DNA of 64,000 bases, from the NCBI GenBank assembly GCA_951406725.2, contig OX597814.1:57102001-57166000 (forward strand), written 5' to 3'. Of the stretch, positions 1-64,000 are shown in pieces; position 1 is the first letter of the stretch, and the number at the start of each line of letters is the position of its first letter. The notes under the pieces are model-generated. The model made no database searches, was not told the origin of the DNA, and saw only the letters and a list, made by a program, of their open reading frames with translations. The position numbers were made by a program, and so were the translations under genes. Origin of the DNA: Octopus vulgaris. Its lineage: Eukaryota.

Positions 1-1935
1 TTTCCTGGCATAGGAAGCAAAATTGATGCTGGAAGAGTTCTCAGAGTACCAAGGATCATCTGGTCATCGATAAATCCGTTTTGAAGCATTGTAAAGAACA
101 TCATACAAACATGTCTATGGCTTGGATTGACTTTAAGAAGGTATATGATATGGTGCCTCATTCTTGGATCCTTGAATGCCTACAGATGTTTGGTGTTGCT
201 GACAACATCACAAATTTTCTGATATATAGCACGAAAGAGTGGAAAACCAAATTGTACTCAAGTAATGTATTCCTTGGAGAAGTTAATAGTAAAAGGAGAA
301 TCTTCCAAGGTGACTCGTTTTCTCCGTTACTATTTGTAATTTCACTATTACCCATAACAATGACACTTGGGAAAGTTAAGATTCGTTACCGATGTGGAAA
401 GAAAGTCTCATCAGTGAACCATCTTCTGTTTATGGATGACCTGAAATTATTTGGAAAATCTGAGAAATCTGATAGATTCCTTAAACAAAATAGTCCAGAA
501 GTGTGGTATGGAATTTCGGATTACCAAATGCTCAGTACTTAATATGAAAAGAAGGAAGAAAGCATTCTGCAGAGGATTACAGTTACCATCAAGAGAGATC
601 ATGGGTGAACCCGACGGTAGTGGGTAAAGATATTTAGGGATTTTGGAGCTGGATGACATTCTACACAAAGAAATGAAAGCCAACGTCAGCGAGGCGTATC
701 AAAAAGGGTGAAGATGGTGTTGAAATCCAACCTGAAAGCCAAAACTTTGATTACCGCAATGATTACCTGGGTAGTTGGGGTGGTCAGATATAGTGAGTCC
801 ATCCTCAAATGGATTAAGGAAGAAATATCAACATTGGAAAGTTGATGACGATGCATGGGGCGCTACACCCTAAAGCAAACGTAAACAGACGGTATATGAA
901 AAGAAAGAACGGTGGCAGAGGACTAATTAGTATTGTATAAGGAGTGAAAAAAGAACGCTTGCCCAGTATTTGATAAATATTGATGAAGGCTTACTGCAAT
1001 ATACCGTGAAAGATATGGGTGTAAATGCAGATGAAATGGTGGATAAGGAAGAGTTTAATCAAAGAGCTGAGGAGAAGAGAAAAGAAGACCTTCTTGAAAT
1101 GTAAATGCATGGACAGTTTGAAAGGAATACACAGGACGTTGAGGATAATACAACATCGTGGGTATGGCTTGAGCGAGGTGATTTGAAGCGTATCATCGAA
1201 AACCTAATCATTGCTTCAGAAGATCAGGCACCCGCTACCAATTCAGGGAAGTATAACATCTATAAAACTTCTAACACCCAGAAATGCAGACTGTGGAAAG
1301 AGTGTGAAAAATGTGACCCACTTGGTAAGTGGATGTGAGAGCCTTGCACAAAAAGAATACAAGCGCCGCTACAATAAAATGTGGGTGTATCTTCATTGGC
1401 TCTTATGTCGTAAATATCAATATGAAGTAACAGAGAACTGGTAGGAGCGTGTACCAAGTAAAGATATGCAGGAGGATTGAAAAGTAATGATACTCTGGGA
1501 CTATGATTTCCAGGCGGATCGTATAATGGAACACCATCGGCCGGATATTATTATATTGAGTAAGAGAGACAAACACTGTCAGATCATTGATGTAGCCATA
1601 CCTGATGACATGAATGTTGTGAGTAAGGAGGTTGAAAAAAATCACCAAGTACTCCGAATTGAAAGTGGAAATGGCAAGACTGTATGGAATGCGAGAAGGT
1701 AATGTAAAAGTGATACCAGTGGTGATCAGTGCGAGCGTTGGGCTTAATCCCTTTGAAACTTCAAGACTTCTTAAGGCAACTGGAAATCCCATGCAAGATT
1801 AATGTCTTACAAACGGCAGCATTATTGGGTATAGCGCAAATCTTAAGGAAAGTATTATCTGTCTGATTTCCTTGTAACTTGACAGATGACTAAAGATACC
1901 GGTGCATTTTTACCTACACTGTATTGCGAAGGACT
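1..1935 (+). mobile_element. Decayed R4/Dong-clade non-LTR retrotransposon (RT, CCHC, restriction-like endonuclease); 5' part outside window
   Basis: RT motifs MAWIDFKKVYDMVPHSWI, IFQGDSFSPLLF, NHLLFMDDLKLF (ORF 81-542). Then MHGQFER..WVWL, CRL..HLVSGC..LAQKEYKRR and ILWDYDFQADRIMEHHRPDIII..IIDVAIP (RLE). Many frameshifts and stops. Ends in (TAC)n(TAA)n. Confidence 0.85.
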
Positions 1936-2118
<183 letters not shown>

Positions 2119-2580
2119 CGGTAAAAGAATCTGATATGCTGAGAAAAAATAAAGATTTGATGATTGAAATCGAAAAGATGTTGTATCTCAAGACAGTTAC
2201 TATACCAGTGATTGTAAGAGTACTTGGAATGATCAAAAAGGGAACTGAAAATTATTTGATGATGATCTCTGGCTTACCATCCACGCAGGAAGTGCAAAAG
2301 TTTGTCTTAACTGGCCCGTCACACATATTGAGAAGAGTATTATCGCTGTGAATATTTTTCCCTTTATTTTCTGTTTTCTTTTTCATTTTCCTTCTGTCCT
2401 TTTCTTTCTGTCTTTCCTCACCCTTTCTTTTTATCACACGACTTTCTAAATAAAGAATCTTGGTGTGTATATTATAATAGCCTATCAATGTATACATTGA
2501 ATTTCTTTTCCATAGGTATCGGGAATACACTCGACAAGAAATGGAAACAAAATTGAAAGAGGATAGAGGATAATAAAAAC
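2119..2580 (+). mobile_element. 5'-truncated R4/Dong-type 3' end inserted in (TAA)n
   Basis: LRKNKDLMIEIEKML..VTIPVIVRVLGMIKKG..SHILRRVLSL. 3' UTR matches 6150-6235. (TAA)n on both sides. Confidence 0.8.
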
Positions 2581-2604
2581 AAAAATAATAATAATAATAA
2601 TAAT

Positions 2605-4620
2605 ATTTTCTTTATTAGCCACAAGGGTCGAACACAAAGCTAAAGTGGACAATACAAGACAAGGGACAAAGAAGAATTAGTGCAAATATACGTATGCACA
2701 ATAAAAGCAGTAACAATAAGCAACAAAATTTATACCATAAAATCCTCCCAAAAGGTAGTTCTATCCTGGCCCAACCAAAGAACGTCACATATCCTGGTCA
2801 CCCTGACCGTCAAGGGCACCAAAATAGGCCTCTCTCTCTCTCCACATCTCTTTAAGCCTACAGGTGTATGCTCAGAGTGGGTACATTCACACGGGGCATC
2901 CTCGTCACATTCACCCACTTTTCAACAAAAAATACTGGATGGGGAAACTCTTCTCTCTCCATCCCTCTTTTCTTTTCAAGAGGAACATGAAAAGTCTATA
3001 AGGGCTTGAATGAAGAGGAAAGTATTTGTCTTCAGTCCTTTCAACCTTGTCCACTACACTACCTCTTTCGCCATAGACAGAGTAATAATGCCTGCGACGG
3101 GGAGATCATGATGGACTTGGCTGATAACCTGATCCGTCCTACACAAGTCAACAGCTATTAGTCAAAGCTCTACAAGTCAACAATGTCCAGACACTGGACG
3201 AGTGCTTGCAGTACGGTTTCATCGCCCTTCGCACATCTTGAATAATTTTCAGAAATCCCTGACAGTGCAGTGCTACCCGAGCGCTCTAGCGGTACGAGAC
3301 CAGCTCTACAAGCACGGAAGTGTTACTAGGGCAGGGATTTCAGCAAATTTCAGCAAAGTCCACCGGAAAAGACAAACTAATTGATTTCTCCCGACGTCCA
3401 GAGTTTCCCCGTGTACATCGTCGCTCTTGCCCATTTCTAATTCCCAAAGTCGAATTTCCCCCGATTGCATTACCCGACTGGCAGAGAACTGTGTGTACTT
3501 ACTGACACTCCATGTGCCAAGAGCCCTTTCTTGGTTTACGTTTGATCTAGGACTGTAGCTCCGACAACGAAACGAGCTGCGAAAAATCCTTTCTGACAAA
3601 CGGCGACCACACCTCCTCACCATCAAGGAAGTCCTAGCGCTGTCAGTGTATGTCTGTGCATTATAGCCACAGCATATTCAATCCTCTACTCAGAGGCTGC
3701 TGACAGCAGATGGGCTGTCTGACGAACAGAATATGTTCTTTCTAGATAAAGCAGGAAAAACATGTGCTTCAGCTGATCATCCACAATGCGGGGGGGGGGT
3801 GGCAAGGGAAGACGGTCAGGCGATAGTGGATGACGGAAGCGATGTCCGCATTCGCCATCTCTATCCGACCTTTCAGAGAGATCTTCCTCTCTATCCATTT
3901 CTGGGTGAGATTGGCCACCCTGCTTGTCACAGCCCGCAGTCCTTGTCTACTTAGAGGTCTGAACCAAATCATACCCCTAGCATTTTAGCTGGTCCTTCCG
4001 TCCAGTGCTCTATGATGCTGTCGGACGGCCAGGCTGCACACCCGCCCACTTCTGGTTAATCTTTGCTCCTGTATGTTTCGTACTCCCTCAGGGTAGTGCC
4101 GATCACCTCCATTTCCAAAGTGTCCGATACTATTACAGTGAAGTCGTCCCCATAAGCCGACACAGACCTTCAGCACCCTAGTTCACGCAGTATGCCCCTA
4201 GAAACACCCAATCTCCGTAATAATGGCTCGAGAGCCAGCACTTATAGAAGGGATGAGAGTGGGCATCATTGACGGATGCTAAACTATTTCGATAGGTTGT
4301 TATTTACTTTGACCACTGAAGAGATATTGCTGTCTATTCAGTGATCCAACCTCTGAAGACGGTTCCGAAACCGACCGCCGCGACGACAATCTCCGAATAT
4401 TGATGGTTGACCCTGACAAAAGCTTTCGATTTATCCAAATTGACCATCCATGTCATGTTCCTTACCTACCTACTCTATGTCGTAATGCGTGAGGTAGAGG
4501 TTGTCGTGGATAGATCTGTTTGAGATAGCACATGTCTGCACGACACCAACCAATTTATCGACGAGAAACACCAACCACTTGGCTAAAATTACCTATTTGT
4601 TATGGGCCTAACATGATCTA
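2605..4620 (-). mobile_element. Decayed Tx1/L1-clade ORF2 (RT to 3' end)
   Basis: Minus strand SSVVKVNNNLSK.FSIRQ.CPLSSLL.VLALEPLLRRL, then WIERKISLKGRIEMANADIASVIHYRLTV. AATAAA and (ATT)n tail near 2605. Confidence 0.75.
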
Positions 4621-5182
4621 TTTACAATAATAATAAATGCCCTGATGTAGTGCCAGGCAGTGTTTCTTATTGCTTCTGATATTAACTGACTGGATGTGTT
4701 ATCATGTACATTGTTTTGTCTTGGTATAGAAGATAGGCTCCAGCAAATATTCTGCTCATTACCACAGATTTACTTGTCAGTTCTTTGACCATAACCAGTT
4801 GTCCCTTGGTGGTTGACGATATGTGCATCTCTGATCACGAGCAGAAGTAGTGGGGAGTTTCATACCCATGTGTTGAGAGGAATTTTGGGAGGTTTCGACA
4901 ATTCACCTTTGGAAACATGAGTGTTTCGTTCAATCCTTAAACAATCCTTATTCAGGGACCTTTTAAGCAGGATGGACTACTCGGTCTGAAGAAAATTCTA
5001 ACTGGGCCCCACTTACAAGGTCATGCGCTGTTTATATTGATATGAGATCACCATGTCATACACATGGTTGTGATGCATCTGCCTGGTATACATTTATTAG
5101 AGGGGTAGCCATGATGGGTATACTGGACTTCCTATATGTGTACCCAAGTGTCACTTTGATGGCATGCACTGCTCTCTCACTC

Positions 5183-5235
<53 letters not shown>

Positions 5236-5238
<3 letters not shown>

Positions 5239-6245
5239 CGAAAAAAGCGCACGAGCAATTGGCTGATAGGTGGGAGGAGAAACCTCTGCACGGCAAATAT
5301 GTGGCCTGCAGCAAACAAGCTGATGTTGACCAGAAGCAAACCCATCAGTGGCTACGGAGCTCAGGGCTAAAAGCAGAGAGCGAAGGTTTCATCCTGGCTG
5401 CTCAAGATCAAAGCCTATTAACCCGGAACTACCAGGCCAATGTGATGAAAAATGGAGCAGACCCAAAATGCCGATTCTGCAACGACATGATTGAAACAGT
5501 GGACCACCTAATCTCTGGATGTAAAGTCTTAGCACCAGTGGAGTATAAATTAAGACATGACAGAGTTGGCCAATATATACACTGGCTAATAAGTCGGCAT
5601 TACAATATCAAAACTGCCGACAAGTGGTATAATCACCACTCTGAAGCTGTAACTGAAGGAGAAAATGTAACGATTCTGTGGGACTTTCCAGTACATACAG
5701 ACCAATAAACCAGTACATACAGCCAATAAACCAGATATTGTTGTAAAAGACCAAAACAATAAAGTTTGCTTATTGATCGACATGAGCACCCCCCGTGATC
5801 ATAATATCTCAGCGAAAGAGTTTGACAAGCTCAGAAAATATAAAGACCTACTCATTGAAATTGAGAAAATGTGGCATCTCAATGCGGTTACAATACCAGT
5901 GATCGTAGGAGCACTAGGAATGATCAAGAAGGGAACCGAAAATTATATGAGAATGATCCCTGGCTTACCATCCCTGCAAGAAGTGCAAAAGATTGTCTTA
6001 ACTGGTACATCACACGTATTGAGAAGAGCATTCTTAACTGGTACATCACACGTATTGAGAAGAGCATTATCGATGTGAAAACTATTACTACCCATGTATT
6101 TTAATTCAACTTAAAAAAAAAATGAACGAACTATTGAGTTTAGTTTAATGGCCTACCAATGTATACTATGAGTTTCTTTGCCCTAGGAGTCGGGAAGACA
6201 CTCGGCAAGAAATGGAAGTAAATTTGAAAGAAGGAAAAAAAAATG
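5236..6245 (+). mobile_element. 5'-truncated R4/Dong-type element in (TAA)n, with two small internal tandem duplications
   Basis: WEEKPLHGKY..HQWLRSSGLKAESEGFILAAQDQSLLTRNY..CRFC..HLISGC..ILWDFPVHTD, RLE region to HVLRRALSM. A 36-nt duplication near 5998-6069 and an ~21-nt duplication near 5688-5730. Confidence 0.85.
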
Positions 6246-6666
6246 ATAATAATAATAATAACAACAATAATGGTTTAAAATTTTGGCACAAGGTCAGCAA
6301 TTTTGGAGGAATGAAAACGATCAATGCCTTCTCTCCAGCATTGTTGGCATTGTGCCTAAATTTAAAACTTCTAACGACATAAATTTAGAAAATAATTTTC
6401 GATTGAGAAACTGCACTGGAAATACTGAAAATTTGTCGTCAGATGTCTTTACAATAATAGAATAGATGAAAATGTTGAAAGATATAAATTGGAAAGAAAT
6501 TAAACAAAATGAAGATATATCTTATATCGTTATGATTTATTTATCAAATCAGGACAATTATTAAAATGAGAAACAATTATCATTTTATGTTATGAGAACA
6601 TTTGATTCAAAATTGAAAGGTATATAAAGAGAATTCTAATTAATGCAAACAAATTTGGTATAAACC

Positions 6667-6672
6667 TTTATT
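6667..6672 (-). terminator. Candidate polyadenylation signal (AATAAA) of the EF-hand gene; alternative at 6536-6541
   Basis: AATAAA on the minus strand 22 nt after the TAG stop. The AT-rich context limits specificity. Confidence 0.45.
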
Positions 6673-6694
6673 GTACTTCTTTATATAAGTATTT

Positions 6695-6896
6695 CTATCT
6701 CCGCATAGCCTTCTCAAATTCATCGTAATCAATTTTCCCATCCCTACCAGAAACTGCATCAAACATCACTTTAAGGTCCTCATCAGTGTACTTCATACCA
6801 TTTTGTTTCAATACCTGTTCCACCTCACATTTGGTGAGGAAGCCAGATTTGTCTTTATCCATCTCCTCAAAAGCTCTTCGCAACGCCTTTGGGTCG
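6695..6896 (-). CDS. Calmodulin-like four-EF-hand protein, terminal exon 3 (EF3 + EF4), shared
   Basis: Acceptor ttttctccatctag|C. Encodes (N)DPKALRRAFEEMDKDKSGFLTKCEVEQVLKQNGMKYTDEDLKVMFDAVSGRDGKIDYDEFEKAMRR*. Phase matches exon 2 (AA|C = Asn). Confidence 0.93.
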
Positions 6897-7379
6897 CTAG
6901 ATGGAGAAAAGGTTTAGAAAAAGTAAGTAACATTAATTACTATATAAAACAATGCATTATAAAAAAAGCAATAAAAAAAATAAAGGTTTCTTTTGTATAT
7001 GTAGTTTATTTTCTGTCTTTGTATGTTAATGACATAATTGCTATTACTGAAGATTTAACTAGGCTACTTGTAGCCGAATTATGTGGGTACTATAAAACTA
7101 GTTGATAGGACAGCGGTTTGTATCCTGTCATCTACACTATGCTGACATCATGGAGAAGACTTTTAACAGTTGACTCTACAAACCCTTAGCTTGAGAAGTT
7201 TTGTATTAATGACAGGTGCATTAACTTTCAGTGTAAATTTTATTTCTTCTAACTAGAAAACCCCCTTCTATAGAAGAGATAATCCCGATACTTAATAGAT
7301 TCCATCTAACCAGAGTGTGGAATTTATGTCTCATTTCGTGGACAAACGAAAGAAGAGCAGTCAACCCATTTATTGGGAA

Positions 7380-7756
7380 TTACATATATGAATCAAAGAA
7401 GTTTGATTCAAATATGTTGGTACTCAAATTCAAAATATGATTTAGAGATTTTTAATAAACATGCACCTTATTATAAGAGAGCCCTGCATGAGGCATTATA
7501 TAATAATAATATTTAATTCTTTAATATTTGTAAATATAATTATAATATAAAGGATTATAATATAAGTGATTTTTATAATAATAAACCTAATTTTCTGAAT
7601 TATGATAAGTTTTCTTTAGGTAACTATGGTCTTAATAATAATAGGTATTATGATAATATAAATCATACATTTAATATGGAATAAAAAATAAGATTAAATT
7701 TAATTCAATTAATGATGATAATAAATTTAATAATATTACAAAGAAGTGTAATAATG

Positions 7757-7826
<70 letters not shown>

Positions 7827-9745
7827 CAACAACAACAACAAGAAAATATGGTGAATTGTTTCTTTTGGGGCTCAGCTAAAAATAAATGTTATTAACGAGA
7901 TTTTAAATATAATTGAAATGCTCATTAGGGATAATAAAAAATATAACATTTTTTCTAGTAATAATTTTGGAGTTGGTTATTCTACTACTAATAATGTTAA
8001 TAATATTATTACAAAAAGAAATTAAATAATTATTCCAATAATAATAATAAAGACCATGATATAATTTATTGTACATGTAGAGATAAGACTACATTTAATA
8101 TTAGTAATAAGTGTAATTTGGATAATGTTGTTTATAAATGTATAGTAACTTTAATTGATGATAATAATACGAATGATTATAATTTAAACGCGATCTACAT
8201 AGGGTCGACTTCGAATAAAATTAAATTAAGGGTGGCTCAACACATGTATTCTTTTAGGAATAGAAATCTAATTTTATAGGCCTCACTAAATATATTTGGG
8301 AACTTAAATCTAAATGTATTAAATATAATTTAACTTGGGAGATCATTTGTAAGGCAAAATCTTATTGTATAGGTAGTAATTCTTGTTTATTGTGTATTAA
8401 TGAATTTAAGGAAATATTATTTAATAATAATTATATATTGGTTAATTCCCGAGATTAGCGTAAAATTAAATGCAAACATAAATTAAATTACTTATATAAT
8501 AAGTTTAGCTAATTTTTCCATATATATAAAACCCCATTTTATGTTACTAATTTACTGTAGATATAATTTAAAGTAGTATTAGTGTATAAATTAGCATGAT
8601 ATATGTTATATTACATTATTTGAATACGCTTAAACTTGGATGTTTCTTAATAATTAAATGAATATATAAATTAATGAATATCTATTAATTATAGTAATAT
8701 AAATTAATTTAACTATATTATGTATATTTTACTTATTTTAATATTAATATTATTTGGACTTTAAATTTTCCAGTAAATAGTAATTTATAGTTTAGTTTTT
8801 TGTTCTCTTATTCTCTGATTCTAGAAGCTTAAATATCTTTCGTCATTTTCATTAATATAATACATACTTCTATACATTTATTCTATTTTTTACGCAACGT
8901 CTTCAAATTTCTTATAAACGCTAAGGCCTACGTTTTTACGTTTAAAATCAGATAAAAAATTGTCATAGATAAGTAATGAATTTCTTTTATAACAATATTA
9001 TTGAATTTTGAATTGAATTTTGTTTGATTATTATTGTAAAAATATTGATTTCTATATTGATTTTCTATATTATTTCTATGATTTCTATATTATTTGATAA
9101 TTATAAGTTACGATACGTATATTTATTTACTTAGTATTTTTATTATTGTTATTATCTTGTGAATTAACGTATTACATATAATTTACACCGGGAAATAGTT
9201 TTGTAAGTCAAATTCTTATCGAATAGGTAAGAATTTTTATTTGTTATGTAATATTATATTTAAGTAAATACTTTTAATAATAATTGAAGCTTTGGTTAAT
9301 TCTATAAATGAGTGTAATATATAAATTGTAATATATATAAATTGAATTAATTATATAGCAAGTTTAACTAATTTGTGTGTATATATTTGAACCATGTTTC
9401 TATTTTTAATTCTTGTACTCATAGTTTGTAGTAATATTGTGTATATAAGTTAGCATGAAGTTTTTTAGTATATATTACTTAATTAGAATAAGACTTAACT
9501 TAGATGTTTATTAAATAAATAAATTAATAATTTAATGTATATAGATTAAATTATAGTAGTTTAGCCGAATAACTGAAGAGATGGCGGCGTGGATTTCCAC
9601 CTCGGAGTTTTATCATGGCTACCAAATAATTGTCACGTATTACTCTTACAGATAAATTGCTCTATTTATATAATATCGAAGTCTCTTTCTTTCTTTTGTC
9701 ATCTTACCGTTTTTATCACTATATATATATATGTATGCATGTATG

Positions 9746-9825
<80 letters not shown>

Positions 9826-10370
9826 TTAAATATTTTGTTTTGATTACTAGTATTTTAATTTTCCAATAATGATATACTATAGTTTGTTATGTTTTCTTCT
9901 ATAAGCTGAAATATATTTTCATAGATGAAATAAATATTTATTCTAGTTTTATTTACACCACGTTTTTAACGAGATAAATTTATTATAAACAATAAGTCCT
10001 ACGTATTAAGTTTAAAGATTTAGTTAACAGAATATTTTTGATAAGATATTTGGTATTTTTATTTTAAGATATATTGTTGAATTTTGTTCGATTTTGTATT
10101 GAAAAATTACGTATTTTTATATATATTTATATTTTCTTATTTCCATCTGGGACCTGATGAATGATTATTTAACTTGAATTGATTTTACTGTTATCAGTTT
10201 GAAAATATAGCCCTGAAACACGTGTAGTCTGTTTACTAATTATATACTATTCATTTATTATTTCGTACTTTATTTAGTTCTAGGCAAATGTTTTATCGTA
10301 TCTTTAATTTTTTTCTATATGGCATGATTTAATTATGTCATTGTTGAATTGCTACATGGTGGATCTTCTC
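7380..10370 (+). mobile_element. Very AT-rich decayed Penelope-like element (GIY-YIG region, possibly Nematis-like) with two diverged copies of the 3' region, in intron 2
   Basis: About 8070-8510 reads CTCRDK..KCNLDNVVYKCIV..IYIGSTSNKIKLRVAQHMYSF..KYIWELK..WEIICKAKSY..CLLCINE..KCKH. 8520-9100 resembles 9380-10140. Relic hammerhead at about 10150-10230. Boundaries approximate. Confidence 0.7.
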
Positions 10371-10423
10371 TAATTTATACACATACATACATACATACAT
10401 ACAAATAATCATATACATACATG

Positions 10424-10470
<47 letters not shown>

Positions 10471-10570
10471 GAGCATCGTATCTCCAGTCTTCGCTTTTCT
10501 ATAACATTTAGAAAGATATTACGAAGTAAGATAGGGATATGAAAAAGTAAACTGAGGTGTATAAACTTAC

Positions 10571-10656
10571 TTAAGACTAGGTTTGCTCATCGCTTCAACG
10601 AATTCACACTTGCTTATTTTGCCATCACTGTCCACATCCATGTCTTGCAATACGCT
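10571..10656 (-). CDS. Calmodulin-like protein, exon 2 (EF2), shared
   Basis: Acceptor ttttattcttacag|AGC, donor AA|gtaagt, 86 nt. Encodes SVLQDMDVDSDGKISKCEFVEAMSKPSL with canonical loop DVDSDGKISKCE. Too short for the ORF track. Confidence 0.93.
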
Positions 10657-13399
10657 CTGTAAGAATAAAATGGTATTAGTAGCAGTTTTAGTAACAGTTA
10701 TATGAATTTCAATATTAGTTACGATGGTGGCTAATACAAATTACAAAATCACTTGTTTCTCGTGCACTCAATCGATATATCCTACATACATCGACCACTA
10801 TCGATACATCCTGAGTACGTCGACATGATTTTAAGTTGGTGAATTCGGAATGTAGTGAGAAGCTTTCAGGTTATTTGTTTGAACCTTCTTTTAATTTATT
10901 ATACACAAGCTGCTGTAGTGATTTTTAAATGGGATGATGACTTTACGTTTAATAATATTGTTTACGACATGAACTTTTGAACATTGATCTGTATTGCACT
11001 TTCTACTTTTCATTTCTATACCTTGTTATCAGTTTCCTCTGCTCCTGTGTGGGTCTGTTATGATTTTTGTTTATGCCTCAAACTAATGTAATAAAATGGA
11101 CTATCAATTTTCTACAACGGCGTTGACTTTTATTTCATCTTATTTTTGTATGTCTGTTGTGTAGATGTACAGTGTTAGAGAGTTCGGTCTAACGACCCTT
11201 GAATTTTAAGGTGGATAAAAGTGTGAACCCTAATGACCATATTCATGTAAAGAGCAGTGTCTTCAGATATTGTCAGGGTTGAAACGTGTAATGATGGAGC
11301 AATGCTAATAAAATCTATAACTGATGAAATATGGTGTGTGTTCGTCATCGGAAATTGACAGTAAAGAAAGAAATAACTTCATATTTTGCTTTGTTTGGAA
11401 TCATCCAGATGAGTGAGATGGTTTATAGCTAACCCATAGCATTTTGTAACCATTGATGATTTATTTGAGTCCACAAATTTATTAGTGGAGTTAAGCTATA
11501 AAATGTCTCTGGTAGTAAATAGCTTAGCACTAAGAAATTAATAAATAAAATATACAGGTTTTTGAGGCCAACAAATTAACTGAAAGAGAAATACATCACT
11601 TCTTTCATTCTTCGTTTAGTTACCAAATACTTTTTAAAATCCCACTGATTTTTGGAACACTGTCATATGTTGGAAGATCTATTATTAACTCAACCATGAC
11701 AGGGCACTATAAGGAGCTTAGAAATAATGAAACAACGTGACTTCAATCCCATTTAAAGTTCTTCCATGATTCCAACTACGAAATACGTCATCTTGTGTTA
11801 TCTATCTTCAGTTAAGTGCCTTGGCTCTAGAAACTGCGTAACACTGGTAACAGGAGACAAATCATCACAATTTGGGCTACACACTTTCCTCTATTGATTA
11901 TATTGCTATTTTAATGCAGAATATTGATTCCTTTTTACTTGACAAAAGAAAGTCACACTTTAGTGAAAGAGAATAGTAATTTCCTAAAAGAATTATCTAT
12001 CTCAGTAAAAATCGCTTGAAACTGAAGTGCTACACCACCATTCCTAAAACCTAACGTCTCATTGTCGGTTGCTCTCTACAAATGGGAACAAATAGTCGTT
12101 ACTGAACTCTATAGCGAATGTTAATTTTCTAAGAGAGACATTTAACAAGTTCTGTCCTTGATCTTATGCTAACGAAAACTAAGATCACCAAACAAATTCA
12201 ATGTGAATATTCAATTTATAACAGAACCTGACATTTGAAAAGTATTTTGATGTGGGTGGTAGAACTATATTTATCATGAAGGTATTCCACAGAAATATGT
12301 TATTAGCATATCGACATATATGGTACATTTGGAACCGTGATGAGTGTCATAATGTTACTCTTTTTCAACAAAACCACTACAAATACTGAAATATATATAT
12401 AGAAAATGTTGTGACATTAGAAATGTCAGGATGTATCATTGTAAATATGCTTTCATATTTTAGTTCTGCTCAAACTGAAACTGAACTAATGATGAAAAAT
12501 CAAAGCACTCACAAGGATTGTATTTTTTTGATAATTAGTATTCTTTTATACGAAAATGGTAAAGTGAATGAAGAATAAAATGCTAGAATAAAATCTTTGT
12601 GGTATTTAGTTTAGAAAATAATTCACTTCCCAGTGCAATTAACTTAACCTTTAGTCTCGAATTGGCACTACTGATCAACTTTTATCGAGATCTGTCTTAC
12701 CTGTTGTTTCCTTGTCAAATACTAATAACTCATCCTCTATCTGTTAAATGTCTTCGCTATAGACGCTAAGAAGGGCAGAAAGTGAGATCCAAATCATAGT
12801 CCCAGCAATGACTACAAAGTCTATGAACTAATCATAATTCACCCCTACATGGATGATTCTAAATAAAGTACAAATAATGAATACGTCACACTTTTAAAAT
12901 ATTGATGTCTTTATCGACACAAGGCCAGAAAGACGGATGGATATAATCACTCATATTGACATTAATAATTCATAGGCGCAATTTCATGCTAAGTACAATT
13001 TCATGCTAAGCAGATCGCAAAGTGATTCGCAATTTACACGTAGAGAGGTGTGATTCTCGCTGCCCCAGCGATTATGCTAAAGATATACAATGAAAGAAAG
13101 ACTGTTAAAAGGTTCTGCTAAGGGCTGCATGCAGAAGAAGGGACTTAAAAAGTAATATAAAATTTTACTTGAACAGAAATATTAAATAAGAATTCACAAC
13201 TTGATGGTTTAGTCGGTTTCACTATTTGAATTCACAAATATATTATTACACTTATTTTCAAAATAGTAAAAATGAATGTATGTATGTATGCATTCCCTGG
13301 TTCTTACAAATTCGAAGAAGACATAGCACAATACGTTAAACAGAGTATATACATGCATACACACACACATATATATATATATATATGTATAAATCTTAC

Positions 13400-13549
13400 C
13401 TTGAAAGTTTGGCGAGATACATTTATACCTTTGTCATATAGACTGTCGCAAAGCTCATCAAGGCTTAAATAGTTACCGCCTTTTTTATCGATGCTTTCAA
13501 AATGTTTCTCCCAAAATTTTGGATTGTTTCTGTCCCTATTAGCTGACAT
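13400..13549 (-). CDS. Calmodulin-like protein, first coding exon 1A (degenerate EF1); joined to exons 2+3 gives 145 aa
   Basis: ATG at 13549. MSANRDRNNPKFWEKHFESIDKKGGNYLSLDELCDSLYDKGINVSRQTFK, donor AAG|gtaaga (phase 0). 150+86+202 = 438 nt open frame. Confidence 0.9.
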
Positions 13550-13656
13550 GTTTCTTGGTTTTGTATCTAAATCTAACTCTTGTTAGTGCTGTTATGAGAT
13601 TAGTCTGTGCGTTTACGTAATAAAAGCTTTTAATACTTCAAAACTCGGGTATACTA

Positions 13657-13664
13657 CTTTTATA
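13657..13664 (-). promoter_or_regulatory. TATA box (TATAAAAG) for exon 1A
   Basis: Canonical TATAAAAG about 110 nt upstream of the ATG on the minus strand. Confidence 0.6.
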
Positions 13665-13667
13665 AGA

Positions 13668-13724
<57 letters not shown>

Positions 13725-16537
13725 CATATGTGTGTTATATGTACAATTAACTGTTGGTCTGCTTACTCACCTCTGTTAATTAGCATTTACAATATCATTT
13801 ATGCTATTTTCAGGTTTCAGAATGTGGATTTGTTTTAAAACTCTCAATCGATTTAAATCTGTCGGTCACGGTCATTTTATATTACAAACGTGGTGTGTCA
13901 TTAAAATTATCATTCTTACTTAATTATATTGCTATTTTCTCCCCTTTACGACATTTTTCTCTTCTTTTTTTTGTCGTTTCGTCTGTTCACATTAGCCCTG
14001 ATGACTACTTTGGCTTTCAAACACATGTAATTCTTTTAACACATACGAGTGCGCAAGCAACTATAATGAGTATCTACGTTAATTAACACGTGTAATAGGG
14101 TAGCAAATTGGTCGCTAAACGAAAATAGATGGCGCAGGTTAAGTAGACTAGTTAGTTGTCAATCATTGACTAGAGAGATACATTCCAACAAATTAAGCAA
14201 AGTATTTAAATCAAATCTTTGTAGATGGGAATGAAACTTCTCTATTCAGAGAAGTTTTATAGCGTTATAGAACAATACAAAAATTTCAATGTATTTCAGC
14301 AAAAATGTCATGAACCTAACTACCCTTGAACAACAGTTGGAACATTCACAATCCGTATGAATGTTACCAATGCAGTCGTTGATTAGCTTTGACGGTAAAC
14401 CATGTGTATTTCTTTTTATAAGACAATACTGCATCACAGATAATATATTTCCGTTATGAAAGTGGAACGTGATTTAATTTTATACAGAACCCAAATATCT
14501 TTTATCGCAGATTGTACATGTACACTCAGGACAATACCCAAAGAAAAGGCTATCCATTTGATAGGTGAGCTTTTTTAAGCAACATACTTGATGATAAATG
14601 AATTTTGCTTTTCTTACTGTTAATTGTAAGGTCTAAACTCCATTAGATAAACTGAGTGAATAGTACTGCGATAAACTACGCGTAGCTCTCCTCAGTGCAG
14701 TATTTCTTCTCTTCATGGCATTCCTACAGTGTCTAAAGTCATCCCAGATTGCATACTTAACTTTACATTCAGCCTTTACTCTCCGGAACTTAATTCGTTT
14801 TCGTCGTCCCTATTAACTGTTTTAACTCACGTTACTAACTCTTGCAAGTTAGTGGTTGGAAAGAAACTTAGACGACTGATCGTAGTTAACTATATTACGT
14901 ACTATCCGCTAAGTCTCGAAGAGCCCGTAGCTGTTGTTGTTATCGTTGTTAACTCCGGCTAACTCCAATGGAGTAAACCCATGAACAAAGCGTTTCCAGC
15001 TATGGCATTGTCATCTCTGACATAGTATACATAGGACCACATTGTGTCCGGTTTGCATGATTTGAAGATTTTGTTGCTATTCCTTGCTGGACGACTCAAC
15101 ATATCGAAGCTGCTGTTGTTGGTTCCTAAATTATATATATATATATATATATATACAGCTTTTCTCTGGTTAATAAATGAAAGAAATTATATTAGATTTA
15201 AATATTTCTATTATAATTTTGAAACCTGAATTCATGTAGGACGCATTAACTAAATTCATGTGTCGTCTTCAGTTTACTTCTCTTCAGTTATATATGTAAT
15301 GTCTTTCTCAAAGTCTACTCTTCATCGATGAACTGAGGCAATTAGAAATACCTGCAGTCTATCTGGACTCTTGTAGCATAAATTAGCAGTGCTATATTCT
15401 GTTTACTTGGACAGAACTAAATACTAACAATACTTTACATTAGGGTTCAGTAAAATATAGTGCCAGTCATCTACAGAGTTCGATTTATATTTCCATAATA
15501 ATATATCCTAGATGTAAATGAAATATTAATAATCATAAAAGTGAATGCTACATAATTTAAGAATTTTTAATTTATTTCAATGTTTGAATCAGAGAAATGA
15601 ATGTTAGAAACTGAAGAGTACCACACAAACTTTTTAAAGGACTTAGTTACGTCCCTTTACTGTTTCAGTACTTTCTGTGTCCACCAGTGAAGGTGCATAG
15701 CCTAAGAGTTAAGAGTGTTCATATCATGTCATAAAGTCGTGGATTCAGTTTCTGGACTATGTAGTAGGTTATGACCTTAAACAATGCACATTATTTCATG
15801 TTGCCCCAGTCTCTTCAGCCTACATCTTGTGGTCGAGGGAAATCGAGTGATAGATGGGTGGCTGGGCTGTACTACTAAAATGCATTCTTCCAAAAGGGGT
15901 GGAGTACAAAATCAACAGTTATGAAATTTGAATACTGATTATAAAGCAACGAAACTATGTTTCAAATTTCAAATTAATTATAATGGAAGGTAAACAAATT
16001 TTATTGTAAATGTCCTTGTTTTTTGTTCAACAATGTGATCAAAGTCTGCATTAAAAAAATGGAGAAAGAAAGGAAGATAATCTAATATTATGCAGTGCCA
16101 AAAAAATTTAGTTTAGAAGTACTTCGTTAATTTAAATATATCGCACAGAATATACCTCAAAGTAGATTCTACTGAATTTTCTTCATTTTAATGCCGTTTT
16201 GCTAGGCTGTTCCATACAGCACATAAACTGCTGTCCTATTTGATGATATTACATAAAATGATTTCAGATTTGCCTTAGTGGCAATGGTGCTACAGGAAGA
16301 TCGTTGTTTCGATTCTGAGACCGGCAGCGCCTTATGTTCTTGATCAAAACACATCATTTCGCATTGTGTCAGTCCATTCAGCCGACATGGGCAACCCTGC
16401 GACGGACTGGCGTTCCGTTCAGGAGGAGTGTTTGTCTGCTTGCCTGCCGGCCTGCCAAGACAGCTGGGTGACATCATTCCGAGTAAGCATATTATGACCA
16501 GTGACGTGTAACAACATCCGATAGAATGATCGATTTA

Positions 16538-16587
<50 letters not shown>

Positions 16588-16888
16588 AGGGGTGACCACT
16601 AAGTAGACATCCATTATGCTAGAAGGCGACCCCCTATTGTCATACCACTAAGAAAGGAATGTTCTCAGGAAAATTTAGCAAACGCCAGAACGTAAGCGAG
16701 CAAGATACAAAATATACAGATTAATCACAAACCAGTTTCGTTGTTACCATTTACGTAATCACTTATATGCATGTAATATAATATTATATAATGTAATGTA
16801 ATTTTTCTGAATCTTCAGATTTTTCTATACGCTAGACCACTGATTTTAAGTTGATATTAATCAAATTAGTATTCAATTTTTCACCCTT

Positions 16889-17033
16889 GTGGTAAGTAGC
16901 TTGCAAACCAACCACATGGTTCCGGGTTCAGTCCCACTGCGTGGCATCTTGGGCAAGTGTCTTCTGCTATAGCCCCGGGGCGACCAATGCCTTGTGAGTG
17001 GATTTGGTAGCCGGAAACTGAAAGAAGCCTGTC

Positions 17034-17132
<99 letters not shown>

Positions 17133-17353
17133 TGTGTGTTTGGGTGTCTGTGTTTGTCCCCCTACCATTGCTTGACAACCGATGCTGGTGTGTTTACGTC
17201 CCCGTCACTTAGCGGTTCGGCAAAATAGACCGATAGAATAAGTACTGGGCTTACAAAGAATAAGTCCCGGGGTCGATTTGCTCGACTAAAGGCGGTGCTC
17301 CAGCATGGCCGCAGTCAAATGACTGAAACAAGTAAAAGAGTAAAGAGTAAAGA

Positions 17354-17355
<2 letters not shown>
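16889..17355 (+). mobile_element. tRNA-derived bipartite SINE with internal (TA)n(TG)n
   Basis: tRNA-like head (GTGGTAAG..GGTTCAGTCCC), body ending ..GGCGGTGCTCCAGCATGGCCGCAGTCAAATGACTGAAAC and (GTAAAGA)n tail. Related pieces at 20993-21200(-), 26880-27090, 39725-39885, 41220-42250, 48185-48350(-), 48795-48950(-), 62874-62935(-). Confidence 0.85.
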
Positions 17356-17416
<61 letters not shown>

Positions 17417-17466
17417 TGTATGTATGTATGAATGTATGTATGTATGTATGTATGTATACACATATA

Positions 17467-17992
17467 CAGGATGCGGTGAATGAAAAATTGCCGTCTAAAT
17501 TACACAAAAGTGAAAATAACACTGACATCTCATTTTAACAAATATATTTACCAAAGTTACATAAAAATATCTTGAAATACTAAAGAGTGAGTTTATTCAA
17601 TAAAATCGACATTAGCTTCAAACACAAGTTCCAGACAACTTCGAAATCCCCTGCAACTCTTCTACACTGTCTCCTTGTTTCAGTTGGGGAATGCTGCCAT
17701 AATCCTTGCCTTCAGTTTGGTGTTTCAAGGAGTTTTGTTGCTCTCTCAACTGCGCCCCACATATAATAATCAAGGAGGTTGCAGTCTGGGGAGCTAGGTG
17801 GCCAGATATTAGAGGTATTGTGACCGCAGAAATTGTCTCACTGCCATGACTAGGTTCTGTTTGTGCGTCATGGTACTGTTTTTCTCACAGACGGTGCCCA
17901 ACTGAGCCTACGATACTGTGTAGGCGACAAAATCAAAGATAAATAATGAAATTAAAATATAAACTAGCGACAATGTAATTCATCGCACCCTG
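17467..17992 (-). mobile_element. Internally deleted Tc1/mariner-superfamily (maT/DD37D-like) element
   Basis: Imperfect TIRs CAGGATGCGGTGAA / CAGGGTGCGATGAA. Minus strand IWPPSSPDCNLLDYYMWGAVERAT..KSCRGFRSCLELVFEAN. Confidence 0.75.
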
Positions 17993-18004
17993 TGTGTATA
18001 TATA

Positions 18005-18054
<50 letters not shown>

Positions 18055-18362
18055 TATATGATATAACGCAAAAGACTGAAGATACCTTATGAGCACTCTA
18101 ACAAAATCCTTACCATATCGAATCTTAGGTAACATTTAGAATCCTTTAGAATAAGCAATATCGATTGTTATATCCCAATTTCGCTTGAATAAACTTCATG
18201 TTTAATACAGAATATATTATCAAGACATAATAATGAAGAATGGAGAGTTACACATCTTTAAAAGTTATTTAATAAAAATTGTTTTCCTCGTATTACATTC
18301 CAACACATGCTTCTGCTGAATAAGTGTCTTGATATAATGGTTTTGTGTATTTAACCGATTTA

Positions 18363-18579
18363 CAACGAGATGCTGAAAAGTTCCTGGCTTTGAGTAAAAG
18401 AAGATACAGGAGGATCAGTTAATTATGATTTTATTCAACATATTCCCCTCTCAGATTCACACACTTATTGCAGTAGTCCTTCAGTTTTTCTAAGCCCTGT
18501 AAAAGAACTCGGAAGGTTGGGCCTTCAACTAGGCCTTTCGTGATAACATTAAAGCCAGGTACTTTTCAGCATTCCCTTG
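18363..18579. mobile_element. Mariner-derived MITE with TA target duplication
   Basis: 29-bp TIRs (CAACGAGATGCTGAAAAGTTCCTGGCTTT / AAAGCCAGGTACTTTTCAGCATTCCCTTG) flanked by TA. Body matches 52167-52340. Confidence 0.85.
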
Positions 18580-19769
18580 TACACTCGAACACGTGTTTCT
18601 GCTTAATAGGTGTCTTAGGGTCCTTCGGGTACCTTATGGAAGGGTCGTTAAACAAATATTCCGATAATGCTTTCGATATTAGCAAACATTAAAATTCAGT
18701 ATCGAAATTTAAGAACGAAAGTTTAATTTATTTCTACAGTGGCCTGAAATGAATCAATAAATTATGGTTATAAAACAAAATATATGATTCTTTTACTTAG
18801 AAATAAGTGTAAGAGATTTAAACAGTAAAACTTTTCACTTTTCTAAATAGTCGGAGGAATAGAGGAGGCTAACAGAAACATAGGCTTCCTCTATATAGTT
18901 TATGAATAATCGACTATAAGAAATGGTGGAGTGAACTGGTTGATATGACGTTTTCTCAGAAACCACAATTCAAACTAAAAAAAGAATTAACCCTTCTCTG
19001 CACGCCAAGCCATACATAGTACGTACCGATTTTTACGTCATTGCAACGAGTACTTTCATTGCAACAAGTGACACTTATAGCTTATTACCGACTTTATAAG
19101 GACCAAGCAATGACTTGTACTCAGGCAGCCATTTTGGGTGGATAAAGTAAATTCAAGTCAGAATCCAGCAGTGTTAGCATGTGTCTGTTCATACACTTAC
19201 TATTATAACATCACTGAAAGCAACCCATTTTAACCTTTTTTCCTCTCATTTCTTTTAATAACAAGACACCTTTAGACTTATTGAGAAAAAGTGCTGTATC
19301 CCTTTCCATTATACTACAAGCGTAGATAATATTTTCTACAATACACGAGCCTACTTTATGTACGCGCGCGTGCGCGCGCGCGTGTGTGTGTGCGTGTGTG
19401 TGTGTAATTTATTTCCGGCCATTTTTAAGGTAGCCTCAAACAGATTAATACGCATTTGTTTCCTTTCTTATGTTCTTCTTCAGAAAGTTGAAGATCGAAA
19501 TGTCGAAGATACTTCTACTTCCTTTTCTCTCATCGAGCATCAAACTAGTTATTACCGTATTTGATGGTATAAAAGATGCACACCCAGTTTCAACAACTCA
19601 TAGTCAAGAAAAAATACCTCTTGGGACAAAATTAGCCGATAGAGACCCAACTGTGCATATAGGATCAAGGGTAGTTTTTTGAGAGATTCCTTTTGAAAAA
19701 AAGTGCATCAGATGCTGCACATTTTGCTGGCATTTTCTTTTACAGCGGACGTTTTGCATCTACATACCA

Positions 19770-19833
<64 letters not shown>

Positions 19834-19850
19834 AGAGAGAGAGAGAGAGG

Positions 19851-19883
<33 letters not shown>

Positions 19884-19929
19884 GCATACATATATTGAGT
19901 TTAATATAAGTTCATCTTGAGAGAGTTCA

Positions 19930-20540
19930 AGCCTAAATGGCATATATTTAAAGAACATTAGGCGATAAAATATTTTTCTGAGAAAGTAAACAAAAAAGCA
20001 CTGTGCATAATATGCAGTGATACCATTGAGTTACTAAATGAATATATGCAGACATTAGCAAACGAAATATTTATCTCGCAAATTTTGACAAACAGAAAAG
20101 CTGCGGCATGGGAAATATGAAATTTAGAAACTTAATATTTTATCACAACAATGCAAATGAAGCGTATTTGTATTTATTTCATCTTTTTTTTTTTTTTTAC
20201 ATTAGAAAACAAAAGCATTTGCTGACGGTGATGTAATTAAATCTTGTATGATAGCAGAAGTTGAAGATATATGTACAGAAAAATTAAACTTATACTGACT
20301 GTTTTAACTAGAAGGAACGAAAAGATACGAGATACTCTCATGTATCAATTAAATAAGTACAAAGTTTCCGGTGGTTTAATTTTGCTCTTGATGAATCAAC
20401 AAATGTATGTGAAGGTTTGGTGTTGCTATTGTTCATTCAGAGAATTAATGCTAATTATGAAGTAATTAAAAAAAAAATCCTTCTGTGAGAAGCATGCTTG
20501 GAAGAGATTCTGGTCAAAACAGTTTCAAAACATGGGGAAG
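19930..20540 (+). mobile_element. Decayed hAT (SPIN/Buster, GTF2IRD2-like) transposase, N-terminal half
   Basis: Fragments KYFSEKVNKKALCIICSDTIELLNEY, TKAFADGDVIKSCMIAEVEDICTEK and FNFALDESTNV..LLLFIQRINANYEV in broken frames. Confidence 0.75.
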
Positions 20541-20824
20541 ACATTGACTAACAGTACGTTTTTCGCGAAACTAAATATATAAATACTTGTATACTCGCGT
20601 CGTCAAAAATGTCGACAGCTATTAATTTTAGAAAACAGCTCATCAAAACCTTGGGATAAATATCAGCAAAAGAGTAAACATATGTCCATACACAGAAATG
20701 AAGTATGCGAACACATTCAGTCATAATATCTCTAGTGAAAATATAAGGGCTTCTTTTATTTTCTGTCTACCAAATATATTCACAAGGCATCGGTTTGGCT
20801 CTGGGTCCAATGTGCCAGTACACA

Positions 20825-20869
<45 letters not shown>

Positions 20870-20906
20870 TCATGCATACATACGTACATGCATACACACA
20901 CACACT

Positions 20907-20944
<38 letters not shown>

Positions 20945-21209
20945 CTAGCAAATATACCCAGCGTTGCTCAGGATTAAAATGGCATAGATCTTTATTGTTT
21001 TACTTGCTTCGGTCATGTGACTGCGACCATGCTGGAGTACCACCTTTAGTCGAAGAAATTGACAACAGGATATATTCTTTGTAAGCAGATCACTTACTCT
21101 ATCGGTGTGTTTTGCAAACAGCTAAGTTATGGGGACGTAAACACAGCAACATCCCTAGTCAAGTGATGGTGGGGTTAGAAATACAGACACAGGCACACAA
21201 ACACACACA

Positions 21210-21252
<43 letters not shown>

Positions 21253-21289
21253 GTGCAGGAATTTACAAAACTTCAACAATACATATCTC

Positions 21290-21331
<42 letters not shown>

Positions 21332-21341
21332 AAATATAGTC

Positions 21342-21407
<66 letters not shown>

Positions 21408-21411
<4 letters not shown>

Positions 21412-23364
21412 GTTATCGCCATACTAATATGGCATTCTTATAAAAATAAGAAAAAAGCTGTCCGCTTATTAGCTCCATGAGGCCATCGCCTTAAGTTAGC
21501 TATTTGATACACAAACTGTATCCATATAACCTTCGAACAAGGTTAATATTTTAATATTTCTATTATTGAAAACAAGTGGATGTATTCCACCGAAACTAGG
21601 TAAATAAAACCATCGAACAGAGATTGTCGGAAGCGACACCTACTGGCTGGCTACGCTGCATTGAAAAGGGGCAATACTCCGAAACGCGTCTGTAGCTGCC
21701 GGTCAAGTAGTGTGGAGCGACTGACCTCCCTTGTTCGAAGGTTATATGGATACAGTTTGTGTATCAAATAGCTAACTTAAGGCGATGGCCTCATGGAGCT
21801 AATAAGCGGACAGCTTTTTTCTTATTTTTATAAGAATGCCATATTAGTATGGCGATAACTATTATTTTCCGGGAACGCTGCCGCTGTTCTCTTTTAGAGA
21901 GACTTAGTTATTTTAATATTTCTATTATTGAAAACAAGTGGATGTATTCCACCGAAACTAGGTAAATAAAACCATCGAACAGAGATTGTCGGAAGCGACA
22001 CCTACTGGCTGGCTACGCTGCATTGAAAAGGGGCAATACTCCGAAACGCGTCTGTAGCTGCCGGTCAAGTAGTGTGGAGCGACTGACCTCCCTTGTTCGA
22101 AGGTTATATGGATACAGTTTGTGTATCAAATAGCTAACTTAAGGCGATGGCCTCATGGAGCTAATAAGCGGACAGCTTTTTTCTTATTTTTATAAGAATG
22201 CCATATTAGTATGGCGATAACTATTATTTTCCGGGAACGCTGCCGCTGTTCTCTTTTAGAGAGACTTAGTTATTTTAATATTTCTATTATTGAAAACAAG
22301 TGGATGTATTCCACCGAAACTAGGTAAATAAAACCATCGAACAGAGATTGTCGGAAGCGACACCTACTGGCTGGCTACGCTGCATTGAAAAGGGGCAATA
22401 CTCCGAAACGCGTCTGTAGCTGCCGGTCAAGTAGTGTGGAGCGACTGACCTCCCTTGTTCGAAGGTTATATGGATACAGTTTGTGTATCAAATAGCTAAC
22501 TTAAGGCGATGGCCTCATGGAGCTAATAAGCGGACAGCTTTTTTCTTATTTTTATAAGAATGCCATATTAGTATGGCGATAACTATTATTTTCCGGGAAC
22601 GCTGCCGCTGTTCTCTTTTAGAGAGACTTAGTTATTTTAATATTTCTATTATTGAAAACAAGTGGATGTATTCCACCGAAACTAGGTAAATAAAACCATC
22701 GAACAGAGATTGTCGGAAGCGACACCTACTGGCTGGCTACGCTGCATTGAAAAGGGGCAATACTCCGAAACGCGTCTGTAGCTGCCGGTCAAGTAGTGTG
22801 GAGCGACTGACCTCCCTTGTTCGAAGGTTATATGGATACAGTTTGTGTATCAAATAGCTAACTTAAGGCGATGGCCTCATGGAGCTAATAAGCGGACAGC
22901 TTTTTTCTTATTTTTATAAGAATGCCATATTAGTATGGCGATAACTATTATTTTCCGGGAACGCTACCGCTGTTCTCTTTTAGAGAGACTTAGTTATTTT
23001 AATATTTCTATTATTGAAAACAAGTGGATGTATTCCACCGAAACTAGGTAAATAAAACCATCGAACAGAGATTGTCGGAAGCGACACCTACTGGCTGGCT
23101 ACGCTGCATTGAAAAGGGGCAATACTCCGAAACGCGTCTGTAGCTGCCGGTCAAGTAGTGTGGAGCGACTGACCTCCCTTGTTCGAAGGTTATATGGATA
23201 CAGTTTGTGTATCAAATAGCTAACTTAAGGCGATGGCCTCATGGAGCTAATAAGCGGACAGCTTTTTTCTTATTTTTATAAGAATGCCATATTAGTATGG
23301 CGATAACTATTATTTTCCGGGAACGCTGCCGCTGTTCTCTTTTAGAGAGACTTAGTTATTTTAA

Positions 23365-23369
<5 letters not shown>
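21408..23369 (+). mobile_element. Tandem array of five 362-bp hammerhead-containing units (retrozyme-like), preceded by a 135-bp inverted partial unit, inserted in (TA)n
   Basis: Ribozyme cores start at 21661, 22023, 22385, 22747 and 23109 (exact 362 period). Units near-identical; one substitution seen near 22966. 21408-21542 is the reverse complement of the unit's 3' half. Confidence 0.9.
21640..21710 (+). ncRNA. Type I hammerhead ribozyme, U3-A8 core variant (copies at 22002-22072, 22364-22434, 22726-22796, 23088-23158)
   Basis: GCUGCA-UUGAAAA-GGGG(CAAUA)CUCC-GAAAC(GC)GUC^UGUAGC. Helix I extends past a UAC/U internal loop (UGGCUGGC/GCCGGUCA, CUAC/GUAG). Palindromic helix III (ACGCGU). Predicted cleavage after 21690. 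Confidence 0.85.
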
Positions 23370-23433
<64 letters not shown>

Positions 23434-23661
23434 ATATATGTATACATATATATATTCATGTATATATATATATATGTATAAATATATATAAATATATATA
23501 TATATACATGTACATATATACGTATATATATATACTTATATATATATATGCATTTATACACACACACACACACACATATATACAGGAGATATGTATTGTT
23601 GAAGTTTTGTAGAACACTTATTCCAAGAAAACATACTTAAATTTTATGTATCTTCCATAGA

Positions 23662-23695
<34 letters not shown>

Positions 23696-24349
23696 CAAAA
23701 CTGGGAGGAAGGGAAAGTGGGACGAAACGACGAATCGAATCGACCCTGACGCGAACGCGCTGTCAGACAATAATGTAATAAATAAAATATATGCATGCAT
23801 ACAAACATATACGTACGTACCTACATCTACATGTATATATACATGCATATATAAATATATATACGTGAGTACAGGATACTGCAACTAGACGTAGAACTCA
23901 ACGAAAAACGAAAACGGACAAGCCATAGTCCAGATGGAGCTGTGCACATACCGTTTAAGCACGGCTTTTACATTAGATTATCTGCTAATTAGCTAGCATT
24001 AAGTATCTATATGAAGTTTGGCTGTATGTAATATCTCTTTTCTCGAACAGCCGCTTCTACTGAGTACTGCTGTTGGTTTATTTCTTATACATAAAGGACT
24101 ATAGCTTCAACTGCGTACTGCTTTTTGATTCACCGTAAGGTTTGTTGTTATTATTATTACTGTTTATCTATTGTTATCACATTTGTTGGTTCCTCGTAAG
24201 GGAAAGGTTGTTGTGTTGCATTTGTTAAATAATTGTAAACTGTAACCCTACCCCTTTGGGAGAAGGAGCTTTGGTTATTGTTTAAAAATTGAATTGTGTC
24301 CCTGTTTGCGGAAATTGGCAATATTTTCACCGTTTATACGTAAGCATTT

Positions 24350-24870
24350 TTGTTAGAATGCCTTCGATAGAAGAAAGTCCAAAAATGAATTTCGCTGCAG
24401 CCGTCGGCGAGCGCGAACTCATTAAAACTAAAATGGAAGAAATACAAACCTATTTTGGATTGATCACCGACAAAGACAATGAATCTAGGAAAACGCCACC
24501 AAACGAAATAAAAAATTAAATTAAAGAAAAGACTATTGTCTATAAAGTATACAATGTAGAGAAAAAAATTGAACACCTGGAGGAGAGTACCATCGAAAAG
24601 TGTCTTGGTGCGACTATGAAAGATATCTAACCCGAGGCGGTAAATTCGCCACAATAGAAGCAAGGTTCGAGTCAACGGAGCGTGCAAGGGAGTACTCGAC
24701 TCGAACCTTGCAAAATGGAAATATTTTATTTTTACCTTTATATCTGGGACGTAAGACGTCCCGGATAAAAATTTAAAATGTCCCCCCAGAAGTAGAGGTA
24801 GGCTGGATTGTAGCCACACTGCTATACAAGAGGGAGGACAAGATACAATTGATCGAAATTGCAAGAAACG
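24350..24870 (+). mobile_element. Decayed Tx1/L1-like ORF1 fragment
   Basis: FATIEARFESTERAREYSTRTLQNGNILFLPLYLGRKTSRIKI.NVPPEVEVGWIVATLL resembles the zinc-knuckle ORF1 at 63600-64000 (LGRCTFREDIPPDVNVACLMAAILL). Confidence 0.55.
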
Positions 24871-25066
24871 GGCCTACAATTCCAGTCTGTTATATATTTT
24901 GAGTATTGTTATCACTAGCGATATCAAGATATAACTTTGTATTCTGTATTTTATGTGTAGATGTATATATATATATATATAGATGTACATGTAATATGTA
25001 CACATATATATACACATATATATATGCACTAGCACTATGACCCGGCAACGACGGGTCATAATGCTA

Positions 25067-25139
<73 letters not shown>

Positions 25140-25585
25140 TACATATGTGTATATACATATATTCGTGTATATACAAATATATATATATACATGTGCGTAT
25201 ATATATATTTTTCTGTGAATGATAGCAGTTATTCATTTCCCAGATGCACTTTCCGCCTCTCTGCTGCACTGCAGTGAGTCGCCTGCATCACGTAAAGAGC
25301 ACCGCGCTCTCGTGCTCGCGATCGTCGGTAACGTACGAAAGCTCGCGGTTTCGCGTGCTTCAACGTGAATGCCACAACGGCCGATACCGGCAGCCTGGCG
25401 GCTGTCACCGGGGTGTACGCGTGATCTACGTCGTCGATACCGTGACGTGGTCCGTCCCGTATACGTGTAAAATAGGTTATCCTTTTCTTGGGCAAAGAAA
25501 TTTGTGTCAGTATCAGGAATAGTAAGTATGGAAAAACAGACTATAACGAAAGAAAATGAAAATGAATATATATATACATATACAT

Positions 25586-25724
<139 letters not shown>

Positions 25725-26132
25725 TATAAATATGTAATTTACATCTAATATAGGATAGAATCTTTCGAAAAAAATTCTATCGATGGTCAGCAAATTAAAA
25801 AATACCTTTAAGGGTATTTTTTAATATACTGGTTATTGTTCATGTTTGAATGGACTATATATATATATATATATATATATATTAATTGTTATCGCCATAT
25901 TAATATGGCATTCTTATAGATATAAGAATAATCGCTGCCGCTGGTCAGCTCCATGAGGCCACCGCCATCAAGATAGCTATTGATACACGATCTGTATCCA
26001 TTATAACCTTCGAACAAGGTTGTTTTATAGAGACTTAGTAATTTTAATATTTCTATTATTGAAAACAAGTGGATGTATTCCACTGAAACTAGGTAAATAG
26101 AAACCTTCGAACAGAGACGTCAGTGGCGACAC

Positions 26133-26204
26133 CTGCGGGTCTGACTGCGCCACATTGACAAGGGGCAATACCCCGAAACGCGTCTGTAGCTGTCGAACTG
26201 GCAG
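26133..26204 (+). ncRNA. Type I hammerhead ribozyme (UUGACAA core), one C-A mismatch in proximal helix I
   Basis: GCCACA-UUGACAA-GGGG(CAAUA)CCCC-GAAAC(GC)GUC^UGUAGC. Confidence 0.75.
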
Positions 26205-26496
26205 TGTGAAGCGGCTGACCTCCCTTGTTCGAAGGTTATAATGGATACAGATCGTGTATCAATAGCTATCTTGATGGCGGTGGCCTCATGGAGCTGACCA
26301 GCGGCAGCGATTATTCTTATATCTATAAGAATGCCATATTAATATGGCGATAACAATTAATTTCCAGTAAACGCTGCCGTAATCCCTTTTATAGAGACTT
26401 AGTAATTTTAATATTTCTATTATTGAAAACAAGTGGATGTATTCCACTGAAACTAGGTAAATAGAAACCTTCGAACAGAGAATTCAGTGGCGACAC

Positions 26497-26568
26497 CTGC
26501 GGGTCTGACTGCGCTACATTGACAAGGGGCAATACCCCGAAACGCGTCTGTAGCTGTCGGACTGGCAG
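26497..26568 (+). ncRNA. Type I hammerhead ribozyme (UUGACAA core), fully paired proximal helices
   Basis: GCUACA-UUGACAA-GGGG(CAAUA)CCCC-GAAAC(GC)GUC^UGUAGC. Distal helix I GUCUGAC/GUCGGAC and CUGC/GCAG. Confidence 0.85.
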
Positions 26569-26774
26569 TGTGAAGCGGCTGACCTCCCTTGTTCGAAGAT
26601 TATAATGGATACAGATCGTGTATCAATAGCTATCTTGATGGCGGTGGCCTCATGGAGCTGACCAGCGGCAGCGATTATTCTTATATCTATAAGAATGCCA
26701 TATTAATATGGCGATAACAATTAATTTCCATAAACGCTGCCGTAATCTCTTTTATATAGACTTAGTAATTTTAA

Positions 26775-26831
<57 letters not shown>

Positions 26832-27084
26832 AATCCAAACATGAACATACACACACATACACACACATCTTTATGCTTTCGTGTTTGTGCTTCTCCTCCC
26901 CATCACCGCTTGACAACCGGTGTTAGTGTGTTTACGTCTCCGTAACTTGCGACTCGACAAGGGAGACTGATAAAATAAGTACTAAGCTTGAAGAATAAAA
27001 TCGTGGGGCCGATCTGCTCGACTGAGACTCTTCAAGGCGGTGCTCCAGCATGGACGCAGTTAAATGACTGAAACAAGCAAAAGA

Positions 27085-27115
<31 letters not shown>

Positions 27116-27221
27116 CGTAAAATATTTATAGGATCGTGGTTTTTTTTTTAGAAATTTCACTACCAGTCGCCTAGCATGTATAAAAGTCAATAGACAACAT
27201 ATTGAGAATATGTTATATCGA

Positions 27222-27356
<135 letters not shown>

Positions 27357-27371
27357 GTATATATGTATGTG

Positions 27372-27402
<31 letters not shown>

Positions 27403-27444
27403 AAAGATATACATAAAGATATATATATATATATATATATATGT

Positions 27445-27862
27445 ACCGAAGTAAGCACATAAATGTGAAACAAGGTGGCAAAAAGAGTACTCAAATACCA
27501 GTAATATGCTTTATTCAAAAGCAGCAGAAATATAACAAAAGCTATTACTCGGAGTTTCACGTTCCCGTTCGTCGGACAGTTTGGTTAAAATAGAACCGAA
27601 ATAACAATTTGATCAAAATTAGTTAAAGGATACACCTTCACTGTTGTGAAATATTTAAATATATTTTTATTTTAATTTTTATGTATTAATTGTATTAATC
27701 GAAAAAGGACCAATGAAACAAATTCATTTTAAAGGTGTATGCTTTAGCTAGCTTTGATAAAATTGTTATTTCGGTTCTCTTTTAACAAAACTGTCCGACG
27801 AACGGGAACATGAAACTGCGAGTAATAGCTTTTGTTATATGTCTGCTGCTTTTAAATAAAGT
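27445..27862. mobile_element. Fold-back Penelope-type terminal repeat pair in (TA)n, each arm with a minimal hammerhead-like motif
   Basis: Arms about 27508-27638 and 27731-27862 are imperfect inverted repeats. Motif AACUGU-CCGACGA-ACG(GGAA)CGU-GAAACUCCGAGUA-AUAGCU at 27540-27581(-), variant at 27789-27830(+). Confidence 0.65.
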
Positions 27863-28579
27863 ATATATATATATATAAAGAGATAATTGAGATTAAGTTG
27901 AATTAGGTAAGTTGAAGCACCAAGTCAGTGCGGTATTATCTGTACAACTCAAAGTAAGGTGAATAAATTTAAAATAAGCAACAGGATATTAAGAGGTGAT
28001 GCAGTACGACCGTTTCAAACGGCTCCATTTAATTGAATAATGCAATCATTACATCAATTCAAATGCAGAGATATCCTCATCTGCATAAATAAATATAATT
28101 TTTTAATCAGTTGGACACATTAATATAATTTTACTCAAATTCTCTAATAGACCAAGAAGAGGGAGAAAGTCCATGTTGCTACTAATGTAACTCAGAATAT
28201 ACTACACTTCTAAGAACTGATGAAGTTTGTTAGGGTCATAGTATGTAAAGGATTGTGGTTCCTTTTTAACTTATTTGTCTTTTTTATCAACTACCAAATC
28301 TTAAGGTCAGTATCTGCGAATACATCTGATACATTGCACCACATGCAGCGATTGCTACTTCGACAGTAGGAATTGGCATTTATGTATCTAAATGAAAGAA
28401 CTCGTCATCAGATGCGCCTCAGTTTTCCGAAAATAGATCGTGATATGTGTCAATGCCAGTAAGTACAAAATCGCCACCATTTCATCTACAAAAATCAACG
28501 TTGGGAATCAACAGATTCAAAAAACAGCCATTATAGAAATAGATCAGTTGAACATATCACAGTGGCTAATCTAACCAAG

Positions 28580-28609
28580 CTGCTGCTACTACTACTGCTA
28601 CTACTACTG

Positions 28610-28644
<35 letters not shown>

Positions 28645-28720
28645 GCTACTACTACTACTACTACTACCACCACTACCACTACCACTACCACCACCACTAC
28701 CACCACCACTACCACCACTA
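28580..28720. repeat. (CTA/CTG)n(CCA)n trinucleotide microsatellite
   Basis: Read directly; explains the poly-S/G and poly-L/P ORFs. Confidence 0.95.
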
Positions 28721-31163
28721 TCATTGCTGCTTTGGCTACTTCTGCTACTTATGTTGTTTTGGCAACCATAGTGGATGGAAAATTGAACTAGTATTACCAA
28801 GGCCGTTACTGATACTTCTAGTTGACAGCTGTTGAGAATGGAAATTTGAGCCACTAATTCCTCCATTGCCTTTCTCCACCCGTGCCCTCACGCATGTTAG
28901 TTCCTACACTGAAATGTAACTGAACAGTTATGTAATTCAATTCTCTGGCGCTTCCTTTAGATTTTCCCTTCATTAGGGGATGTAAAAAGCTAATAAATAT
29001 TTCCAAGGCAACATTCAAACTGTTTTCATAATTATAAATTGCTGACATTTATAACGCCATTTGCATTGCATTAGTTTCTTAAAACGATCTCATTTTTCTT
29101 TAAAATATTTAAAAACAATCTTCCACACTAACCTTAAAATCATATAAAGCTAGGGTATTTTTATTCTCTTTGTCCCAGAAGAAGTTTCTAAATAGGCACC
29201 TCCAAAATAGTTTTTCAATCCTAATTAAATGATGGTAGCCTGTCATTTTCAATAATCGCAGACAGGCTTACACTTCTGTTTTAAATACAGAAGCTGATTG
29301 TTACGCTGAATAAAACGATTTCATTCTCAGCGATCGTTTCCTATCAGAATTATACACAACAATACGAATGTAGTTGTATTCAAAGGAGCAAAGGGATGGC
29401 TGTTACTCAATGAATTTTTCATAAGAAGCTGTAAGTAGGTTTCTTCTCTCTCCCCATTTTACCAGTACGGAAGCAGTACATACACCATACGAACTTGTGA
29501 AATATGTCAAATCAGTCGAATTGTTCTTCACTCTGTTCTGTAAAAAAATCTCTTGCCTTTTAACCTCGTGGCTTTACAACAACGGTAAATCTGTATATTT
29601 ACGAATAAATGAATCAGAAATTGGACCAAATTAGTATGTGTGTAATATACGTAAATATATGTATTTCTATCTATCTATCTATCTGTATATCTATTTATCT
29701 AGCTATTTTTCTCTCTATCAACATATCTACTACATATGTGGCAAATCGGTGTGTGTTTGTGGCGTTGTTGGCTAACTCCTCCTACATCGTAGTATTGTTT
29801 TTGATGAAACTTGACCCATGAGTACAACTCATATCTAGAAAGCTCGTGACATACTTAGATTGTTGAAAAAATCTATAATACGGCCCCTGGAAGGGACCTT
29901 TATATCTACCCCATATAACACTTTTTCCATGACAGTAGATAATTTTTGTTATTCCACAACGTATTTGTTGTGGCTTACTGCAGGCATAGCGTGGATTCGA
30001 CCCTCGATTGCCAAATTTCACTTAACACTTCAACAGTGCTTTTCTCATGGTAAGACAATAGTTTTTCTGTGAATGATAGCAGTTATTCAATTCACAGATG
30101 CCTTCGCTAAGCAGAATAATGTCTTTTCCTCTGGCCAACCTCCGACAACCTCTCTCACCAACACGCAACTATCTCTCTCTCCTCCAGCTGACAGTTTTTG
30201 TACTGCTTCATGACAGAAAATACACCATTTGTGACAGTTATTACGAAATTGCTTTCTTATATCAGAGTAATAAGACGTTTCAGTGGATGGGGAGAGGAGT
30301 TTCAGATCAGGAAGTTTCCCCGTTTTGACGTAGATTTTCTCCATTTTTTTTACCACAGCCTTCGGAATAATGGCGCTGATGCGGGGAGGGTACATCTTAT
30401 GTATGACAAAAAAGTTTATAAATTTTTTGTTACCCCCCACACACACACACACACACTCATCGTCCCACTCCAGACCGGTTTTGGCCATATTTTTTCTTTG
30501 TACTCTCAAACCATGCAAGCAGCCTATTCGGTAAAACAAACAAACAATTGTAAATATTTTCAGAGGAAAAAGTATGTGATTTAAGGTTGTTGTTTCTAGC
30601 ACATCCCAAGACCATACTCCTCGATTCTTTCTCACTCTCGCATGTATTGGTGTTTTTCAATATTTTTCTCTCGATAATGCGGCGTGCTGGCAGAAACGTT
30701 AGCACGCTGGATGAACTGCTTACTAGTGTTTTGTGCCTTTATGCCTGAGTTCAAATGCCGCCGAGATCAACTTTTCTTTTCATCCTTTCGGGAACGATAA
30801 GTTAAGTACCAGTTGAGTACTGAGGTCTAATCGACTGGCGCCCTCCACCCAAATTTCGAGTCTTGTGCCTAGAGTAGAAAAGAATATTTTTCTCCCCATC
30901 AACACATTTATGTTATAAAAAAAATTTGAAAATTTATGAAATTTTTTCAGCCTGATTGTTTCTGCTTATAATTTAAAATATTGGAGTCTGATGCATTTAT
31001 CTTGATGAAATTGCAGCGACTATGATGAATAATTTCATACAGAGCAATGTACAGTTGCTGCAGTAGAAACACATGTTAGGCATTGTTAAACGTGATGCTG
31101 CAGAAAACTTTTTAATAAAAGAGTTTGGGATGTGAATAAATATCCATTCTCCTCTTTGTTTTC

Positions 31164-31250
<87 letters not shown>

Positions 31251-31601
31251 CGTGCGTGCGTGTGTGTGTGTGTGTGTAAGTATATCCTGGTGTGTGCGAG
31301 TGTGTGTGAATGTGTGCGTTTAACTCACCAGGAAGGCAGTCATTCATAGATCATGTAATAACTAACAATTTTCCATTTAGTAAAACTGTTCTAATTATAG
31401 CTTTCCAAGTGTCTGAATAGGTAAGTTTCTACAGGTGACTATGATAGTGAGTTAAAGAGAGAGAAGGAGAGAGAAAGAAAAAAATAGTTTTAAACGGAGA
31501 CGAATTTAAATACATACGAACATGTATTTGATTACTTACAAATACAACAAACTTGTTCGTGTGTTTGTGCATATGTACATACATACATACACACACACAC
31601 A

Positions 31602-31655
<54 letters not shown>

Positions 31656-31806
31656 TATATGCCTGTGCATATAAATATATACTATTTACGTACATACATA
31701 CACACAAAAGCACATATATAGTATGGAGTGCAACTATAAGTTTGTGTCTGTGTGTATAAATACATATATGTAAATGTACGTTTATATATGTTAATATAGG
31801 TATATA

Positions 31807-31863
<57 letters not shown>

Positions 31864-32092
31864 CCCTCTCACTATCTCTGTATATATATATATATAAATA
31901 TATATATATATACAACACATGCATACATGTGCATATACATGCATACAAACCATCGCATACAGATTTTTCCACAGCGTGACCTTGTGGAAACTATTGTATA
32001 TTGATGTGGTTCTGCGTGTATACGTGTTGTTATTTGTGTATGCTTATTGTATTGTGTATGCTTATTGTCATGTATTAAAATAAACCACTAAC

Positions 32093-32227
32093 CTTTAGAG
32101 CCCCTTCGCTGACATCAATGTTTTTCTTTTTGAGACCAATACTAAGTTCTTCAACCGACAAATTTCCATCCTTCGATGTATCAAGTCCATCGAAGATTGC
32201 TGCCCATTCTTGTTTTGATTGATTCAT
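32093..32227 (-). CDS. Alternative first coding exon 1B (EF1) of the calmodulin-like gene
   Basis: ATG at 32227, 135 nt. MNQSKQEWAAIFDGLDTSKDGNLSVEELSIGLKKKNIDVSEGALK, donor AAG|gttagt (phase 0), loop DTSKDGNLSVEE. Missed by the ORF track. Joining to exon 2 is inferred. Confidence 0.8.
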
Positions 32228-32340
32228 TTCTTATGTTATATTTTTAGAAAGAAAAACCTTAAGATGAGATAGTACAAGATTCACAAGAATCACAAGTTGC
32301 GTAGAAGTTGAGGTTGAACGTTCGTAACTTCTGCACTATG

Positions 32341-32373
32341 AACTGTGAACTAATGAAATTGTGTCATTATATA
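32341..32373 (-). promoter_or_regulatory. TATA (TATATAAT) plus Inr-like ACAGTT core promoter of exon 1B
   Basis: TATA at 32373-32366, CAGTT about 29 nt downstream; spacing conserved with exon 1C. Confidence 0.55.
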
Positions 32374-33227
32374 CCGCTACCGGTTTTTTTCTCTCCAATG
32401 ATTTCCTTGCGTATATGAGTGGTTTTGTAAGTGTATATATATCTACGATCTGTCAGTGAGCGCGTGTGTGTATGTGTGTCTGTGTGTGAAATTTCAGTAT
32501 TGCTTTTGGTATTGTTGTTTTATAAATTAAAACAGCACAATCAAATCTTCAAAAATGTACATTGATTATATTATCCCGATGTAGGTCGCACCCATCACTA
32601 CACATGTTCTCTCACACACTGTATACATGCACGCTTACCGCACATGCATATATGGGCTTACAATTACACACATAATACATACATACATACATACATACAT
32701 ACATACATACATACATACATACATACATACATACATACATGCAAACATATATTTCGCACACGGCCTTGACTCAAAACATCTCACGTATTTCAAAAGCAAA
32801 CTATATTTTAATTACACTTTTTAAAAGAACCCGATGAGTGCAATCTTTTGGTGAAACCCCTGTTAATAGATATTTGATAGAAAAAAGTTATGCAGCTTTA
32901 AGTGATGAAAAAAGTGATAATTTGTTGTTTCCAACTTTTACTTACTTGCGGCCAATTTAATGCTTTACCACTAATTAAGTTTTAGCTCAATCTTAATTCG
33001 ATTTATTGTGCTATAATGGACCATTTATAAGCTACATTTTGACATAAAATACTCGAAATTTGGTTCAGTAGAAAAAAAGTTATGATAAAAAGTGTAGGGC
33101 CAAATATAGGAAAGTGACGCCTAATATTTACTTTGATTCGTAATTTCTCAGTTATTTGAAAGAATATCTATACTTTAATTATGTCTGTTTAAAAGAACTC
33201 AATGAGTAGAATCTTTCGGGAAAGACC

Positions 33228-34560
33228 TCATGGGAGGCCTACCGTGTCCAGTTTGAACTATTGGCTGACCAGAATGGATTGGACGATGGGCAAAGAGCAG
33301 TTCAGCTTGCTACTAGTCTAAAGGGCGCTGCAGTAGAAGTACTGAGCTAGTTGACTGTAGAGGACAGAAGCTGTTCTCCTTCACTAGTGGCAGTGTTAGA
33401 GAGAAGATATGGCACTATGTGCTTAAGTGTACAGGGTACGATTTCGGGCCCGCATAAGGACTAGAAGAGAATCACTACAACAGCTTGCCCAGGAACTTTT
33501 GGCTCTTCTTCTGAAAGCAGTTCATCGACGCTTTGGGCAGTGCAGAGCTTAAAGTTCAAGTGAAGCAAGCACAGTCGAATACTATACAAGAGGCATTGGC
33601 GAGAGCTCTGGAATTTGAGTCGTATGTAAGGTCTAGCACAGGAAGATTTCAGGTGGACTACAGTTCCGGACTCAACGCAAAGAAGGGCAAGTACGTGAAG
33701 CAGGAAGATTTAATAAAAGTTGGTGGTATTGCGAAAAGGTCGGACATAACAGAGAAAGCTGTTTGAAGAAGAAAGAACAAGAGACGGTTGGAATATATTG
33801 TTGGCACTGTGGGAAGCCAGGACACAAGATGCAAGATTGTTACAAACTGAAGAGAGAGCAAAGGCAGAACAGTAGTAAAAAGTTCACACTTAGGAGAAAG
33901 TGTGAAACATGAGGTGAAAAGAGACTTCAGTTTTAACTGCCCTACACGAAATAAGGATAGTAAGAAGGTAACGAAAGACAAAGGAGAGTCGGAAAACTAG
34001 GAAGGAGCTGGTGTAAATGGGCAACCGCCAGCCGAATATTCCAAAGAAGCCCCAACTCCGAGAAGATGTAAAAAGGCTAATTGACAGCATATAAGTGGAT
34101 GGTAGAATTGACAACTAGAAGTGTCACCTTGTGATTGATTCGGCTTCGGAGCAGACTTTTGTGAGACCCGAGATGTCACAGCATCGAGACCTACCAGAGT
34201 TATCACGGCAGTTGTGCGGTGTTACCGGACAGTGTACTGAACTGAGAAGACCGGTTGATGTCCTGATTGAAGTTGTAGGACGAAATGTCGTGCTTCTAGT
34301 CTACGTGGTGGAGATGGAGTGTCTCTGTCTCTTGGTTTGGACTACTTGGCGACTATGGGGTGTCAATTGGACTTCTGCTCCATGAAGCTTCGGGTGAAAG
34401 AAAGATTAGTCCCTGTCAAGATGGTAAAGCAGACTATTGCTGGTGGTGAAGTGAAAGCGTTACGGACGATAGTGATCCCACCGAAATCGGAATTTCTACT
34501 CCAGTGTAGTGTGAAGCACCGTATTAACACAGGAGATCGTCGCCCAATCGAGAAACCGGC
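33228..34560 (+). mobile_element. Decayed Ty3/gypsy gag-protease region
   Basis: WEAYRVQFELLADQNG..RAVQLATSLKGAAVEVL..LERRYG, two CCHC knuckles (WYCEKVGHNRESC, CWHCGKPGHKMQDC) and protease-like VIDSASEQTFVRP..LGLDYL. Frameshifted. Confidence 0.8.
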
Positions 34561-35182
34561 TTGAGGGATGGCACCAGTGCAGTGTAAAGAAATGGAACGT
34601 TCTGAAAGAGAAGTCAATGTGGAAAGATGTCTGCGAGATGAAAGAAATGTCGAGTCAGAATTGCAAAATGTTCGCCAAAACTTTGTAGGGGAGGCCAAAT
34701 CTTTCCACGAAGTCAAAGAAAAACATACGCAGTGGTTGCAGAAATGTGATAGGAAAAACATGAACCAAAAAATATATATTTTAATGAAATAAGATGGGAA
34801 ACCAAGTGTTCTCAGAGAACACAGACAACAGCCGACTGTCAGAAAATAAATTTCAGCTGATCCGAGAAATTAACGAACTGAATGCGAATATGTTGCAAAC
34901 AGAAAAAATAAAAAGGAGCTGAGAAATTAACGAACTAAAGGTGAATATGTTACAAAAAGAAATCAGACCCTGAAAATTAACAAACTAAGGACGAATATCT
35001 TACAAAAAAAAAAAAAAAATACGGGAAGAGATACAGTGCAACATGCATGAAAGGATTGGTGTATAAAAGACGCAAATTGAACATCGCTCTCTCGTTTTGC
35101 AAGCGAAGACGAAAAAGATAATTATTTGTGGACGCAAATATATGTGTGTGTGTGCGCGCGCACGTGTGTGTGTGTGTGTGTG

Positions 35183-35229
<47 letters not shown>

Positions 35230-35400
35230 TAAATATTTGTTGTGCAAGATTTTTTATGTGAAGGACCAGGAGTGTGACGAAAGAACTTTGGCCGAAATAA
35301 GATTAAGATTAATGTATAAAAATAAATATCACTGAAGCAAAATAACACCAAATATATAGTGCGTGTGTTTTTATTCTAAACTGGCAATATGACCATTCCG

Positions 35401-35787
<387 letters not shown>

Positions 35788-35799
35788 GCGTAATGTGTA

Positions 35800-36075
35800 G
35801 GTGCAATGGTTCAGTGGTTAGAGCAGCAAACTCGCGATCATAAGATCGCGGTTTCGATACCGAGACCGGGCGTTGTGAGTGTTTATTGATCGAAGACACC
35901 TAAAGCCCCACGTGGCTCCGGCACGGGTAGGTAGCGAACCCTGCTGTACTTTTTCACCGGCCATGGTTACGCGTGTCTGTGGTTTGCTCACCCATTTGCA
36001 CGTTAATTTCACGAGCAGGCAGTACCGTTGATTAGATCAACTGGTACCCTTGTCGTCGTAACCGACGGAGTGCCG
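35800..36075 (+). mobile_element. tRNA-derived SINE (second family)
   Basis: A/B-box head TGGTTCAGTGGTTAGAGC..GGTTTCGATACC. Related heads at 15690, 44475, 49218 and 57997, and on minus at about 16330, 56430 and 57270. Confidence 0.7.
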
Positions 36076-37163
36076 TAAAAATATAGGCATACCTACGGAT
36101 GTGTATCCCACCTGATTTTGTTGCTTCATAAGGTCCAGAAAAATGGATACTTTTTAACTAAATTTTCAACAAATACTGCTTAGATGTTCTAAATTTAGAG
36201 TATCCTGGGATTTGTTGCAAATAATGTTTGGAGAGAGAAGTGTTGGAAAATTCAAACGATCCGAATTTTTTCCCTTTTAACTTTCAGGAAAATGAGTATC
36301 TTTTAATGAAAGTTTATACAACTATCTTTCAAACGGCATAGATTACGATTATAAAGAAATTTTGGGTGGAAATTTTATCTGAGTGGATGGGGAGAGGAAT
36401 TTCGGATCAGGAAGTTTCCCCGTTTTGACGTGGATTTTCTCCATTTTTTATTTTTACCACAGCCTTCGGAATAATGGCGCTGATGCGGGGAGGGTACATC
36501 TTTTGTATGACAAAAAAGTTTATAAATGTTTTTATTACCCCCCACACACACACACACACACTCATCATCCCACTCCAGACCGGTTTTGCCATATTTTTTC
36601 TTTGCACTCTGAAACCATGCAAGCAGCCTATTCGGTAAAAAAAACAAACAATTGTAAATATTTTTCAGAGGAAAAAGTGTGTGATTTAAGGTTGTTGTTT
36701 CTAGCACATCCCAAGACCATACTCCTCGATTCTTTCTCACTCTCGCATGTATTGGTGTTTTTCAATATTTTTCTCTCCATAAGGCGGCGAGCACGCCGGG
36801 TGAACTGCTTACCAGTAATTTGTGTCTTTATGCCTGAGTTCAAATGCCGCCGAGGACGACTTTTCCTTTCATTCTTTCGGGGACGATAAATTAACTACCA
36901 GTTGAGTACTGAGGTCTAATCGACTGGCGCCCTCCACCAAAATTTCGAGTCTTGTGCCTAGAGTAGAAAAGAATATTTTTCTCCCCATCAACACATTTAT
37001 GTTATAAAAAAAAATTGAAAATTTATGAAATTTTTACAATTTAAAATATTGGAGAGTCTGATGCTTTTGTCCAGCAATTAAAAAAAAAGTTATGTAAGAG
37101 ATAATTCATTTTAATAACACTTTTCTGTAAGAATATGCTTTTTCTTACACACACAGACACACA

Positions 37164-37212
<49 letters not shown>

Positions 37213-37889
37213 TCTCGATTGAGTGAGGTGGAGGTAAAAATTTTAATTGCTATTTTTTTTGCCACTTATACCCCACCAATGGACCACATGTGCGTTACTT
37301 CAGCATCATCATGTCATAAAATGTGTTTAATGAAGAAAAATAGTGTAAAACATGTGAAAAAAACATGTGAGAGTGAAAACGGAGTGCTAGAAACAACAGC
37401 CAAATCTCCTTTGAATCGCACACCTTTTCCTCCGAAAATATTTACAATTTTTTTTTTTACCGAAAAGACACCTCCCGTGGTTTTAAAGTGCAAAAAAATT
37501 GGTCAAAATCGGTTCGAAGTGGGATGGTGATAAGGGGAAAGTAATAAAAAATTTTCAAAACTTTGTTATAAAAAGATGCCCACCAATCCCATCATTTTGA
37601 AGGATTTGGTGAAAAAAATCTCCGTCAAAACGGTGAAATTCCAACTTATGAAAATTTTCTGGAAGTTATGAGGCAACAAAGTCGGTGGTGGAGTACACAT
37701 CTATAGAGATGCTTATATGTATATATACATATATGTATATATATGCACACATGCATACATATGCACATACATGCATACAGACCTACGAACACAGATTTTT
37801 TCACAGCCTAAGCTTGTGGAAGCTATTGTATATGGATGTGTTTGTGTGTTATGTATGCTTATTGTGTTAATCCAACTTAAATCACTAAC

Positions 37890-38024
37890 CTTTAGTGCCA
37901 TTTTGCTGACATTAATGTTTCTAGCTTTGAGACCAACATCAAGTTCTTCAACCGACAAACATCCATCCTTGTTTTTATCAATTTCATCGAACTTTGCTTC
38001 CCATTCTTGTTTTGTTAGATTCAT
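37890..38024 (-). CDS. Alternative first coding exon 1C (canonical EF1) of the calmodulin-like gene
   Basis: ATG at 38024, 135 nt. MNLTKQEWEAKFDEIDKNKDGCLSVEELDVGLKARNINVSKMALK, donor AAG|gttagt (phase 0), loop DKNKDGCLSVEE. Gives 140 aa if joined to exons 2+3. Confidence 0.83.
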
Positions 38025-38125
38025 CTCTTATGTGTTATATTTTCAGAAAGAAAATTCTTAAGACGAGATAGTACAAGATTCACAAGTTGTGTAGAAGTTG
38101 AAGTCGAACGTTCTTCTGCACTACA

Positions 38126-38158
38126 AACTGTAAACTAAAGAATTCGTGACATTTTATA
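38126..38158 (-). promoter_or_regulatory. TATA (TATAAAA) plus Inr-like ACAGTT core promoter of exon 1C
   Basis: TATAAAA at 38158-38152 and CAGTT about 29 nt downstream. Confidence 0.6.
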
Positions 38159-38786
38159 TGCAGCTACTGTTTTTTTTTTTTTTTTTTGCTTCCATCCAAT
38201 AATTTCCTTGCATATATAAGTGTATGTACATGTGTGTGCGTTTGTGTGTGTTTGTGTCTGTAAGTGTATGTATCTGCGACCTGTCAGTGTGAGTGCGTGT
38301 GTGTGTGTTTTCGTGCGTGGGAAACTTCGGTGTATATGCTTCTGTAATTATTATCATTATTTTATAAAGTAGAACTACACAATCGAAACTTCCGTTGAGG
38401 CATATCATGAAAGGAAAACAGAAAGTGTCTGAGACTTCAAATAAAGAGCAATTGTTTTTCCCATGTAGGTCTCACACGCACAGACACACCGACAAACACT
38501 CACTACACTCATTCTCTCGTATACATGCACGCTTACACAAATGCATATTAACACGTATACTTACACATACATGCATACATACATACATGCATACATTCAT
38601 ACATACATACATACATACATACATACATACATACATACATACATACACACACAAATACAAATGCATACGCAAACATGTATGTATATTTATGATAGTGAGT
38701 GTATGTATAGCATGTATGGTGAATGTAGAGGGCAGCTGCCGATCGTCAGCATCACTGAGCTCTAGATAAAACATGCTGAGATATTA

Positions 38787-39720
38787 TTAGATTGTCCAAA
38801 AAGTTCTGAGCGTCTTTTAATATGCAAAAAAGGATCCAAATACTTGACCTTTCAATAAATTTTATTCAATGAAATAATATTATTATTAATTTATTAATGA
38901 CATTTGCCCATCTATCGGGTAATTTAAATATTCTATCAGCATAAAATTTGACTGGTTTTCAAGAAAAAAGTTATCTAGATGCATTTTGACTCCATCTAAA
39001 TCGTTAAATGTTTTCCCTTGCAATGAGTTCTGTAGAGACAAAAACAAGTGGTAGTTGGATGGCTCAATATCAGGAGAATATGGTGGCTGGGGTAAAAGAT
39101 CCCTGCGAAGTTCATGTAACTTTGTTTGGATAGCCAAAGACACATGTCGTCGGGCATTGTCTTATTGGAACACTACCCCTTATCTTTTGGCAATCTGCGG
39201 CCTCAGTTCTTTGATTATTTTTTATTCAAATTAGCCAGCTGACGACAAAACACATCAGAATTAATGGTCTGGTTTTGTGGGAGAAGCTCACAGTAAATAA
39301 TGCCTTTATGATCCTACCAGAGACAAAACATAGTTTTTTTGGCATAGAAGTTGGTCTTGGGTTGCTGTTTTGGGGGATCCTTACACAAACTTCAGGATCT
39401 TTTTCATACTATGTTTTCGTACACAATCCATTTTTCATCATGTGCAAATGTCGCTCAGGTTAACTTGAACATTTATTCTTTTTGTGCTGATAAGTAAAGT
39501 ACTACCACAAAACTGGTGCAGTCTTCTTACGCTCCATCGTCACATCCTAACTTTTCCGCTGAATTGCTTGCAGGAGAGTCGATAGAGTGTCTATGTTTGC
39601 TTGCGTCTACATGGGTACATGAAACGTTTGCGAAAGAATGGTGCATATTGATACTAAGTTACCAATAGCGAGTGACTGTTGTACATTTTTAAAAATTAAA
39701 TTTTGTTTCGTATACAGAAC
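38787..39720 (-). mobile_element. Decayed mariner (DD34D) element
   Basis: QDNARRHVSLAIQTKLHELRRDLLPQPPYSPDIEPSNYHLFLSLQNSLQGKTF; TIR-like TTAGATTGTCCAAAAAGTTC after TA. Confidence 0.85.
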
Positions 39721-39898
39721 TTGTAGCGTGGCTCTGTGGTAAGAAGCTTGTTTCCCAAATACGTGATTCCGGGTTCAGTCCTGCTTTATGGTACCTTGGG
39801 CAAGTGTCTTCTACTGTAGCTTCGGGCTGACGAAATCCTTGTGAATGGATTTGGTAGACGGAAACTGAAAGAGGCACGTCGTATATAATATATGCATA

Positions 39899-40552
39899 TG
39901 TAAAAACCAACACTTCCTTTTTCCGATTCGAAACCGAATCTAAGGATTCTCACTCGTCTGATCCACCACTGACCAAACAGGCGCGAAAGAAATTTCTTTG
40001 TCTTCTCAAAAAATGATGGATTATTTCCCTTCAACCTTCGACCTCAGCCGTGTCATTTAAGGTTCAAGTGGCCAGAATGTGACCTACTTAATTAGGAATT
40101 TCTCCTCTGGTATGTCTATCCTTCTAGCTGTCACGACTGTTATAAAATACGGCACTCCATCAAGGGACAGAGTCAGATTCAAAATCAAACGGTCAGTGAG
40201 AGCAATCACAGTCAGAGACAGAGGGAAAGCGCCAGTGAAACTGACAACAGAGAAGCAGATATTCAACATGAACGACCGCCGATATCGCAGACCCTAAACA
40301 GACACCATTGATTGACCAACGCACACACAGACACAAAACATGTCCGGTTCGTGCCTATCATATCCACAGTATATACCCTGTTAATTTCTTCGCCAGCTCA
40401 AAGCGGTTGGTATTGATGTGATGTAGTGAAATATTTGTGTATACAACAGGTAAATGCAAGTGTCGTTTCAATAAATTATTTAAACAACAAACCAATGTTT
40501 TTATGTCATCCACATGCCTATTTTATCTGCTACCACAACATCTTGTGCTACA
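39899..40552 (+). mobile_element. Probable solo LTR
   Basis: TGTA...TACA termini, TATAAAA at 40141 and AATAAA near 40470. No target-site duplication found. Confidence 0.45.
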
Positions 40553-40596
40553 TCTTTTTCCAGTACACATATATACATACATATACGTACATACAT

Positions 40597-40695
<99 letters not shown>

Positions 40696-40699
40696 TATA

Positions 40700-40806
40700 T
40701 CAATGGCGGTGCCCCAGCATGGCCATAGCTCGTGAGCTGAAACTAGATAAAATAAAATAAGAAATAAAAAATATATATATATATATACATTCATACATAT
40801 ACATAC

Positions 40807-40888
<82 letters not shown>

Positions 40889-41059
40889 CATATATATACA
40901 CGACAGGATTCTTTCAGTTTCCGTCTACCAAATTTTATAAGCCTAGTACTTATGCTATCGGTCTCCCTTGCCGAAACGCTTAGTTACGTAGACGTAAACA
41001 CAACAATACCGGTTGTCAAACGGTGCTGAGGGAACAGACACTGACATAAAGACACACAC

Positions 41060-41143
<84 letters not shown>

Positions 41144-41516
41144 GATTGATTGATTGATTGATTCTAGTTTCAGCTCATGAGCTGTGGCCATGCTGGGGCA
41201 CCGCCATATATATATGCGCAGGAGTGGGTGTGGTAAGTAGCTTGCTAACCAACCACATGGTTCCGGGTTCAGTCCCACTGCGTGGCATCTTGGGCAAATG
41301 TCTTCTGCTATAGCCCCGGGCCGACCAATGCCTTGTGAGTGGATTTGGTAGACGGAAACTGAAAGAAGCCTGTCGTACTTATTCTTTGTAAGCCCAGGAC
41401 TTATTCTTTGTAAGCCCAGTACTTATTCTATCGGTCTCTTTTGCCGAACCGCTAAGTGACGGGGACGTAAACACACCAGCATCGGTTGTCAAGCAATGCT
41501 AGGGGGACAAACACAG

Positions 41517-41574
<58 letters not shown>

Positions 41575-42250
41575 ATGTTTGTGTGTCTGTGTTTGTCCCC
41601 CTAGCATTGCTTGACAACCGATGCTGGTGTGTTTACGTCCCCGTCACTTAGCGGTTCGGCAAAAGAGACCGATAGAATAAGTACTGGGCTTACAAAGAAT
41701 AAGTCCTGGGGTCGATTTGCTCGACTAAAGGCGGTGCTCCAGCATGGCCGCAGTCAATTGACTGAAACAAGTAAAAGAGTAAAGAGAGTAAATAGTATGT
41801 GTGTGTGAGAGAGAGTGGATTTGGTAGATGGAAACTGAAAGAGGCCCAAATACACTCATATGTATATACCTTACAACGGACCTCTTTCAGTTTCCGTCTT
41901 CTAAATCCACTCATACACACACATATGTATGCGTGTGTGTGTGTGTGTGTCTGGGTTGTTGTGTGTGTGTGTGTGTGTGTGTGCGTGTGTGTGTATGTGT
42001 GTGTGTCTGTGTCTGTGTCTGTGTCTGTGTGTGTGTCGGTGTTTGTTCTCCTATCACCGTTTCACAACCGGTGTTGTTGTGTTTTCGTCCACGTAACGTA
42101 GCGTTTCGGCTAGGAATACCGATAGAATAAGTACTAGGCTTTAAAAACAAGTCTCGGGGTCGATATGTTCGACTAAAACCCCTTCAAGGCGGTGTTCCAG
42201 CATAGCCGCAGTCAAATTACTGGAACAGGTAAATGAATAGAAGAATAAAA
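40700..42250. repeat. Cluster of SINE fragments in alternating orientation, separated by microsatellites
   Basis: Head at 41220-41375; tails at 41376-41523(-), 41581-41790(+) and 42040-42250(+). Short tail variant at 40702-40747(+) and 41163-41206(-). Confidence 0.85.
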
Positions 42251-42399
42251 AGATCTTCGATGCCTTTTTGTGTCTACATAGGCATATGAAACATTAGTGA
42301 AAGCATGATTCATATTAGGTACTAAGTTATCGATCGCGAGTGACAGCTGTACTTTTATTAAAATTTAGTTTATATATAGAACTTGTCCTGGTGTGCTCA

Positions 42400-42790
42400 G
42401 GGATGAAACAAAACGATTTTTGTTGAACTCGCATCCACCATAATCATGTACAACCACGCACATCTTTGGCAAAAAATCACACAATTAGTAAACTGGGCTG
42501 GTTAGTAGTCGCCTTCTGCCTACATTGTACATTGAGGCCTCCGACCTCCACCTATTTTAGGTTCTATGAAAGATAGTCTTCGGGAACAACTATTTGATGG
42601 TGCAGACGAGGCAAAAGTAACTGCAAAGAAGAGCGTACAATAAAGCGTACACTTGTCTTGGGTCCAACGATGGTGCAAATGTATCGGTTGTGGTGGAGAT
42701 TTGGCTGACTAATAACTGTGTATAGAGGAAGAATTACTCTAATAACATGTGCAATATGAACGACCTATGTCTATAAATGAAAGAAGTTAG
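42400..42790 (+). mobile_element. Mariner transposase 3' relic
   Basis: HHNHVQPRTSLAKNHTISKLGWLVV..SDLHLF..SMKDSLREQLFDGADEAK..RWCKCIGCGGD. Confidence 0.65.
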
Positions 42791-45700
42791 CGCTCTTTCG
42801 CATTACACTTAGTACTCATGGCTGGCCGCCGTTACATTTTTCTGCAAAATATTTTTTAGTTTATCCTGTTCATCATGCTATATTATTAGCATTATCTTAC
42901 GTTTGAGAAAAAATTATTTCCTTATCTTTCAGTACATAATATTTTGATAGATGCTACATTTGTTTTTTTAACTGTAGGAGACTTTAGTTTCACCCTATGT
43001 CCTCAACTGGAGGTTTACCAGTTTTGTAAACCAGCTTTTAAGAAATTTTCTTTTGATTGAATAGTTTTAACTGGATATTCTCATGTCTTCCAATGGCAAA
43101 ATGTAAATTTGGAGTTGGTTAAGGAGTGTTAAAGGGTTTACATAATAATTCACAACAACAATAGTTTTATGGCTTTTATTTGAGGTGCACGATATATCAT
43201 TCTTAAATAAAAATCACCCGCTTATTCTATTTATAAGTATATGTCAGTTGAAGCTAAATGAATTTAGAACAGAAGGGGAGAAAACTTCCAGAAAACTGTC
43301 TTTTTCTAACGCTACATCCTCCGTATCGTTAATTCTTTATATATGTCAATACACAATAACATTGCATGGGAGGAAAAAATTGCCATGTTACAGAAGTGAT
43401 ATTCTTTGGTTGCACCACAACTGATATGATCGAACATTACAGTCAAAATATCTTATATCTTTATATCTTATATAATATATGAAGTTGGATCTTACATTCA
43501 AATCATGCACAATTTGAACATTTGTGTATATACACATGATATATTTAACACATCGTTATCAATTTTTCCTTGACATCTGAGTTTACGGGAAAATTATAAA
43601 CAAATATGAATGGAATTGATCGTATTTCCATCTTGCACCGAATTCAATGAGTTTACTTTTTCCATTTTGTTTTCTTCAGGAACATCCTAGGTAATACTCT
43701 ACAGACGGGTATTTTCTGGAAAACTCACACCCTCAGTTCATCAAGTCTTCATTTTAAATATTCTTACAATATGATTGGAAGGACATTGTATAAGTTCAAT
43801 AAATGCTTTCATTGTAAATAGATTGCTAACTTTCTTGACTTAAGTTATTTTTTATTTTTATTTTTAAGGTTTTGAGATTTCATTAAATTAAACAGACTAG
43901 ATTTGAAATTTGCAATATCACTATAATATATTTCATTGATAGTTCCATAGACTATCCGAGATGTTGGCCTCACAATCATTACTAGTGGCAACATTTGCTA
44001 TATTATCTTGTTAGAGGTAAATTCTGTCTACCATGTTTTCCGAGCTTGGTTTTGGTTATTCTATCTTTATTAACCAAATCTATGTATGACGTATTGCCAT
44101 AAATAGGTTGTCAAGTATTTATCATCATCGATTTGAACATTGTCTACGAAATAGCATCATGCTTTCTAGAAGGGACCGCGAACATATGTTAAATATGTTT
44201 TGTTATTTTTTTGTCTACAATAGGAAACAAAGCTTTACATACTTTAATGCTATTACATTTTCAACACATTATTCAGCTAGTGAAGGACTGCGTGATCCTG
44301 ATATATTTTAGATACAAAGCATCCAAGTAAAATTGTCACATTTTCACAGATAGAAGACCTTGAAATTTCTTCTGTTATCTAAAATAATCCTTGCCATTTT
44401 TTGTACGGCAAAATTCTCCGCATAGCAAGAAATGGGGAGCTTAGATTTAACAGAAGTTATTATCAGAAATGTGAAGGCGCATGGCCTGGTGGTCAGGGTG
44501 TTGCACTCATGATTGCGAAATCGTGATTTCAGTTCTTGGAAAGAGTTGTGTTTAGAACAAAACACTTCATCTCAAGCTACTCTGCGATCACTTCGACACC
44601 TAAAGTGTTGTACATCGTGAACCTGCTCAGGCAACGTCGATTTGATGGGCGGGGAGTTAGTTAATGTACGGCACATGCATTTGATCACTAGAAACAAATT
44701 ATTTGTGCTAGTTGATCTGAAAAGAATTGCAGAACCGTTTTTCTTGGACTACGAGAGACTACCATATATTACCAGGAATGTAGAATAAGCTATTCTAACG
44801 ATCTGCTCACCAAAAATATAAGTGAAGTCAGTTTCTTGTCGCTATTTTACTCTCTGATGGAAGTTTCACAAGGTTACTTTCACATTTCTTTCTCCATGTA
44901 AAAAGTAGTTGTAAAAGCATTAAGAGATTACTTTGATAGTTATATGAACGTGAAATGCAAAATTTCCGACCATGGGGTTTTAGTTGTTTGATCATATGAA
45001 CTATATCTGCTCACTGAAATAGCTATAAGTGGCTACCAACTTCTACAGAATTTTAATAGTTCCACATAGTGTATGACAAAGCAGGTCTTTCGGATTACAA
45101 CCAATCCGACGGAGTCCAACGTTGTTTACATGCACACACTTCCACCCGCAAATCTGTGGGACTGCATAGGAAAATTGTTAACCACTCGGCCACATTAGAT
45201 TTACGAAAAGGTGATTGAAATGAAAAATTTAAGGCTGGATATCAGGAACTGAGTTGTGGAAACAGTCAACTAAGTTGTTGCCTTCAACTCTACTTTCATT
45301 GCATACCGAGATAATATTTCTACGAGAAATATACATGAGTAAACTGCAGTCCACGGGACTTTCTGAATGGCACGTCTAACGAAAGCTTACTTCAAAATTT
45401 TTTAATAACCCAGCCCGCCTGATGGTGAGTCATGCTGCTTCTTGAAAAAGTTGGTTATACCTGGTTTAAAGAGTATCCTGCACACAACATCCCCACCCCA
45501 CATATACACACGCGCACGCACACGAAACAAGTTATGAATAAAGAAGCTAGCAATTAAGTTTCTTTTCAATGAAATCAACTATTAGCAAACAATATTTGTC
45601 TGAAGATATTTATTAATATATTTATTCATTATTTGAAAGCAAATGTGCTCTTTTATTTAACAAGCTAATTTCCAGCACTTCGATGATTTCTGATAACAGC

Positions 45701-46109
45701 CCATAAACGAGCTATAATACCCATCAGTGAATATTTTAATTGATCTAAATTTGTTTTTTTTTTTTAGATAAAGCTTGATATTCAGGATGAGAAGAGTGGG
45801 GGTGCTAGATTCCCTTGTTAGAAAATATAAGGACACAGATCGTGTCGTATAGCCAGCTGGAGACGATGTCTCCAGGAGCTAAATTACAGCAATATTCGTC
45901 CTAAACCAGGACTGCCATGTTATGTTGGCAAACATTCTTTACTCCAAAGTACTGTTGCTGAATATATCTCGTTGTGAGATTTACAAATAGTAAATTATTT
46001 TTAAGAGTTATTTTGCTTGAAATGTTTCAAGCAATTATCTGCTAATTACCTGATCATTGTTAAATGGTTGGAATAAATTAGCATCAGAAGTGTTGTGGAG
46101 TGATAGTGA

Positions 46110-46681
46110 TTTAAATTTTGGCACAAGGCCTGCAATTTAGGGGTAGTGGGTAAGTTGATCATATCGATTCCAGAGTGCTCCCCTGGTACTTATTTTAACG
46201 GCCCCGAAAGAGTGAAAAACAAAGTCAACCTCGGCGGAATTTGAACGCAGAATGTAAAGACGGACGAAATGCCGCTAAGCACTTTCACCGGCATGCTAAC
46301 GGTTCGGCCAGTTCGCCGCCTTATGTGAAGTCATTAATATGACCATTAGCAAAAGACGTTGAATAAATAAAATCTGTCATTTATTCATTGCACGTTTACT
46401 TTCATATTTCCGTCTATATTAATGTTATATACATAGACACTGTAGTCTTCTTTCTTCATGATAATAATCATCCTTTCTACTATATGCACAAGGCTCGAAA
46501 TTTTTGGGGAGGAGTTAAGTCCATTACATCAATTCCAGCACTCAACTAGTACTTAATCTATCGACCCCGAAAGGATGAAAGGCAAAGTCGGGATCGGTGG
46601 AATTTGAACTCAGAATGTAAGGACAAGCGAAATGTCATTCAGCATTTGGCCCGGCGTGCTGACGATTGCCAGCTCACCACC

Positions 46682-46685
<4 letters not shown>
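46110..46685 (-). mobile_element. Two copies of a third SINE family (GGCGGCGAGCTGGC-like head)
   Basis: Shared body ..GGCACAAGG..GTACTTA..CCCCGAAAG..AAAGTC..GGAATTTGAAC. Other copies at 30660-30885(+), 51870-52060(+), 53255-53655(-), 55275-55490(-). Confidence 0.75.
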
Positions 46686-46752
<67 letters not shown>

Positions 46753-46789
46753 GTATACACGATATAAATTAGAAGAAGGGAATTATACA

Positions 46790-47985
46790 TAGTATGCGCC
46801 ACTAGAAGGAGAGGAAAAAAGTGATATTGATGGTGACACCCTGATAGAGGAAGACCTCTTGGGATAATCAAGGAACCCCATCATCCAAGATCACACTGAA
46901 CACCAAGGACGAGAGTCCTCTCCAACTCCTTTCTTTCGCCTCATAGGTCTGCAATGAGAGTGATACCATCCACTCTTGCCATTTTCGCAACTTTCACCCA
47001 TCTTTTGATAAATTCCCTCGAGGACAGCACCCCACTCTCCAGCCTCACTTTCCTTTTCAAGAGGACTTTACCAAAGAGGAAAGTTTCTGTCCTCATTCCT
47101 TTCATCCTCGTTCACCAGACAATCTCTTTTTCCACAGCCACCAGACAAAGGAAAACTGCCTTGCCAGCCCGATTAAAGGAAGGCGATGGGACAATCATCA
47201 TTATGAACTAGGATGACAGATTGACTTGATTTACACGCGACATCAGCTGTTCGACATAACTCTACAAGTCAGCAATGCCCGAACACTAAACGAGTGTATG
47301 CAGATCGGTTTCGTCGCTCTGAACGCACCTCGGACAAGCTCAGCTGACTGCACATCCGTGCCTATTGAGTTTATCTCGAACTGGTAGTGCCCCGCCCAGT
47401 AACACTGCCAGTCCAAAGACAACAGGAAATTAGCCATAACAGTCCCCAACCGGAAAGTCCTCCGGAATAGACTTGCCAGTTCGTCTTCGTTAACGCCTAG
47501 GGTCTCCCTGAGGACGTCGTCACTCTTCCCCGCTACTAATCTTCTGTACATATCTAAAGTGGAACATCCAGCGATCCTGTTGCTGGACTTGTATAGGACA
47601 GTGAGCGCCTGACGATATTGTAAGTGCCAGGCGTCCAGTCTCGACCTAACCTTTACCCAAGACTGCAGCTCCGTCAAGGAGACGAGCTGCGGAAAGATGT
47701 GTCTCGCAAACGGAGCCCACACGCGTTCATCTTCTAGAAATCGCTGCAGATGATGCAACCTGAGTGTGTGTCTGCGCATTAAAATCCATGGCATGCCTAA
47801 GCTGCCACGCAAAGGAAATTGACAGCACACTGACCGCTTGATCATTGGAACGCGTCCTTTAACAAGGAAATCAACAGGGTATGTTCCAAACTAATCAAGC
47901 TATAACTGGGGCAAGGCACAACGGTCAGGCGATAACTAATGACACTGTGATGTAGGCATTCGCCACCTCTGCCCGACCTTTCAGG
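46790..47985 (-). mobile_element. Tx1/L1-clade ORF2 3' fragment, related to 2605-4620
   Basis: KGRAEVANAYIT..ISYRLTVVPCP..MIKRSVCCQFPLRGSLGMPWILMRRHTLRL. Bordered by microsatellites. Confidence 0.7.
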
Positions 47986-47986
47986 A

Positions 47987-48024
47987 ACAACAACAACAAC
48001 AACAACAGCAGCAGCAGCAGCAGC

Positions 48025-48110
<86 letters not shown>

Positions 48111-48111
48111 C

Positions 48112-48149
<38 letters not shown>

Positions 48150-48150
48150 T
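47987..48150. repeat. (CAA)n(CAG)n(CAA)n(TAA)n microsatellite
   Basis: Read directly. Confidence 0.96.
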
Positions 48151-50299
48151 TAATAAGCTATTCAATTGATTATTGAGCATATATCTTTCGTTTGTTTTAG
48201 TCATTAGACTGCGGCCAAGCTGGACACCGCTTTAAAGGATTTTAGTCGAACGAATTGACCCCAGTAGCTTTCTTTAAAGCCTGGCACTTTTTCTATCGGT
48301 TTCTTTTGCGGAACATCTAAGTTATGAGGACATAAACAAACCAATACCGATCATACACACAGACGGGCACACATGCGCACGTGCGCGCACACAAACTGTA
48401 TACTGTTTCATGGTCAACAGAAAAGTACACCATCTGGTGAGAGATAAATATTGTTTAATAAACACTGTGTATATTTTTATGAGCTACAAATAGTTTCATG
48501 CAACGAAAACAACTCAGACAGCATTTTACAACATGCCAGGTGCCTTCATGCAATCTTCAGGCTATACCCACATGCCATACACAAGCTAAACCAAGACGCT
48601 AGAATAAGGGAAAATACGACAAAGGACGAGAAAAAGGCAAATGTAAAAGGTGGAACGTAGGAAACACCAAAAAACGAAAGGAAAAGAAGAAAGAAAAAAA
48701 GAGAAGAATTAGAGTTATGTCCCCTTCCACCGTAAAGTCATAATAAGCCTGAATGGATAGGGGCTTAAAGTCTGTGGTACATCTGCTCAGTATATGACGG
48801 GTTTCTTTCAGCTTCCGTATACCAAATCTATTCACAAGGCTTTGATCGGTCCAGAGCTATAGTAGAAGACACTTTCCCAAGGTGCCATGCACTGGGAGTG
48901 AACCCGAAATCATGCGGTTGGGAAGCAATCTTCTTACCACACAGCCACCCCTGCGCAAAAAGTATTTTCTGTCTCTTGAATAGTTTTCCACACCAATTCC
49001 ATCTTAACTATTATATTCACTCGTCTGTCCTAATCTCAACGTGTCCTCTGTGTCTCTCAGAGAATCCTCAAGCAAAACATTTTGTCAAAATGTTTATCTC
49101 CACTCTAGATCTATATTCCCCTCCAGTTTTATGCAGTTATCAACTTTCAAAAATTTAATATGAACATCAACCGTATCGTGATAAGCAGTGTCAGAGGTCC
49201 GGCATAATCTTTGTAGAGGTGCATGGCTTAGTCGTTAGGATGTTGAACTAATGATCGTAAGATTGTGGTTTCGATTCTTCGATCGGATGACGCATTGTGT
49301 TCTTGAGCAAAACACTTCATTTCATGTTGCCCCAGTTCATTCAGCTAGCAAAACTGAGTAATTCTGCAACGGACCGGCGTGCAGTCCAAGAAATATATGG
49401 GCCACGGAAACCAGGAAACCGGGCCTATGTCTCTATATGACTCGAGAAGAAATTTTATCCTTTATCTGTTATTCATTGTCTTTGCTATTCAAATTTAAAT
49501 GTAAAGAAAGTGCATAACCTGGAGAAAGTAAATACTACGTGGGTTTATTAAGCGATGCACTATTTCATCGAACCAAATACTTGAACATATCTGACCATAT
49601 TACAGTAAGAATACACATCATCATTTTGCTGTTAATATCAAAATATCTCGTTAGATAATTTCAAGGGCTAGTAAAAAAGGAAAAGGAACAACAACAAAAA
49701 AAGGAAGAAAAGAAGGCAAGGTTAACTTTTAATCTAGTCGGAGGCGCAGCATCCTTGATATTTCGAAGCAGCCATGATATTTCGAGGTGTTCATGATATT
49801 TTAAGGCGTCCATGATACTTTGAGGTGCGCTAAACTGAGGTATGTTGATGCAGCTGATATTTAGTTGCTAATTCTCTGGGCCAATACAGTTGATGCCATT
49901 GCAACTACTGGATGTTGATATTTGTAGGTAAATCATGGACAGGTGGTAATTCTGAGAGCTGCAATTCTGGGTATCAAGGATCAATCAAAGTGTTTAATGC
50001 AGAGTTTGTGGAACTATGAGGTTTACTTTAGATAATGAATGAAGGAGAAAACTGTATCAGGTTGCTTCTAGGAGGAACGTGCAAAGGATTGCTTCTATAG
50101 GAAAGGCAAAAACCGTTATAGAAATGATAGATGAGACGTAAAAGACAAGAAAAACTGTGAACTAATGGCTGTGATATGTTGGCGAGTGAATGTTATGCTC
50201 GTCAGTTAGCTTTGTAGGAGATATTGTGTATACTGTTTGTATGTTTGTAGCAACAACATTATTCCAAACATCGGAGCAATTCGCAAATTTCAGCTTGAA

Positions 50300-51140
50300 G
50301 AGGATGAGAAAGAGCAAACATATTTCATGCTCTAATTCAGGGTTTCACAAACCGGAGAACATTACTCCAAGTAGGGTAAAAATGAAATTCTTGGTGGTAA
50401 TGAGGATTCATTAGACATAAGTAAAAGCTTTTATATTGGAGACAGAAAGCAAAACAAAACAAGATAGCTGCCTTTTTAAAGTTAGCCTTACTTTTGCAGG
50501 ATTGGGAAAATAATACTTTTGGCGACATCAAGAATACAGTTATAAAGCATCTTACCAAACTGGAAGGGTGCTTCTCTGATTACTTTCCAGATCTTGATTC
50601 ACATACTGTCAGTTGGGTTGTAGATGCTTTTAAATGTGAAATTGCTGATGTTCCAGAAGAGCCTCAAGTGTTGGTAGAGACATCTCTTGAACATCGATCC
50701 AATGAAGCACATTGAATTTGAAAACAATGCAGATCTGTCGCACTTTTGGATGTCAACTGCAGCAAAAGCTTTCAAAACTATATATGGGGAGACAGTCAAA
50801 AAGTTGCTGCCTTTATCATCAACTTATCTTTGCAAGCAAGGACTTTCCACTCTAATAAACATAAAAACAAAGCAGGGGAATTGATTGAACCCCGAAGGCT
50901 ATCTAAATTGCTCTGGCATCAAAATGCCCCTCCTTTTGTTTCATAATGAGAATATTAATTCGTTTTATCGCATTCGTTTTATGCTTTTCATATTTATAAT
51001 AGATTCAATATACTTTTTATATTTATAATAGATTCGATAAACCTATTATATTCTTCCTTTCAAATCAAGGGTGTAACGTCGGCGTAAATAAATATATTTT
51101 GGGGTAACTGGTTAAAAAAGTTCTGCGACACTTGATCTAA
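50300..51140 (+). mobile_element. hAT (Buster/ZBED5/FAM200-like) transposase C-terminal relic and 3' end
   Basis: VIKHLTKLEGCFSDYFPD..SWVVDAF, LSHFWM..KKLLPLSSTYLCKQGLSTLINIKTKQGN (hAT dimerisation region). Confidence 0.8.
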
Positions 51141-52166
51141 TTAGGAAACTTAATCTCTGAGAAAAAAGCAGTTTTGCAATTGATTAAATGATCTGTTGTT
51201 ACATAATATACCTCTGAATTTCTACAGAAAGAAAACAAGTTGGAAATTAGATTATCCACATAATATTTATAGTTTATCTGTCAAGGGTCAAAATTTGAAG
51301 CCATCATTCCCTTCGTTTCCTATGCAGGGCTTGTGTTGCCTAAATAATATGTCAAATTATAAATTTATGGGAGATTTAAGTACTGTTCTTACTCTTTTAA
51401 TAATTTTTCTGCCATCCTAGTATTCTAAATTTATTTATTGATATATTTTTTATTTATTTATATAATTTGAACAAGTATGGCTAAGCATATGATATTGTCG
51501 AGGTCACCTTTAGGGGTAAGCAAGCCGAGAAGAGGAGAGACGACTGAATATCGTATTTAAGTGGGGCTAGATCCGATAGGGGCTAACTATTCCAGGGACA
51601 GAGAATATATAAGCTTGACAATTAAGTGGGCAAGATTTTTTCCTGTATCCAAACAGTTGTATTTGTAGTATAAATATCGACGGAGGTGTGAAAGTATATA
51701 TTCTATAAATGAACATTATTACAATCTCATAATGAAGACGAATATTTTTCATTTGTTCAACGTCTTTAGTTAATGGCTGAAATTACTTGTGCTACCTTAT
51801 TCTAACCATTTTGCAATGAACGAACGGGTAATTCGCAACTGCGAAATATTTTAGGGGAAGTAACTCTGCTTAGCCTAAATGAAATTTGGTGACGTGTTAA
51901 AACGCTTAAAGAATTTCGCTTGTTATTACGTTCTGGGTTCATATTCCATTGACCTTGACTATCATCCTTCCGAAGTCGATAAAATAAGTACTATTCGATC
52001 ACTGAATTGATATAACCATCTAGCCGCTTCCCCCAAAAAATTTCATGCTTGTGCCTTTAGTACATTAATTACCAAATTACCACTAATGAATGTTACGCTA
52101 ATTAGTAGAACAGCTGTTTACCAAAAATCAATAGAACGACGGATATGATTTTAATGCTTTTAAATA

Positions 52167-53250
52167 CGAGGGAGTACTGAAAAGTTCCTGGCTTTGGGTA
52201 AAAGAAAATAGAGGAGGATCAGTTAATTATAACTTTATTCAACATATTCCCCTCTGAAATTACACGCTTACTGCAGTGGTCCTTCAGTTTTTCTAAGCCC
52301 TGTAAAAAGAATTCGGAAGGTTGGGTCTCCAATTAGGCCTCTGTAGCAGCGATCACTTCCGAACTGGAGCGAAATTTTGTTCCCTTGAGATATTTTTTTC
52401 AATTGTGGAAGGAGGTGATAGCTGGAAGGGACCAAGTCAGGAGAGTAAGGTGGATGATCTACCAATTCGAAGCCAAAATCGCGCATTTTCAGTAGAATTT
52501 CATGTGTTGTGCGTGCTATGGCTCAGCTTTCCACATCGTTTCTGTTTCAAAGTTAAGTTACCCGCAGTTCATTCAATAAAGACACGTAGTATCCCCTGTT
52601 AATAGTGCGACCCTTTGGCAGGTATTTTATGAGGAGTACTCCGTCTTTGTCCCAGAACACTTAAGCCACAATCTCTCCAGTTGATTTCTTGGTCCAAAGT
52701 TTCTTGGGACACGTGAACCGCTGTGGTGCTACTCAGTTGATTATTGCTTGGTTTGCAGATTATAATGATGAATCTAAGTTTCATTTATGGTGACTAAACG
52801 AGTCATGAAATCAGCCTCTCCCGCTGCAAACCGGTCCAAAATCGCCTTTGATATTATCATTTTGATGCGCTTCTGATCTGCGTTCAGGCATTTTGGAACC
52901 TATTTTGCCGAAAGCTTTCTCATGTCCAGAATCTTGGGGGTGATATGGCTAACTCTCTCGCGAGAAATCCCTAGAGTCTCGTCTATAACTTAAGCTGAAA
53001 TCCGGTGGTCCTCGAGATCAGGACGTGCACAGCGCTGGCTTTGTTCTCTGGAGTCACGGAAGGTGGCTGTTCTGGCCGGGATTCATTTGTAACCTCGAAA
53101 TGGCCAATCAGAAACATTTTCACTGTGGAGTAAGATGGGCAGCCATCCTTCAAGCCTTCCTTCATCTCGTCATGGATTTCCACCGCTTCTTTGCCTTGGA
53201 AAAAGAGGAACTTCATGACCGCCCATAGTTCAATTTTACCAAAATCCGCG
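52167..53250 (-). mobile_element. Decayed near-complete mariner element
   Basis: KFLFFQGKEAVEIHDEMKEGLKDGCPSYSTVK (HTH) to FGFELVDHPPYSPDLVPSSYHLLPQLKK. TIR CGAGGGAGTACTGAAAAGTTCCTGGCTTT after TA. Confidence 0.87.
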
Positions 53251-54548
53251 GTAGGGATATGCTGATTAAACTAACACCAGTCTTCAGCTGGTACTTATTT
53301 TATCGATTCCAGAAGGATAAAATGCAAAGTCAACCTAGGCGAAATTTGAACTCAGAAAAAGACGGATCAAATGCTGCTAAACATGTTGCTGGGCGTGCTA
53401 ATGATTCTGCCAGCTTGCTGCCTTAAATACCACATATATAGAGTTTTCAAATTTTGGCACAAGACCAGCAAGTTCTGTGGCTGGGATAAATCGATTACAT
53501 TAACCCCAGTGCTCAATTTTATCAACCTTCAAAAGGGTGGTGGGCAAAGTCAGTGTCAGCTTCGGATGAATTTGAACTCAGAACATAAAAATAGATGAAA
53601 TGCCGCTAAGCAGTTTGCTCGGTGTACTAACGATTCTGCCAGCTTAGTTCCTTAAATGCCACGTATATATTGAAGACAAATATGGAAACGTCTATATAGG
53701 GGCTTCACTTGATTAAATTGCAATCCAAATCTCTCCTAAAATCGCGTCTAATTTAAGAAAAGGAAACGTTGAATATTGTACTTGCACATATCCACTTTAA
53801 AAAACAATATCGTAACAATTGGTTAGCTAGCTATGCTGCTAAACAACAGCAACAATTCATCCACTTGTTTCTGAAGTTAATTTTTAAAATATATATGCGA
53901 TATCAGAAATTTTGTAATTATAAATATATTACTATATAAACAATGTACATATCAGAATTTCAGTATTTAGATAATTATGTGATAGGTTTTACTTCCAGTC
54001 CGTGTTGAAAACACTTTTATACAAAGACGGAGTCAATTAACTGCAACTCCGCTACTAAAGGATTAAACCTTAAACGCCAGAAAAGGGTTGCATGATTATG
54101 TATTCCAAACGGACAAAGGAAAAAAACGTAAAATTCTCCATCCTCCAGGCTTCCCTCGTTTTGTTTCTTTTTAATGAGTAGGTATTTTCCGTGCCACAAC
54201 TAGCTAGAGTTATTTAAGATATTTCGGGATAAATCATACTTTTTCTTCTTTTAGAATATGGAGTTATTACAAACGTGATTTGTCAACCATCTCAGTTGAC
54301 AGAAAGAGGATCCGAATGAAAAAAATATAATTCAAACAAATATATTCCTTACTGATATAATGAATTATGCCCCTTGAAGGTTAAAACAAAGTAATTAGGA
54401 ATTCTCTTCCTTCACAAGGGAGCTTATTGTGGTGTTCATATTCTGTCAATTAAAATCACGGTCTGGGAATGATGATCGGCACCATTTAACCTAGACTACA
54501 GCTGTGAGATATAGAGAAGTAAACAACGCTGGTTATCTGTGTATGTGA

Positions 54549-54590
<42 letters not shown>

Positions 54591-54660
54591 ATATATTCTC
54601 TTATGCGCTTCAGCCAAAAAGGTTGTGGCCATACTGAGACACTGCCATTAAAAAATAACA

Positions 54661-54726
54661 CACAACAGACAGGGTTCGAACCTTTGCGGATACAACCCAT
54701 TGGATTTCGAACCTAACACCTTAACT
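54661..54726 (-). pseudogene. 5'-truncated tRNA-Ser(CGA)-like relic
   Basis: Minus strand GTTAAGGTGTTAGGTTCGAAATCCAATGGGTTGTATCCGCAAAGGTTCGAACCCTG: anticodon arm with CGA, long variable arm, T-loop. The 5' half of the acceptor and D arms is missing. Confidence 0.65.
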
Positions 54727-54836
54727 GGTATGTGTGTATGTATGTATGTATGTATGTATGTATGCATGTATGTATGTATGTATGTACGTATGTATGTATG
54801 TATGTATGTATGTATGTATGTATGTATGTATGTACG

Positions 54837-54870
<34 letters not shown>

Positions 54871-57409
54871 TGTATGTATGTACGTATGTATATGCGTGTG
54901 TGTATATATACGTATTATGTATGTGTCTTCTATTTTTTAATTATAATAAATCTTCCACAGAGGAGGGAGCCAGTTTCCAACATAGATATAAGGCTCCGTC
55001 TTTGGGATGTAGTTAACACAGACAAATTCACATTTGGAACTTGAGAAAAGTATTGCATATTTTCACTGTTCCACACACAGATTGGACTTGGAATGTACGA
55101 ATCAGCCAGTCAGTTTCTCTTTCTGAAAATAGCTTTCTCTTTGTTAATAGCTTGACAAACTGTTGTGTTGTCTTAGATTATTTAAGAACTATCACCACTA
55201 AAAATTACCTGTGTCATTGTATATGTGGATATATTTTTATTTTGTCTTTATTCTAAAGGCATCTAAATATATTGATTTCAAATTCTGGCACGATGCCAGC
55301 AATTTCGTGCGTGGCGATATGTTGTTTATATCGATTCTAGTGATCAACTGATACTTATTTTATCGACCCCGAAATGTATGAAAAGCAAAATTGACCTCGG
55401 TGAAGTGTGAACTCAGAACGTAGAAACTGACGAAATGCCGCTAAACATTTTACTTGGTGATCTAACGCTTCTGTCGGCTCACCACCTTATACATCTAAAT
55501 ATATATGATTTAGCTAAACATTGGTGCACCGTTTCCGTGTTAGAAACAATGTTGTAGCAACAAATATAACTTATACACATCGAAAAATAAATTATCCAGA
55601 TGACTGACAAATATTCACCCACTAATACATTATACCCACTAGTCCACAACATGGCTGCTTCTTCCCTGTTTCTTCTATCGCAATTAAATTGTACTTTTGT
55701 TCTAAACTAACGAAGTCGCATTTCAAGTGAAATTCAGAGAAAAACTCTTCTGAAAAGAAGATGCAGTATTATCAAGAGAGAGAGAGAGACGGGGGTGGGG
55801 AGAACATGATGAAAATTTGAAATGAGGAGCGAGTAATGTTTCCCTTAATGTTCTTATTCTCCTGCACGTTTTTTGCCGTTGTTAACTGTAGCACCCTTTT
55901 GTGAGAGAAACTTCGGTGTTCTAAAGCGAAATGAAAGGTCGTGCTTTCGGTCTACATAAGTGCAAGAACGTTTGAATGAATTAACAGTTTTTTTCCCAAG
56001 AAATGCAAAGAAAGTATCTCAGAATATGAATAAATAATGAACCTTCCTAAATAGAAATAGTGAACACAGAAAAGGAACCACTTTTGTATTTAGTGCTTCT
56101 TATTATAGTCCTGTTATCTATTGTTTTATATAGAGATTTTGAATAAAATTGCGTTTACTGCTTTTATGAATAGCTTTAATATTTTTATTCTGTTACAATA
56201 AAAAAGTAATACCTAGCATCAGTGTTGTGTTTTAGGTAGATCCAAAACTCATCACCAGCTTGCCAGGCTTGTCGCAACTTTACCATATTACTTATTTTTA
56301 CGAGATGAGTCGGCTAAAGCAACGGGAAATGAAGCGCTGTGCTCAATAACACAGTGCATTGCCTGGTTCAGGAATCGAAACCACAATTTTACTAGCATAA
56401 GTGCAACACCCTAACCACTAAGCCACGCACCTCCACTTATTCTATTGTATCCGTTGTAAATACCTCATGTCCACAACATGTATATAACCATAACACACGC
56501 ATAAATCATCTCTATTTGCCACTGATTTGTAAAATTCTTAGAGAACAGTTTCATTGAGACCCAGTATTTCACAACTCACTTTTGTAAGGGCTTATTAAAT
56601 AGCAATTACCTACAACGTTGTATGATTCATGTGTAGACCATAGCCATCTGCTATTCTGAAATGTCAGCAAAATACTACTCTCGTCAGAGGCCAATAAATA
56701 TTATTACACTTTTTCATGGACAATGGTTTCACAAAATAGTCAGGCATCGGAAAAACACCTTGCGGTATTTACTTAAAACTCTTTACTTTCTGAGTTCAAA
56801 CCTGTCGTGTTCAATTTTGCCTTTTATCTTGAAGCAGTCGATAAAATCGTTTAAAGGATAATGTAGGCAATGGTATACTTATCTCCTCAAATCTGTGTCC
56901 CTGTGCTAAAATTAAAAGGATCTATAATGAGCCGCTCCACTACATGGAAAATGGGTGGCCCATCAGAGATATACGAGGTTCAAATGTACGTGGCTTCCGT
57001 TTGACAGATCATAGTCACGTAATCACGTGACTGATCAGGCTATCATATGGTGTTACACATCGCTGGTCACAATGCACTGATGCCACTCCGCTGGCTAAGC
57101 GAACAGGCCAACACCAAAAATCCCCACTACCACCACCACCTGATCAAAGGAGGACTGGAGCAATGTGAAATGAAGTGTTTTGGTCATGAACACAACGCAC
57201 CACCCAGTTAGGGAATCGAAACCACGATCTAACGATCGTGAGTGCAACAGTCCAGCCACGAAGCCACGCGCCTTCGCAATAGATCATAGCACGGACAATA
57301 AATGTGTGCTGTGAGGCGATAATTTTAATGAAATGATTTTTATCGGTTCGTATCAAAATTTCTTACCATTTCTATTTTCTTTGACTGTATTTATTAATTT
57401 TAGTGGCAA

Positions 57410-57620
57410 TCCTCTAATTAGCAACACTTCCTTTCCACCGGATCACTTTCATCATCTTCAATTGCTGGAGGAATCTTGAACGTTTCTAGACGCCGTATTT
57501 TACTCCGCTGGGCCCTGGAGCAGAAGCTGACCTTGCTACCTAAGCAACTTCCTCAATTTCCCTCTTGCTTGGCTCGTTCATGTCAAACTACTTCGTTGTT
57601 GGCGCTGGACTTATAAGGAT
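57410..57620 (-). mobile_element. RLE-type non-LTR (Hero/NeSL-like) RT N-terminal relic
   Basis: FDMNEPSKREIEEVA*VARSASAPGPSGVKYGV*K..MKVIRWKG (RT domain-0 APGPSG motif). Confidence 0.55.
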
Positions 57621-59225
57621 GTTTTTTGACGAAGTTCATGCTCCCCTTCGAGGTTATTTAAGGTATGGCAAAGGAAGGTGTTCACTCCTTAAGCCAGACA
57701 GTTCACAATATTGAAGCCAGGACGTTTTAACAAACTAGTAATTTTAACATAAGCAGTAGAGAGGTAAGGTTACTCTATTTTTCTTGTGTAATTAATTCAT
57801 TTGCCTAAAGAAAAACTTGGAAAGCATGTGTGAATGTGAAAAGTATTGAACATTTCTGAGCTGAAATTCTGAATACATCAAAAGTCTCAGATTTGGTGCT
57901 TCTTATTGCAGTACTGTTCTTTATTGTTTCATATACAGATTCTGAGTAAAATTGATTGCGATTCTCCGTTTTCAGGAATTAATATAATTCTTATGTGAAG
58001 GCACATGACTCAGTGGCTAGAGCGTCGGGCTCACAATCATAAGGTAGTGAGTTCGAATCCGGATCCAGGTTGTGTGTTGTGTTCTTGAGCAAGACACTTT
58101 ATTTCACGTTGCTCCAGTTCGCTCAGTTGTAGAAATGAGTTGCGAAGTCACTGGTGCCAAGGTGTATAGGCCTTTGACTTTCCCTTGGATAACTTTAGCA
58201 GCATGGAGTGGGGAGGCCTGGTATGTATGGGCGACTGCTGGTCTCCCATAAACAACCTTACCCAGACTTGTGCCTCACAGGGTAACATTCTAGGTTCAAA
58301 CCCATGGTCATTGGTGACCGAATGGGATCTATTTCATTTATAATTTTCTTATTCTACTGTATGAAGAAAATTATGGAATAGAGGCCGTAGAAACATACAA
58401 TACACAAACATGCGTGACTCCTAACACGGTGCTAATAATATAGAATAAATTTGTGAGCCGTGAGAAGAAAAATTCAAAGAAATTTCTAAATTTAATTTTT
58501 GCCGACTAGACTTACTTACAATAATGTTTTACTTGAGTGAAATGTATAATCTTAGGAATTAAATATATTTGGAAAATATAACTAAAACTTCGACACAGAA
58601 ACCATAGTTTCATTATCGCTAGCATTATCGTTCAATTTGTAAACAGCAATAATTATAATTAAACTGACTTAAACTAAATTCACTGGAAAAAGGAAAGGAT
58701 GAAAAGAAAAGAAAAGGAAAATAAGCAACGCGTCATCTGGTAAAAATTAACCGTCTAGCTGTTTTCAATGCAGTACAATGGATGATTGAGTATATAGAGC
58801 AGAGGTGGGAATACTAACTGTAATCGATAGCCAAACCATCTACTTGACTAAATCGTTAAAAGTATACGTTCACATGACCTAAATCTAATCAGAGGAACTA
58901 GTGATAAATAAAAGAATATTTGCATACGCAAAAAGGCAAACATACACGCGCACGCGCGTAGATGGAGGTGTATATATATATATATATAATTAAAAATGCA
59001 CATTAAGTATTGGACAATTACCAAAAAAATACACATTAATTAAGTACAGGATCTCACTAACGAGTGAAAAATACGGTCCTGTACTTATCTCTGTGTGTTT
59101 ACGTATTTATCACTCGTTGGTGATATCCTGTACTTTATGTGTATTTTTAATTATTTTTAATTATTTATAATTGAACGTCACGATTGAAAAGATTCCACCA
59201 TGAAGCCTTTGCCAAAAGTAAGTTT

Positions 59226-59273
<48 letters not shown>

Positions 59274-59559
59274 AAGAGTGAAAAAACTACAGAAGGCTTA
59301 AATGTTAAAAAATATATATATTTGCGTCAATATGTCTAAAGAATTTTTTTTTTTTTTTCTCTTATAATGACATAATTTAAAAGAAAGACCGGTTTCGCGT
59401 GTAGCTTATACATTTTACCGTCAATGACAATACATTTTACCGTCAAAAATCCGGAATTGCTATGGGTACAAGGGCAGCACCAGTCATTGCGAACTTAACA
59501 ATGGGATACATGGAAATAATCATTTACCAGGAATCTTTATCAATCTTTGGAAACCCCTC

Positions 59560-60696
59560 TCTCAATACATAAAAGAGAATTGGAAACGATTCTTAGACGA
59601 TTGTTTTATTCTCTGGAATGAAAACACAGATAAACTCCTAAAATTTAAAAACCTATTGAACAGCATAAACCCAAATATACAGTTCACAATGGAATACAAC
59701 CAAAAGGAATTCCCGTTCTTGGATATACTAATTAAAAAAATTAACCTTAAAATAGAAACAGACATTTTTTACAAAGCCACAGACGCCAAACAATACCTTC
59801 TTTTTAATTCATGCCACCCAAGACACACTAAAACAAACATCCCCTTCAACCTTGCAAGAAGGATATGCACAATAGTGTCAGAACAAAATACCAGGAACTT
59901 TAGACTGCAAGAACTCAAAAACACCCTAATTGACAGACATTGCTCAGCTCAACTCATAGAGGATGGGATCAGACGTGCAACAGAAATCAACATAGAAACT
60001 TTAAGAAAAGTTCAACACAACAACACACCTTCCCCGAAAATACTACCTTACATATCTACATACAACCCCAGAAACAAAGAAGCCTTCACCATCATCACCC
60101 AGAATTTACCAATACTTCATAAAGACCCCAAATTAAAGGAAATTCTAAACATACACCAAATCATTAAAAGCTACAAACAGCCTAAATCACTTAAAAAGAT
60201 TCTCACAAAGGCAAAATTGTCTTCTGAAATTACGGATGCAAAAGTAAAAAAATGTGGTAGATCGAACTGTGCAACATGTCCTAACCTGCTAGAAGGATCA
60301 GAATTCCTCTTTAAAGAGGGACAGAAATTCAAGATCAAATCTAACTTTACTTGTGCCTCTGAAAACATAATTTATGTCATAAAATGCTCGGGCTGCCACC
60401 AAGACTACGTGGGTTCCACGGGACTATCACTCAGACGTAGATGCACACTGCATCGACAACAGATTGCATTCCCAGAATATAGAATGATACCTTTTAGTGA
60501 GCACATTGAGAAATGCGCAAAGCAACTACTACCACAATTTTTAATCTTTCCATTTTACCAATGTGCTTTCGGATCATCAACACAAATTAGACTAAACAAG
60601 GAAACATTCTTCATTGAAAAGTACAAGCCCAGACTCAACCATCCGAACATACTGATACAGAGAAATTCACACCAAGGGAAAGGAAAAAGTTTTTAA
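59560..60696 (+). CDS. Open RT thumb, Cys linker and GIY-YIG endonuclease region of the Penelope element (truncated, no true start)
   Basis: FLDD, FPFLDI, TDIFYKATD..SCHPRHTK, CGRSNCATC linker, NIIYVIKCSGCHQDYVGSTG..R..H, E..FI..YKPRLN. Confidence 0.85.
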   Translation, partial: SQYIKENWKRFLDDCFILWNENTDKLLKFKNLLNSINPNIQFTMEYNQKEFPFLDILIKKINLKIETDIFYKATDAKQYLLFNSCHPRHTKTNIPFNLARRICTIVSEQNTRNFRLQELKNTLIDRHCSAQLIEDGIRRATEINIETLRKVQHNNTPSPKILPYISTYNPRNKEAFTIITQNLPILHKDPKLKEILNIHQIIKSYKQPKSLKKILTKAKLSSEITDAKVKKCGRSNCATCPNLLEGSEFLFKEGQKFKIKSNFTCASENIIYVIKCSGCHQDYVGSTGLSLRRRCTLHRQQIAFPEYRMIPFSEHIEKCAKQLLPQFLIFPFYQCAFGSSTQIRLNKETFFIEKYKPRLNHPNILIQRNSHQGKGKSF

Positions 60697-60805
60697 GCGA
60701 TTATCTCCCTTACACCGGAAGAAATCACTCACTACCTTCCCTTATTTAGAACTCTCCTGAACATAAACATAACGATAACTCTATTCAACATAAACATAAC
60801 GTCAC

Positions 60806-60844
60806 AAGAAATTTGAAAAGCTACACGCGAAACCGGTCTTTCTT
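60806..60844 (+). ncRNA. Minimal type I hammerhead in the Penelope 3' repeat, U3-A8 core
   Basis: AAGAAA(U)-UUGAAAA-GC(UACAC)GC-GAAAC(CG)GUC^UUUCUU, palindromic helix III ACCGGU. Confidence 0.65.
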
Positions 60845-61016
60845 TTAAATTATGTCATTAAAAGAGAAAAAAAATTTTTTTTTAAATTTTCTAATATTCT
60901 TCAGACATATTGACGCAAATATATATATTTTTTAACATTTAAGCCTTCTGTAGTTTTTTCACTCTTTACTATTTTCTATATATTCACCCACGTGCTTTCA
61001 CAAACCAACTTTCTTA

Positions 61017-61072
<56 letters not shown>

Positions 61073-61180
61073 CATTTATATACATAGGTATTTATATACA
61101 TGTATGTATATATGTATGTATGTATGTATGAATGTATGTATGTAGGTAGGTATGTGCGTGCGTGCGTGTGTGTGTGTGTG

Positions 61181-61217
<37 letters not shown>

Positions 61218-61439
61218 TTGTGTTTGTATGCGTGCATGCATGCATGTATTAACAACGTCAACGTTCAGAAGTGAATGAATGCTATTTACGCATCTGCTAC
61301 CAAAGTGTATCAAAGAGATGTTGTAGTAAAGCCTGCCTTCTTTTTACACAAAATTTTGTGTAAAATTTTTCAATCCTGTGAAATAGAAATATCACAAAAG
61401 GAAGATCTCTTAATCTATGACAGATAGTGTAAACGTGTA

Positions 61440-62870
61440 TCATATAAAATCTAATCCTAAGTTATCCGATTTGTCAACCCAAAGTCATCCACCCATTACT
61501 AGATACCTCACCTACAAAACAACTTATCACAAGCATGCAAACCTCTGAGAAAACAGTACAACAATGCTTTCTTCATCTTCATGGTCAGCAAAATAGTGTA
61601 TGCTTCAAATAATTTTTTCTTCTGGTGGTCATCGAACTCACATTAGAAGATTTATTGCGGCTTTCAAGGATTTGGATTCAAACTCTGTACCAAAACAAGA
61701 CGGTCTCCCAGCCAAACAGCTAAAAGTGTGCAAAATTTGTCTTGCCATTAAATATTCTGGTACAAAACCCTCTAGCAGAGTCACGGATAACCCGCGACCC
61801 ATTGACTTTTTGAATGTCACGCCTAACGAAAAATTACCGTGAATACTTTAGTAGTGCGGCTCACTTCTCGAAATCAGTTGCTCATACCTGGACCAGAGAA
61901 AAACATCTAGCTCTACTGAAAGGAGACACAGTAACAAAGGCTGTTGTAGGGCTGAAGCTAAAACTTATAAACCAGATTCTTTTGCAATCGTCACATCTAT
62001 GATAGAAGAAAATATTGTTCGAAAAAAAATAATCCACTACCCAAGAAAAACAATCACTTAGATGACATACAGCATGGTTTTCGGGCAGGAAGAATTTGCC
62101 TGACATAACTCTTACAACTGTCCTTAATAATATCTCACAAGAGAATGGAAATTAACTGCGTATATCTAGAGTTTACTAAATCTATTGACAAGAGGGATTA
62201 CAGAATCATACCGAAAATAATAGTTTCCTTTTTTTACTTTTACAGGCTACAAATCAATCTGTTACTACCAATATTCTTTACTGTCAAGCAATTTGTAATA
62301 AGCGGTGTATTTCAAGGCATGCTATTAGGTCTACAACTACGCTCTCTTAATCTAATAATGAGTTATGCCGATGATACAAAAATATTGATTGCGGTTGTAA
62401 CTGTAGAAGATACAGACACATTTCAGAAGGAGCTAGACTGATCTGTCGACGGGCAGGTGAAAGGAATAGGAAATTTAACCACTGAAATTTCAATTTTTTA
62501 AACACAGAAAGGATAGGATCAGTACGAATTATTTAATTCCACACAGTAAAGCAATTCAATATTCCGAGACAATACGGGATTTAGGAATAATTATATCAAA
62601 TGATGCATCTTCCCTAAGAGATATCGCTAAGCTGACCTCTGAATGCAAATGTCTTACAGGATGGGCTCTACGAAACTACGTCATAACAGAACTAGTTATG
62701 TTAATTTTATGGAAAACCCTACTTTTGAGCAGATTAAATTACTGTCCACTGGCTTTGTTTTCAAGCAAGCCTAGTAAAATATAATCTTATATAAGAAGAT
62801 GGAGGGTTACAGAGAACGTTTAGAAGTAAAATAACTTCAGATAAAAACTCAATTATTGTGAACATTTCAA
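61440..62870 (+). mobile_element. Highly decayed CR1/L2-group LINE RT
   Basis: QHGFRAGRICLT, VYLEFTKSIDK, SGVFQGMLLG, SYADDTKI..FQKELD, RDLGIIISND. Confidence 0.75.
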
Positions 62871-62934
62871 ATCTTGCCCAAGGTGTCATGCAGAGGGACT
62901 GAACCCAGAATCATGTGGTCGGGAAGCAGGCTTC

Positions 62935-64000
62935 TTTATTTAATGAAACTGGCCATGAAGGCCTTACATAGAGGGGACAGCAGAAGGTGGGGACAAAAAA
63001 ACAAAACGAATAAAAATAATGAATTTATATAATGAATGATGAAAATGAAGCTGAGCAACTTCATTGAACCTGTTAATACAACCCAACCTTTTTTATAAAA
63101 CTAGTTTATAATGCTTTTTTTGCGACCATCGTTCCGAAGAGTGTTTATATTTTTTAAAATTATCCTGAAAACTTACTTTTTTCGGCATTGAGCTGGTGTC
63201 CAGTTTCTTGACCCACAACTGATAGTCGTGATTTTCCTCATAGTCCTTCAATTCCGACATATATTCTGGGTCTGCCACTACACAATAAATGTTGTAGGAC
63301 ACCCCTCCACCCCTGATACATCCACTTTTATAGCATTGTCCCACAAGTCTATATTCTCCACTACACAATATAGCATGTTATTCAAGGGCGAAGGTGGGGG
63401 AATTTGGGGCTCCTGTGTGCTCATGTTTGTCTTCATGTCAGGTGGGCATGGAGAGAGTTGGTATCTGTAAGGAGTGGTTGGGGTAGAGTGGGTGTGAGGT
63501 GTGGGAGTCATCCTTTACTACATGTGTCCTCCTTCTCCTTTTTCTTTTCTTCTTCTCCGCTATCTCCCAGCTGTCGTTTGACTCCTCTTATTCGATGCTA
63601 GCGGTTGTCTTTATCTGTAGTGCCATATCGTTTTCTCCATGGGCTGTAGAGCACCTACCACCACTTTCTCGCTCTCCTTAGCTTTTTCGTGTGGTGGAGT
63701 GCACTCCACTCTAATGTGGCACTTCAGGCGACAATTATAACACTGCGGAATCCTTCTCTCCACTCTAACTTTCAAGGTAGTTTCTCCGACTGAGATGTTT
63801 TCTATCCTCTTTTCCAAATCCTCCTCCGCGACCTGTACCACTATTTCAAGGGTTTATCCTTTCCAATTCCTATGGGGCGATCCGGTGCCCTGTAGGCCCA
63901 CCACCTTCTCCTCCATGCCCAGCAGTATGGCAGCCATCAGGCAGGCCACATTCACATCTGGTGGTATGTCTTCCCTGAAAGTACATCTCCCAAGGTACAC
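62935..64000 (-). mobile_element. Tx1/L1-like ORF1 region with CCHC knuckle running directly into a 3' end
   Basis: TLKVRVERRIPQCYNCRLKCHIRVEC; final ORF piece stops at 63093; AATAAA at about 62935-62940. Confidence 0.6.

What the first reader, a model, noticed from the sequence alone, without database searches (positions are those of the whole stretch)
25882..26780. Second subfamily gives covariation support for the ribozyme fold
Seen: relative to array 1, changes in the ribozyme preserve pairing. Helix II G-U becomes G-C, helix I G-U becomes A-U, GGC/GCC becomes GAC/GUC, and CUAC/GUAG becomes CUGC/GCAG. The only core change is at the free position N7 (A to C). Other hairpins are also retained (GATAC..GTATC, GCCATA..TATGGC), as is a long-range pairing AACC(T/A)TCGAACA / TGTTCGAAGGTT bracketing the ribozyme. 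Inference: RNA structure is under selection in two independently inserted subfamilies about 2.5 kb apart.
Basis: partly seen in the sequence, partly recalled or inferred. Interest (0 to 1): 0.7.

Follow-up and report, generated by a model that had tools for sequence, protein, structure and literature searches.

The report
Retrozyme subfamilies keep their hammerhead fold
This is one copy of a genome-wide family of 364-base protein-free jumping repeats whose successive subfamilies changed both partners of many base pairs while keeping a predicted self-cutting RNA fold, a known kind of element (a retrozyme) that is likely pasted in by Penelope-type enzymes.

Summary
Array 2 (25881-26783) and array 1 (21406-23373) are two subfamilies (86% identical) of a 362-364-bp non-coding repeat with a type I hammerhead (U3-A8 core variant); 1,265 exact core matches lie in the genome. 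Between these two arrays only two pairs change on both sides, and the genomic copies of array 2 carry three pair-breaking private changes. Adding five sister subfamilies and one distant family from the same genome makes the covariation clear: 8-10 double changes against 1.5-2.6 expected, and 9 of 16 ribozyme pairs change on both sides, including core pair 3-8 (C-G/U-A) and the palindromic helix III loop. Selection therefore acts on the RNA that transposes, not on the inserted copies. Insertions sit in TA repeats with two outward arms, one ending at site A and one at site B (45 of 45 classifiable), like Neptune-type Penelope elements here (12 of 14). It is a new member of the known non-LTR retrozymes. 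Cleavage and circles are untested. This scan found the same family and footprint before on other DNA of this genome.

The parts
25881..26019 (-). Inverted arm of array 2: unit positions 168-306; its outer end is fixed end B, abutting (TA)n
   Evidence: (99.3% to the unit)
26023..26783 (+). Direct arm of array 2 (subfamily S2): 34-bp partial unit plus two 364-bp units; outer end is fixed end A, abutting (TA)n
26133..26205 (+). Type I hammerhead, copy 1 (core 26155-26184, predicted cut after 26184); two pair-breaking private changes at 26151 and 26196
26497..26569 (+). Type I hammerhead, copy 2 (core 26519-26548, U3-A8, N7=C, 4-bp helix II, palindromic minimal helix III, extended helix I; predicted cut after 26548)
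26102..26237 (+). Long-range bracket helix closing the 140-nt ribozyme rod in copy 1 (copy 2: 26466-26601)
   Evidence: double change in subfamily S1b
26607..26624 (+). GAUAC hairpin (copy 1: 26243-26260); U-A becomes C-G in subfamilies S3, O and family X
26697..26712 (+). GCCAUA hairpin just before end B (copy 1: 26333-26348); only 4 bp in O, one double change in X
26726..26783 (+). 58-nt 'tail' between end B and end A; inferred to lie between two reverse-transcription start sites
   Evidence: analogy with PMC11167929
26414..26467 (+). Second hammerhead-like motif across the unit junction; complete only in S2, broken in S1b, O and X; likely not functional
21406..23373 (+). Array 1 (subfamily S1): inverted arm 21406-21542 ending at B, then five 362-bp units ending at A
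59256..61025 (+). 5'-truncated Neptune-like Penelope element (ORF 59428-60696; minimal U3-A8 hammerhead near 60807-60844; inverted arm 59256-59407; TA flanks): example of the likely helper class

Best explanation
This is a non-LTR retrozyme: a 364-base non-coding repeat whose subfamilies keep one hammerhead fold through paired base changes, which is predicted to cut its RNA (likely as a dimer) into unit-length, likely circular molecules that a Penelope-type enzyme likely copies into TA repeats from both cut DNA strands. Shown: repeat family, fold, covariation, fixed ends A and B, one A and one B end per two-armed insertion, shared rare variants between arms, same geometry in local Neptune-like elements. 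Inferred: read-through or own transcription of tandem arrays; self-cleavage after C17 helped by pairing of the palindromic helix III between neighbouring units; circularisation; capture by a Neptune-like RT/GIY-YIG protein that nicks both strands of a TA tract and starts one cDNA at A and the other at B; arms longer than one unit by running round the circle; head-to-head joining. Only RNAs that keep the fold found new subfamilies, which is what the covariation records.
For: Covariation: 8, 10 and 9 double changes with the structure taken from S1, S2 or Oc alone, against null means 1.48, 2.19, 2.57 (P 0.0002-0.0008, 5,000 partner permutations; ribozyme only 4, 5, 4 vs 0.47-0.63). 27 natural copies: 91% of cells paired, 40 cells with double change vs 18.9 shuffled, slid controls 30-42% paired. 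15 copies with family X: 9 of 16 pairs change on both sides, covariation score 0.47 vs 0.22 shuffled and at most 0.10 slid; core pair 3-8 is U-A in 10 and C-G in 5; loop 3 is UA in 9 and GC in 6, always self-complementary. Family X has C3-G8 in 25 of 27 cores. Circular unit folds at z -6.4 to -8.7 (40 shuffles each). Dispersal: 1,265, 1,880 and 204 pattern matches vs controls 0, 51, 0. Geometry: of 80 insertions 45 A+B, 0 A+A, 0 B+B, 11 two-armed with one eroded end, 24 one-armed; either arm can be the longer (28 vs 21). Rare variants shared by both arms: 26 of 99 and 23 of 156, vs 87 of 4,561 and 23 of 3,571 between insertions. Neptune-like PLEs: RT and GIY-YIG hits, U3-A8 minimal hammerheads, TA flanks, 12 of 14 two-armed copies A+B with a 48-nt tail. 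Literature: two internal RT start sites bounding the tail and cleavage/extension of both strands (PMC11167929); dimeric activity of weak palindromic helix III and circles (PMC7229834).
Against: No cleavage, circle or transcript shown; runs holding the sequence are only guessed to be RNA and are contigs. Kept-vs-broken contrast between subfamily changes and private changes is significant with one structure only (Fisher P 0.011, 0.19, 0.18); paired columns are not less variable than unpaired (45 of 189 vs 48 of 158, P 0.18); many subfamily states break the column-wise pairing (19-29), partly register shifts that I did not separate. Subfamilies are few and related, so P values overstate independence. 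No helper with a homologous pseudo-LTR was found: best match 69% over 52 nt between family X and a Neptune pLTR. Arm junctions are not enriched at the cut site (4 of 105, P 0.70). In PMC11167929 hammerhead cleavage was not needed for insertion in vitro, and 8 of 9 Xenopus retrozyme dimers did not cleave (bioRxiv 10.64898/2026.07.22.740005).
Confidence: 0.8

Rival explanations
1. Same element and helper, but the template is a linear, uncleaved multimeric transcript; the fold is selected for protein binding, stability or RT start-site display, and cleavage and circles play little part.
For: PMC11167929: ribozyme mutants did not affect insertion in vitro. Junctions not enriched at the cut site. 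Arms cross the cut site many times (five units in array 1).
Against: Catalytic core positions are invariant across families only 63-68% identical, and pair 3-8 changes on both sides, which argues for selected catalysis; units within an S1 arm differ by 0.1% vs 0.5% between loci, as expected for repeated copying of one unit (but also for a homogeneous source array).
Confidence: 0.3
2. The units are pseudo-LTR debris of an autonomous Penelope element not yet found; selection on the fold acted in that element.
For: Geometry, target and U3-A8 core match local PLEs; the genome search scores only the best candidates, so a rare parent could be missed.
Against: Units run head-to-tail through end A with no ORF in any of the fetched retrozyme loci checked for ORFs and up to 5.5 units per arm; PLE hammerheads here are minimal with a different helix III palindrome; the unit junction is conserved from X to S1.
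Confidence: 0.1
3. An ordinary minisatellite spread by DNA-level recombination; the paired changes are chance or hairpin-templated repair.
For: Hairpin-templated correction can make double changes without selection (own knowledge); paired columns vary as often as unpaired ones.
Against: Fixed ends in TA tracts on many contigs; pair 3-8 and loop 3 covary although neither is an ordinary DNA hairpin stem.
Confidence: 0.03

Closest known systems
Metazoan non-LTR retrozymes (PMC7229834; mussel 350-390 bp, axolotl 330/350 bp; text parts 2-3 of 6 and passages read)
   Same: Non-coding tandem unit of 150-450 bp, GC under 50%, one type I hammerhead per unit, self-paired predicted circle, weak palindromic helix III; family X has a U.U at the base of helix II like axolotl HHR_Amex2.
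   Different: U3-A8 core in the young subfamilies; inverted two-armed insertions with fixed ends ('inverted' has 0 occurrences in that paper's main text); expression and circles not shown here.
Retrozymes as non-autonomous PLE derivatives (bioRxiv 10.64898/2026.07.22.740005; parts 1-3 of 5 read, supplements not seen)
   Same: Co-occurrence with Neptune-type PLEs; proposed mobilisation by PLE enzymes.
   Different: There the link rests on pLTR homology and co-distribution; here homology is marginal and the link rests on the insertion footprint.
Penelope-like elements with pLTR hammerheads, inverted arm and tail (PMC4209133 parts 1-2 of 4; PMC8557442 passages; PMC11167929 parts 1-2 of 4)
   Same: U3-A8 variant (Schistosoma Cercyon), palindromic helix III, tandem plus inverted 5'-truncated copies, tail at one end, TA microsatellite targets.
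   Different: No ORF; canonical-size hammerhead with extended helix I rather than a minimal one; tail 58 nt rather than 30-40.
Natural U3-A8 hammerhead variants (PMC3088659, section 8 read)
   Same: C3-G8 to U3-A8 covariation seen in nature and reported active in vitro; U10.1-U11.1 mismatch also described.
   Different: Here both states occur in sister families of one retrozyme lineage in one genome.

Membership tests
Type I hammerhead ribozyme | Core (C/U)UGAN(G/A)A, GAAA, UH with 3-8 pairing | tested here: met
   U3-A8 accepted per PMC3088659 and PMC4209133. Rfam gave no hammerhead hit at gathering or E<=10
Type I hammerhead ribozyme | Helices I, II, III with covariation | tested here: met
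   helix III only 2 bp as monomer, 6 bp as predicted dimer
Type I hammerhead ribozyme | Self-cleavage after N17 | not testable with these tools
   needs in vitro transcription or stranded raw reads
Type I hammerhead ribozyme | Loop 1-loop 2 tertiary contact | not tested
   a 3-nt bulge in helix I and a 5-6-nt loop 2 are kept in all families but no 3D test was run
Non-LTR retrozyme | Short tandem non-coding unit with one type I hammerhead each | tested here: met
   (no ORF of 100 aa over the arrays)
Non-LTR retrozyme | Dispersed multi-copy family without LTR, PBS or PPT organisation | tested here: met
   no LTR arrangement in the loci examined; PBS/PPT not searched separately
Non-LTR retrozyme | Highly self-paired unit | tested here: met
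   z -6.4 to -8.7
Non-LTR retrozyme | Expressed as circular RNA | tested here: inconclusive
   contigs only, RNA status guessed, flank also covered
Penelope-like element (autonomous) | ORF with RT and GIY-YIG | tested here: not met
   present only in separate elements
PLE-mobilised non-autonomous element | Tandem plus inverted 5'-truncated arms, tail at one end, AT-rich target | tested here: met
   same in Neptune-like copies
PLE-mobilised non-autonomous element | Sequence homology to a helper's pLTR | tested here: inconclusive
   three PLE families compared, best 69% over 52 nt

The most novel reading that the evidence does not exclude
One genome holds a fossil series of a single retrozyme lineage that swapped its catalytic 3-8 pair and its intermolecular helix III palindrome while staying mobile, and every two-armed insertion records one circular RNA copied from two fixed start sites by a dimeric Penelope enzyme; this gives a ready-made natural mutagenesis set for testing what the ribozyme must do for transposition.
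Probability: 0.5. Interest if true: 0.55.

Novelty: new member of a known kind. Interest (0 to 1): 0.32.

Why it matters
The class, the U3-A8 variant and the PLE link are in print, so the specialist surprise is modest. Its value is evidential: covariation in the catalytic core and in the dimer-only palindrome argues that cleavage itself is selected in animal retrozymes, which in vitro work on PLEs has left open, and the strict A+B rule is a genomic test of two-site priming by Penelope enzymes. Searches for cephalopod + penelope + hammerhead gave 2 listed papers, neither on retrozymes by title or abstract, and retrozyme + inverted + microsatellite gave none describing this footprint in the 20 of 30 listed.

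Tried and rejected
Rfam: no hammerhead family hit in the window at gathering or E<=10 over 25800-26900. Expression: no RNA holder listed on record; contigs of guessed RNA runs cover the unit but also the flanking repeats, so no conclusion. A-to-I editing: no A>G excess on the RNA strand among single-locus changes (10 vs 14 T>C in young subfamilies, 21 vs 25 in O). Helper search: the three PLE families seen have no clear pLTR homology; among the first 100 of 1,880 loose core matches only 3 were not this family (L134-L136). Age order of X versus O: both about 5.5-6.8% from their majority, so the direction of the C3-G8/U3-A8 swap is not fixed. Identical inversion point in both window arrays (unit position 168) first looked like a fixed third site; it is a hotspot only (19 of 105 junctions in 160-186, P 0.0003). 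Second hammerhead-like motif: my descriptor missed it because the unit was cut one base too long; by direct inspection it is complete in S2 but broken in 9 of 9 S1b copies and in O and X majorities; not pursued. One search used a mis-registered structure string and is discarded; one search is the corrected count. Two A+A calls (L008, L021) came from loose gap costs and read A+B. R-scape was not available. Loci are a biased sample (best-scoring or first on contig C1); overlapping duplicate loci were dropped before counting.

Full report
What is there. The window holds two arrays of one repeat between TA tracts: array 1 (five 362-bp units) and array 2 (two 364-bp units), 86% identical, each preceded by an inverted partial copy. 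Each unit has a type I hammerhead with a U3-A8 core, a 4-bp helix II, a minimal palindromic helix III and a long helix I inside a 140-nt rod. No ORF of 100 aa overlaps the arrays, and Rfam has no hit.

Check of the observation. Two are double changes, two are wobble exchanges. The copies of array 2 are not intact: copy 1 breaks a helix I pair (26151) and a distal pair (26196), copy 2 breaks a bracket pair (26599). The G.U in helix II is a minority state of the array-1 lineage (19 of the first 100 listed cores). For S1 against S2 alone the two double changes exceed my permutation null (means 0.06-0.28, P 0.001-0.03), but this is thin and limited to the ribozyme.

The family. The genome (G000, 2.8 Gb; earlier notes call it octopus, which I did not test) has 1,265 exact matches to the core pattern and 1,880 to a looser one (control 51). 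A loose end led to an older group with a different helix III palindrome (204 matches), and one of those loci led to family X with a canonical C3-G8 core (25 of 27 cores). Clustering of 102 full units plus partial copies gave S1, S1b, S1c, S2, S3, Ot and Oc, 81-97% identical, with copies 0.3% (S1), 1.3% (S2) and 5-7% (S3, O) from their majority. X is 63-68% identical to them. Runs labelled as three other organisms also hold the sequence.

Covariation. With the structure folded from one subfamily only and tested on seven, double changes number 8, 10 and 9 against 1.5-2.6 when partners are permuted (P at most 0.0008). On 27 natural copies 91% of cells pair, against 30-42% for slid structures. With X included 9 of 16 ribozyme pairs change on both sides: four of six in proximal helix I, two in helix II, one distal, the tertiary pair 3-8, and the two loop-3 bases, which stay self-complementary. 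Pair 10.1-11.1 is seen as U.U, G.U, A-U and G-C. Outside the ribozyme, double changes occur in the bracket (S1b), the GAUAC hairpin and the hairpin after it. Against this: 19-29 subfamily states break column-wise pairs, the contrast with private changes is significant for one of three structures, paired columns are as variable as unpaired ones, and the lineages are few and related. The fair reading is that the ribozyme fold is clearly selected, the rest of the unit moderately, and only in lineages that transpose.

How it likely moves. Of 80 insertions of the young subfamilies, 56 have two outward-facing arms; in all 45 with both ends readable one arm ends at A (unit 364) and the other at B (unit 304-308); none is A+A or B+B. 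Either arm may be longer or multi-unit, which simple fold-back copying does not explain. Both arms share rare variants 14-23 times more often than arms of different insertions. Junctions cluster at the base of the ribozyme rod (19 of 105), where a reverse transcriptase would meet strong structure (inference). A Penelope-type element in this same window (59256-61025; RT end, CxxxCxxC linker, GIY-YIG; Neptune-like by the linker motif described in PMC8557442) and its relatives have TA flanks, a minimal U3-A8 hammerhead and A+B ends in 12 of 14 two-armed copies among 38 loci. PMC11167929 shows that a Penelope protein cuts and extends both strands and starts at two internal RNA sites that bound the tail. 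The simplest model is twin priming by such an enzyme on one retrozyme RNA, probably circular. The specific helper is not identified, and cleavage, circles and expression are untested.

Comparison and verdict. Unit size, hammerhead type and dispersal match non-LTR retrozymes (PMC7229834); PLE mobilisation has been proposed there and argued in bioRxiv 10.64898/2026.07.22.740005; U3-A8 is known (PMC3088659; PMC4209133); inverted arms and tails are known PLE marks (PMC8557442). I saw no supplementary files of these papers; they may list cephalopod families. Earlier notes of this scan, looked up after my own reading was formed, report the same 364-base family, the two-site footprint and variation at pair 3-8 at other places of this genome. 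The finding is a correct, useful piece of support for a new member of a known kind. Interest 0.32.

Noticed in passing
window 26414-26467 (and 26050-26103): Second hammerhead-like motif across the unit junction and end A; complete with an 8-bp helix I only in S2, broken in S1b, O and X. Relic, chance or a newly arising site.
   Followed up: partly
window 59256-61025: 5'-truncated Neptune-like Penelope element of a high-copy young family (27,331 candidates, copies 94-99% identical in protein, some open frames over 800 aa).
   Followed up: partly
L122, L123, L127, L128: Full-length copies of that PLE family have an upstream frame of up to about 490 aa overlapping the RT frame, i.e. two frames rather than one ORF; frameshift or intron not examined.
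   Followed up: no
L134:3477-3580 and L135:3260-3360: Solitary hammerheads with the same bulged helix I design but unrelated flanks; L135 has U3.G8, a possible intermediate of the 3-8 swap.
   Followed up: no
L146:1507-2236: Subfamily S1c copies mix S1 and S2 diagnostic bases in the ribozyme; recombinant or intermediate.
   Followed up: no
L018:1157-1501, L034:864-1170, L139:1464-1648: Single arms or units with many one-base deletions, mostly G or C; assembly error in hairpins or RT slippage.
   Followed up: no
window 27-542 and 5160-6078: Fragments of a non-LTR retrotransposon ORF (RT and a C-terminal zinc-knuckle/endonuclease-like part) with a (TAA)n insertion (family assignment recalled, not tested).
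   Followed up: no
window 23925-24870: Another repeat between the arrays, covered by contigs of four runs with joints that skip 300-410 bases.
   Followed up: no
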